Shown here piece after piece: positions 1 to 64,000 of a stretch of DNA of 64,000 nt; within the stretch, counting starts at the first letter, position 1; each line of letters opens with the position of its first letter. A program made the translations under genes and the position numbers. The stretch lies in the NCBI GenBank assembly GCA_020536535.1, contig JAHLWZ010000800.1:1-64000 (forward strand), given 5' to 3'. The notes below the pieces were generated by a model. It had not been told where the DNA came from. It searched no databases and saw nothing but the letters and a program-made list of their open reading frames with translations. The DNA is from Pelomyxa schiedti (lineage: Eukaryota > Protista > Evosea).

Positions 1-414
1 CCACCCTGGGCCTCATTTTTAAGATGAGGCCGCTGCTTGACAGAAGTGCAGTTGTGGCCTGAGGCAGTTTAGTAATGAATGACTTGAAAATTTTAGGTGT
101 GTACCTCACGATTTAAGCAACGAAGAGTTCTTAGAATGCGGAGGGTTTTCATAAGCACTTCATCGATTTCTGTTTTTCCATTGGGTAGGGCAGAAAAAAA
201 AAGGGAAAGGACTGTTACCACTGGAGCAAAGTGAAGTGAAAGTCTGAAGAAGCCCTGGGGTCTGTTGTAAGTCGTTATAAAGATGTGAAGCAAAACACGA
301 ATCACCTTTTGCAAGTAAAACTGCAGAGGGCACTGAGTGACGAATCAACTTGAGAAGGATGTCGAGGGTGGGAGAAGTTCCACATACCACACGAATTTCT
401 TTTTCGTCAGGCAA
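1..414 (-). CDS. 5' part of an unidentified spliced gene running off the left edge (helical/ARM-like?)
   Basis: Exons join via GT-AG introns (...LCSS|EIDEVLMKTLRILRTLRCLNRE|ATTALLSSSGLILKMRPRV...). The start codon could not be resolved. Confidence 0.3.
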
Positions 415-592
415 CTAGCGTCACACTTTCACGTTCCGATCAAAATCAACAAAGAGACCGAGAAAAAAAAAAACCCCAAAACAAGAAAAAAGAAAAAAAA
501 AAGATCCAACGAGACACACGTCCCCTGCTCAGTCGCCACTCCGAAGAAACTAAAAAAAAACAACACAAGATCTCACAATACAAAACAAACAC

Positions 593-3500
593 ATGTCGCG
601 TATTGGCAACACCAGTATCAGTAGCGATAGCTACAACAACAGCAACTTTGGGGGCGGCGGTGGAGGAAGCAACAACTTTAGTAGTTCGTCGTCTTCATCC
701 TCATCTTCGTCGGCCGCGGGAGGGGGATACAACACTTCCGATGCGCTGCCTCCCGGTTCGCCGGTGGTGCCATCGCCGCCCCTGGGATCGTCGTCTGTGG
801 CAACAACTGCGGCGAACGCGGCGGCCACGATCATGTCCACAACCGAGGACGTTATGACCAGGATGGGGTTGGACGACAAGCGTTTCTTCGAGGACACTGC
901 AAACGTTGCAGCCAAGTTGGCAGAGGTGCGTGTTATGCTGGACTCGAACAATGAGAAAGACAAACTCCTCAGCCTCAAGAGGCTTATGGCTGTATGTTTC
1001 GTCGCTCAAAACAACTACAACTAACCTATGTAATTTTACACTCAATATATTTCTGACAAACAAAATCGGTAGATGATGTCAAAAGGAAGAGATGTCTCTT
1101 CCGTGTTCCCTGACGTTGTTAAAAACGTCATCTCCCCCAACATTGAGATTCGCAAGCTTGTGTACATGTACTTGGTCCACTATGCTGAGCTAGAACCACA
1201 AAAAGCATTGCTTGCAATCAACAGTCTGCAGAAAGCTCAGGCAGATCCAAACCAACTTCTACGGTTTACACTCTCTTTGCCTTTCTTTACTTTCTAACAT
1301 TATTTAGGGCATCCTCTCTTCGCTCTATGTCGAGCATCCGTGTTAGAGATATCACCCAACTTATTGTAATCTCTGTGAGCAAGTCTGTCAAAGATTCTTC
1401 ACCGTTTGTACGCAAAGCCGCAGCCCACGCAATTCCCAAGATATTACGGCAAGTCTACTCTTTGTCACCTAAACTCACTCAGTCTTTCAGATTGGATCCC
1501 AGGCAAATTGATCAATGCATCGAAATGGTGGCTATTCTCATGAAAGATCCTGCTGTTATGGTCATTGGTTCTGCTGTTCAGGTTTTCACCTTCAATTGCC
1601 AGTGCAAGCAGCAAACACTTTCTTCAGGCATTCCTTGAAGTGTGCCCAAATAACTACGATCTTTTCCACCTTGAGTACCGCCGTATATGCCATGTGCTTC
1701 CTGATGTTGACGAATGGGGACAAGTATACACTAATTTTGGTTAAATATAGTCTGAGCATCATGTTAGGTTGCCATACTGACACTTCTGTTGAGATATGGG
1801 CGAACGCAATTTGTGGATCCATCCCCTGAAAAGCATCGTAAAGTCAAGTACTCGAAATTAAAAAAAAAATGGGAGGAAAGTAACATTTATTTTTTCTCAG
1901 GCCTGCAGTGCCCGAAGGTGCTGAAACTGCCGCTGCCGAATCTGCTGCTGCCGAACCCGCTGAAGAGGAATATGAAGATTGGGAAATGGACCCTGACCAC
2001 CGTTTAATGTTGACATGCTCTTCCCCATTATTCCAATCCAGAAATTCTGCGGTTTTTCCTTTTTCTCCCTGAGATTGTCTCTTACTGAAAGCTAGGTTGT
2101 CATGGCAACATGCTTGCTTCACTTTTACATGGCTCCGTCCAATGAGCTCCATCGTGTCGCCAAAGCCATGATTCGATTACTCCATACTAACAGAGAAACC
2201 ACTTTCATAGTACTTACTAATATTGCTACAATGGCCAACAGTCGCCCTGTATGCGTAAACTTCATGTGTTTTTGTTGACACATAATAGAGTCTCTTTGCC
2301 GATCACTTCATTGAATTCTTTGTTAAAAGCGGGGAGCCGCTTGTTGTAAAGAACCTCAAGCTAGATATTCTGACTCACCTCGCAAATGAAGGCAACATTG
2401 CAAGGATTCTGCGCGAATTTAAAGAATATGTCAAGGATGAAAACAAAGTCTTCGTCGCCAATACTATTCAAGCAATCGGGAGGTAATATTTACCTTGCCA
2501 TCGTCCCTTTGGTGACATTACTAGGTGTGCGACATCGATTGTAGAAGTGTCGGAGATATGTCAGCAGCACCTAATGCAATTGATAGCCAGCCCAAGTGAG
2601 GAAGTGGTAGCTGAAAGTGTCGTTGTCTTAAAGAAATTGCTGCAGCTCAATGAACAACAAACAAAAACAAGTGCAGAACAGCAAGAGGAGGTAATGCAGA
2701 CTCATCGAGGAATATCTCATGGAAACTCTTCCTTATAGGATTCAAATCGAGATCGCCGTGTCATCAAGCACCTTGCCCGTCTCCTCAAGACTGTAACAGT
2801 ATGTAGAGAAGTACCAAACAAAGAAGTTTGAAAAATACACAACAGGCACCCCATGCAAGAGCGTCCATTGTGTGGGTGATAGGTGAATATAATAAATCTA
2901 TCCCGCAGTATGCCCCAGACATTTTGCGAGAATTAGCAAAAACCTTTGCTGATGAGGCATGACTCCAATTTCAGCATCTCCACTGTGACTCTCTCCACAG
3001 GAAACAATTGTGAAGTTACAAATTCTGACCCTTGGGGCAAAGTTGTTCCTGTCAAATGCTGCTCAAACAGAACAAATTTTCAAGTATCTTCTTCAGCTTG
3101 CCAAATATGACCAAAGCTATGATATCAGGCATATAGCATCAGAATCATCTCTCTTTCTTATTCCCAAATAGAGACAGGGGCCGAGTTATGCGTCAGATTC
3201 TTTTCACTGGGACACCAGAACAAATTCACAATGCTTGTGCGCGTCTTTTCCTTACAAAAAAGCCTGTACCTGTGCTTTCCACAGCATCAGATGGTATTCT
3301 TTCTTTTCACTTTGTTTGATGAAAATAACTTAGCCTACAGGTAGAAACCATTATGCCTTAGGCACTTTGTCGCACCTTCTCAACGAAAGCGTCCCCGGCT
3401 ACGAGCCAATTCCTGACTTCCCTGAAGTATTTCGTTTGCCCTTTAAGCAATTTATTCATTTCGAAAGGTGGCTCCTGCAACTCTCAGGGGAGCTGCCGTT

Positions 3501-5006
3501 GTAGATGTGCCAGCTGACAAAACAAAATGGAGTGAGCTTCTGGATGAACCTCATGATGGTGATGCCTGGGATGAAGGAGGGTATGTGCCTCTTTACCCCC
3601 TTTTTTTTTCTTAACCTGGCTAACAGTGATGATGGATGGGGTGTGGAGGATGACAAAAAGCCTGCAGACGACGATGGGTGGGGAACTGATGAGGAGGAAG
3701 AACAAGAGGAGGAGGAAGAGGAGGAGGAAGAAGAGGAAGAAGAGGAGGAGGAGGAGGAGGAAGAGGAAGATGAATGGGGAAATATCATCACCAAACCCGC
3801 CAAACCCAAGCCAACTAAGTACAAGAAAATAAGTAAAGCGAAACCAGCACCGAAAGTTACTCCAGCCCCTGTTTCGGTGAGCCCAGTAATAACAGCAACT
3901 TCATCATCCACAACCACAACCACAACCACACCCACCACAAACACATCAGAAGAAGCAAACGGTAACGTTCACTTTCTTTCTACCTGTATTAATGTCTTCC
4001 TAGAAACTCTGCCGGAACCAACCCAAGCTTCTGCTTCTGACTCAACCTCTGCCCCTGTCCCCATCCCGGTCTCCACTGAAGTAAACTTCTCACAATTTTC
4101 ACGAACTTGAAAATAATAGCACCACTGTAGGTAGTCAAGTCCTGTGCTGTTTATTCTGGTCCAGAAGTATCTGAAAAAACACCTGTCACTATAGTAGGAG
4201 ACACTTCAGATATTACTGTGGACTTCTGTATAGCTCGTAGACCTTCTCCAAAGGGCCCTAATGTTAGCACTATCCGATTGTTCGTTAAGAATGAAAAATC
4301 GGATGCGCCCGTATCACACTTGTCTCTGGGCAATATGGTACTTTCTTGAATGATACTTTAGCCAGTAACAGTTTTTAGATTGAGGACGACGGGAGCAAAA
4401 TGTTGGATAGTCCCACCATAACAGAAATTCCGGCTGGAGGCACAGCGGAATGCGACCTGCAAGTATCCTTTGGTTCTCCGTCATCTATAAGTTTTGATGT
4501 CGAGTATGCAGTAAATTTGTATTATGAAGTGTAACCCTACAAAGGTGTTCACTGGGGAAAATTCCGGTCTGTATATCACCTCAAATGGGGGATTTGATAA
4601 GGCCCCTAGTTTTAAGTGAGCAGGATTTGCAAGAAGTACCCAGTACGTGGTAATACTGGGAATTAAGTAAATCTAAGAATGTAATACAGAAAAGCTTGAA
4701 TCTCTGGAAAAGAGTGAACTGCCTCCACCCAAGGCAGCAAACTTAATAGAGGCCATCCAGGTTTCGCTTTTGTTTCCTGGGGGGAGGTTTGCCAGGTGTT
4801 CCTTTACTGAAACCTTTCAGACATTTGCTTATATCGGATATGTGGATTCACCGCCAACCGGCATGACAGCACTGTTTTGCGGTGCCTTTGTATTCAACTC
4901 GGAACCAGTGTTCATTGTAGTTGGAAGTACAGTTTGTGTCTACACCAAAAACCGACAAAACCTGGACGCCCTCTCCAAGGAACTCAACACCCACCTCAGT
5001 TTCTAA
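593..5006 (+). CDS. AP3B: AP-3 complex beta subunit (beta-adaptin), multi-exon
   Basis: Adaptin N-trunk motifs KLLSLKRLMAMMSKGRDVSSVFPDVVKNV, RKLVYMYLVHYAE and DSSPFVRKAAAHAIPK. AP3B-type DPDHRLML..SPLFQSRNSAVV. Acidic hinge. Ear region DFCIARRPSPKGPNVSTIRLFVKN resembles the AP3B C-terminal domain. Last exon ends TAA at 5006. Confidence 0.9.
3688..3774 (+). repeat. (GAG/GAA)n poly-Glu tract in the AP3B hinge
   Basis: In-frame purine triplet run encoding a long E stretch. Confidence 0.9.
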
Positions 5007-5189
5007 GCCTACAACACACCCCTATACACCACCCTATGACACTTCGGAAGCATTAAAAAGTATTTTCCCTCAACTTGTGTGTTCCGTGGTTTTTCCCTGT
5101 GCCCTCGAAAAACGTTCCGCCAAATCCGTGATCTTTTCCCACTTTTTTCCTTTTTTCCCAGGGACTGTGTGCCGTTGTTCGACTCCAAG

Positions 5190-8100
5190 ATGCACTCCGC
5201 GGCGCCCCCGTCCGACGAGTGCATCACCGTGTGTGGTGTTTGCCTTGGGGTGTATTGTGACCCAGTGTACCTGTAATGCGGCCACACAGTCTGCCGCAAA
5301 TGCGCTTGTGAAACTCTCGTGGCCTACTCCATCCTCTCGTCTCGATCATCGGGCACGCAGCGTCATCAACATAAGGGAGGAGGAGGCACGCTACCGGGGC
5401 GGCAGACACAGGCTCATGCAACTGCCTCCGCGGTGGCAGCCTGTTCCAGTGTCTGTGCCATTGGCACCGAGAATGCCATGCGCACCGCGCCGGCTTGCTC
5501 TTGCACTCCTTGTTGTGGCTGTTTGACATGTGTAGGCGGTGGTCGCTATCCAGGTTTCCCTTGTGGTTTTCATTTAATCTTTATGCATTGGGAAAATAAG
5601 CCTAATTAAACACCCCTGTGTGTTCTTGGGTTTATCTCTCCTCTACCTGCAGTTTCTCTGACCTTTTTTCCCAAAATACAAAGTGGAAATCAGGTGCCCG
5701 TTCCGGTGCTCCAGGTTGACAACGTTGACAACTATTTCAGGTGACAACTTGAAACCAGACACTGCGGCAATGGCCCTAATTGAAAAGAGAAAAGCTGAAT
5801 CCGTGTGTTCCATTTCTATGTCCGCAGAAAGCCCTGAGATATATAACAAACAAACAACACAAAAAGACCAAAATGACACTTTGTGAGGCACAGTACTGCT
5901 GTGAGGAACCCACAAGTTCACCATCACCTGCCATTTGCAGGTGCTCCTCTTGTCATGATATGCTGTTCTGTGGACCTTGCTTCACCCAGCAGCACCAAAG
6001 GGGTGCCTACAGAACTCACAAGGTCTATTGATATTATGTACATTTTGGGTTTTTAGCTTACAAACGCCTAAGGCAACTGAATTTCCACAAGGCACAACAC
6101 AAACCCGTCAGGCAACAGCAACAATATGTGCCCTGCATAACAAGGAACGGGAGCTGATGTGCTCATGTGGTGAGCCGATCTGCTGTTTGTGTGAGAAGTC
6201 AAAGAATCACAGTGGTCACACAAACATACCTTTGGTTGACAGCATTCTCCAGAAAGTCTCAGAGCTAAAAGGTGGGCGTGGAGATTTATCTCACATCATT
6301 AATTGAGTTGGGCACATGCTTATCATTTGATACTAAATCCCAAAAAGGATTCCTCATGGACCTAGATGACATTTCTACCAAAGAAGTTGATGCGATTTCG
6401 AAAATAAGTGAAGAGAAATTGTTGGTATCCAAGGTACTCCTTGTTTCCCAAAAGCTTCAATTAACCTATTGCTGTGAAAACGGCAGAGGCTAGTTGAGGG
6501 CAATACGTCAATTCTTGTCAATTTGCAGGCAATCCAAGTCGCGGCTGAGAGCAGGTGCAAGGAGCTCAATGACTTGTCACAGGCGATCTCTGCTTCGATG
6601 AGTACTAATTACTCCATTCAAACAAAACGGAAGCTTTAAAATGGAGCGCGGGAGAAAGAGGGAGTGGAGACACAATAATAAAAAAAGACACCAAAACGCG
6701 CTCTAATCCATCCATTCACAGCACGCAACCTGGAAGTACAATCCAACGCATTAGAGGCAGTGCTGCAGAACCTCCAAGGGTTGATGACAAAAGTAAAGGA
6801 CATTATTGAACAAGGTGACCCTCTGAATGTCATTCAATCGCACTCGGTCCTCTCTGCCTTCCTCTCTGAGAAAGCATCATTATTGGTACCAAACACAAAG
6901 ACTTCTAGCAAGTGATCACAACAAATAGGATAAGCGCAGACTTGAACCATGTGAACAAGCCAAAGCAATCGTGTTCACGATTGGACCAACTGACGACGTG
7001 ATTGGAATGATCAAAAAATATGGAGCAGTGAGCAAAGGGAGGCTCCCAAACCCACCAAGTGGAGGGAGGGCACCAGTGTGCACGAGGAAATCAGATACAA
7101 TCATCACAGTGCAGTGGGAACCACCATCACCCCACGATGAACAGATGGATATTGAGCAAGTGGTGGGCTACAATGTATTGGTGTCACCCTCATCCAATCA
7201 CACAGCTTCAGCTTCCCTGCCAGAAACAACAACAACAACAAGTCCTCCTTCCTCTTTGTCACCATCAACACTGAAAACAACAGGAGGGGGTGCAAGGGAT
7301 GGTGTGAGAGGGCCTCTGGAGGCAGTGACAACGGTGGCACTGTTTGAAGTGAAGGGGAAGGAGACAACAAAGTGTGAGGTGACTGTGGAACCAAAGGAGC
7401 TCGCGGTTTCGGTGTGTGCCGTGAGCCTCGTTGGATCATCAGCCCCAACACAGAGTGCCATTGTGGCCACAACACCACCAACGAGGGAGGTTGAGGTGTT
7501 TGTGTGGGGTGCTGCTGGCGGCGGGAATGGTGGCAACAGCATGGCGGGGGGCCCAGGGGGGTTCTCAACAGCCAGGATGGTGCTCAAGACCGGGACGCGG
7601 CTCACGATCGTGGTGGGCCAGGGAGGCGCCGGAAATTGCTCTGGATCCGGAACAGCGACAAGGAAATCATTTGGTGGTGGTGGAAGTGGCGGGAAAACCA
7701 CAAACTGGTGCGGGGCAGGGGGAGGGGGCTGCAGCGCCGTGATGTTCGACGGGGTGCCCCTGGTGGTGGCCGGCGGCGGCGGAGGCTCCGCTGTAAACAA
7801 CGGCAGCCATGGGTTTGGGGGAGGCGGGGGCGGCGAGGAAGGGAGCGCGGATGGGGACCAGCGCAAGAGGGCAACACAGAACTCGCCTGGTGGCTGGGGT
7901 GACAGCTCCCCACAGTGCGGCGACAAGTTCCGCGGCGGCGACGGGGCCTACGACCCTGCTAATGACCATGCTGGTGGGGGAGGTGGAGGCGGCCTGTACG
8001 GGGGCGGCGGCGGCCACACATACAGTCAGAAGGACAGCGGAGGCGGCGGGGGCAGCGGGTTCGCCATGGCGCCTACTGGCACCACGGGAGTACGCGGGGT

Positions 8101-8380
8101 GTGCTCCTGCGTCGCGGCGGTGCTGAGCTCGCGCACGGTGTGCGGGCAGCGCGCCACCGCGACCAACGCGGCCACTACGCCGCCCGAGAAAGCCAACGAG
8201 CACTACCGAGGCGGAGCCGGCGCCTGCGCCGCCCCTGCGAGCGGCCAGACCGTAGACGGCAACCACGGCCTGGTGGTTGTCCTCGTCGGGGACTCTTCGT
8301 CGCCCCCGGGGGACAAGCATGAGCCCACCAAGCACGTGTTCGAATACACTGGCCAGAACCAGGACCTCCTCATCCCCTAA
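5190..8380 (+). CDS. TRIM-like protein: RING (in-frame TAA at 5274-5276), two B-boxes, coiled coil, FN3, ALK/LTK-type glycine-rich domain
   Basis: CGVCLGVYCDPVYL*CGHTVCRKC...CPFRC; B-box1 CEAQYCCEE...CSSCHDMLFCGPCFTQQH; B-box2 CALHNKERELMCSCGEPICCLCEKSKNHSGH; FN3 ITVQWEPP..VVGYNV; EVFVWGAAGGG...LTIVVGQGG polyglycine domain; stop at 8380. Confidence 0.75.
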
Positions 8381-8464
8381 ATTTCACCGTGCTGTTGTCC
8401 TATCAAATTCCAAAACAAACTTTTTTATTCTATTTATTCAAACCCAGGAGGTTTGTTCTCGTGA

Positions 8465-9724
8465 ATGGGAGGGTGCTGTTGCTGCTTCTGTTGTTGTGAT
8501 AGTAACACCAACCCACGCACAAGGTCTGATGGCGGGGGGTGTTGCTGCAAAAGTGGGTGTGGTGGTTGTTACAGTGGGTCCAAATTTGTTGCGCAGTTCG
8601 GCCCCTGTGCCTTGATAACGTACGTGACGTGACAGGACTTATTTTGTTGCCGTGTAGTGTTTTTGTTTCTTGACTGTTATTGTGTAGTGGATAATGGCCA
8701 ATATATTTTGTCCAAACGACAGGGGTGCTGCAATGGGACTTGGTGCAGAATTTGCCTTTCAGTGTGCTGTGGAGAGAGGCCTTGACTTGGCTCTGGTTGA
8801 TATTGTGGCAATGGACGAGATAGTTCACAGGATTCATGCCACTTCTCCATCCACTCACGTAATTCTGCCTCCATCCCTCCCGCGTCGGCGTTCTTCATTG
8901 CTCACTCAAAGTTGGATGGCATCATCATCCAGGTGGTGACAATCCAGGGTGACCTGACTGATGTGCAGTTTGTGCAACACATATTTGAAGTCACTGACAC
9001 TATTGATGTGGGGCTCCTTGTTTGCAATGCGGGCGTTAGCAACATGGGGAAGTTTCTGGACAAAGAGATATCCACGCACCTCAGGGTAGTTGACCTCAAT
9101 ACCAGATCACCATTGATGCTGGCCCATCACTTTGGGCGAAAAATGGTTGGCAGGGGTCGAGGTTTTTCCCTATCACCTCATATGTTATCACTCTAATTAC
9201 TTTTGGAATAGGAGGCATCATATTGCTATCGTCATGTTCTGCACTTCGCGGAGCTCCCTTTGTTGCCAATTATGCCGCCACGAAAGCCTACAACATGATT
9301 CTAGCAGAAAGTTTGTGGGGTGAACTAGGCCCATACGGGGTCCATGTAACTGCCTGCCTCCCAGGTGAAGTTTCAACCCCCGGGCTCCAGGCATACAACC
9401 CAAGGTCCAACTCACATTCTAGCAGTATGCTATCATTCCGAGGTCCCATCCCCTTACTATCTTCTCATCTTCCATGCAGCCCCAGCGCCGGTTGTGAGGG
9501 AAACGCTGGATGGACTTTACGCACATGAAACCAGGGTTATTCCAGGCGGGTTCACCAAATTTGCCATGTGCTTTCTTGGGTGCTGTTGCTCCCGCGGCTC
9601 AGCAATAAACATGGTTCGCTCTCAGATGATTGCCACGTATCCTGCAACAAGCACCTCCTCAACCACATCAAGCCCCACAACATCCACCTCCTTGTTGAAT
9701 CAAGAGGACATAGACCCTCCTTGA
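8465..9724 (+). CDS. Short-chain dehydrogenase/reductase (17beta-HSD/ketoacyl reductase-like) with Cys-rich N-terminus
   Basis: Spliced KFVAQFGPCALIT|GAAMGLGAEFA (TGxxxGxG), LVCNAGV, and catalytic NYAATKAY (YxxxK). First exon MGGCCCCFCCCD is missed by the ORF track. Confidence 0.85.
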
Positions 9725-9891
9725 TTACCACGTGGAAAAAGGCCACACTGGTATCTTGATTGTAACAACGCCTCAAATGCCCAAGAAGAAATTTCAAATC
9801 CAGGGATTTTTTTTTCTTTTTTTTTTTCTGTTTTTTGTAGACAATAAAGATAGACAGAGGATGGGTGATAGAACATAATAGTTTGAGGTGA

Positions 9892-11055
9892 TCAGTGGAT
9901 CCAACCCTTGTCGTGGCCGTCAGCCATTTGCGGCTCCAAAAATCCACGGAATTCATAGGGAGGATCAGCAAGCCACCTGGCGCCATACCCTTCGGCGTTC
10001 CTCACTTCGTAAATCACAATGTTGTGCGGCAGTTGGTGAATGTTAAGCCATGCGGTATTCGCGAGAATTCGTCTGAGTGCATCCAGGGCCATCTGGTTTT
10101 TCTTCTCCTCAGTGCCGGAAAGCCCGTCACCCCACCATCCATCTCGCGATCGTTGGCAATGCTTGCTCAGAGCACGACCAATCACTGTAAGCTTATTGCT
10201 CGATTTGCCGTCGTCCTCCTCCGCATTCAGCTGGCAGCAGGATTGAATAAGAACCTCGATCGGCGGAGGCAGCTTGTTGGCCGTTCCAACAGTCCGGCGA
10301 ACTCCCAGGAGTCTCATCACCCCCGGCATTCCAAGTGAGGCAAACAGGGACCGGACGGCGTCCACAGTAGGGTGAGCAACCGCGTCTCTCACTGCAGGTG
10401 TGAGTGAGTCTAGGTGCCTCTTAACAGCCGAAGCATCATCCTCCTGCACCAAGAACATCTTCATCGTCTTGAAGGTGATCGGGAAAATCCCAGTGGTACT
10501 CCACAGTGTCAGTCTCATTGCAATTTCTTTCTCGAGAGGTCCTCTCGCCGCTGGAGTGGTGCATTCCGGCCCAGGAGGCCACATCGTATCCGGAAAAGGG
10601 GGGATTCCTTCAACTATTCTGCCGGTGCAATCCTCTGGGTGCTCCAAGAAGTGCACAATCTTGGGGCACAGAGGGAATAGTATTTCTGTCAGAGCCTGGA
10701 GCCCCACAACATCCTTCCATTCCGGTAGGTCCAGAAGCTTCGCCGAAAGCCGGGCCACTTCGGAAGGCGGGAGAATGATAGGAGCCACTTCGGCGATTGA
10801 CGCGAGGGCTCCGGCGGCATCAACAATCGGGCGCAGCGCCAGTACCTTGGCGAGGAGATCCGTAGCGGAAGCCTGCTGCTGCGGGGTCATAGTGGCGCCA
10901 GTCACAGATCCCGAGATCTCGATCGCTGTGTTCAGCAGCGCCATAGCCGCGTTCGACAGAGAAAAAGTTGGAGATTGAGGCTCCAACGGCGTACTGCTCG
11001 CAGTTGTGGACGTTGATGCCGTTGTCGTAGCCGCAGCACTCGATGTTGACGCCAT
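9892..11055 (-). CDS. Intronless 387-aa protein with the conserved C-terminal domain of plant ASCH-domain proteins (GRALSKH...GYGARW...GFLEP...GWxH); possible toxin-like RNase fold
   Basis: Uninterrupted ORF. LGVRRTVGT..LPPP, LTVIGRALSKHCQRSRDGWWG, WLNIHQLP, EVRNAEGYGARW and FRGFLEPQMADGHDKGWIH match, from recall, the C-terminal half of plant 'RNA-binding ASCH domain' proteins. No ASCH domain is seen here. Confidence 0.7.
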   Translation of the reverse strand: MASTSSAAATTTASTSTTASSTPLEPQSPTFSLSNAAMALLNTAIEISGSVTGATMTPQQQASATDLLAKVLALRPIVDAAGALASIAEVAPIILPPSEVARLSAKLLDLPEWKDVVGLQALTEILFPLCPKIVHFLEHPEDCTGRIVEGIPPFPDTMWPPGPECTTPAARGPLEKEIAMRLTLWSTTGIFPITFKTMKMFLVQEDDASAVKRHLDSLTPAVRDAVAHPTVDAVRSLFASLGMPGVMRLLGVRRTVGTANKLPPPIEVLIQSCCQLNAEEDDGKSSNKLTVIGRALSKHCQRSRDGWWGDGLSGTEEKKNQMALDALRRILANTAWLNIHQLPHNIVIYEVRNAEGYGARWLADPPYEFRGFLEPQMADGHDKGWIH

Positions 11056-11226
11056 TGTATCGTGCCTTGGTTTTTATTTTGTTGTGTTTCGTTTGTTCAA
11101 GGCTTCTTCTTTCTGGCAGGGGAAATCTGACTCCGGGAAGCCAAATCTCGGAAGGGAAAAAAAAACCTCATCAAAGTCGAACGAAGCAGATTTCTTTTTT
11201 GTATAAACAACAAAAAAACAAAGGGG

Positions 11227-14200
11227 ATGGGGTCGACAACATCTGCACCTGCACCAAGTCAAACTACGGCTGCGACGACAGGCAGCACTGCGGCCACCGC
11301 TTCTACGACAACGGCTACGTCTGTGTGTAGATCTACTCATCCCGAGTTGGCACCGTGGTTAGAGAAAGCGACGTCTCTGATGATATTGCGTCGCGCGCTG
11401 GGCCCCGCGTACCCGATTCTTAAAGCGCAACTTCTTGGGCAGTTTGTGTCGGCGCTAATGGCTCTCCCTCCTCCTGCCGTAACGACCGCAACTACTCCTG
11501 AAGCTTTGAGCGCGGCGCTGGCTGTAATGCAGGAACAAGCGTTGGCTGCTCTGGCTGAAATTACGTTTATTACTGCCGAGGAAGTGGCAGAGGCGAGGGA
11601 CATTCTGAGACCCCCAGAAAAGCACCCTTGGGATTCTTTGACCGATCCTCACTTGGTATGAAATGAATGGAACCTAATTGTATTTTCTCACTGTTGATTG
11701 TAGGTGAGAACAATTGACGCACCAGTGGGCCCCAGTTTGGTGCCATTCTTTGACGAGACTGGGGATTTCTCCAGCGTAGCCCTCGATATAAGTGGGTCTA
11801 CAAGTGGTGCTATACTGGTGTGGAGCAAGGATATCGCCACTAGAATGTGCGGCAATCGAAAAGCACTGTTGGACAAGTGTATTGCTTGGGATGACCGCGC
11901 AAGCATTCAGAATATCGACAAGCTCGCTTCACGTGGTGGTACTAATCCATCAGTAGTTTTCGACGTCTTGGGACCCAATGTCCGATCACTGCTCATCACT
12001 ACTGATGGTGAAATTGGTACCTCAGAAGTAGCCTCCACAAGGAAGAGGATTAGTACACGCGAATCTCGCTTGACAAATATTCTTGCGGTACTGGTTGGAG
12101 GACGATCAGGGCTCCCGGCAGCGCTTAACCTCAGTGTGTTTGCCCCATTTTTCGAGCACTGCCGCAAAGTCGGTGGTGTGTTTGCACTGGTGCACCACTG
12201 TGGGTCTGAGGGACAAAAGCCCAAAATTTTGATGAAGACTGGCACCTTTTCCAGCACGCTTCCGGATCCCCCGAAGGAGTACACCAACGAAATCAAGTGG
12301 GACCAGATTCCTGATGTTGACCCATCGGTGTTTTCCTCTCTTATGGCGCCAGATAAACCAGCTGGAGCCCGTGTGGTAGTCCCTGGGCAGATTTCTCATA
12401 GGACTTTACTCAGATGCCCCATAAACGTTGCGGCGATGGCGGCCTCTCTTAAACAGAAAACTACTTGGTCGGATGAAGAACTTGAGCAGCTGGATAGCTT
12501 TGTATATGAAACACTTGTTGACCTAGCTGAAGCCGCGGAAGGAGAAGTCGTATCTCTAAATGCATTGCGAGATATTGCGCATATTTGGAAAAAGTTGAAA
12601 ACACTCCAAGCTGACAAAGAGCTAACTGCAGCATCCTCCAATGTGGAGCCCCTACTTAGGGAGTTTGAGACCCTCACACGTAAGGATAAGCGTACACCTG
12701 AGGATACTGCGAGACTAGCAGCTCTCACTGAGGAGCTTCTACCCCTACTTCAGAATCGGGATCTAAAACGAACTGAAATGCTTGAAAAGCCCACCCACTT
12801 CCACTCTGACTTGATGCAACAACTAGCTGACTTCGAGAAATCTTCACTCAATCAGCAAACGTTGGAGACTACAAATGACTTCAGCCTTGCTGCTCTTACC
12901 AAGATGAGCAATCGAGCTCGAAGAGCTCAAACAGTTCTTGCGCCTGAACGGCAGGATAAGTGGAAGGTAGATGTTGGAGAAACATGCAAATGCACCGACT
13001 GTGCTATCTGTTGCACTGGAGACCGTGTAGCAGCATTATTGCTTGTCAATCTGGCGGAAGCCGACCCACAAGCAGCGGCTTTTAACATGAGTGATGTTGC
13101 TTTGAACGACCCACTCTGCCTTGGTAGCCGTAATCTCGTTGCGGTACCAGCAGGAAACTTGTGCATGCCTTGCGCTTATGCATGCTATGCCCTAGGTCTC
13201 CATCCTCTCACGAGACAGCCTCTTTCCTCTGTTTTTGTCCTAGCTGATGCTGCGCATGCCGGGAACCGAAATCTTATGCGAAACGCCCTCTCACGCGCCT
13301 TCTTCTGTGGTAAGATGGTTGGCACCGAATTTCAGGTTCTACTATCGGTTGTGGATGCTCTAGAGCTCACTGGCAGATTCCCCCCGGAAGTTATCAAGTT
13401 TTTACAAAAAACAGCCCTAGTTCACTCCAGAGGTAACCTCTTCACTGAAGGGCTTGGAGAGACACTACCCCTAATCGAAGCCATGAACGCTTTGGTAACC
13501 TACCCTTTGGTTGAACTGCAACCTGAAAGTTGGTTGATCCCGCTCCGCAATAAGAGTGTAGAATCCATTGGCCTTATAACTCGCTCCGTTCTTGAGCATG
13601 TTAGCTATGATAGCCAATCAATACAACTCTGCCGAGGACTCCTTCGCAGAGCGTTCATAAAATATTTATGCAGTTCACTCATTTCAATTGGAAAAAGAAC
13701 GGATGGTGCCACCGAATTACAAAAAATACATAGGGAATTTGAGGCAGATTTGTACGATGTGAAGCCTAGTGGAATTCCCATTTTCAATTCAGAGCACCTT
13801 CCGATTCCTCAGTCATCGTTTACCCTTCAAGCACTCCTCGGTGGACCAGGAGGGATCTACGCAATGTTTAATGAATTCTCTCGTTTTTGCCGACGCGCCG
13901 GGCTTGAAGGAGAGCTATTTACAGCTGCCGAGCTAGCAATTATCTTTTCTTCATTGCTAAACTCGGTTGTGGAGAGAGGCGTTGGCGCGTGTGCTGTCAA
14001 TGTTGAAGCACTGTTGAAAAGTTTATGTTCTCGTGGAAAACCATTGGCGGCCATCTGGTTTTCTAGAAAAGGCGAGGAACCAACTGTGGAGGCTGCACTG
14101 AACTGTATCAGTCAGTCAGCTCCATATCAGGGTGTGCACTCAACCGAAGGTACAGCTCACCATGATGATTCCTGTTTCGCGTGCCATCTTTTCTCCTCGA

Positions 14201-14769
14201 CAGTGTCATCTTGTGTGAACTGTGGATTCTCATTTGTTAGTGACGACGATTGGAGGCTCCTACGCAGCGGTAAATTCACTGAACCGGCTCTCAAAAGAAT
14301 AGTTGACACTCTCGTCAACAACCGCCGAATTCATTGGGCTTCCGTGTACCACACTAAACCAACATGCAGCTATCCCACACGCACGTCATCCATTGCGTCT
14401 TGGCATAAAATTGCCAGAGAAACGGCCTTGAATCCTCGCTTCATTTCCCTCAAGAGACCAACAAGGGAAATGCTTGAGGAAATGCTGCACGCACTCAGGA
14501 TTGTTCCGGAAGACAGAAGAGGAGGCATTTACAACAGATACAATTCCCAGCGGTGCCTTCAGATACTGTGGGACTACATGAAACGCAAGAATGCACTTAC
14601 ACCGGCACAAGTTGCCAGGCTCTCCATACCAATGACTATTGAGGAAAGGTTAGTTGTGGAAGTTCAGGCTTATGCCTTGCCATCAGAGACTCATCACCAG
14701 TTTTGCTCTTTGGATGGCCTCACACAGGAAGAATTGGATGCAATTCTCCTTCCTACCTTCCACTCCTAG
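11227..14769 (+). CDS. ~1164-aa vWA-domain protein with degenerate RING/U-box and Cys clusters
   Basis: 143-codon exon, phase-0 intron 11656-11703, then a 1021-codon exon. MIDAS DISGST...LITTDGE; CKCTDCAICC...LCMPCAYAC..LHPLTRQPL; CFACH...CVNC. Confidence 0.75.
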
Positions 14770-15131
14770 ATGTTAACAACTTAACAACAAACCAAAAAAA
14801 ACGAAACACTTTTATGTACCAACAAAAACAAGTCAAGTTCAAGATCATGGTAATCACGAAACGGCAGTTGTCGTTTTCATTCAAATGGACATAATCAATT
14901 GTCATCACCCAAGGTATCAACAAATGAAGAGAGCCACGGGAGGGACGTTGTGCCCGAGTCCAACTTGTGGGAAGAAAAAATGAAAATCAGAACGTCCCGA
15001 CTTTTTTATACTCACGGCGATCGTATAGAATTGAAGTCTTTAGTCAATTCATCAGTCCACACAACTTTTCCCCGCTTAGAGTAAAAAGAGTGGAGAAGCG
15101 ACAAATTCGCTATTATGGGTCGGGGTTTGTT

Positions 15132-18100
15132 TCAATGAAACGCAAGGTGTTGCGGAATTACTACGGAATGAGGAGGACCGAGAGGAGAACCGGCAGTGAC
15201 CGGACCAAGAACTTTGACTGTGAGGGTGCCGGAATGTGTGTAGGTAGTCAACCTGGTAAAATTTGAGTGTGAGAAGATGGAACAGTCTGTAAATGGGGTG
15301 CGGAATGGAATGGAACGGAACGCACTTGGATTTCTTTTCTTCGTCAATGAGAATGAACGGACCGGGGAGTGGTTGCTCTTGAGAGAGCTCCCTGAGGGTG
15401 GTCGTGCATCCTCCAAGGAAGTCCGCTGCACCCCCGGGATCGTAGTCATAGATAGCCAACTTGATGGGTGAATCCATTCCTCCACACTGCATGATGTTCA
15501 CGCAAACTGGCGCAAAAACGGGAGCCAAGTCTTGTGTGTGCACCTCCGTCGAGGCAATGACAGTGTTGGTATCCTCTTTTATAAGCTGGAGGAATGGGTC
15601 TGCAACGTGATTTATTTTGTATTATGTGACATTGTTTTTGGGCTATTTTACCACACAGTCCAACCAAGTCGTCACTTCTTGGTAATTCTGAAGCGGAAAA
15701 CTGTATTTGATAACCAGTGATGGCGTAAAGAAGTGGAGCGCAGGAATCCACCACAAGGTACACATGTGAGGGCCTTTGTTGTGCAGATGCAACTCAGAAA
15801 AAAAAAAAGTTGATAAATTCAAAACCTGGAATGCGTTGATGAAGAGTGCACTTTGGCTGAAGAGCAAACGCCAACATAAGAAAGATTCCGTAGATTGGTG
15901 TGTATGTCCTTGCAGTGTGGAATACTAATGTCTAGAGGTGTTTCAAGGCTGTGAATACCTTCAAATGGTATGGTAATCTCAAGTTGCTGATCCTTATTAT
16001 TGTGTATTAATTTCACGATGAATTAATCGAAACGTACAGGGAAAAATGGTGTCCTCAAAATATGGCTTTTGGCACCAGTGCTTGAGATTCCTATGATCTT
16101 AAAATCTCCCCCTAATGTAGAAATAAACGGAGAGGAAATAGAACCGACAAACCGGATAGTGACTCGGGAGATGAAGGGACAACAACTCTGCATGATAAAC
16201 GGTATGCCGACGCATTATATACTTCAGGGGGTGCATTCACGAGAGGAGAAATATCAAGTTGAAGACAGCCGGAGTTAGTGTACATAGGTATGCTTGATTC
16301 CATGAGTGGAAGAGGAAAACCGAAAAGAACAAACTGTGATCGCTTCTTGTTGATGAGAGTGCCAGACCACAGGCCAAAGAGCATATCTCTGTAGCCATAT
16401 CGTGCTTTTCCTATCTGAGTCCGCACATTATTTTTGAACGAGTATACACAGACCTATGAGTATTTCATGAGATAATCAGAACTCCTAGGAAGTAATAAGG
16501 TAACCTTGAAAAAACAAGTTGTCAGAGTGGATGCAAAGGAAGAAGGCCACAGTTTAAAAGGTTTCCAATCTGGTGTTGTACCATCAACAAGCTCAGATCT
16601 ACATTATGTGACTATCAGAAATACTCGTTGTCGAAATTTTCTGACTAATCGAACCTATGCACCAGCACAGCTGGTTGTCCCGGACTCTGCATGTGAATTT
16701 CAAACCAAGTATCAGACTTAGTGTCAAGCTTGATACCCTTGGGTCTGTTGTGCATTAGGTACGATATATCTTTTATTTAGTACTGTATGGAAAATGCAGC
16801 ATAGGTGGGAAGTTGTGGCAGTGCAGTTAAATGCTCTGAAGAGAGTAGACGGAAGCCGCCAGCTGAGCTTGACACGGAAATGGATTCAGGTTTTACAGCA
16901 TAGGTGAAGGGAGTAAAGAGGCACTCCCTCAGAGTAATTTGAAACTGGCCAATCAAATCACTTGTCCCATCCTTTTTTTTTTAAGGAAAAAGGAAGACAG
17001 GTGAAATACAAACCTTAAATCGGTTGTGGCACTTAATAGAAAACGGTGTATCCCACCCACCAACGTCAATAGGTGAAATATCAAACGGTGCCCACGAATT
17101 GTCTGGTGAAGGCTTACTGCGGTGGAGTAATAAACGGTCCGCATCAAGATGAGAAAAGACTTCGAAATAAGGTGCTGAAAGCACTGTTAGCTCCCCAGAA
17201 AATAGTATTTCATACCAGCTGAGCCAGTGAGTCTTGTTTTTTTCAGAGCAACTCCACCACATGTTATTCGCAGAGCAACAGGAAGTTCTGGTACCGTCAT
17301 TTGAAGTGGTGTGACTTGATCAATAGAGAAGCAACCGCTCCTAAAATACAAAAAAAAAGTGGATGAGATGGATCAAAAAACGGGGAAAGAAACGTGGTGA
17401 GGGCATTATCAGTATAAAGGGCCTCTTGGACATTCCCAAAGGACCATTCCCGTAGTGTACTTGTTAGTGATCCAATAAGATCATGAGAGCCGTCTTAATT
17501 TCACAGGTTAATGGTACAACAAAAAAAAGTGGAAACATGACTCACCTGCATCTGCATCAAACACAGATACCCCAAAGCTTTTATCAACGGGAACTGTACT
17601 GGTATTTACTACAAAAGGTGCCCATGTTGGGTTGAGGGACTTCAGGATCACCTCCGACCGGTAGAGTGGGATTTGTTTGCGGGTGGTTGTGCTCCCGGCT
17701 GGTGATAGTTGAGTAACTGGAACTTCCGCAAAAAAGATGAAAAAGGGGTCTGGGTAGTATGAGAAACTATCTGAAACAAGTATTCAGATTACCCGACTTT
17801 CCAGAGAGATCCTTTGCTGCCAATTTCCTGCCAGATACTGTTATCTTGAAGGCTGGAGCACTAAGTATGGAAGTTGTGGTATTTTCTATAGGCATAAGTT
17901 TTCGGATAGTAAGGCCACCCGAGTTTCTTCCAAGGACTTCACCCCTGGTAACCATGTCAGAAATGTAACTAGATTTTGTTGCTCACTTGAGGGGTACAGT
18001 AACATCATTATAAACTAGGTCACGTAACGTTAACTTCACGTTGCCAATTTGTTCGTGTGAGCCATCTTGGAAGAATAAGAATTGACTTAAGTGGGTGTGA

Positions 18101-21100
18101 ACAACCAGCATCCCAGTCATAGACAATGACAGTGAAGACTCCGTCTAATCCATTCAAGTCGGCTAGGTTTACTTGGAAGGACTTCCATTCAGGATTTAAA
18201 TTTTTAGTTATGACCTCAGACCTAGGTATACATTAAAAAGCACCAAAATGTGAAAGAAACCTAAAAATGGTAACAGAAGTGACAATCTTAAAGAAGGGAT
18301 CTGTATGTTATTAGGATCTGTCAGGTCATCTTGAAAAAAGAGTACCAGATTTTCCATTTGCATCTTTGCTGCTAAGCTTTGCAGCAGAAAATTTCATGCC
18401 AAACGCAGGAGGAGGTTCGTTTGTTGGTTCTCCATTCCTAAAGAAAAGACACTTCGCCTGCGATAGAGGTGATATTTCTTCCAAACAGAAGGCAGCATTA
18501 CTATTGATTGCATTAAAGTTTTCCCTTAAAAAAAGAACTGAAAACCTGTCAGAAATCTGAATGCCTGTCGCACTTGTGAGAGGGAAGGAAAACCCACCAC
18601 AGAGCAAATCAATCAGCATCAACTCGACACCGCCAACTTCTTTATGTGCTCCATTGGTTGAGTAGTGAGAAACTCTTAAATTCTCGTGAGTTATGGAAAA
18701 GTGACGCTAAAGAATTCACAACTTACCTAAAACGAAGAGAGGACTCGGGAGATCCAAAATCTTCTAAATCGATTTGGAATGGTGACCAAGTGCCTCCAAA
18801 TGCTGTGCCTCTCGCCTGCGTGGCAAAGATAACTTCACTTCGGTAAATCAATTTTGGGTCCTTGAAAACTTCCAGAAATACACCTTTCCCTAAATGGCAT
18901 TTTTTTTAAAAAAAAGGGACAAAGGAGACGTACCTTTTCTGGGTTGAAGATGCGAAATACCAAACTTTATTTGGTAGGACACAGAATAATTCTTTTCTGG
19001 GGCTATTGGAAGACCTTCCACATTGCTGAAGCAAAATCCCCCTTTGCTATTAAATCTTCCTTAGTATACATTCAAGTAACGCCCAATTGTAGTTACTTTG
19101 AAGAGCCGTCTTCCAGAGGAATCCTGAAGTCCCCAAATAAGAGGTCATGCACACGAAAACCAGCTTTGCCTATCAAGTCATGTCCTCCATCCTGCGGTCG
19201 TTAGTTGCACCTCAAAGTGGGAATAGAGTATTTACAGCATCCCAGTCGTAAACTTCAACTTCAAGATATGTATTGTGTCCCTCTCTGGCTTCAATGTCAT
19301 ATGACTTCCATGAGGGATTACAATTTTTGGGTACAACTAAGGAGAAATCAGTAAAAAATACGCCGGTTGGCTGATACCTTCACTCCGGTAAATCGGAACG
19401 TGTGTACGCTTGCCTTCATTTGACTTCATGTATAAAACAAAGAAAGGATCTGAAGAGCATAAGGGAATACAAAAGCAGTAAGGTGGAGTTGGTTTGACAC
19501 CAGATTTTCCGTTGGCGTCTTTAGCAGCAAGATGTAGGGCAAATGAAGATAGCCGGTAGGCAGGGAAATAAGGCAAGGAAAAAACTTGAGTGACAGGGTG
19601 CACTTCTTCTATGCACAGAGCCATTCTGGGTTGAGTTAGAACTATTTTTATCTGACCTTGGGGGTTTTGACCTTTCCAAGAGGTGATGTCTGTACGGACC
19701 AAATGTCCAGTGTCTCAAGGTTGTTGATATACTGCCCAGTGAAATGTGTGCTCCAATTTGACTGAACTTGAAAACCCGCACAGAGAAATTATCATCGAGT
19801 CCACCAATATCTGTGATGGTTGACCAATGTATAGGAGAGAAAGCATTTACCTGCTACGTTGAGTGTAAATTCTTTCCAAGAAGGATCCTTTCTAGTTACT
19901 CTAGAAGATCTAAATAAAAGTTTTGTATGATTGTGGACCTCAAAAAAGTACTCTGTGACGGATCAGAATAGAAGATGATCAGATATGTTTACCCTCTTCC
20001 GTAGCATGAGGAAGGTTTGGCGCTGGGGCATTGGCAAGAGCAAGGCTTACGCCTACGGCAATGGGTACGACCTGTGGTGGGGGTGGAGCAACGGGAACCA
20101 CATTGTCGATACAAAATGAGCCTTGTCTGTTGGAAGACTTTTTCGACAGTCCATATTGCCACGGTCCTAACAAAAGCTCCCTGAGAGAGTGAATCTTTTT
20201 TACATTCCTGTGGAAAATACCTGAATGTAACTTTCATGTTACCTATTAAATCGTGATGACCATTGGAATCCTACGTTGGTGTTGATGTTAATTCGGAAAA
20301 AGTGGAACACACCCAATCGAAAACTTTAATCTTAATATGTGAATCCACCCCTCCTAAGGAAGTGATATCAAGCAGGAAGGGTTCCCAGGAAGGGTTGAGA
20401 TTCTTATGAACAACTGAAGACCTGTGAATAAGGATTTTTTGCTTTCCAAGCAAAGTCCCATACACCTCAAAAAACGGGTCTGCAAATAAGATTGGCAGTT
20501 GGTTTAAGTAATAATAATGCACCTGAACTTAGAGAAATGTCGCATACAGGCAAGTGGTGCGCACTTGCCGTGACTTGAATAGCTAGTGGTATTTGCTTAG
20601 GTATAACTACATCACTGAGAACAACTTTGTCAACAGAGAACGCTCCACTAGATCTGTTTTTCTCATGACAAGATTATTTTTACACCTCATTTCATACGAA
20701 GTTATTCCAGAGGATTTCACAGCAAACTGACATGGAGTAAAAAGCCATTCACGAAGTGTTGTTTTTGCAGAGCCGATAATATCATGTGAACCCTCTTATT
20801 AACATGAAAATGAAAGTATCATAAACAATGTGAGGTACTTAGATCAGAGTCAAACACTTCCACAATAATTTTTTTGTCTTCACTGGTTATATCAGCCAAG
20901 TTGAGTGAGAATTCACCCCAAGAAGGACTGGTTGTTCGGTGGATAACTTCGGATCTGTATAATATTACCCTGTGAGAGTACCCAGTTGGCTTCCCTCTGA
21001 GAATAAAGTAAGGATCTGTACTAGGGTTATTCCTCACTTTCGTAGTAAGAGACTACCAGAGGAAAGATTGATATCACGGAATGCCAGTTTTGCTGCACTA

Positions 21101-24100
21101 GTTTTAATTACTACGGAGGAAAAGCGTGGTTTGATGATTGGCTGAGAGTTGAAAGTGAGTCGATCAACAGAAAATGCACCTGCTGACCTAATTGTGCTTA
21201 GTTACCAGTATTTCAAATGAAATACATACATGGGGGAAGAAGGGGAGTAAAGGCCAAATTGGAAAGGTATGAAGAGCCACTCCCTCAAGGTGGTCTCAAA
21301 TTTGCCAATCATGTCGTGAGTGCCATCTAAAAGCCAGTTTAAGATACATTTTCTCTTTAAAAAGGGTACCTGCGTCCCAATCCCAAACAGTAACAGTAAA
21401 TTTTGTATCCAGGTCAGTGAAGTCGCCGTAGTTAAGAGCAAACGGTTTCCATATAGGGTTTTTATTAGCAAGCATAACCTCCGACCGATAAATTGTGATT
21501 GGCTTTTTCATTCCTGGGGGTGTGGCCTTGATAACAAAGAAGGGATCTAGACAGAGTCATTGGAACGGAAAAGGTACTCGGCAGATAAAAGAACCTGAGG
21601 ATCCAGAGATATCACATGCCCTGAGTTTAGCTGCACTTGCTTCTACAGAGAGCGACCCAAACGTAGGAATAGTGTAAGGTTGATTTTGGGGAGTAACGCT
21701 GTTCACGGAAAAAGCACCAGAAGTTCTTCAGAGAAATTTCCTTAGTGAGAAAAAGACCATTGTTAATTACATACACGGAACTCCCTTTGGTGTAAAGACC
21801 AAATTGGTACGGCAAAAAGAAGAATTCACGTAAGGATACTTTGGCCTTTCCAATGAGGTCATGACCTCCATCTAAAAGATCATAAGAAGTGAAATTACAC
21901 AGTGGCATACCGGCGTCCCAATCCCACACAGCAATAGTGAACCGTGTATCAATGTTGATGACGTCACATAGATTAAGCCCAAATGGCTTCCAGACTGGCT
22001 CTTTGTTTGAATGTATAATCTCAGATCGAAAGAGGGTGATTTTTTTGTGGTGAGCTGTAGGCTTTGCTTTTACAACAAAAAAGGGGTCTGAGGAAATAAA
22101 TGAGGGACCAAAAAGGTGGATAAGATACTAACCTGAAGAACCAGAAGGGTCACGTGATGCTAACTTCATAGCACTGGCCTGTATCAAAAGAGATTCAAAA
22201 GATGGTCTGACATATTCTTGAGTCAACAGGGTTATCTTATCAACTGAGAAGCCTCCACATGATCTGAGTGAAAAAGTAAGTTGGGGTGGTAAAGAGAAAT
22301 TGTACATTGAAGATGAGGAGCTGTGAATACTAAATAAGTAGGGTGTGAATAACCACTCTCTCAAAGTGGTACGAGCAGACCCAATGAGATCATGACCTCC
22401 ATCTAAAAATGGAACTATTAGCCAGAAATCACACTATTTGTCAAATACCAGTATCCCAATCCCACACAGACACAGTAAACTCTGTATCTGCGTTTTTCAA
22501 GTCCTTTAAGTTCAAAGCAAAAGCTTTGAAAGTGGGGTTCAGGTTTGAGTGAATGACTTCCGATCTGTACAATGTGACAGGCGCATTGCAACCAGGAGGA
22601 GAGGCCGAAACAACGAAGTAGGGGTCTTGATACACATGAGAAAAATGGGACATAAATGGAATATACCAGATTTTCCATTTAGATCTCTAGCCGCGAGCTT
22701 TGTGGCACTGGCAGAAACCTCAACTGAGGCAAATACTGGCCATGATACTGGCTCGGGAACAGCCTCCACTTTGTCAATACAGAATGCACCATTGGACTTT
22801 CTTGTTGTAAGAACAGCGTCACAGGGAATGCCATATCTAAATGGCCCAATCATAACGTCCCGCAAACATATCTTGATCCTCCCAATGGTATCATGTGCTC
22901 CGTCTATTGTTATTGTTGAGGGTACATCTTGAAGGAGGTTGTATTACTGGCATCCCAGTCATAGATGTTTATTTCTATTTGGGAGTCTATCCCTTTCACA
23001 TCGGCGATATTGATAATACAAGGACTCCAGACTGCAAAAAAAATTAGTAGTTGCTGGCGGAAAAAAATGCTATACTTGGATTCAGCTCCTTTTTCACAAC
23101 TTCCGAACGGTATATGGTAACATTTTTTGAAGAACCCGGTGGCTGTCCCAAAATGGAAAAGAAAGGGTCACTCTTCCCAAGTGGGCCATCTTTAGCTATT
23201 AGATTGTATGCTGAGCAATAAAGCTAGAAGCCATTAGAAAACAAATCAACCTAAAAAAGGTAACCTTAATGGCTGGAGGAATGACTAATGGTTCAGGACT
23301 GAATGTAAGAGGTTCCAACTTATTGCACACGAAGGCACCACGTCTAAAGTCAAGTAAGAGAAGTAAAGATGAAAACTAGTACGATCTGCTACTGGAGGCA
23401 AGGAGTGGATGTCTAAATGGTCCCAAACTTTATGTTGTATATTAAATATCAAAGCAATAAAAAGGGAAGGGCATTACCACCAATCTCTTAAAGTTATTTT
23501 GCATTCCCCCACCTTTATTTATTAGTCAATAGGGAATATTTGACTGGCTTACCAAGTCGTGAGTCCCGTCTTTATCAAAGTCCTGTAAAAAATGAGTCCA
23601 TAGAAGGTTTTATTTACTGACTCATACCCATACTTCCACGTAAAACTGGGCATCAAGAGCTTGAAAGAGTTAGGGCATGAAGTTTAAGTCTAGTATTGCC
23701 ACACTTTTGATCAATGTCGTGTCTAAAACAAAACTGTTCCACACTGGCTGTGTACTCTTGTTAATGACCTCCGATCTGTAAATGGGTATGTGCGTGTCTC
23801 TGAAAGGCACCTTAACAACAAAGAAGGGATCTGAAAAGATTAAATGTGGTTGTAAAGAGTTGATGTAGAAAAGAACCCGAGGGTGTGGGCATCCCTGTTG
23901 CCGAGACATCAAGTTTAGCAATTTTGTCTCCACAAACCTCCAATCTGTATGAGGGTGCAAATATGGGTAAGGCCGGACCAGAAGGTATAATTTCAAGTTT
24001 GTCCACAGAGAAAGACCCCTTAGATGACCCGTCCTGGAAGACTGCTTGCTGATAGGGACCTGAAATTTATACAGGTTTTTCACTCTTTCTACTTAGATGA

Positions 24101-27100
24101 GATCCATACCATTATCAGATTGTATCAGGGAGCAAGTCCATTCCCGTAAGGTCGTTGTAAGTGAGCCAATAAGCTTTTTCAGGAAATGAGAAGGAAGAAA
24201 AAATGAGTTGCAGCAGGTACATCATGGGTTCCGTCTTGGTCGTAGTCATAAACTGTAATTTTGAAAGATGAATCCAAACCACCAAGAACACCAACACTGA
24301 TATCAAATGGAGCCCAGGTTGGTTGAAGTGTTTTCATATGTATTTCTGATCTATTTAGAGTAAAATTCCAGTTTTTCTTTTGGCCATCCTAGTAAAACCT
24401 GTAAACTGGTATGGAGTTCTTTTCAACAACAAAAAATGGGTCTGATAACCCCGTGGGACCATCCATTCTAGCTAAACCGTGGGCACTACATGTGACACGC
24501 AGAGCTGTTGGAATAACGAGTGCCGGACAGGTTGTTAGAGGTGTGACAGTTTCCACAACAAAGCAGCCACATCTGAGCGTTTTGAGTAAGGGATACAAAT
24601 TGGAGCACGAGAACATACACTGCTCCATCTTTTTTAATTCCTGGTTCTACCCACCACTGCAAATCACGGAAAACAATCGAACTGTGCCCAACAAGTTCAT
24701 GGTTTCCGCCTACCGAAGTAAATTGAGTGAATTTATGAATAAGAACAAACTCTTCTCCCAGTCGTAAACCTGAACAGAGAGAAAAGTTGAGTGTAGAGCT
24801 GAAATTGATGGTTTCATACAGTGATATCTATTGTGTCATCAATGCTACGGAACAAACTAAGAGGTAAATCAAAAGGTTTCCATTTCGGTTCTCGACTTTT
24901 ATGTATAACCTCTGACCTACATGTAGATATGAAATCTACAGTGATTAGAAAAGCATTGAAAAACCTGTAAAGAGTAATTTCCTGGTGAATATTTGGGTCC
25001 ATTTTGTGTATAACAAAGAAGGGATCAGCTGACATAGTTGCTACATCCATGACAGGCAATCTCCGGGCAAAGCAAGCAAGACTGCGAAGTGGTCATAAGG
25101 GAAAGGAACACTGTATTAAACAAACTTAATTGCAGGTGGAAGGGAAAAAGGTGCTGAAATTGCTTTGGGCAGATGTAACACTTGATCAATCGAGAAAGAA
25201 CCTGCCGTGCCACCGTCACTCTTATGGATTGCTGATGTGAACCACCCAAGAGAAATCTCTCTCACAGTGACAGAGAAGGAACCTGCAATTCAGAATAAAC
25301 TGCTGATTTTGAAAGAGTTTAAGGAGTACCAAGTAGTTCGTGATCTCCATCAATCTCCTATTTAATTGTGAAACTTTTATGTCAAAAGACACATGGTACC
25401 CAATCATAGACTTTGAATGTCAGTGTTGTTTCGAGACCACATGCCAAGTCAAGAGTAAAAGAGTGAAATTTTGGGCTTGAGCTTTGTTTGACCACTTCTG
25501 AGCGATACACTTTTGGATTTTGTTATCAAAGGAAAAAAAGAGGCTTCCAGTCCTTACCTTTATGTGGGGCAAAAAGTTCAAAGAATGCATCTATGAAACT
25601 GGTAAATGCACTGACACAGTTTTCATTTTTCTCAAACCTGATTTTTTTATCCCCGCTCCAGCACGTTCTAACTTCCCAATACTGCAGTGCAGTTCAATGG
25701 CAGGGATATTTGCAATAGGAGGAGGGGCTTCACATGGAACAGTGTTTTTGATTCCAAAGGAGCCATTGCTGTCATTACTTGTAAACCATATAGTAACTGA
25801 CATAGATTTTACCAAGTGGACCCCTTTTTGATGACTTGCTCAAACCATGACCACTGTAGCTCACTGAACGGAACTGTCAAACCCCCGATATGGTCGTGTG
25901 TACCATCATTGTCTTTATCATAGACATCTTTTTCCAAATTACATTGTATTTCATAACGTAAGAGTATACCAATAGTAAAAGAATCACTTGCAGAGGTAAG
26001 AAGGTGTAAAGGTAAAACAAATTCTGCCCAGGCCGGTGTAAATTGCTATGAAATGGTATGTATGGAGAATGAGGAATAATGTTACCTTTGGTATTGCTTC
26101 ACTTCGGTAGAGAATAATATTATTTTTCTTCACCTCAAAGAAAGGGTCAACAGACATTGTCAGTGTATCACAGACGGGAAGTTTTCTTGCGTAGCATTGC
26201 ATCCTTATTACTTTTTTAACTCTTCGGTTATAAACTGTCCCCCTTTACCTCACTGCAGGTGGGACTGTAATTTGTCTGAAAGGTACTTCTGGAAGAGGAG
26301 CAACCTTGGAAATGGAGAAGCAGCCTGACGTGGAGCCATTATGCATGATTGCTGTCGAATACCAGCCAAACGTTAATTCTTTGGCCAGACATCTCACCTC
26401 ACCAAGTAGCTCATGGTCCCCTGAAAGCAATGAAGTACACATACACCTTTGTTTTGACTAACCATCTTTATTGTAATCGAAAACCTGGATCACAAGTACA
26501 GTCTCAAGACCTGATGCCAGAGACACGGAGAATGGCTTGAAAGCTGAGAGTAAAGTTCAACAATAAGTGGAAGGTAGGAAAAAGTACTTGGGTTCAGGCT
26601 GTTGGTTACAACCTCAGATTTGTGGACTTAGTTTTTGGTTTTGGTTTTTTTTAGAAACGTGCAAAAAGGCACTGCATAGGTGCATACCCTTTGAGCTAAG
26701 AATAGAGACAGTGAAGAAGGGATCTGTAAACAGTGTTACACAAAGATTCCAGCAGAAGAGTGCTATACCACAACTACCCAGAGGACCATTTGCCCGTACG
26801 AGATTTTCGCAAGAACAGTAAAGTTCAAGGGCTGCTGGAGGTGCTGGTATTCTTCCAGGGGCAACTGGCTATCTTCTTATGAGTTCGATAATAATGTTTT
26901 GTAGGCTTACAGTTATGCTATTCACACACAAAGTACCATGTGTTGAACTATTCTCATAATTAAATAGAAGCGGACCTGAAGGTGAGTATCTGAAGATTCT
27001 TAGATGAGGAAATACCTAAGGAGGCCCATACGTTGATGGATGGAGGGGATATTGAAAAGGTCCCCCTATTAGGAGTTCATACAGTGTTGTTGAATACTTC

Positions 27101-29125
27101 CCAATAATTCTGTGGTCACCTCTCTTTTCCCAGTCATACACGATCTAAATATGTTACAAACCCCAAAAAAGTATCATGAGATTCTACCAGTGAAAATATC
27201 CCAAAGAGGCCATTTACACTCTTAACAGAGAGGGTGAATGGTGTGAAATCAGGATTATTGTTGTTGGAAATGTGTTCTGATCGATAAAGAAGTTCATTAC
27301 CAACTCTGACTTCAAAAAAAGGATCAGCTTTTTCCTAACAGAAATTCATGAGACACAAAACAACCAAGGTAATACAACAAGAGATCCTGGAATTGATAGT
27401 TTTCTGGCAGATGAGGTGATTTCAAAGGCTTCAGCAGTTGAATCGTAGGGAGGATTGAATGTTGTTTGTTGAACAAGGTTTTCAAAAATGAGATTTCCAG
27501 TGCTGCTAAAGCATTAGCGGAATCCTATAGTACTTTCATGCAGTGGAACGACCTTGAGGAACCATGCTTAAGACTGGCATTTTTGTTGGGCCACCGGAAC
27601 AACATCCAAGTACTCACTAATGTACTTCCAATTAATTTATGGGAACCTTCTGTGTCGAAAGTATAGACATCCACCTGGACAAAGGTGAGCCATCAAAATG
27701 ATTACATTTTGGTTATAACCTTTAAGGGCTCCTTTGGAGAGCTGTTCCATAGAGATGATGGTAACGTGAAGGCAGCCCAGGAAGGTGTTGATGTATTCTG
27801 GCAGATCTCTGAGCGATATACACTTGTGGTTTTAGTTGAAAGTACAAAGAAGGGATCTGAAGGTAATCTCAGAAGTTTCTTGGATCAACAGGTAAATACC
27901 AAGTCTTTTGGATAACAAATCCTTTTTCAATCCAGACCCAGTTACTTTAAATGTCCATGCATATGGATCGGCACTGAGAAGTGCCAATGACCCAACTGGT
28001 GTAACTGAATTGACATAAAATAGTCCAGAGTTCCCAGAGAGCTTTCTTATTGGAACTGAGGGGATAAAATAACAGAAAGAAAAATACTTTTTTGAGGGGT
28101 TGACCAAAGTGTAAGGAAAAGGGAACTTGAGTAAGTTGAGGGGAGTTGTACAACGACCAATCTCCTCACAATCGCCATCATCATCAAAATCAAAAATGGT
28201 AATAGTAATTTCAGTGTTCCAACCTGAAGCTAATTGGCAAATTTGAATGGGAAAGGTGAAATACCTGAAGGGAGTTCTCTTACATCAAGTTCAAAAGGAG
28301 CCCAAGTGGGATCAAGAGACTTGCGTATTATCTCACTTTTGAAAAGAACATCACCATTTGACAGGGTGATAACAAAGAAAGGATCACTTTTCCCAAGGGG
28401 TCCATCCTTCTTTTCCAAATTTTTTGCCCTGAAGCTAAATCTACCCATATTTGAGCACAGGGGAAAAAAGAATTCAGGCACACGAGTAAGCAGGAGGATC
28501 AGGAGGAATTGGAGTAACAAGAGCTGTTGCAGCAGCAACTACTATCTGGCCCTCTCTCTTGCCTTTTTTATTGACCAAATCCATAGCTCTGTTGACTTCC
28601 ACAAGCATTCGTACCTTGAAGATTCCTAAAAAACAAAGGAATAGAATTCGACCAGTACCTCCACAGTGGCATATCCCATATAGTCAAAACTACCATCAGC
28701 ATCCCACTATGTAGTGTATCACATATAACTACACTTTAAAAGAAATAACATACATCCCAGCACTCAATCTTCACTGTACCACTTGGTCCACCAACTTCAT
28801 GCAACCACAGTGTGAATTCTGCCCACTCTTTTCACCAAATAAAGAGAGTGGAAAAACTCATATCAGTGTAAAGTTGAAAAAATTAAAAAAAAAACAAACC
28901 AGGATCGAGTGTTTTCATTATGACCTCAGATCGATATACAGTGGTATTAGTGTCTGGGTGCTTGATCACAAAGAATGGATCTATTTAACCAATAAATTGA
29001 CCAACCAATACCATGACATTTAGTAGACACCCCTTTAGGGTTTTCTTATTCATAATTGAAGAAGAAAGATATTAGGACTCAAAAATCGAAAACAGACCAC
29101 TCTTAGAAAATAGACCAGAGTCCAT
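15132..29125 (-). CDS. Giant multi-C2 protein, about 25 tandem copine-type C2 domains, no vWA domain
   Basis: Recurrent unit (A/S)xxL...D..GKSDP(F/Y)F...YRSEV...NPxWxPF...V.DWD...HD.IG, repeated every ~550-650 bp. RSE-type motifs counted near 28925, 28350, 27810, 27290, 26620, 26100, 25500, 24915, 24345, 23770, 23105, 22560, 22025, 21480, 20950, 20420, 19905, 19385, 18840, 18220, 17660, 17120, 16600 and 15540, plus a degenerate unit at ~15800-16200. Last exon ends ...SGTLTVK...LAFH*. Start codon approximate. Confidence 0.8.
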
Positions 29126-29651
29126 TTTGGGTAATCGTTTGCCATGCAACGTGAGCTTGATGGCCGTGTTGGTTTCACGTCGTTGGTCACCAACTACACC
29201 CTGAACACATGCCAAAAAACGAAAGTTAGAGCGTTCGTAGTACGACCTTCAACTGGGCCAGAATTGCCCACACAACAACACAGAGGGAACAAAAAAAAAA
29301 AAAAGGGGGTTGGGGCTGCTTGCCCGGTGGCTGGCCATCTCTTTGCAATTCTTTTGGTTACGAGGGTTCAGAGGCGCTTTTCCTATTCGAGAGATCAACA
29401 GGGACGAAGTTCAGGATTGTCGGTTGGCCGTGAAAGACAACGAAACTGCGAGGACCACGGAGAGGTCATAGGATATTCTGCTCCACCACCTGCTAACAAC
29501 GATGTATTTCTCTTTACGCCCTGACAACAACAAAGAAACAGTCTCTTATGAATGTTTGAGGCGGTATAAAATCATCTTTTCTTGTTCTTGCACTGTCAAG
29601 TGTATGTAGAACATTTCAATTGGGTGTTCACTTCGAGAATTTTAAGAAGCT

Positions 29652-32036
29652 CTAGGTGAATTGCATGCCTTCACATGGTCCCCCTTCGCCAAAGTGGTTT
29701 CCCTAGTCAGTGTGGTTAAACACTCCTTTGGTGTTGGAGGAGACTTACATCATAATTACCAAGACAAAGCCAGCAGAATTGATGGGAACAACTTCGGCAC
29801 GTCCTACTGGTGTCAGTTTTGTGAAAACCAATCTTTTGTACATACATATGATTGCACCCACCTGGGTTAGGGTTATTTCACCCAAAGAAAACAAATAGCA
29901 AACGCACCATTTTTTTCGATTGCACAGTGGCACCTTGGGCACGGTTTTGAGTGTGTCCGGGCCCACTCAGTGAATTTGCTGTCCGCTTCTGTATTTTCCT
30001 CTGATAAGAGGTTAATATAAAAAAAAACTAGTGGTTGGAACTACGTTTCCATTGCTGCCACTGTTCACAAGATAGATCAATATGCCACTCTTCTTTGCAA
30101 TGGGTACAAAACGTGAAGCGGCACCTGGGATTAGTGCATCGGGCCATTCTTCCCCCCGACACTTCAAAAATTATCACATTGTCATTTTCTAGAGAGGAAG
30201 CCTACCGATCATGGCATTGCCACAGTCTGGTTTAGGGCACCACCTGACAAAATTTGAGATTGGAACAATATAGAATGAAGCTTCAACTTCACATCTGGCA
30301 TAGAATCAAGTGCTGAATGTAATGAGAACTTTTCATATTTTTGATATAATTCTTCATCAACAATCTGCTTGACCTCTGATGGGCTGACGGTTCCCTTGCA
30401 AGTTGGGTCTGGGCACTACCAATTTTAGAAATAAAGATAATGAAATCGGGATAGTTACTCTGAGTAGCGTTGTTCCAGAGTTAATGTTCGTTGTGCAGAA
30501 ATCTCGCATACACTGAAAGATAATGAGGATGACCAAGCAGAGAAAATGCATACCGGAATGCAGTAGCGATGGAAGCACCCATCCAGTGTATATAATTCGG
30601 ACATCTTTACATCTGTGAAACAAATTGGGCATAGGTATGTGCGTGACATCAGCTTTTTCTCTCGTTCTGCCTGCTCTATTGCTGCCTCCTGGGCTGCTTT
30701 TTCATTCGCCTTTCTTGCCTTCAATGCATCTCTCCTAAAGAAGTTTATACTAAGGACGACGTAACGTACGAACCAACGCTCAGCAGCAGCAGAAAGCAAG
30801 TTAGTCTGTACAGGCGGTGTAACCACAGGGGTAGCACCTAACGAAGACACTAGCGGGGTAGGTGCAGGCGTGGATGTTGGTGCTGGGGCCACGCTTGGAG
30901 AGGATGTAATGTTCGGCTGGGTAATATACTGTTGCCCACGCTATAAAAAACCTGCAATAAGTATACTGGTAGAGACTTTTTAGGAGAAACCTGCATCATT
31001 GCAAGTCTAACACGTAGGTTGCTCAATTCCCGTTCAAGAACTGAAATGCTTACCTCCTTGGCTTGGAGGGTGGTTTCAGCATTCAAAGCTCTTTGCTTCC
31101 AGTAATCTAGAGATTCCTAGATGTGTGTTGAAATTGATTTCAGGAAACGGTTCTTACCTCAGGCATTGCTACTGGGGTTGCAAGAGCTTCTGTGCTTGTG
31201 ACAGTAGTGGGTGTGGTCTGTGCTGGTGTTGGTGTAGATGGTGTAGGTATCTGCGCTGATTGTAACTTCCTTATAGCCATCTGGGCGTCTCTTTGTTATT
31301 TAGGTGACAGCAAAAATGTATTTCAGTGTTGGAACCTGGCTCGACGGTTTTCAATCTCCCATTCATGTTTCACTGCCTCTCGTATACAAATGATGCTTGG
31401 CTCTATACTGAGCCAATTTCCATCAACATTCACAAGGTTTTCTATTACGAGTCCTTGAGGACCCTCCCCAGATGCCATGAACTCGACCAAAGCGTTTTTC
31501 GTCCTTCCTTTTGGATACCTACGAACAAAGTGAGTATAAGGGCATCAAGTAGGTTCCGCAGTACAAGATGTCCACCCCACATAGACGAACCATTTTACAT
31601 TGCGGACTCCATGTGGAACCACAAACAGTGCCTCCAACTGAGCTCTGGTGGTCCTGGGATGAACATTCTTCACCAATATAGTGCGTTCCATCTCGTCAGC
31701 ATACTGAGACCTGTCGCCAACAGAATTACTTGCTCCCTCAGACAACACAGATGACAAAGTCAACGCAGGACGAGAGACGCCGCCAACTTCCGCCACAGAA
31801 GACGACGGAGACAAAGACAAATTGCCATATGAAACGGCACTAGAAGGGGGGATAGATGCAGCCGTCGTATTTGACGTGTCATACGCAGATCCGCCGCTAA
31901 CAGGATAGGAAGGTGCAGTTGCCGTAGGAGATGAGGAAAGCGGAGGGGCAGAAGGAGACGGGGTTGGATCTTCGTTGTCCGTTGTTTGGGAAGGAGATCC
32001 CAGCACCAGGCTCCCACTGCGCTTAAGTAGCCACAT
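29652..32036 (-). CDS. RBR (RING1-IBR-RING2) E3 ubiquitin ligase with N-terminal RRM
   Basis: RRM ERTILVKNVHPRTTRAQLEALF..KNALVEF; RING1 CPICF...CFHRYC; IBR VRWCPKPDCGNAM...CTHCKEEWH; RING2 CPRCHCAIEKNG|GCNHMYC...HQFCWLCLG; ends GEGGPCEGMQFT*. Confidence 0.85.
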
Positions 32037-32711
32037 TTCTCTTGCTTTTTGAAGTGCTGTAGTCGTCGGGGGTTAGGAAACAGAAAAAACAATAACAAAG
32101 GTATTGGAGCCGGGTAATTAAGTTGCTGGCCAGCAACACCAACCTGCCATCGCCGAAGTGTTACCAGTACTGGTCGTTGCTTTTCACGTTTCGCCTCAGA
32201 TATTTCCGAGAACAAGATTGTCCCGTAGAAACGACTTGGAAATTATCACTTGGAGAATCACAAAAGAAAGAACATCATAAGCGAGATTCAACAAAAGTGC
32301 CTGGTGTTATTAGAGCAAATGTAGAACTTACAATCAGTAACAGTGCTCAAGCTACCAAGTCGTCCTTCGAAGGACATTCACATTCATCAACCAAACCCCA
32401 ACATGAAACCAACACCGAACGTACTCCCCAGAAGCACATGTATCAAAACACCCGACAAATCCCATAATGGCGGCCGACCACGCGTCATTCTCGAGCCCCC
32501 TTTCAACGCCAACACCACCGCCTCCACCCGAGATCATACACAAACAACAACAACAAAAGCAGCAGCAACAACCGAAGCCCCACGCGATGTAGATGCAGAC
32601 GGCGGCGCTAATAGTGCCGATGGCGGCGTCGGCGTCGGTGTTGGTGCCGTTGATGCCGCAGGCGGTGGGCCAGCGCAGGCGCACCGAGACGGCCGCGTCA
32701 AGGGGGAGAAA

Positions 32712-35042
32712 ATGTCGCCGAAAGGCCAGTCGCGCACGCCCAAGGTGGAGCCGGGCGACCCCGGCGGCGGCGGCGGCGGCGACTCGGCCGGCTGCGCGAG
32801 GCAGCCAGGCGCGCCGAGGGCCCAGACGAGCATGATGAGCTCGTGGTCTCTCGGCTCTCCGCCGCAGAGCGGGGCCAGCAGGAACGCCTCCCCTGGCCTG
32901 CTTCCGCCTCTCCCTGCCTTTGATGGTTGTATGATTGGTAGGACGTTGTGCTCTTCTGACTCGAGTTTAGTTCCACTTGGCCTGCAGAGCTCGTTGGGTT
33001 CTCTGATGAACTTGCCAAGTTTACCGCACTTGAAAACAAACACGAACGAGGCACCACCACTGAGCACAACCAGCACGTCCAGCAGCACGTCGACATCGCA
33101 GCACCAAAAACCACCTTCAGCTTTCAACGGGGAATCAACTCTGCCAACAGGAAAGCGTGGGCCACAGTCATGGTCACCAGCCCTCAATTACTTTGAGGAA
33201 ACAATTGTTCGTGGAGAAAAGAAGAGGCAATGCAAGCTTACAATTCGGGGGACAAACCAACGTTGCACAAAGACATACTCACCTAACACTAGCTCAACTA
33301 ATCTTTGGTATTTATAATGTTGTATCGCACAAAAGCTTATGTATTTTCAGTGCACATTTGAGACATGCACACGACATGAAAGAAGCTGATATCTCCCCAT
33401 CTGAAAAACCCATCACTGAACCTAAAAGAGCAAAGAAAACGACTAAAAGTGCTTCCACTGGAACCCTTATTGATGGTGTGACTGCCGCAGAACTCGAGGT
33501 TTCTTGTGGTACAATTTAATTTCATCATTAATTCTTAGGCTACATTGGGTTTGATAATGTCTGGTACACCTCTCTCGGAGGTTCAAAATCCTTGGTTTCG
33601 TAATGCCTTTATGATTCGTAGTGAATTCAAGAATATCACTGAAGAAAAGGTTTATTGAAAATGTAACCTTGCTTTACTCACTTAAATAGTTGCACGTTTT
33701 CACTGAAAAGATACACAAGGCCATCCTCCAAAAACTGCATTCTTTGGTAGCTGAAAGGCCTGTATCCGTATCGTTCGATTGTGGAACGGACCCAACCGAC
33801 AATATGTTAGTTGCGTGTTGTGTAAATGTGGATGGAACTTCATTCCTTTGGAAGTTGGGTAACTTCACTAGAGGGGCAGCGGCAACGGAATTTAAGCATT
33901 TAATTTCCGAATGTTTTCATGAACTCGAGTTAGCCAATGCTACAGTCATTAGTGTTACATGTGAAGCTGCTGAGTTAAGTGGTTTGCATGAAGCTCTGTC
34001 ATCTGACTCCTCAGTTCTCAATATTTGTTGTAATGCACTGTGGACTGAGCTGGCCGAGAAAGCTTTACTGCAGTCTTGCCCTCCATTGAATGCAGTTATA
34101 ACAAAGTGTGAAGATATTGCTGATCAGATCAAGAACAGCGACGAGAAGAGGAGTAAACTACAAGAACTCCAGAAAGCACTTGGACAGCCTTGCCTAAAGC
34201 TTGTTGTTTCAAACAGCACCAAGAAGTTCTGGGCCCATCCTTTGCTCTGTGGGAGAATTCTAGAACTTACAACAGCACTTACCACAATGGAGCTCGCACC
34301 CCCCGCCCAACTCGACAAAGTTGTTTCTTTGCTCAAACCATTCCAGCAGGCAATAGACATCTGCCAAAAAGAAAGTGGAAGCATTTTGGACAATGCTCGC
34401 ACATATTACCTCTTGAAAGAAATTGCCAGGCAAGTCTGTGAACTATGGCCTGAATGCGCACACTCTGTAGAAGAAACAATGAATACTGTGTTCTCCAAGT
34501 TCCTTTCCTGTGGCATATCACATCTAGCCTGTTGTCTGCTACCTGGTACGAAACTTGGCTGGACCGTGAGCATTCCCGATTACCAAGAAGGCGTGAAGGA
34601 GCTACATCATCTAGTGGAAACCCAATTTCCACGGTGGAAAGCCAGGAGCTTGCTACCTGTTACCTCAGCATCGCCGGCAACCACACTGTATACCGACTTA
34701 CTCAGCCAACTTGGGGAACATGTGCACCAAGGGAATACATTCCTACACGACCTTGCAAAGGAGGACCCTACAATTTCCTGCAAGAAATTCTGGTGTGCAG
34801 CAATTGGGTCTTTTCCGCAGCTTTCGGACCTCGCCTTGCTACTTTGTAGTGTTGGCACTCCGGACTCTGACTGTGAGAGGATATTCTCCTGGGAGGGATT
34901 TCAATGTAATGAGCCAAGTGATGCAGTTTCACAGCCCCTTGTTGGAAAAATGCTGTTTATTTTCGCGAACTTTGAAAAAGTGTTCAAATCAATGGCCCAC
35001 CCACAACCCCCTGTTGTTGTAGAACTCGACTACGATGAGTAA
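32712..35042 (+). CDS. Domesticated hAT-transposase-derived protein (ZBED-like): BED finger, RNase-H-like core, hAT dimerization domain
   Basis: BED finger QCKL...CTKTYSPNTSSTNLW|AHLRHAH split by an intron; VSFDCGTD; FPQLSDLALLLCSVGTPDSDCERIFS. Contains introns, and no TIRs were seen. The frame is open from 32343, so the start is uncertain. Confidence 0.75.
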
Positions 35043-35139
35043 AAAATAAAAATAGGAGAGTTTTAAAAATAAACACAGAGTGCTTTTTATGAAATAATAA
35101 ACATGTACACAGGCAGAAAATTCGGTTTCCAAAACCAAA

Positions 35140-36207
35140 TCAACAGCATGAGTGTGGTGTATTTACGCGGTCTGCTTCTAGTCTAACTCCCTCCATTTCT
35201 GGGTAAGTCCTGCAGAAAGTGTAAGTGAAAGTCAGTAACTCGAGTGAGGAACACACTCTTCTCTACGGTTTAAAATCGTGTTTGCAACTGTCTGAAAGGC
35301 ATTGTCAACATTATTCCCCGTCAAGGCACTTGTCTTGAAGAAAAGATAAGAAAAGGCAGACAGCAAAATCTCGGGGAAAAACCTCATAATAAGGTATATT
35401 CCCTGTTACAGTACACCAGGATTCTGCCATTTGTCTGGTTACCTGTCGTTTGTTGGGTTGCACTCTCGATGTGGGTAGGTACTATTCTTCTCTCTGTAGC
35501 ATCAGTCTTGTTTCCAAAGAGGATGCAGGGGGGGATTGTTTTATCCTGTGAAGAGAGAAATGCCCCATACCACTGATCCATAGAATTAAAGGTCTCTTGG
35601 TCAGTGACGTCAAAAACCAGGACACAACAGTCAGCACCTTCAGAAATGATGTGATGATGATTTCGTTTTTGGCAAGAAACCTTTCCAGAACGAGGCGGTC
35701 ATACATTGGAATCTGTGAGGAAGAGTTTACAGAAGCAACAAGCAGAGGGGGAAAAAAAAAAAGTTACCTTTCTTGCCCAGCTGTGTCCCATATCTGCACG
35801 CAATGAGAAAAACTTCACAGATTATAACCATCACCTGAAGGCTAACTTGCCTATCGCCCACCACTAGTTTCTTGAAAGGTAGATGAAATGAGCACCAAAA
35901 GACAAGGGAAGGAGAAAGAAACCTTTGTGAGAACATCAACACCAACAGTATTCTTCTCGTGTATGTTGACAGCGTTTGTCACATATCTTTTCAAAATAAC
36001 CAAGACAAACAGGAGCAGAAAAAAAAGACAAAAAAAAGGAAAACCTCTTCATCAAAGTTGTCTTGCCAACTCTTGGAAAGATAAGATAAGTTAACGGTTA
36101 AAATGGCAACAACGAACCAACCAACAACAAGAAGCAACTTACGATCTTGGACCAATCAAAACGACTTTGAGTAACACCGCACGTGTTGGGGTAGACGATG
36201 CACTCAT
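35140..36207 (-). CDS. Rab GTPase (Rab7/9/32-like)
   Basis: LKVVLIGPRS|VGKTTL, TVGVDVLTK, IWDTAGQER, YDVTDQETF, GNKTD, TSALTG; C-terminal HSCC*. Confidence 0.9.
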
Positions 36208-36551
36208 CGAGTGTAAGTTTCGGAAATGAGCTTTCAAATCAAGATTATTTTCCGATTACATGCAGCTACCCGGGGATTGATGTCACTTACTTATCAACGG
36301 GGACCATTGAACTGCAGAATAACAATTTATTTTACGTCCATCATCACCCTGACCCTGAACGAAGATGATGTGGATGACTTTCAGAGTCCGCCGATCTCTT
36401 TCGCTGCAATCTTGTTTTTTTTTTTTTTTTTTGACAAGGCATTAGTTGCCTGGGAACACTACAGGCATGGCGGCGCGCGCAAAAAGGAAAAAGGACTATA
36501 AAAAAGAGACACGCTACTTGGCGGGACCACGGTGCCGTAGATCTGGGTGCC

Positions 36552-39500
36552 ATGAAGCTGAGACACAAAGAACAGGGTGCCCTCACGAATCTCGCATCTA
36601 CAACTACGGCCTCATTTTACTCTCTTTGGGTTGCATTCGTTGGTCATGTGTGGTCTGTACTGCTACGCTTTTTCGATGTGGTGACACCTCCGTTGATTCG
36701 CTTCGTGCTGGCGGTTTCTGGTCTGCCGAGAATTGTGACCTTGTGGCTCGTTCAGTTGTTTACCCTGAAATTGTCTGGTTTCATTATCCGAAGCTTTGCA
36801 GAAATGGAGTACAGTGATACTGGGAAAGTCTTTTGCTGGTTTCCTCGCGCCTACTTACTTGTGGGTGTACGAGTGCACACAGTTCTTGGATACACCTGGC
36901 ATCTCGGCCGTGTTTTGACAATGGAGCTTTTGCATCGTCTGTATGTTCGTGGCATGGTATAACGAACAGTACCATTTGCATTTTATTTACCCCTGTAGGT
37001 AACATGTAATACAGTCACTGTTGCACAACCCTCTGATGAAATTTCCGATACCACCACTCTTTACATACGTCGAATGTATTTTGCCATATCAGATATTTTT
37101 AATAGGCCAATTTCTGGTGAGCTAGTCAGTCCATTATTTCTTACTTACATGACGAATAGGTGGACCTGGATCGTGGGTTCCAGTGATGAATAGAAAGTGG
37201 GAAGGTGATGTACTCAACAACAACCTGAAACTCGTACTTACTGGAGAGGAGCGCAAGTGCCTTAATCTCAGCTCATATAACTACCTTGGCTTTGGGGGCT
37301 TCCATCCTACAGTTACACCTTTAATAGAAGAGACTCTGCGAAGTACCCCTATTTCCCTTGGTGAGCATCGTCGTTAGCGCCCATTATTTTACTTACCTTT
37401 CATGCAGCTGCCCCGAGAATTATGAAGTGCTCTGATGAGCAGCTGCTGGCTGAACTCAAAATAGCTCGCTTCGTGGGAAAGGAGGATGCCTTTATCGTGC
37501 CTATGGGCTTCTGCACGAACTCCACTGTGATACCTCAGCTTGTTGGAGAGAGATGCCTCATATTGTCTGACTATTTCAATCATGCTTCTATCATCAGTGG
37601 AACAAGGTTTGCTCCAATTCACTTTCTTTTTTACTTACTCCTTTAGGCTTTCCAAGGCAACGGTACGCATTTTCAAGCACAATAACATGCATGATCTCCA
37701 AATGCACCTGGATTTGGCCACATCGGAAATTTCATCAGGTATTTCTTATTCCCTATGAAACACCACCTAACAGTAATTTCAAGGCAAACAGCATTGGCGT
37801 AAAATTATGATCATTGTGGAAGGGCTATATAGTATGGAAGGGGACTTGTGCCCTCTTCCACAACTTGTGGAATTAAAGAAGCTGTATGGTGCATACCTCT
37901 ATGTTGATGAGGCCCATAGCATTGGCGCCGTTGGTCCAAGTGGGAAGGGTGTTTGCGATTTCTATGGGGTGGACCCAAATCAAGTAGACATTCTTATGGG
38001 TAACAAGTCGCATCCTCACCATATGTATCTGATTCACTTAGGAACCTTCACAAAGTCTTTTGCTTCTATTGGAGGGTACGTTGCAGGGTCCCGAGATCTA
38101 ATTTCACATCTCCGCACTTCAAGTGCTGCAGCAGTACATGGAACCCCTTTACCACCACCATGTGCCAGACAGATTTGTGAAGTGATCGACGCACTATCCA
38201 GTGATGATGGCCGGCAACAAATAGCACAATTACATAAAAATAGCACTCTTTTCCGACAAGGTATTTCTATAGTACACTTTCCCTTTCTCCATCTAACCTT
38301 TTGACGAAAAAGGACTGGCTAATATGGGTTGTTGGATTCTGGGAAATCCAAATTCACCCGTTGTTCCAATTTTACTTCATCACCCCAACAAGATTACTGC
38401 GTTTTCCCGCCAGTGTTTAGAGAATAGCATTGCTGTGGTTTGTGTGGGATACCCGGCAACACAATTGTTTTATGCAAGGTCTCACGCAAACAAATTTTTC
38501 CAGTACTCAATCTTTCAGGGCACGGTTTTGCATCAGCTCAGCACATAAGGAAGAAGATTTGTATGAAGCACTTGCAAAAATTGCACCAGTTGTTAAGAGT
38601 GTGGGTGTGGACTACTTTAAGTATTGGACACGCACACCAAAAAACGAAGATCTACATGGTTCAACACCATATTATCTTAGCAGCAATTTCCTAACTGTCT
38701 CAAAGTTTCTAAAAGACCTGGCCTCATTCCATCATCATTTGAACCTTTGAGACCCTCTCTCTCTGTGTTTCCTCATTCCCCGCCTGTTTCTTCACTGGTG
38801 GATTTCTATTCGTAAGTCTATGGCTGTATCCACTGTGGTAATAATAAGCAGATTTGATTTCCTAGGCCTTTCTGATGAAGCGACCACAAAAGAGGCATGT
38901 GCCAAGACAATGAAGCTATATGGGTGCGGAGCCTGCGGGCCAAGGGGGTTTTATGGCACAACAGCAGAACACTTGGCATTGGATAAAGCTTTGGCAGAGT
39001 TTACCAACACTGAGCAGGCAGTTGTTTACTCGTATGTGTTTTTTTTCAAGAGAATAATCTATAATCTTGTTTATTGACCTAAAAAGGTATGGCCTATCAG
39101 TGATGAGTAGTGTCTTACCAGCACTCTTACCTCAAGTGATTGTGTATGACTCCGCTGCAAATTTTTCAATCATGATGGGTATCCAGCTTGCTAAGTGCCC
39201 AGTACGTTTTACTTCTCCAAATAACTTTTCTAATTTCATTTCATTCTGGGAAAAGAACTTTTCATTTAATCACAATGACATGAATTCTCTTGGCCAAGTC
39301 CTCGAAGTCGTTGGTAAATCTAGGTATCAAAGACTTAACTCACACATCCATAGGGGCAGATCACCCAAACACCCGGACATTGGTTGTTACCGAAGGTGTC
39401 TTTGTCAATACTGGTGATATTTGTCCTCTTGTGCAACTCTATCACTTGCGAGACGTTCACGGTTTCATTCTTGTGGTTGATGAGTCTCTGTCTCTTGGCA

Positions 39501-40244
39501 CTCTTGGGGCGACTGGGCACGGGGTTGGAGAAATCTTTGATGAGTTCGGTGGTGCGAGGAGAAGATACGACCATATAGTTGTTGCATCTCTTGAGTATTC
39601 CGTGGCGGCCATGGGAGGATTTTGCTGTGGGCCGTCCAGTCTTGTTGGGACACAGGTTTCTACCCTGTTTTTACTTCAATTATTTTAACATCATCAAGCC
39701 ACTTTCTGGTGCTGCTTATTGTTTCAGTGCTGCCATGCCTCCTTTCCTCTGTACGGCTGCCATGTGCTCTCTACAAGCTATTCCAAGCCTCTTACCGGAA
39801 CTGCAAAAGAATGCTGCCCAACTGTGGAACGCTTTGCGAAGCAAGCCTATCCCCGGCTTGTCTATTTCAAATGACCAACACAACGAGGGGCCATTCGATC
39901 TTCCTCCAGTTATTCATCTGTCTATCGATCAGTCGCTTGCCGCACAGCACAGTTTGACTTTCGAGAACCAGTTGGCACTGTTGAAAGACATTGAAGCTGG
40001 ACTGGCTGCTCAGGGAGTGGCAGTCACCTGTGTACCTACGCGTTGTGCACTTGAAGAGGGTAAATCACCAGGACTCTAAATGCCACTCTCACACCTTGTA
40101 GAACCTCAACACAATGTAGTACCATCCGTCCGCCTGTGCATTCATAGGAACCACGCAGCACATGATATTGACGCCCTGGTTTTCTACCTCCAAGCCGTTG
40201 CCAAGTCATCTGCACTCAACTCTTTTCTTGACGTTACTCCATAA
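36552..40244 (+). CDS. SPT (LCB2-LCB1): Serine palmitoyltransferase, probable single-chain LCB2-LCB1 fusion
   Basis: LCB2 half: RPISG, CLNLSSYNYLGF, EGLYSMEGD, DEAHSIG, GTFTKSF (PLP Lys), ARFCISSAH. LCB1 half: DFYSFDFLGL, YGCGACGPRGFYGT, DESLSLG, YCFSAAMPPF. The LCB1 frame has no own ATG. Intron 38621-38715 joins the halves in frame. Confidence 0.8.
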
Positions 40245-40337
40245 TTCCAAAAAATCAACTTTTTTTTCCTATGCTCTTTACAGTTGTTATGTAGTAGTGA
40301 CAGGTAGACAGACAAAAAGCAATCCCTTTTGTTGTAC

Positions 40338-43300
40338 TTAGACCTGCTTTACTGGTGCCATTTGTTTTTCTACGTAGGCTATGAAGTGTTTAGTACAGAA
40401 TGAGATGATTCGAGACGGGAACCAACCTTTTATGTCAGTCTTATTTGATTGGGTGGCCAGATCCGCCGCAGTGAGACCTGTGACATCTCTGGCACAAGCC
40501 AACTCTGCCTCGTTTTTAGAAAGAGATGCGGACATTAGCAGCATCACGGCAATGGGGAGTGAGCCTGAATGAGTAGGTGAGTTCGGAGGTGGGATTTTGG
40601 TTTGCTGTTAGAGAAACCGGAAACGCTGCAAGCATGGAGGGCGGTTCTTTGAGTTTCTGGGTGCTTCCAGAAAACGTCGGCTCTCTCTGACAGTGCAAAA
40701 AGGGAGCCTTGTAGGTCATTAGTTAGTGCTGCCTGGTAAAGCTCCTATGCAAAGTTATACAGCAATAATCGAAAAAAAAAAAAAAAACGAACTTGGCTTA
40801 GCACTTCAGGCGATTTGTTCGATTGCAGGGTGTACGCTCGATTCGCGTACTTATCGCGTATGAATTTGTCTTTGGCTGCTCTTTGGGAGAGGTCAGTAAG
40901 TAGCTTCATATTGTTGGCATATACCGTGGATCTGTGGAGCACGGCTTCACTCCCTGCGGCATTCTGGCTTCCCAAACCTTATTGCCCAATGCATTTCCCA
41001 TTGCTTTCATATACTTGTTTTGTGTGAATTCATGTGGATAATGATTTATCTACCAACCAGGAAAACAGGGAGCTCCAGTTTATCAAGAGTGAGAGAGCGT
41101 ACTTTCGTTATGTGTGTACCCAAACTGGAGGAAATAAAAAAAGGTGAGAGTTATTTATGCCTGTACATTTACCTCCGATGTACACCAGAACACTTTTCTT
41201 ACATGAGAAAAAAAAAGGGTAGGAAGAGATGGTATTAACCTGAATGCAAAATAGTACTCCGAGGTTAATTGAGGCCCAATCAGGGTCTATTCTTTATTTA
41301 GAGGAAAAGGAAGGCGGTAAAGCAACCTTCAGCCCCACAGTCTGCACATATGCAATTGAACCGGCCAACTTGTTTTAATTCGGCCCAGCATTCTTCAGGG
41401 GATGGTCCTGTAAGTGCCGCAGCTGATGAATCCTGTTAAAAGTCAAAGGCCATAAAAATAAAGGTAAAATACTTTTGCAATTGCCTCTGCCTGACTGGCT
41501 TCTTTTTCAGAGACAACATTCGCCAACTGTGACATAATTGCAGCTTCAAACATTTTTTTCCAGTCAGCTACTTCTTCTGGAGACGAAAACTTGTGTGCAT
41601 TAAAAACAAAAGACAAAATATCTACCGCACACCTGAAGAGGGTACCTCTTGTCAATCGACCACAGTTCCAAGCTATTTTTCTTAGAAGGAAAGGGTTTTA
41701 CTGTGGAGGTAACCAAAGAGAAAGAGAGCTCTGAGGAATTTGCCATGAATTTCTGGGGTTGGTAAATAACTACTAAAAGACAATCGGCTACCTGTTCGTT
41801 TTTAAAAACGTAGAAGTGGCCTGCTTTTATTGCAGCATATCGCTTTTTACCAGCAAATTGTATAGTGGCGGCAATGTCTGGTACACCAAAAGCCTGTATG
41901 TTACCCTTTTAGTGAGTTCACATAGAGTACGACAAGAAGTACTGAAGTAACAGGAGCAGCTTCTTTCTTCGTTGTCTCTGGTTTTTTAGTGTCTTCTTTG
42001 GCAGGTTCCTTTTCTGCTTTGCGGATTTCCCTAATAATCGATTGGAAGCAGTTATCAATATCCTGATAGTGACCCATTGCTGCCGATGTCTCGTAGAAAG
42101 GGCACTTGAATCTCAAGAAGTGTAAGTGTAAGTTTTTCCTCCAAATTTACCTGTAGGCAACACTAATACCCTCTTTTGTTGTTACTTGCTTTTCTTCAGC
42201 AGTGCAGTCACCTAAAATGAAAGTCAAGAGTGAACCAAAGTGGGAAGCCTCACAATGTGTTGCTACTAGGGTAAAAGGAGGTGTCTTGGCTTTCTTGAGA
42301 GCCACAATTTCCGACCGAAATTTTGGTACCAAATCGAAGGTTTCCACAGACGTTGAGCTGTAGCAGCATATAAAGCCATCTGCCCAATTGATCCACTGCC
42401 GATGGTCAAAACCCAGTAAAGTTATAAAATTTGAACCTTGGGATGCATGCCATAGAAGCTACTGTCCCCAGAGGTGTCCATAATGTGTAATACACATTCT
42501 TGGCCGTCAACACTGTAGGGAGTGCTGTAGCTGTCCTCTGATAGAGAATTTTTTTTAAAAAATCGTTTTTTGTAGGAAGTTAATTGAACAATTTACCTAC
42601 AGTTGGATCGTTATCTTCTTCAAACTTAGGAAGAATTAACAGTCAAAAAACGAATGGGGATACGCATACAGTATCAAAGAGAAGCCGCACTACAAGTCTA
42701 GATTTTCCAGCCCATTGGGGTCCAAACATACACTGCATATTAAATGAGAAGTACGAAATGCAGCAGCTAAGGCTGTTTACCACTTTGTATTCTGGAAGTT
42801 TTTTGCCCTTTGGGATAGGTTTGTGGATGGCATGAGCTCGTGCAGGAGGACTGCTCATCAGAGGGTATTGGGAATTGTTGTCCATCTCGTGGCCTTCATC
42901 ATTTATCACTATTCCTCCAATTACTGCCATGCTACTTGCAGAGGCAGTAGTGTTGGTATGGTTGGATGAGGTGGAACTTGGAGTAGAAGCAGAAGGAGGG
43001 GTTGCCACACTTGCAGAAGCTTGTGTAGGCTACAAGGGGACAGAGGCAAGATAAGAACATGGTAAAGCAGTTACTATATCATAAATAATAAAGAGTGGAA
43101 CTACCCTGGCGGTACTAGTTGTTTGCTGTGGAGGCACGACTGCCCCAGTGCTAGGGAGGGAGGCAGAAGCGGAAGTGGGGGAAGATGTTAGTCTTGGAGG
43201 CAGTGTCTCGGAAGGCGAAACTGGTGGTGGAAGGGATGGTGGGGGAACAGATGTAGATGGTGGGGGAAGAGATGGCGGAGGAAGAGACGGTGGGGGTGCA

Positions 43301-44953
43301 ATGGGTGGTGGGATGATGGGCGGTTCAATTGGAGGAAGATTATCTTGTGTAACGGGTGGCGTGGCTTCAGGTATTGGAGGTGGGTAGTCTGGCGGTAATA
43401 GGGGAGGGGTGTTGCTTGGCGGTAGGACTGGTGGAGAAGGTGATTGTTCTGGAGGTGAGCTACACGAAGGAGATTGTTCTGGTGGTGAGATAGTTAAAGG
43501 TGATTGTTCTGGAGGTGAGTTGATTGGAGGTGATTGTTCTGGAGGTGAGGTAGTTGAAGGCGAGGTTACCAAACTGGAAGGAGAGGGTGACCGATTGGGT
43601 GGGGTGTGTGACTCAGTGGTATCTGGAGTTGGTGGTGGAACTGGTGGAGGAATGGTAGGGGGAGGGGCAATCTCTAGAGAAGGTGAAGGAGCACTAGCTG
43701 GAGCTAGACTTCACGTTAGAACCTTTGACAATTTTTTAGTTGAACTGCATCTACCTTTCTGGTTAGAGAGTAAGCCTGGCTTCCGGGGAGCATATGGAGG
43801 CGCTTTTGCCCCAGTTCTCTGCCAATCTGATTTAACTTGTGGGGGGTTGCTAGAAGGTGTTTGCTGCAGTGTATTGCTCTGGGTGGCAGATGGTAAGGGT
43901 TGGCTCCCTTTGGGAGACTTCGGTGTGGCTTGTATCTGTTTACGTTAAGAAAGAGAAGATACAAATTCCTATAACTTACAGATCCCTCTAAGCCAGTTCC
44001 AGGAAGGCAAATCCATTTTCTAGGTTGTTGTGTAACTGGGAAAAAAAAGTGAAAATGAGAGGAAGAAACCCATTTTTATCCTTCTCGAAATAGAATAGCT
44101 CATTGGCCGAATTTACAGTGCACACATTAGGAATAAGTGCTCCTCCTTTTCCAAATAGGTCCTTAGGTGAATTGTGAAATTAGGTTCTTAGGGATTTTAA
44201 GGGTAGAAACCTTCACTGTGAGAGACCACTCTTCTTTTGAGAGAGGAACATGGTCCTCCGTATTGGGGACCACTCGTCTCACATTGAATTTCTTATCATC
44301 CAAAACTTGAAAGTGCTGTCATTGTCTGTTAAAAAGAAAACCCTTAACATTAGAAAGGTACTTCGGCAAGCAAAGGTGCTACTTCAGTCATTTTCATAGA
44401 CCCGGGGAAATTTATTGTGGCATGCCACAGGTTTGACTTGTCATGGCAAACAACAGATATTACTGCACAGCGAAATTAACAGGCAGGAGTCATGAAAATT
44501 GATACCATCACCATGAACACTTTTAAGCTCTCTAGGTGGTAAAACGGGTGATGCACCGGACAGACCAGGCAAAAGTCTCGGGCTATCTGCAGCGCTTGTG
44601 GATTGTGTGGCGTTGGTAGTGACGTGATGGAGGGGTGGAGTGCCACTAGTAACAGGAAGAGCGCGGCCCTTAACCGCTACGGTGGTCGTAGTAGTTTTAA
44701 CAGGCGAAGCCGAGCGAGTGGCACTGGATGTTGGATGAGGGGTAGTGGAGCCGGACGGCGTTTGAGCGCGTGCTTGATGTTGCAGCTGGTGTTGTTGGGC
44801 ATGCGCAGCCGTGGCAGCGGCCAAGGCAGCCGCGAAAGCTGGATTTTTAGGGGGAGTTGCCACCACTACGGGTACACCAGGGGCACCAGAACCAGGGTCC
44901 TTGTCCTTGTTTGTAGGTGTACCTTTGGTCGTCTTTGTCGTTGATCCGCTCAT
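40338..44953 (-). CDS. AGAP/centaurin-gamma-like protein: Pro-rich region, Ras-like GTPase, PH, ArfGAP, ankyrin repeats
   Basis: GPQWAGKS, EDSYS, MDTSG, YETSA; PH KKRYAAIKAGHFYVFK...ADWKKMF; ArfGAP CADCGAED PDWASINLGVLFCIQ CSGVHRSLGTHITKVRSLTLD, RDKFIRDKY; ankyrin-like GLTAADLA. Confidence 0.85.
43436..43555 (-). repeat. 30-bp tandem repeat x4 encoding SPPEQSP units
   Basis: Plus-strand ggtgattgttctggaggtgag recurs at 30-nt period. Confidence 0.85.
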
Positions 44954-45111
44954 CGCGCCGTGCGTGTTCTCTCCTTGCGGTGTTTTCTTTTTATTTGTGA
45001 TTTTTTAAACTTCGTGTACAAAAGAAACACGGCGTTTCAATTTTTTGATTTTTATGAAATGAGTTGACACTTTAAGGAATAAAATGGATCTAAGTACACT
45101 TGAGATCTGAC

Positions 45112-46271
45112 TTACGCGAGAGTGCAGCCCTGTTCCTTTGCTGGTTTCGGTCCGGTGGGTACGTACGGCCCTGCGGGGTGCGGCTCTTGTTGCATTCTAG
45201 TGTACAGAGCCATTTTCGCAACCAAGGATCGCAGTTGAGGTATGTTGTGCCCTGTAATTAGATCTGGTGGGTCTTTTCTTTTGCTTGTTGTTGTAGTTGA
45301 GTGTAGTGATTATTTGAATTCTGATCGAGATGCAGAATAAAGAAAGAACCTGTGAGGGCGGATATGGGCACAAAGGCATCAGCCCCAATTTTCTGAGCTT
45401 GTTTTCTCGCTTCTGAAACGGGCACATGTTTGGATGATTTACTTGGTTCCGCTTTTATGTGTTGTATGAGATCATATTTCAAACCGCAGACCACTATCTG
45501 TTTTTTTTCCAGGGTGATATGTTGGAGACTTCGGGTAATTGACAAAACCTTCGCGTTTTTCATATAGGGTTTCGCCTGTTCCACCCAACCCTCTAGCTCC
45601 TCATAGCCGCCCCCATGTCTGGAGGACATATCAAAGCACAAAAGACATACACTGCATCGGAAGCGTATCATCTCTACTATGTTAGAAATAACTAGGACTG
45701 CAAGCATATAAATGAGACCGGATAATGAAAAGACCTCTCATATTTTGATGGAACTATGTTCGATTGTGTGAACAAGAGGCTCATAAGAGTAAGAATAACT
45801 TACACCAGAACTCTAGTTTGACAGAACCATCAAGTACCGGTACGTCCCTGAAAAGAAAAGCAGCACCCAAATTGTGTTCCATAAATTCATCACGTGCAAG
45901 TCTGAGGACAATAGTAAGGGCATAAAAAAAAAGGCAAGTGTAATAACCTGTACATAAGAGAAGTCATGCCCATGCCCGATGAAGAGAGGGGCAAAGGGAG
46001 AACTTTTGCAGTAGCCCATTCCTTTGGTAAAGCCTTTGCGGTCTTAATGCTTAACTCACACGGAACAAATTCCAGGGCAAAAAACTTCTCCTTGAGGATA
46101 CGCAGCTTGCTGGGTATTTTTTACTTTGCATAGGAGAAAAGTGGCTGACCTAATTGCACATCGGTAGAATTCTTTGTTGACAAGGCAAACACTTGCCAGA
46201 TAGCCAACATCAGAAGACAGGTACTCCACAATTACCTCTACAACGACACCTTGAAACACTCCACCAGACAT
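45112..46271 (-). CDS. F-box protein fused to a degenerate Rab/Rho-like GTPase domain, ending in a CaaX motif
   Basis: F-box VVVEVIVEYLSSDVGYLASVCLVNKEFY; SSSGMGMTSLMYRLARDEFMEHNLGAAFL..VKLEFW (Rab5-like, P-loop K>M); VCGLKYD; ISALTG; last exon ...KEQGCTLA*. Confidence 0.7.
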
Positions 46272-46866
46272 ACCATCAAAAAATGATAACCGTTTGAAGT
46301 TCAAGGAAACGTGGAAAACCGTTTCCCAACGGCATAAATAAAAAAAAAAACCTACCTGCCTTACAGCAGCATGGGACAAGGCAACACTAAAAGTTCCCCC
46401 CCGCCTTCTGATGGAGGAACAACAAGTGACACCTTCGTCTTCCCTCCAGACGAGAAATCCAGTAAACCCAAGAAATCCAAGAAACAGGACCACCGTGAAA
46501 CGTGCTCAAAGTGACCTTGTCAAAACAGGGGAAGGAAAAGAACAAAAAGGTACCATCACCTCTTCTACGGCACGATTCCAACCAACATCAAAAAACTTGG
46601 TGCACAGAACATTCTGGGTTCACGCGTTCAAGGAGCAGATGGCGATCTGTATACCAAATAAAACAAGGAATAACTCTTGCCCAACATAGAGAACTGCAAA
46701 ACAAACCCCGGGTTCTCTAAACTCCCTTCGGTGGGCACGATTTCCAGAACAAACAAGAAAAAAAAAAAAACCGGGAGGCCGTGTCGTTGTTTTGAACCGC
46801 GGTGCACGAACGAAACCTGTCGTTGTTTTGTGCCGGGAAAAGAGAGCTAGCTACATACGCCAGTTG

Positions 46867-49100
46867 ATGGGACAGACCCAGACACGCAAGTACGTCTCCT
46901 CGCGGGACGTGGACGACGACGGAGGCCCCGAGAGCAGCCGCAGCTCGCGTGGCGGCTACGGCGGCGGCGGCGGGGGCGGGGGCGAGACGCTGAGCACGAG
47001 CGAGAGCAGCTACAGCTGCAGCTGCAGCGGGAGCTGCACCAACAACAGCATCACGAGCACCAGCAGCGAGGAGGACGAGGAGGACGACGCGGGCTGCTGC
47101 GCCTCCTCGTCGCCCAAGAGGAAGCCCCTGGTCTCGGGCACGGCCACGGGCACGGGCTCGGGCTCCGCTTCTTCGCCGACGGCCGGCGCTTCTTCGTCGG
47201 GATCGCGGGGGGGTACGAAAGCCGCGGCGGTTTCTCGCGATCGCAAGTCCAAGGAAAAGATCAAGGACTGGCCTCCGGAGCAAGTGGTACTGTATTGTAC
47301 TATTGCACTGATCATATCGTTTCCTTTAATTTTTTTTTTTCCCCCTTCTTCCCTTTTGCTTTTTTGTACGAACTGAATTTGAATTTTTTTTAAAAAAAAC
47401 AAAAAAGGTAGCAACTACTGATGAGGGAGAGGCCATTATCACTGGTCATTCGGAGGAGCAATTCCACAACAAAGGGTACTTTGACCAGCGCAAAGACAAT
47501 CGCACCACACAAGGAACAGAGTGCACTGCCAAACCGAACGTTCAGGCAATTCCTTCCTCTCCAGAGCACAAGGCTTCTCCTCCGCAAGCTGCAAATTCTC
47601 CGATTCAAAATCCGTCCAGTCCTCCAAGTGAACTTGGCTCAGCACACACCCCAGCTTCAACCCACCTTGTGCAATCAGACTTGACATTACCAAATCCCAC
47701 ACCAACCCCCAATTCCCCACACACAACTCCCTCAAAGCCCCTTATAGACCTTACCACTACAACAATCACTGTAGCAGTTAGCTCACCAATTCACAATACC
47801 CCTCATATCATTACACCAGATAATTCTACTACAGTATCACCTATAGCTCCAACAGTGTTACCTATAGTTACAATTGAACCAACCAGTCAAATTCCAGACA
47901 CTAACCCCAAACCTTCTGAAGTAACTGCACCCGAAGCAAAACATCTGGAAGTAAATGCTCTTGAAACTAGCGCAGTGGAAGCAAACTTGCCCGAACTAGC
48001 AGAAAAGTTACCTGAACCGTTGGTCAAGTTACCTGAAGTAACAACCGCAGAAACAAAACTTCCCGAACAAACAGTAACAGTAACAGTACCAGTACCAGTA
48101 ACGGAAACAAAACTGCCCTCTGTCCTTGTCTCAGAAACTAATAACGAGCCTGGCTCTTCCATTATGCCCGATAAAGCCAATCCCTCCCAATGTGAAGCAC
48201 TGCCAAAACTACCTGAAGCAACAGAACCGGAAACCCCTGCAACTGCAGGGAATGAAGGCGCTGCGAGTTCTACTATCAGTGTCCCCTTAGAAGCACCCAA
48301 ACCAACGGAACAAGTGCCAACAAAATCTGCGGAGCCCACATCACAAACAATCGACACACCCCAGCCTGAATCAACTCCTCCACCGGAACCAGTCCCCATC
48401 ACAACACCTACACAAGAACAAACTGCAGCACCAATTCCGGAACAAATCATAGCACCAAGCCCAGAACAATTAATGCAAACCATAGCACAAGATTCCACAC
48501 AAATTGCTAGTCTTCTAGCACAAATGCCACTCAAAGAGAAACACAAACACACCAGATACCACTCTCTCAAGACCAAAAAGACAAAACATGACGGACCGAT
48601 GTCTGCAGGCTCCTCACAAACACTGCCTCTTCCCAGCCGCCACAAAAAATCCTCCTCAACATCAGACAAAACATCGCCATCTTCATCTTCCTCTTCCGCT
48701 TCAGCTTCAGCTTCCGCACACAAGAAGGCCGTAGATATCCCCGATTGGGTTGGAACCATGGTCAAAGAGTCCCAGGCTAAACCACCACCCCTATTTCACC
48801 TCCGCGCCGCGAAAGGAGGCAAACCTGCAACAGGGTCAATGACCACCTCCCTTTTAGCTACTTCCACCCGTAGTCCAGCATTACCTCAAGACACCGCTTC
48901 TCTTAGTGTATCTACCCCAGTAGCTGACATTTCCACACAACAAGCCACAGGGGAGACCATGATGGTGAGTGCTATGTGATAATAACTTTACTCCTATCTC
49001 CTGTATTGGAGTATTTTTCTTCCCTCCCTTTTGATACAAGGGTGTACACTGGCCTGGCCCCCCAAAAAGAAAACAAAAGTTTTTTCAAAACTGTATCTAG
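46867..49100 (+). CDS. Hypothetical low-complexity S/T/P/E-rich protein (MG start, possibly myristoylated) carrying a fumarase-derived peptide
   Basis: GC-rich first exon MGQTQTRK...DWPPEQ, then a long open exon with KLPE repeats. Terminal exon uncertain (stop 49100, or 49179 with another acceptor). Confidence 0.55.
48140..48203 (+). repeat. 64-bp inverted duplicate of 51403-51466 (fumarase SS-loop)
   Basis: aataacgagcctggctcttccattatgccc...caatgtgaagcactgc; 59/64 identical by manual alignment to the reverse complement of 51403-51466. Confidence 0.9.
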
Positions 49101-49102
49101 TT

Positions 49103-50716
49103 TTAAATCCTACATTGCATTCTTAGAGCATCCTCAGTCTCTTCAACGTAATAATTTGGTAGCCATTCCACTGGCTTGAATCCCAGTTTGTAGTAGAGTG
49201 ACATGGCCTTTCGGTTAAAGATACTAACATGTAGTTCCAAGGTGTTAATGTGGCAGGACCTAGCGCGGGGTGGTGCAACATCCATCAGAATTCTACCTAC
49301 ACCAAGTCCTTGACAAGAGCGGAATACTGCTAGACTGGCTATTTCCAGGAAGGAACCGTGTTCTGGTTTCAATGAAATGTAGCCACATAGCTGGTTGTCT
49401 GAAAAAAGTGAGATTGTCAAAAAAAAAAAGCTGTTCTTATTGTAGAGGGTAGGCGCACCATGAACGGCAATAAAAATGGCATGTGGTGCACCATAATGTA
49501 GTGCTTGGTGGAAATAGTAATCAGGGTAGGGGTATCTGAAGGCTTCACGCTCCAAAGTGTGAATCTGGTCCATAAAGTTTGGAGAGAAAGGTATCACACT
49601 AATATCGGCACTGGTGAAGGTTGGTTTTGAAGTGACTGTAAGAGCTGAAGTGGCGGCAGATTCAATTGGCCTTAGGGACAATGGGAAAAAAAAGGTATGT
49701 GACGAACATTCGGCGCCTACCTTGAGACACTATGACCCACAGAGCCATGCATTGGTTCTGGAGTCATAGGTGACACTGATGTGAGGACGATTGGGAAAGA
49801 AGGGAGGACCGGCAAAGCTGTTTCGAAAGGGAACTTCGCAAATACGTGAAGGGGGTCGTGGCTGCTGTGGAGGGCCTCACATTCTTCACACAAATTAAAG
49901 GAAGCTTGGCTGGAATTACAATTCATGCAGGTAAACCTGAAGAGGGTTCGTTTAATTTCGAGAGTTAAATGAAAGTAAACCTTACACCAATGATCGGGAA
50001 AAAACAATTCGAACAAAGGACTCCACGATGGACTACTTGCCGTTCAGCTGACTCGAATTCTTGAAGCCGAAGCTTTGGGGTTGTCATTGGAGTTCTGCGA
50101 AATCGGCGGTTAAATGTGGGCTTGAATTGGAATGCATGGGTACCTCGCCTTGATAAAGCTGTGCCTAGAGTTGTGAATAGGGTTATTTGACTGCTCTGGC
50201 ATTGATTCACTACAGGTGTCATAATCCATGCCGTTATTATCACGCATTTCGAGGTTGTGAGGCTTCTCCACAAAACTCGAACACAAAGCATCTTCCCACT
50301 TTCTTTCGCATGGTTCGCATAAATCCTACGCAAATAGGACAGGTCAGTATAATAACAATAATCGACCTTATTGAGAGTAAAGGGAAAAAAAAGAAAATAA
50401 ACGATGAACTCACAAAATCCGGACATTGTAGACAGTGGTAACGCGTTCCCACAATGGGAAAATCGCACGAGTCACAAATAGCCTTGTGCACCACTGTGCC
50501 GTCGTCGTCGCACCGTCCGCCCTTTGAATCGTCGCATCCGGCAAACTGCACGTCCTGGAATTCGTCGACGGGTCGACAAGCGGAACTCGGAGTTGCGGCC
50601 GCAGTTGCAGTCGCAGCAGATGGTGACGTCACAGGTGGCAAGGAGCAACTGCAACCTTCGCCCTCTGCCTCCTTACGGTCTCCTCTGTCCTCCCGAGACC
50701 GCACCGTCGTTTGCAT
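49103..50716 (-). CDS. ZZ-ZZ-GNAT (RimI/NAA10-like acetyltransferase) fusion protein
   Basis: ZZ1 HKAICDSCDFPIVGTRYHCLQCPDF|DLCEPCE; ZZ2 HRGVLCSNCFFPIIGV|RFTCMNC...NLCEECE; phase-2 intron joins VSR|PIES in frame to GNAT (IASLAVFRSCQGLGVG, LHVSIFNRKAMSLYYKLGF, NYYVEETEDALRM). Confidence 0.75.
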
Positions 50717-50773
50717 CGCCCAACAGACACGTTTTTTTTTTGAATCCACTCGAAAGAAATCAGGGTGTTGAAT

Positions 50774-52655
50774 TCATGGTGCTGAACCGTCGCCGTTACC
50801 CCGTGCTATTCTGCTTGGGGAAAACAGCCGCGACAGGAGACCAGGCCCCAGGCCAGGCAGGACCCTCCTCGCGGCGTCCTCGACCCTGTCCCCATGCTCC
50901 CTGGCGTCGGCCGCCACCTCGGCTGCCACGTCATGCACCCCCGGCCTGCTGCTGCCGCCGCTGCCCCTCGGCCCCTCCTCCCCCTTGCGCCTGCGCGCAG
51001 CCGCCTCCCCGAGCTCCTTGGCCACGGCCTCCCAGCCCTCCGCCCCCACGCCCGCATACTCGCGCCCGCACAGGGCGGCGGCGAGCCCCAGGGTCGCCTC
51101 GGGCCCGGGGCCGCAGCGAGGCGCGGTGCGGGCGCGCGCGGGGACGATTCCGGCGACGCAGCGGAGGGCGAAGTTGGACGAGGCGGCGCCGAGGAGCTTG
51201 AGGGACTCCAGGAGGCTGAGGGCGAGGAGCGGCCGGAACGTATTTATCTGCAGGGCCCCTTGGAGTGTACTGAGGGAGACTGTGAGGTCACTTCCGTGTA
51301 CCTAGATATTGATGGGTGTTGGTTGGCTCACTTGGGAATACTGGATGATGTAGGTGTGTGTTTGAGGGTGATTGCTTGGAGATACCTTAGCCACTACCAT
51401 TTGCAGTGCTTCACATTGTGAGGGGTTGGCTTTGCTGGGCATAATGGAAGAGCCAGGCTCGTTATTGGGAAGCTGAATATCTCCCAAACCACATCTGGGA
51501 CCAGAAGCTAGCCACTTCAAATCTATTGGCGTTTCCAGTTAGGCTAGAGTTCTTAACTATGTCAAAATTTGACCGTTGGCTATCTTATTCAAGGCACATG
51601 AGTACGTTCTAAATGAGCCGCTCAGATGAACTAGAGAATCACATGCACTTAGGGACTCAAAACAGTTCGAGGCCACCCGAAAGGGGATGTGAGTCCAGGC
51701 TGCGATTTTTTCTACAACTGCATTTCCGAATCCTTTTGGTGCTCCAAATCCTGTAGAAGTAGGTTATATTAATCTGTTATGCTTGCACAGTGATATGTAC
51801 CAGTACCGACTGCTGTGGCCCCAATTGGGAGTTCGTGTATGTCACCTAAAGCTTCTTTTACACGGTTAATGCATTTGTCAAGCTGAGTAGCATATCCAGA
51901 GAATATCTGATACTGTTAAACCAACACCCAGTTTGAAATATGGGCAACCTGCCCAAGAGTCATTGGTAATGCATCCATCAAGTGTGTCCTGCCAATAGTA
52001 ACTACATTCTCAAACTCCTTCACTTTGGTGTGCAACTCTTTACTGAGCTTTCCCATTCCCGGTAGAAGGGTATTTTGTGCAAGCTGCAGGATTGCTATAT
52101 TTACGGCTGCAGGGAATGTATCATTTGATGATTGCGATGCATTGACGTGATCGTTTGGGTGAACAGGATCCTTTGCACCAAGCTCTTTTCCAAGAAGCTG
52201 GTTACACCTGTTGCTTATAACCTGCACATCACAAAGGTTAGCTTTATACGTGTTTTCCACGAACTCGATCCCCTCTCAAAGTACCTCGTTCAAGTTCATA
52301 TTAGTGTGGGTTCCCGAGCCCAATTGCCACACCAGAGCCGGAAAATGTTCATCCAAAACACCCGATTCCACCTCCTCAGACACATCACATATTACCCTCA
52401 TTCTCTCCTTGTCCAGGATTCCCATCTCCCCATTCACAACAGCACAGGCCCTATGTTTTTGTAAGTCCGGCACAAGCTGAACCGAAATTTACCAGGAACC
52501 AACCTCTTTATAACCGCTAGTGCGTGAACTACCTCAATTGGCACCAAATCACAACCAATTGAGCCGAAGTTGCGCAAGTGCCTCTGTGTCTGAGCACCCC
52601 AAAGCCTGTCCCCGCCAATACCTACTTCCCCAAGTGTATCACCTTCAAATCTCAT
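50774..52655 (-). CDS. fumC: Class II fumarate hydratase (FumC type), divergent, no evident targeting peptide
   Basis: [11 protein letters not shown]...[87 protein letters not shown]. Confidence 0.9.
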
Positions 52656-52774
52656 TTTTTTTTCCAAAAGAATGTACTTTTTTGGAACATTCATCATGTT
52701 GTTAATCAACTCGAAACAAAATTGGTGCCGTTCCATCGAAGGTGGGGTGTTGGAAAATTCGAGTTTGTTGTAGC

Positions 52775-55126
52775 TCATATGGCTTCCTCAGTCTCCTCAT
52801 ATCCACCAAGCACGTTCATCTCCTGAGGCTCGAAAGACCTTGTGAACTTCTTTCTGCTGTTGTAAATTCCGGCGCAGATGAACGCGGACGCAGCGCCTCC
52901 GAGCATCGCGACTGCTCCCACGACGATGATTGCAATTCCCCAGCCCGGCATCCCCTTCTTCCCCTCTGATGATGAACTCAGGCTTCCGGCTTCGCTCACT
53001 GACTCTGACTCGGATTCGGATTCTGACTCTGACTCTGACTCGCTCTCCGACTCTGACTCGCTCTCGGATTCGCTCTCAGATTCTGATTCTGATTCTGATT
53101 CACTCTCAGACTCCGACGCGCTCTCAGACTCTGACTCGCTCTCAGATTCTGATTCTGATTCTGATTCACTCTCGGACTCGGAGGATGAACCGGATTCAGA
53201 CTCGGACTCGCTCTCAGAAACGCTCTCAGACTCTGACTCACTATCAGATTCACTCACCGACTCACTCACCGACTCACTCCCAGAGACACTGCTGGAATCC
53301 GACACACTAATTGACTTGGAGACGCTTGTGGATTCGCTCTGTGAAATGCTCTGACTCTCTGACACACTGTTGCTGTTACTCGCGCTCACACTATGACTAA
53401 CACTGTCACTTTCACTTGAGCTGCTATGGCTTGAACTCTCACTGATACTTGTGCTCTGGCTGTAACTGTTGCTCGAGCTCTGACTCGAACTCTCACTGCT
53501 CACACTGCTGTTAGAGCTCTCACTTGAACTTTCACTGCAACTTGTGGAACTCTCGCTGTTGCTGGTAGAGCTCTCGCTACTACTGCTCACGCTGCTGCTC
53601 TCGCTTGAGCTCTCACTTCTGCTTCGGCTTGAGCTCTCGCTACTACTCTGGCTGCTCTCGCTCGAGCTCTCGCTGCTGCTATGGCTGCTCTCACTTGAGC
53701 TTAAACTGCTGCTTTGGCTTGAGCTCTCGCTGCTACTCTGGCTCGAGCTCTCGCTGCTCTCACTTGAACTCTCACTTGAGCTTTCACTACTGCTCTGGCT
53801 GCTCTCACTTGAGCTCTCACTGCTGCTCTGGCTTGAGCTCTCGCTACGGCTTTCACTTGAGCTCTGGCTTGAACTCTCACTACTGCTCTCGCTCGAGCTC
53901 TCGCTGCTGCTTTGGCTGGAACTAACACTGGAGCTCTCGCTCGAGCTCTGACTACTACTTTGACTGGAGCTCTCACTTGAACTTTGACTGCTGCTGCTGC
54001 TAGCGCTGGAGCTCTGGCTTGAACTCTGGCTGCTGCTTTGGCTTGAACTCTGACTGCTGCTTTGGCTGGAACTCACACTGGAGCTCTGACTACTGCTTTG
54101 ACTGGAGCTCTCACTTGAACTTTGACTGGAACTCTCACTTGAACTTTGGCTCGAGCTCTGGCTGCTCTCGCTGCTGCTGCTAAAGCTCTCAGCAGCTTCA
54201 GAGCAACAATCGTCGTAGTAACTCACAGACTTCCCACTAGCTCCAAGATCGACAGGAAATGGAATCCAGGTCCACCCAGCGGTCCCAGAAGTTGTAAGCG
54301 CCCCGCGATACATCTGTAGGGAGAAATCATAGTCACGAACAAAAGCCGTAATTCCCAGGGTGCGGTAGCAGTCGTCAAAACCAATGGAATTAATGTACGA
54401 CCAAGATGTGCCAGTGAGAGGCACCTGGCCTATCTCAGTGTATCCTGAGCGAGCTAAAACCTTGATTGCCTTTGAAGGGTTGTTAACAGAAACCAGAACC
54501 TTGGCGTTATAATCAGAGATAGCGATTCCTTCCATATCATAAGGCACGACCGCGTCGCTCTTGGGTGAGCTTGGGTTGTCAGCCGGGTCAACCGTGATTA
54601 TGTGAAAGGTACTATCGCTGTTCTCAAAGCAGATGAACAGAAGCTGCTCCTGGTCTGACCAAGTCATCGCCCTGACTCCATTTGAGCTGACCACAGCCGA
54701 GATAGTAGCGAGATCGGTGAAAGTGCAAGGCGAACCGGTTGTTACTATTTCGACCAAATGCCTGTCACTGTTGCGTATGGCGTACACGGTGCTGCCCCCG
54801 AGCGTAGCCGCGTCGATGTCCGACGCCAGCGGGCATACGTCGGTGATGGTAGAGAAGTCGCTTGGGAATGTGAAGAGGTGGTCCACTCCAGAAATTGAAT
54901 TTACTCCCAATCCGACTGTGGACGGAAAGCAACAACCACAAGTCACAACAACGTGTTAGTGAATCCACCAAGGTGTTGGGAGGAACAACGCACTTGTTGT
55001 TACAGCGGCACGGATTGTCGAGGCTGGAAAGAAAGTGATTCTTTAAAAAACAAACAGAACGAAAGTGCCTGCAATCAAAAAAAAGAACACCAAAAACGAT
55101 AACCCTTCGGGGTCGTTCTTGGTCAT
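52775..55126 (-). CDS. Type I surface protein 1: signal peptide, beta-rich (propeller-like) head, Ser/Glu/Gln stalk, TM helix, short tail
   Basis: Two short 5' exons give [33 protein letters not shown]. Cys-containing beta-rich head of ~250 aa; SSESSSQ and (ES)n repeats; [29 protein letters not shown]. Confidence 0.85.
52996..54180 (-). repeat. Coding (ES)n and SSESSSQ repeat array, paralog 1
   Basis: Plus-strand gactct/gagctctc degenerate tandem repeats. Confidence 0.9.
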
Positions 55127-55173
55127 CTTGTGTTCAAATTCCCGGCGTTCGGCAAAAGCGATCAAATGTACGT

Positions 55174-55258
55174 ACTAACTCAACTACCGGAAAATACCCC
55201 GCCACCAAATTTTCTTCTAGGATCACACTAACTCAACTACCGTAAAATACCACGCCAC
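55174..55258. promoter_or_regulatory. 32-bp direct repeat x2 (2 mismatches, 53-bp period) just upstream of surface protein 1
   Basis: actaactcaactaccggaaaataccccgccac (55174-55205) and actaactcaactaccgtaaaataccacgccac (55227-55258). Regulatory role is inferred from position only. Confidence 0.5.
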
Positions 55259-55460
55259 AGTAAGGAAGGGAAAAAAAAAAAAAAGAAAATCTACATTGTT
55301 TTGTACTCACCCCATAGGGAAAAAAAAATGAAAGGTTGCCGTACCGTTTGGGATGAAGGGTTGTAGGTGGTGATGCTGATGTAAAATAAAGAGACGGAAG
55401 TGGGAAGTGGTGTAGAATGTGATGGAGTGGTGAAGGGTGGTGTTGTTGTAGGTGGTGCTC

Positions 55461-57864
55461 TCATACGGCTTCCTCAGTCTCATCAAATCCACCAAGCACG
55501 TTCATCTCCTGAGGCTCGAAAGACCTTGTGAACTTCTTTCTGCTGTTGTAAATTCCGGCGCAGATGAACGCGGACGCAGCGCCTCCGAGCATCGCGACTG
55601 CTCCCACGACGATGATTGCAATTCCCCAGCCCGGCATCCCCTTCTTCCCCTCTGATGATGAACTCAGGCTTCCGGCTTCGCTCACTGACTCTGACTCGGA
55701 TTCGGATTCTGACTCTGACTCTGACTCGCTCTCCGACTCTGACTCGCTCTCCGACTCTGACTCGCTCTCGGATTCGCTCTCGGATTCGCTCTCGGATTCG
55801 CTCTCGGATTCACTCTCGGATTCACTCTCGGATTCTGATTCGCTCTCGGATTCTGATTCGCTCTCGGATTCTGATTCGCTCTCGGATTCTGATTCGCTCT
55901 CGGAAGCACTTGAACTTGTGCTAGAACTCTCACTGACACTAGAGCTCTGGCTTGAGCTCTGACTGCTGCTTTCACTTAAGCTCTGGCTTGAGCTCTCACT
56001 GCTGCTCTCAGAGCTGCTACTGAAGCTTTCGCTGCTGCTGCTTTCACTCGAGCTCTGGCTTGAGCTCTCACTGTTGCTTTCACTGCTGCTGCTCTCACTT
56101 GAACTCTGGCTTGAGCTCTCACTGCTGCTCTCAGAGCTGCTACTGAAGCTTTCGCTGCTGCTGCTTTCACTTGAGCTCTGGCTTGAGCTCTCACTGCTGC
56201 TCTCAGAGCTGCTGCTTTCACTTGAGCTCTGGCTCGAACTCTGGCTCGAACTCTCGGAGCTGCTGCTTTCACTCGAGCTCTGGCTTGAACTCTCACTGCT
56301 GCTTTCGCTGCTGCTACTGAAGCTTTCGCTGCTGCTGCTTTCGCTGGAGCTCTGGCTTGAACTCTCACTGCTGCTTTCACTGCGGCTGCTCTCGCTGCTG
56401 CTGCTTTCACTTGAGCTCTGGCTTGAGCTCTGGCTTGAACTCTCAGACCTGCTGCTTTCACTCGAGCTCTGGCTTGAACTCTCACTGCTGCTGGTGCTGG
56501 AGCTCTGACTCTCACTGCTGCTAGTGCTGGAGCTCTGGCTCTCACTGCTGCTGCTCTCACTCGAACTTTGGCTTGAGCTCTCACTGCTGCTATGGCTGCT
56601 CACAGAGCTGCTCTCACTTGAACTCTCACTGCTGCTCTGACTCGAGCTCTGGCTGCTGCTTTCGCTCGAACTCTCACTGGAGCTCGCACTTGAACTCTCA
56701 CTGCTGCTCTGGCTTGAGCTCTCGCTTGAGCTGTCGCTGCTGCTCTGGCTCGAGCTGTCGCTGCTGCTCTGGCTCGAGCTGTCGCTGCTGCTCTGGCTTG
56801 AGCTGTCGCTGCTGCTCTCGCTCGAACTCTCGCTGCTGCTGTCGCTTGAGCTCTCACTCGAACTCTTGCTCGAGCTCTCGCTCTCACTGCTGCTTAAGCT
56901 CGCAGCAGCTAAAGAGCAACAATCGTCGTAGTATCCAACAAACTTCCCAGTGAGTCCGATATCTTGACCCGACAGGACCTGGGTCCACGTAGGGGACGCA
57001 GTAAGCGGTGCTCTGTACATCTTTATTGAAGAGTCGGAGTACTTGATGTAAGCCGTGATTCCATTGCTGCGGTCACAGTCGTCAAAGGCAAGGGCCTGAA
57101 TCTCATTCCAGTTTTCGCCAGCAATAGACACCTCACTCAGCGGGGTGCCCATGGCGTCACGCGCGACGACCCTTATTTTGGGCTCTGAGGTGGACAGAAT
57201 CACCTTTGCGTTGTAGTCCGAGATAGCAATGCCGGTTACTGACCAAGGCACAGATACGGTCTCCTTGGTTGTGGCAACAGCGCTTGGGTCAATGACGAGG
57301 ATCTTATAGGCGCCGCCGCCGCTGTCGACAACGATGAACAGAGCGCTTTCCTGGTCAGACCAAGTCATCGCTATGACGGAGGCGGCTGTCAGGTCGGCAT
57401 TCGCACCAATTTCGGTGTAGCCGCAGGGTGATGTTGTGGCTATTTTGCCCAGGTGGTTGTCACTCGATCCGATGACGTACAGGTCGCTGCCCCCCAGCGC
57501 GACCGCATTGGTTCCTGTAGAGACGGAAGCGCATACTGAACCGATGGTACCGAAATCGTCGGGAATCGTGTAGAGCGATGTGGTGCCGGAAGTAGAGCCC
57601 ATTCCCAAGCCAACTGCAGGTTCATGTTAGTTGGTATACCGACCCAACAACAATTCAAAAAAAAAAATCCGTTTGAGCTGCGAAACGAAGACTTAAGGGG
57701 AACAGCAGTTTTGTTTGTTGGTGGTGAGACAGAACTACACACTTGTGACCGCTTGGGCACAAAGTATCGAAGCTGTGCTATTGTTAAAACCAAGCCAGCG
57801 ACAAAAGAGAACAACCTCCTATCAAAAAAGCGAGCACCAAAAACGAAGACGCGTCGTGGGTCAT
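55461..57864 (-). CDS. Type I surface protein 2, tandem paralog of 52775-55126
   Basis: [33 protein letters not shown] after two introns; same head, stalk, TM and tail layout. Confidence 0.85.
55680..56895 (-). repeat. Coding (ES)n and SSESSSQ repeat array, paralog 2
   Basis: Degenerate tandem repeats as in paralog 1. Confidence 0.9.
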
Positions 57865-58201
57865 GTTGAACCGTTTGGTTTTTATTTATTTTTTTTTTAT
57901 TTTTACAAAAGGAAATAGGGGAATGTAAATTTGGTACAAAACAAAAGGCAGAAAAAAAAACGAAAACGGAGAAAGACCGGGTTTAAGGCAATTACTATAA
58001 ATATCCATCAACACATTTCTCATTATTTTCGATTTAATTGCGGGGATGAGCCTTAAAAAAGAACTCGATACCTACGTGTGTTTTCTTGTGAATTCGAATA
58101 TTTTCCTCCTTACTGTGTGCCCTTCCCTCAAACCAGGTCAAAGAACAAACCACATTTGTTGATAATGCAAAATTTATTGTTTGTTTTTTTGATTTCATGT
58201 G

Positions 58202-60418
58202 TTAGAGGTTGGAGTTGTCTGTCACAACAACGTTGTTGAGAGTGCCGGATGAATCCGTGAGTGTGAGGCTGGGTGTCTCTGACGCGTTGTTGGTGTTTTC
58301 CTCTTTAATTGCCGCTTGTATGTCAATAATTTCCGGAAGCTTGAGTAATTCTTGCTTGCTGATAAGCTGGTACAAAAGGCCCAGCAAGGCAGATAGCACG
58401 AAGAAAAGAAGAGACAGGAATAGCGTGGTGCCACTGGCTGTCGACCCAATAATCATAGTCATAGTGCAGAATATGAGCGGGATGGTGCACATTGCAGTCA
58501 AACCACGTTGACCAAGCGGAATCTTCATTGGCCTTGGGAGGTTCGGATATCTGTGTAACATTACAAATTATAAGTTCGAGTGCTCTAGATTTACCTCCAG
58601 CGCATTAAAAGTAGGCATGCTATTTCAATAATTAAACGGTAAGCATAAACAACACAGTCTACAGCGACAAGCTCCTCGAAGTCGAGGAAAAGGGTGAGAA
58701 TGAGGACTACTCCTCCTGCCAAGACAGTTAGTAAGAAAAAAAAAAAGTAGGTACAAACCATTTAGTAAAATACAAGTGTCAGGGGTCTTTGCAGGAGTGA
58801 GAAATTTTCAAAATGTGACATTTCATACTTTTAGTTTTGAATTTAGTCTATCAAATGGCTTGAAGACATATGGAATGATATGTAGTTGAGCAATTCCATA
58901 AAAAAGTCTGGACGTAGTACACATCAATGTTACCAAATAACTGTGGTTGTGTTGGTTCAATACACATTTTGGTTGCGTACCCAAATGAACTTATCATGCC
59001 GCCGACAAACATCATCCATGGAAGTGCTGCTCTAATCCAACTGGGGCCAATCTGTTCACAAATTGTTACAAAGTAACCGTCACTCCAATCTGTCATTGCT
59101 ATAAGTGGGAAAATGGTGATCAAAGTACTTTGCCAGTTGGGATCTACACTCAGACCAACAAGAACCGGCAGGAGATAAGTAAGCATGGCACCAGTAGTCA
59201 AGAGAAGCCTGGGGGATTATAAACAAGGAGTATGAGTGAATAAAGCGAACATTGCGCGCGGAAATGACTTCTCTGCATCAACAACCTCTTCACTAAGACA
59301 ATATTGGATAAATTTATTGGATGCAGTGGTACCTTATGTTACCGGCTCCATCAGCACCATTAAGATTCCTAGTAAGTTACTATTAACTGCAAGAGGGCAC
59401 AAAGAAACTGACCAAAATATCAGGGGAAAGAATACTGCCCAATCCATCTGTACGAATTTGGGAACTTCACCCCAGGTCGTTGGATCCAATTGAGGGGCGC
59501 CAAAAACAACCATTACAATGAAGGGGCTTAGAACAACGACCAGTAACCCCAGAGCCACAACACCAACAATGTCAACTCCAACGATATTTAGTGCCACTGC
59601 CAAAACTACAACACCAGTTTTTACAGTTGCCTGAAGAGTGTGAGCTTGAGAGGAAACCTATTGGCAAATACCTTTTCCCAGCCATTTAAAGGAATCATTT
59701 CTGTTACATAATCGACAAAAAGAGCAGGATAAACGGCATTATCCGTAATGCTGGTAACTACTTAACGTAAATTGAAAGCCTTACAGAGAAGGACAAACCA
59801 ATTGACGAAAATATAATTTGAAAGGTAAAAAATCTAGAACCCTTCTTGTGAAAAGCTGTGGTGGTCCACTGAATCATGCCCGCATTTGAAGGAAGGGCAC
59901 TAGAGAGTTCTGCAGTCAACATACACATGGGGAACTTTTGGCTGTCACCAAAATAAAAAAAAAAAAAAAAAAATCAATACCTGAACCAACCAAGGTAGTA
60001 CAGTAATAAATATAATCGCGAGAAGAGGTCCCACAGATCCAACTACATCCTGAGTTTGGGATTAAAAATAGCAAGACTATCACCAGAGGAAAGGTAAAAC
60101 ACCTCTACACCGTAAGCACCTAAAAGCATAATTAATGAGGGGAAAACCAAAGGCAATAGCGCAAACACACAGACCAGCACAGTCGTCATAGAGACGATAA
60201 CCACGGTCACCACCACACCAACACTACCAAACCAATAAACCAGTAGGGATCATTGGAAAGGGAAGGTGAGGTGGAAATAGAGCCGAAACTGAACCTCCAA
60301 TGCAAGCCACAAAAAGAATCGCGAAGAGCCGGAGCGTCCCAATGCATTGCTTTGGTTTCACAAGTTCCACCTTTTGAGGCACCTCTTCCTGCAATTTTTC
60401 TATTCCAGGTGTCCCCAC
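58202..60418 (-). CDS. APC-superfamily amino acid/polyamine transporter (PUT/RMV1/POT1-like)
   Basis: FVACIGG|AYGVE|DVVGSVGPLL, PMCMLTAELSSALPSNAG, DNAVYPALFVDY, RYPNLPRPMKIP; multiple TM segments. Confidence 0.85.
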
Positions 60419-60879
60419 AAGCGGCTTTGAGTCGGGATCTTGGACTACAACAATAGTACCATACGATTCAGAATCCCCCTTGTTTTGCTAGGCTTTAATT
60501 GGAGAATAAAGTAAAGGGCGAGGAAAACCTGCAAGTTTAAGGCAGTAGTTTTTGTGATAGGCGAACTGCGGTTAACTTTGACAAAGGTCAACGCGAATGA
60601 AAGGGAAAAAAGTAGAGAAAGAGAAGAGACGCAACTGCTAGCCGACATAGTCGCAGTATTCACAGGAGTCCAAATCACGGTGTCGTACTTCCGGTTTTGA
60701 CGTAGCCACAACGGACGTTTTGAGATGGGTTATTTTGTTGTATTTTGTGCTCTCTTTCACTTTTTCAGAAGATCTTTATTTCCTGGGTTTTCCCTTTTCC
60801 CCAAACAACAAATGCGGTTGCACAACCCATCAATCGAAAAACCACAAAGTTACGAGATCAGAATCAAACAACATTCCAG

Positions 60880-61290
60880 ATGGCATCACTTCCCTGCACC
60901 ACAGCCGCCTCTTCCCCTTCGTCCCAGTCCCAGTCCCAGTCGTCTCTGGTTTCGCCGACCCCGACCGCCGCGGCCGCCGCGCCGCCGGTTCCTGCCCCAA
61001 CCGTCACCAAACACGTCAAGATCAGCGGCCGCGTGCAGGGCGTGAGCTACCGCGCCAGCATGCAGTGGGTCGCCCAGTCCAAGGGCGTCGCGGGCTGGGT
61101 CCGCAACTGCGCCGACGGCTCCGTCGAGGCCGTCGTCCAGGGCGACGACGCCGCGGTCGCCGCCGTGCTCGCGTGGGCCCGCGACGGCCCCAGGTGCGCC
61201 TCGGTCGACGGCGTCGCCGTCCTGCGCGACCAAGTTGGCCAGGGCGAGGCGTTCAGGACTTTCAGCATCAGGGACGACGACGAGTGGTAG
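60880..61290 (+). CDS. acyP: Acylphosphatase with disordered N-terminal extension
   Basis: ISGRVQGVSYR...GVAGWVRNCADGSVEAVVQG...GP; intronless and GC-rich. Confidence 0.9.
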   Translation: MASLPCTTAASSPSSQSQSQSSLVSPTPTAAAAAPPVPAPTVTKHVKISGRVQGVSYRASMQWVAQSKGVAGWVRNCADGSVEAVVQGDDAAVAAVLAWARDGPRCASVDGVAVLRDQVGQGEAFRTFSIRDDDEW

Positions 61291-61548
61291 CAGGGCGGCG
61301 GGAAAAAAGAAACTAAATAGGCAAAGGGAGGAATGAGCCCGCACTTGGACTTTGGAGATAAGAAAAGAATATCTTGAACTGCACTTGTCGAGGATCTGTG
61401 AGATGAATACGCACTGTTGTTGGCATTTTCACCACCCAATGTTGCCAAGGGGATTTGTTGCTTGGCACATGCCATTCTTTTTTTTTTTTGTTTGCTTTTT
61501 TCCTTTCCTCCACGATCACAAAACAAAAAAAAAGGGCTTGCACAGGAG

Positions 61549-62948
61549 ATGTCGTTTCGTACGGTTCTTGCTTTGATGGTCGGTGTGACGGCCTTTTTTG
61601 CGTGTGGTACGGCTGGCTTAACTGGGATAGTGTCGGCTGTGTTTACTCCATTTGATGGTTTGTAAAAGTGCTTTTTTCATCTCCCTTTTAATTGAGGTGT
61701 AGCCGATAACGAGGTGAATTTGGACGTTATCCCTCAACAGGTGTGTGTAGTCTTTTTTTTTTTTTTGCCTTAATTGTGCTGAATTTCCAAATGTAAGGCC
61801 TCTTTGCTTTTGGCAAATGGTATCAACCAAGTCCTAATTTGTGGCACAACTGGGGAGAGGTTAGTGGAAACCTCGAGTTGGCACAATTGGAGCTAATTCC
61901 ATATCACAGTCTCAAATTGACACAATCGGAGCGAATGCTTATAGCGGAGAAATGGTCAGCTGTTGCTGTTTCCTATGGAATGTCAGTGTATGTTCACGTG
62001 GGTGATGCCAGTGTTGTAAATGCACAAGCCCTGGCTGTGCATGCTGCAACGCTTCCGCAGGTACTGGGCATTGTTTCAATGAGTACTGTATTTTTCACTC
62101 CTGTCAAGAGCACTGGTAGGTTGTAGCATTGTCCTTCTTTTCTTTTCTATTTTTTTCTCATGTAAATAAAGCTCTTGTCATTACTATGGATGCCATTGCC
62201 TCAGCAGCTCCTACTCTACCATTTTATTATTACCACATGCCTGATCAAACTCATGTCGATTTTAAGGTATACAGCCGAAAAGACCGGAAAAAGTAGGAAC
62301 TAATGTAATTTTCTAGATGTATGACTTCCTTGTAGAAGTTGATCGTACCCAGCTTCTTCCCACTCTTGCTGGAATCAAAGCGACATATTATGATCTCATG
62401 GACTTCACCATGTGCATTAACTACCAGAACCGATTTGGCAAACACTATGACATGTATATATTTAATTATTTCCTGTTATTCACTCACACTTCTACAGGTT
62501 AATTGGAAGAGATGAAATTCTTCTTGGTGCCCTTGCTATGGGATGCAAGGGTGCTGTTGGTAGCACTTATAACTACATGGGTGGAATAATGCTTGAAATG
62601 TGGAGTGCCTATTCTGCTGGCAACATGACACGGTAAGGAGAGCTTACCAAGCTTTTGTTCTCTCACCGGAATTGAAAAGGGCTCAAGAGCTTCAGAACCA
62701 GAACATTGCAATGGTGAATATCCTACATCAGTATTCCAACAAAGGACAGGAAGCCGGAAAGGCAACAATGGAGCTCTTTGGTACAAACTCTATCACCCCA
62801 AATAAAAATAGAAATCCTACTCAATGAAACCCTAATGGCACAAACAGGTGTCCCGGTTGGGCAACCAAGACTTCCTAATTACCCCTTCTCAGAGGCAGAC
62901 TACACCAACCTTCAGGCCCAACTTCAATCAATTGGCTTGTTACCTTGA
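61549..62948 (+). CDS. NPL: N-acetylneuraminate lyase (NanA/NPL, DHDPS family) with predicted signal peptide
   Basis: GIVSAVFTPF, ICGTTGE|SLKLTQSER, VYVHVG, PFYYYHMP, GIKATY (Schiff-base Lys), GRDEILLGALAMGCKGAVGSTYNY, GQPRLP; hydrophobic leader MSFRTVLALMVGVTAFFACGTAG. Confidence 0.85.
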
Positions 62949-63017
62949 ATTGCCGTATTTGTGTACCTCAAAAGGAAAAAACTGCAACAAAATACAATAG
63001 TTTTAATACAACAATTT

Positions 63018-64000
63018 TCACATGAAAATTGTTTGTCTGGCTTCAATTTTTGCCCTGCAAACCGGGCATAGGCTCACTGCTTCAGCACACGTGGAACACA
63101 GACAACCGTGCCCACAGGGTGCAAGCCTGGTATTCCTTGGTCTCTCCCAGCAAACTTTGCATATCCCGAGGTCTCTGAGGCATCCTTGCGGTAACATTGC
63201 CACAGGGGAGTTTGGGTTGCACGGCTTTGCGGAAGGTGAAGATACTGCACTGACTGTGGAGACAGAGGGTGACCCAACGAGGTCTTGAAGTAGTAGGGAT
63301 ATGGTTTGAACTTTGGCGATATGAGCATGTGCGGACATTACTCGCGGAAGGATATGGTCAATAATTTCCGGAGTGATCGGACTGGTTGGTTGTGGGAAAG
63401 TCAATTGGGACGAGGTTGTACTCCTAGCAGTGGGGTGCCGGGCCGAGAGGGATTTGAGTATGACACTTGTTGCATGAGTTTTGTTCAGCTCTCCCACAGT
63501 CTTCAACATTGCATCATGGGTTTCCTGAAGATTTTCAATGGTTTCTGTTTGCCTTGCAAGTTCCTGAAATGTAGAGAAGGTTGCGGGTGTGGGTTTCAAG
63601 GCCGTCTCAAGGTTGGCATGTGACAGACTATCCAACTTGTGCTTGATCCCACTTAAATCGATAGGGGCCATCTGCAGTTGAACGCGGATTTCAGATGTTT
63701 TACGCAACAACTCTGCATGCTTAGTCACTAGTCCCTCAACTGGCTGAAAGGATTTAGCTTTGAAGTTTTGTCACTAGTAATGTAACCTTCAAAACAGGTA
63801 GAATATTTGTCTGTGGTTCGGGTTTTACTCCCAACGAAAGATTTTTCATGATAGTTTCAATTCGTTCCCCTGCACCCTTAAGAGCTGCATCCCCAGATTC
63901 TGGTGTGAGATCCTCACCAAGAATTTTTTTCTGTTCCATGTCCTTTTTTGGGGATCAGGTGGAGTTTAAAAGACAACCTCCTCACTTCCTCATCCTTCTT
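63018..64000 (-). CDS. Coiled-coil protein with C-terminal IAP/MDM2-type RING; 5' end lies beyond the window
   Basis: CKVCWERPRNTRLAPCGHGCLCSTCAEAVSLCPVCRAKIEARQTIFM*. Confidence 0.8.

Follow-up and report, generated by a model that had tools for sequence, protein, structure and literature searches.

Copines contain exactly two C2 domains (C2A and C2B); behind these lies a vWA-like 'Copine' domain (PF07002), through which target proteins are bound. In ferlins the C2 domains serve Ca2+-dependent membrane fusion and repair. The serial C2 domains of extended synaptotagmins (E-Syts)/tricalbins and of MCTPs attach to acidic membranes and hold two membranes together. Besides three to five C2 domains, E-Syts possess an ER hairpin and, for lipid transfer, an SMP domain. 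C2 domains of the synaptotagmin type take up two to three Ca2+ ions each. For ferlins five to seven C2 domains, FerA, FerI and DysF as inserts and a TM helix at the C-terminus were described (PMC2923515, PMC12264198), for MCTPs three or four C2 domains together with C-terminal TM regions (PMC12262843).

A stretch of 64,000 nt of the anaerobic amoeba Pelomyxa schiedti (contig JAHLWZ010000800.1), referred to as the window, was analysed. A sequence-only reading of this DNA had proposed a single gene for a chain of about 25 copine-type C2 domains.

Results

Gene structure and transcription

Minus-strand matches to C2 motifs were spaced by ~550 bp from ~29.1 kb to ~15.4 kb of the window. By spliced alignment with a cyclic profile, corrected with RNA contigs (in diverged units RNA-derived joints were used instead of the introns set by the profile), a model of 3,362 codons was obtained, running stop-free in one frame from 29200 to the stop codon at 15134-15132. 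It contains ~87 exons and 86 introns, all of them GT-AG with a median of 44 nt, and the coding sequence of ~10.1 kb is open across all of these canonical short introns. The model is 99% identical to Pelo_10634 (P0170; 29338..15132, minus strand, 3,367 aa, ~370 kDa), a "hypothetical protein" of P. schiedti in GenBank whose entry predates this analysis. Thus, the single spliced minus-strand gene of about 3,300 aa expected from the sequence-only reading was confirmed by open frame, annotation and spliced RNA. Its lower boundary at 15132 coincides with the stop codon, whereas the upper one at 29125 is an internal ATG and the annotated start ATG lies at 29338.

The annotated first intron (29201-29323), a prediction, has 123 nt and a GC donor instead of GT. 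In an alternative reading of the upstream exon a hydrophobic stretch is found at ~29300-29247 in frame 2, which could conceivably provide a short N-terminal anchor.

Altogether 24 introns were confirmed by RNA contigs from single-cell transcriptomes, and the last ~10 units were tiled up to the stop codon. A spliced contig of 2,928 nt extends from 15095 to ~18.97 kb and overlaps with a 1,186-nt contig reaching from 18758 to beyond 20179. Fifteen joints, with CT..AC ends on the plus strand, were present in three RNA runs and absent from the DNA run. Logan contig L002 matched the exons between 27838 and 26086 exactly and added nine introns; intron 26421-26462, which contains a stop, is retained in it. 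The proposed single transcript could be followed in spliced contigs bridging ~10 units, and RNA continuity was obtained for ~40% of its length, from 15.1 kb to at least 20.2 kb and at 26.1-27.8 kb. Elsewhere the gene is supported by its open frame and by the annotation in GenBank.

Table 1 Features of the poly-C2 gene in the window (self-HMM: score with the self-built profile)
Feature	Position	Strand	Evidence and remarks
Poly-C2 gene, CDS span	15132..29338	-	Pelo_10634; ~87-88 exons; 14,207 bp (29338-15132+1)
Annotated first coding exon (5 codons, M-A-S-H-R)	29324..29338	-	GenBank prediction; N-terminus of Pelo_10634 versus spliced model
U01	28507..29164	-	self-HMM 136.6 bits; five acidic Ca2+-ligand positions, DDDDD
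U02	27994..28494	-	self-HMM 122.3 bits; five acidic, DDDDE; exon Pfam C2 E=5e-8
U03	27466..27960	-	self-HMM 101.8 bits; Ca2+ site degenerate; introns in RNA contig L002
U04	26863..27432	-	self-HMM 110 bits; degenerate GDDER, identical in paralogs; RNA contig L002
U05	26272..26832	-	self-HMM 124.6 bits; Ca2+ site degenerate; L002 coverage, intron 26421-26462 retained
U06	25720..26259	-	self-HMM 137.1 bits; Ca2+ site complete
U07	25149..25704	-	self-HMM 129.9 bits; one ligand position missing
U08	24530..25136	-	self-HMM 136.9 bits; five acidic, DDDEE
U09	23971..24505	-	self-HMM 147.4 bits; Ca2+ site complete
U10	23283..23952	-	self-HMM 140 bits; Ca2+ site complete; additional small exons
U11	22737..23276	-	self-HMM 151.1 bits; Ca2+ site complete
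U12-U15	20596..22727	-	self-HMM 138-155 bits; Ca2+ sites all complete
U16	20078..20583	-	self-HMM 135.2 bits; Ca2+ site complete; RNA contig pieces
U17	19580..19993	-	self-HMM 60.8 bits; Ca2+ site lost; RNA exon 19672-19810 sets intron 19626-19671
U18	19007..19564	-	self-HMM 107.8 bits; Ca2+ site complete
U19	18455..18878	-	self-HMM 41.3 bits; Ca2+ site lost; RNA joint 18890-18933
U20	17872..18409	-	self-HMM 141 bits; five acidic positions; RNA joints
U21	17295..17856	-	self-HMM 117.8 bits; Ca2+ site complete; RNA joints
U22	16834..17276	-	self-HMM 56.2 bits; Ca2+ site lost; RNA joints
U23	16340..16722	-	self-HMM 35.1 bits; Ca2+ site lost; RNA joints
U24, diverged beta-rich module (~118 aa, C2-sized)	15722..16210	-	all introns in RNA
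U25 (last)	15379..15712	-	self-HMM 57.8 bits; Pfam C2 E=8e-6; complete Ca2+ site; mostly one 274-nt exon
Stop codon TGA	15132..15134	-	sequence; spliced RNA contigs cross it to 15095
3' UTR part under RNA contigs	15095..15131	-	RNA contig record begins at 15095

Domain content

With a self-built HMM 24 C2 units were recognised in the spliced model of Pelo_10634. They span residues 13-3305 of 3,362, have a length of ~130-135 aa and are joined by short, Pro-rich linkers. Pfam C2 (PF00168) was found in 20 stretches of Pelo_10634 (E=8e-235), and no other domain scored above the cut-off; when seven exon pieces with C2 sequence were queried from the window, six matched PF00168 as well. Together with one diverged C2-sized module (U24) this agrees with the previous estimate of about 25 units, and apart from its string of C2 domains the protein contains practically nothing. 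U24 reached an hhalign probability of 4% against the unit profile, and its AF2 model was poor (pLDDT 41). By alignment, its counterpart is kept in a Pelomyxa paralog, in Pyxidicula and in Rhizamoeba, with the conserved motifs AYR..C, PFEG, LSLP and LV[IV]DS.

No TM segment was detected: the highest Kyte-Doolittle mean over 19 residues was 1.58, located inside beta-strand sequence, and the C-terminus is hydrophilic. Likewise, Pfam gave no match to a vWA/Copine domain (PF07002 or VWA) in Pelo_10634, and there is no room for one because the units fill residues 13-3305. Hence, the protein lacks both features in these scans, as had been supposed. The neighbouring plus-strand ORF (11704-14769) was considered as the second part of a split copine and rejected, as neither vWA nor RING was found by Pfam even at E<=5.

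Affinity to copines

The units are most similar to copine C2B domains. The best sequence match in the PDB was the C2B domain of Arabidopsis BONZAI1 (BON1) with 73.8 bits; a single synaptotagmin C2 reached ~49 bits. Two true copines (PF07002) were among the best 150 of 9,424 profile matches. The motifs GKSDPF, YR[ST]EV, NPxW and DxDxxxxHD[LF]IG are shared with copines (BON1, PDB 6KXK/6KXU; Dictyostelium CpnA-F; human CPNE1-9). An AF2 model of a unit pair was built for two units of the paralog P0006, which is 55% identical to Pelo_10634, and not for the window protein itself. For this di-C2 model (pLDDT 89, pTM 0.84) every top Foldseek match was a C2 structure, in accordance with the eight-stranded C2 beta-sandwich fold, and the top ten were all BON1. 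Ferlin structures appeared among the weaker matches in fold and sequence. Both searches thus bear out the copine character ascribed to the motifs by the sequence-only reading.

Ca2+ ligand positions and origin of the array

Acidic residues at all five positions matching Syt1 D172, D178, D230, D232 and D238, the ligands in loops 1 and 3 of Ca2+-binding C2 domains (synaptotagmin, PKC and copine type), were found in 16 of the 25 units; the other nine are degenerate. By analogy with copines and synaptotagmins we infer that each of the 16 units would bind acidic phospholipid after taking up Ca2+. As nine of 25 units have no full site, part of the chain must serve something else. The pattern of intact and degenerate sites is repeated in the paralogs P0168 and P0169.

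The units are ~29% identical to one another (identity matrix). They are too diverged for a DNA-level tandem repeat, and none was detected in the array by Tandem Repeats Finder. This divergence also indicates that the array is old and not an assembly artefact. Three intron positions recur between units with their phases, among them one before the DPFF motif (phase 1, 15 units) and one after the WDWDA motif (phase 1, eight units). The array grew as a unit with introns was duplicated in tandem. U12-U15, with a mutual identity of 44-54% and a common exon pattern of 177/97/131 nt, are its youngest block.

Paralogs and relatives

Three further giant paralogs, equal to Pelo_10634 in length and unit order, were found in the P. 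schiedti genome. Pelo_11264 and Pelo_9897 are 40% identical and colinear; Pelo_8290 together with its upstream model is 55-80% identical. The array is kept under constraint: the three colinear paralogs, with 40-80% identity, have the same positional pattern of intact and degenerate Ca2+ sites. A paralog on JAHLWZ010000650.1 is split in the public model and fused to a dehydrogenase gene.

The search of amoebozoan proteomes for homologs, proposed along with the sequence-only reading, was successful. The homolog of Pyxidicula operculata has 4,016 aa and 27 units in one Trinity transcript (TRINITY_DN5524), with an N-terminal PH domain. It contains the same diverged penultimate module as Pelo_10634, and the protein of Rhizamoeba saxonica is similar. 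The C-terminal order of weak unit, diverged module, last C2 and short tail is shared (P0151, P0006). Compared unit by unit, Pelomyxa and Pyxidicula gave few reciprocal best matches (Spearman 0.45), and a clear correspondence is limited to the C-terminal modules. Pelo_10634 itself was absent from the top list of 50% representatives and was retrieved by a word-index search with the Pyxidicula protein. Judged by these alignments, it belongs to an unnamed amoebozoan family of giant poly-C2 proteins with more than 20 tandem copine-type units.

The giants of Pyxidicula and Thecamonas carry an additional N-terminal PH domain and that of Luapeleamoeba two additional N-terminal CH domains, which Pelo_10634 lacks. 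The PH-like N-terminus of the paralogs P0168/P0169 had no Pfam match and, compared with the PH domain of Pyxidicula, gave BLAST E ~0.01. Counts of 10-27 C2 domains per protein are also reached in other Amoebozoa and in Metamonada, Thecamonas, Diphylleia and Cyanophora; outside Amoebozoa the counts were 21-22 for Anaeramoeba, 16 for Carpediemonas, 13 for Histomonas, nine for Trichomonas, 13 for Diphylleia and 11 for Cyanophora. Per unit, the non-amoebozoan giants score less than true copines and hence may have expanded independently.

The uniqueness claimed for the protein was therefore overstated, in view of its three paralogs and the 10-27-C2 proteins of other protists. It holds insofar as these relatives are all uncharacterised and, as far as could be found, unpublished. 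The literature searches yielded no paper dealing with C2 proteins in Pelomyxa, or with any protein that has more than 10 C2 domains.

Discussion

The product of the transcribed poly-C2 gene is probably a soluble protein which binds or scaffolds membranes in a Ca2+-dependent and highly multivalent manner. It would be cytosolic as long as Ca2+ stays at its resting level. A local Ca2+ rise, as in wounding, phagocytosis or cortical signalling, would lead to membrane binding of very high avidity. With a length of tens of nanometres, the chain could then coat, cross-link or scaffold membranes, in place of copine-style signalling through a partner-binding domain. The PH-headed relatives of Pyxidicula and Thecamonas and the CH-headed one of Luapeleamoeba would fit such a role at membrane or cortex.

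A chain of C2 beta-sandwiches, mainly used as rigid beads, might also act like titin as a structural rod or elastic spacer, which sets a distance or connects the cytoskeleton with membrane or cortex, Ca2+ being secondary or only stiffening the chain. The short linkers between units agree with this, as do the pTM of 0.84 for the di-C2 model, suggesting a fixed orientation of neighbours, the nine units that have no Ca2+ site and are still retained in the paralogs, and the two actin-binding CH domains of one relative. However, a purely structural role needs none of the five acidic ligands kept in 16 units and in their equivalents in 40%-identical paralogs, and no CH or other cytoskeleton-binding domain was found in Pelo_10634 by Pfam. 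We therefore regard a rod or spacer as rather unlikely. Still more improbable is a cytosolic buffer or sensor of high Ca2+ capacity, in which dozens of low-affinity sites would absorb or report Ca2+ transients of a very large multinucleate cell without any role at membranes. The 16 intact sites would hold roughly 30-50 ions per molecule, and the protein model has no membrane anchor. But the C2 family binds Ca2+ weakly without lipid, the PH-domain homologues point to membranes, and copines, the nearest relatives, are membrane binders (PMC10968396).

That the locus comprises a row of separate short genes resembling copines, or else a decaying array of repeats which gene prediction joined too eagerly, is hardly credible. 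The regions at ~21-26 kb and 27.8-29.3 kb lie outside the RNA contig coverage, L002 keeps an intron with a stop, and the paralog locus L001 is publicly annotated as two models. Against this stand a 10-kb coding frame open across 86 introns, spliced contigs bridging ~10 units, the 27 Pyxidicula units in a single transcript, and three paralogs equal in length and order.

With the multivalent membrane binder as the preferred reading, a wider one can be put forward with considerable reserve. Pelo_10634 and its relatives could represent an old, widespread and undescribed class of soluble 'poly-C2' Ca2+ effectors with 10-27 domains, some of them PH- or CH-headed, which were lost in animals, fungi and plants. 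They might form polymer coats on membranes or cross-link them upon a Ca2+ rise, e.g. in wound sealing or cortex stiffening of large naked amoeboid cells, by a mechanism apart from those of ferlins, annexins and copines. Four Pelomyxa paralogs, the orthologs found across Amoebozoa and similar proteins from at least four other eukaryotic supergroups indicate that this is no genomic oddity but unstudied protist cell biology. A soluble chain of ~25 C2 domains with 16 intact Ca2+ sites means extreme multivalency, and such a protein would reveal which effects at a membrane can be achieved by avidity alone, whether coating, bridging or sensing of curvature or damage. The practical gain is modest: the public annotation can be corrected and joined, and a profile for detection of the family is provided.

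Pelo_10634 and copines are both soluble and without TM segment. In contrast to the two C2 domains plus vWA of copines, Pelo_10634 contains 24-25 C2 domains but lacks a vWA, and in the di-C2 model neighbouring domains are oriented unlike those of BON1 (rmsd ~20 A for the two domains together). Like dysferlin, otoferlin and myoferlin, the protein is large and contains many tandem C2 domains; the ferlin features FerI, FerA, FerB and DysF were not detected in it by Pfam, nor a C-terminal TM helix (no segment above a Kyte-Doolittle value of 1.6). Pfam likewise gave no match to the SMP domain of E-Syts, and at the N-terminus, where their membrane hairpin would lie, only five annotated (predicted) residues come before the first C2. 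Nor was the PRT_C transmembrane region of MCTPs matched, in line with the missing TM segment. Compared with E-Syts and MCTPs, the gene model has no anchor and five times the number of C2 domains. To our knowledge, all multi-C2 proteins studied so far (synaptotagmins, E-Syts, MCTPs and ferlins) combine two to seven C2 domains with a membrane anchor or an effector domain.

Gene structure and transcription

In a scan of the three minus-strand frames, C2 motifs recurred at intervals of ~550 bp between ~29.1 and ~15.4 kb. Stop-to-stop pieces of this locus revealed a unit of ~135 aa, split across frames by short interruptions, and six of seven C2 exon pieces compared with Pfam matched C2 (PF00168). 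A DNA-level repeat was not found across the array. For the gene model a custom spliced aligner was used, in which a cyclic unit profile was compared with genomic codons, allowing GT-AG introns in three phases and penalised free "breaks". It yielded ~25 units and ~82 introns, mostly of 39-54 nt. After a few mis-set introns had been replaced by RNA-derived ones, the model comprised 87 exons and 86 GT-AG introns (median 44 nt). The spliced minus-strand multi-C2 gene proposed in the sequence-only reading holds as one open frame of 3,362 codons, and the 3' end proposed there is almost exact to the nucleotide.

With the Pyxidicula homologue as query, a word-index search retrieved P0170, deposited as "hypothetical protein Pelo_10634" of Pelomyxa schiedti (3,367 aa; GCA_020536535.1, JAHLWZ010000800.1). 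Its identity to the independent spliced model was 99.0% over the full length, and the six small differences all lie at intron boundaries already flagged as doubtful. The annotated N-terminus consists of five residues, followed by an intron with a putative GC donor and roughly threefold the normal intron length. GT donors that could serve instead lie nearby. In one alternative upstream reading, a T14 run is followed by codons for a hydrophobic stretch. The annotated first exon is putative.

Sequencing runs containing the region comprised three of single-cell RNA and one of DNA; all four were aligned to window 15001-21000. Within this interval 15 joints were listed in the RNA contigs, all CT..AC on the plus strand and hence GT..AG on the minus strand; none of them was found in the DNA run. 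Introns of the profile model were confirmed by all ten listed joints falling at them, and the remaining five joints corrected the diverged 3' units. Two contigs, the spliced record 6 of run X3 (2,928 nt) and record 2 of run X1 (1,186 nt), overlap, and thus the last ~10 units are joined in RNA. A further transcript contig (P0107, locus L002; Logan SRR23919877), found via a protein match, matched exons of the window exactly. It confirmed five model introns, corrected four and retained one. In total, 24 introns were directly observed in RNA.

The intron retained in L002 breaks the ORF at this place, which reflects incomplete processing of the transcript rather than another gene structure. The SMART template-switch oligo was seen, reverse-complemented, on contig ends, at the side where minus-strand RNA would place it. 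Its remnants inside the gene look like internal template-switch artefacts. Single-base differences between RNA and genome, each near a contig end or in one contig only, are probably alleles or errors.

The upstream neighbour encodes an IBR/RBR-type E3 ubiquitin ligase (PF01485 and related families), with its stop ~300 bp from the poly-C2 start. Downstream lies a convergent gene, where the long ORF gave no Pfam match even at E<=5. The flanking genes leave no space for extra domains at either end of Pelo_10634.

Window coordinates of the poly-C2 gene, its RNA evidence and its neighbours
Feature	Position	Strand	Remark
Pelo_10634, annotated	29338..15132	minus	14,207 bp, ATG at 29338
Corrected model	29200 to 15132	minus	TGA at 15134-15132
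Annotated first intron	to 29201	minus	123 nt, putative GC donor 29323-29322
Alternative GT donors	29290, 29281, 29246
Hydrophobic stretch in alternative upstream reading	~29300-29247
U24 module	15722-16210	minus	~118 aa
X3 record 6	15095 to ~18.97 kb		begins beyond the stop
X1 record 2	18758 to past 20179
L002 contig	exons 27838-26086	minus
Intron retained in L002	26421-26462	minus	42 nt
Template-switch oligo	15058, 18989, 19161, 20956
RNA/genome differences	18382, 18973, ~27313		C>T (X3), G>T (X1), one mismatch (L002)
IBR/RBR ligase gene	29652-32150	minus	604 aa
Convergent gene	11227-14769	plus	1,164 aa in GenBank
Long ORF	11704-14769	plus

Domain content and type of C2

Pfam assigned C2 to 20 stretches of P0170 (E=8e-235) and no other domain above cut-off. 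With an HMM built from the units, 24 units were found between residues 13 and 3305. The leftover gap, U24 in the numbering from U01 (N-terminal) to U25, is unit-like in size and position. Compared with the unit profile it reached an hhalign probability of 4%, and its AF2 model a pLDDT of 41; U24 is nonetheless conserved, and distinct motifs of it recur in the Pelomyxa paralog and in Pyxidicula and Rhizamoeba. Counting this module, the earlier estimate of ~25 units was right. No 19-residue window of the protein (~370 kDa, pI ~6.2) reached a Kyte-Doolittle mean of 1.6, the highest ones being beta-strand sequence.

Among PDB sequences, the unit profile (alignment A2) matched the copine BONZAI1 first (E=5e-31; C2B domain 73.8 bits), followed by synaptotagmin-1, whose single domains scored ~49 bits. 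A two-unit AF2 model was made from the paralog P0006, 55% identical to the window protein (pLDDT 89.4, pTM 0.84). Its ten best Foldseek matches in the PDB were all BON1 chains. Both domains never superposed jointly on BON1 (rmsd ~20 A), and therefore the inter-domain packing in this model is not copine-like. True copines with PF07002 accounted for two of the ten short matches scanned from the top 150 of the profile search.

Ca2+ sites

The motif D-x-D-x5-D after a W/Y-D pair, together with two loop-1 aspartates, corresponds in spacing to the five ligand positions of synaptotagmin-1. Sixteen of 25 units have acidic residues at all five; U03-U05, U07, U17, U19 and U22-U24 have degenerate sets. 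The full-length paralogs P0168 (Pelo_11264) and P0169 (Pelo_9897) are only 40% identical to the window protein, yet each has 14 intact-site units. Which positions are degenerate is largely common to these two and the window protein. In all three, unit 4 carries the signature G-D-D-E-R and the last unit is intact. That paralogs of 40% identity retain this pattern speaks for selection on Ca2+ binding in the majority of units, and for roles that depend on position in the chain.

Origin of the array and paralogs

The mean pairwise identity among units was 29%; U12-U15 alone reached 44-54%, each with the same 177/97/131-nt exon pattern. Introns recurred before the DPFF motif (phase 1, 15 units), after WDWDA (phase 1, 8 units) and before the SGAF strand (phase 2, about a dozen units). 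From these shared positions it follows that tandem duplication of a unit already containing introns built the array, for the most part long ago.

The paralog at L001 (JAHLWZ010000650.1, L001:1-14932) runs colinear with Pelo_10634 between U01 and the final C2 and has ~27 units, with two extra ones in the central young block. Its public annotation consists of two models, of 2,536 aa and 1,210 aa (Pelo_8290), the upstream one fused to an adh_short/KR short-chain dehydrogenase, which is probably an error. P0168 and P0169 carry 170-190 N-terminal residues absent from the window gene (P0168:1-170, P0169:1-190). For these no Pfam match was found, and similarity to the Pyxidicula PH domain was marginal (E~0.01).

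Relatives

An exhaustive profile search with the units gave 9,424 matches, 204 of them below 1e-30, and more than 30 cluster representatives with at least ten matched stretches.

Poly-C2 proteins of other eukaryotes
Organism	Group	Length	C2 units	Extra domains
Pyxidicula operculata	Amoebozoa	3,568 and 4,016 aa (isoforms, single Trinity transcripts)	27	PH, residues 4-90
Rhizamoeba saxonica	Amoebozoa		12	none found
Phalansterium solitarium	Amoebozoa		18	none found
Luapeleamoeba hula	Amoebozoa		19-20	two CH
Protostelium	Amoebozoa		6	none found
Arcella	Amoebozoa	fragment	4	none found
Anaeramoeba ignava	Metamonada	3,901 aa	21-22	none found
Carpediemonas membranifera	Metamonada		16	none found
Histomonas	Metamonada		13	none found
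Trichomonas	Metamonada		9	none found
Thecamonas trahens	Apusomonadida	3,282 aa		PH
Diphylleia rotans	CRuMs		13	none found
Cyanophora paradoxa	Glaucophyta		11	none found

Per-unit scores were 80-104 bits for the amoebozoan proteins, ~68 for true copines and 30-47 for the non-amoebozoan giants. Hence, a common family with the Pelomyxa gene is clear for the amoebozoan set alone. Compared unit by unit, Pelomyxa and Pyxidicula gave few reciprocal best hits (Spearman 0.45). Homologues of Dictyostelium, Entamoeba and Acanthamoeba did not surface in word-index searches, which are too insensitive to imply absence. Database names are all "hypothetical", "C2 domain-containing" or "Ca2+-dependent lipid-binding protein". 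Full-text literature searches yielded work on copines, ferlins, E-Syts and MCTPs, with nothing on proteins of more than ~7 C2 domains and nothing on C2 proteins of Pelomyxa.

The sequence-only reading had regarded the gene as the most unusual object in the window. The large poly-C2 architecture stands; its apparent uniqueness is reduced, with the protein already deposited, three further paralogs in the P. schiedti genome and many unstudied look-alikes.

Discussion

Pelo_10634 is one expressed gene for 24 copine-type C2 units and one diverged module, and its product has neither an anchor nor an effector domain. Several separate genes were a rival explanation of the locus; the single frame and the RNA contigs overlapping across the last ~10 units speak for one.

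By analogy with copine and synaptotagmin C2 domains, the intact-site units would bind acidic membranes upon a Ca2+ trigger, with very high avidity, and the protein might reach over tens of nanometres. Coating, bridging or scaffolding of membranes would be a fitting role in a large naked amoeba. Less probably, the protein would be mainly a structural rod, with degenerate ligand sets in nine units, or a Ca2+ buffer. The Ca2+ ligands are conserved in two thirds of the units, and the gene family is conserved. The earlier guess of a multivalent Ca2+/membrane-binding protein for repair, tethering or spacing appears reasonable.

Copines are defined by a vWA domain and two C2 domains; the poly-C2 protein departs from both. 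Ferlins, E-Syts and MCTPs have anchor or accessory domains which are absent here. We assign the protein to an unnamed amoebozoan poly-C2 family, as a new architectural variant among C2 proteins.
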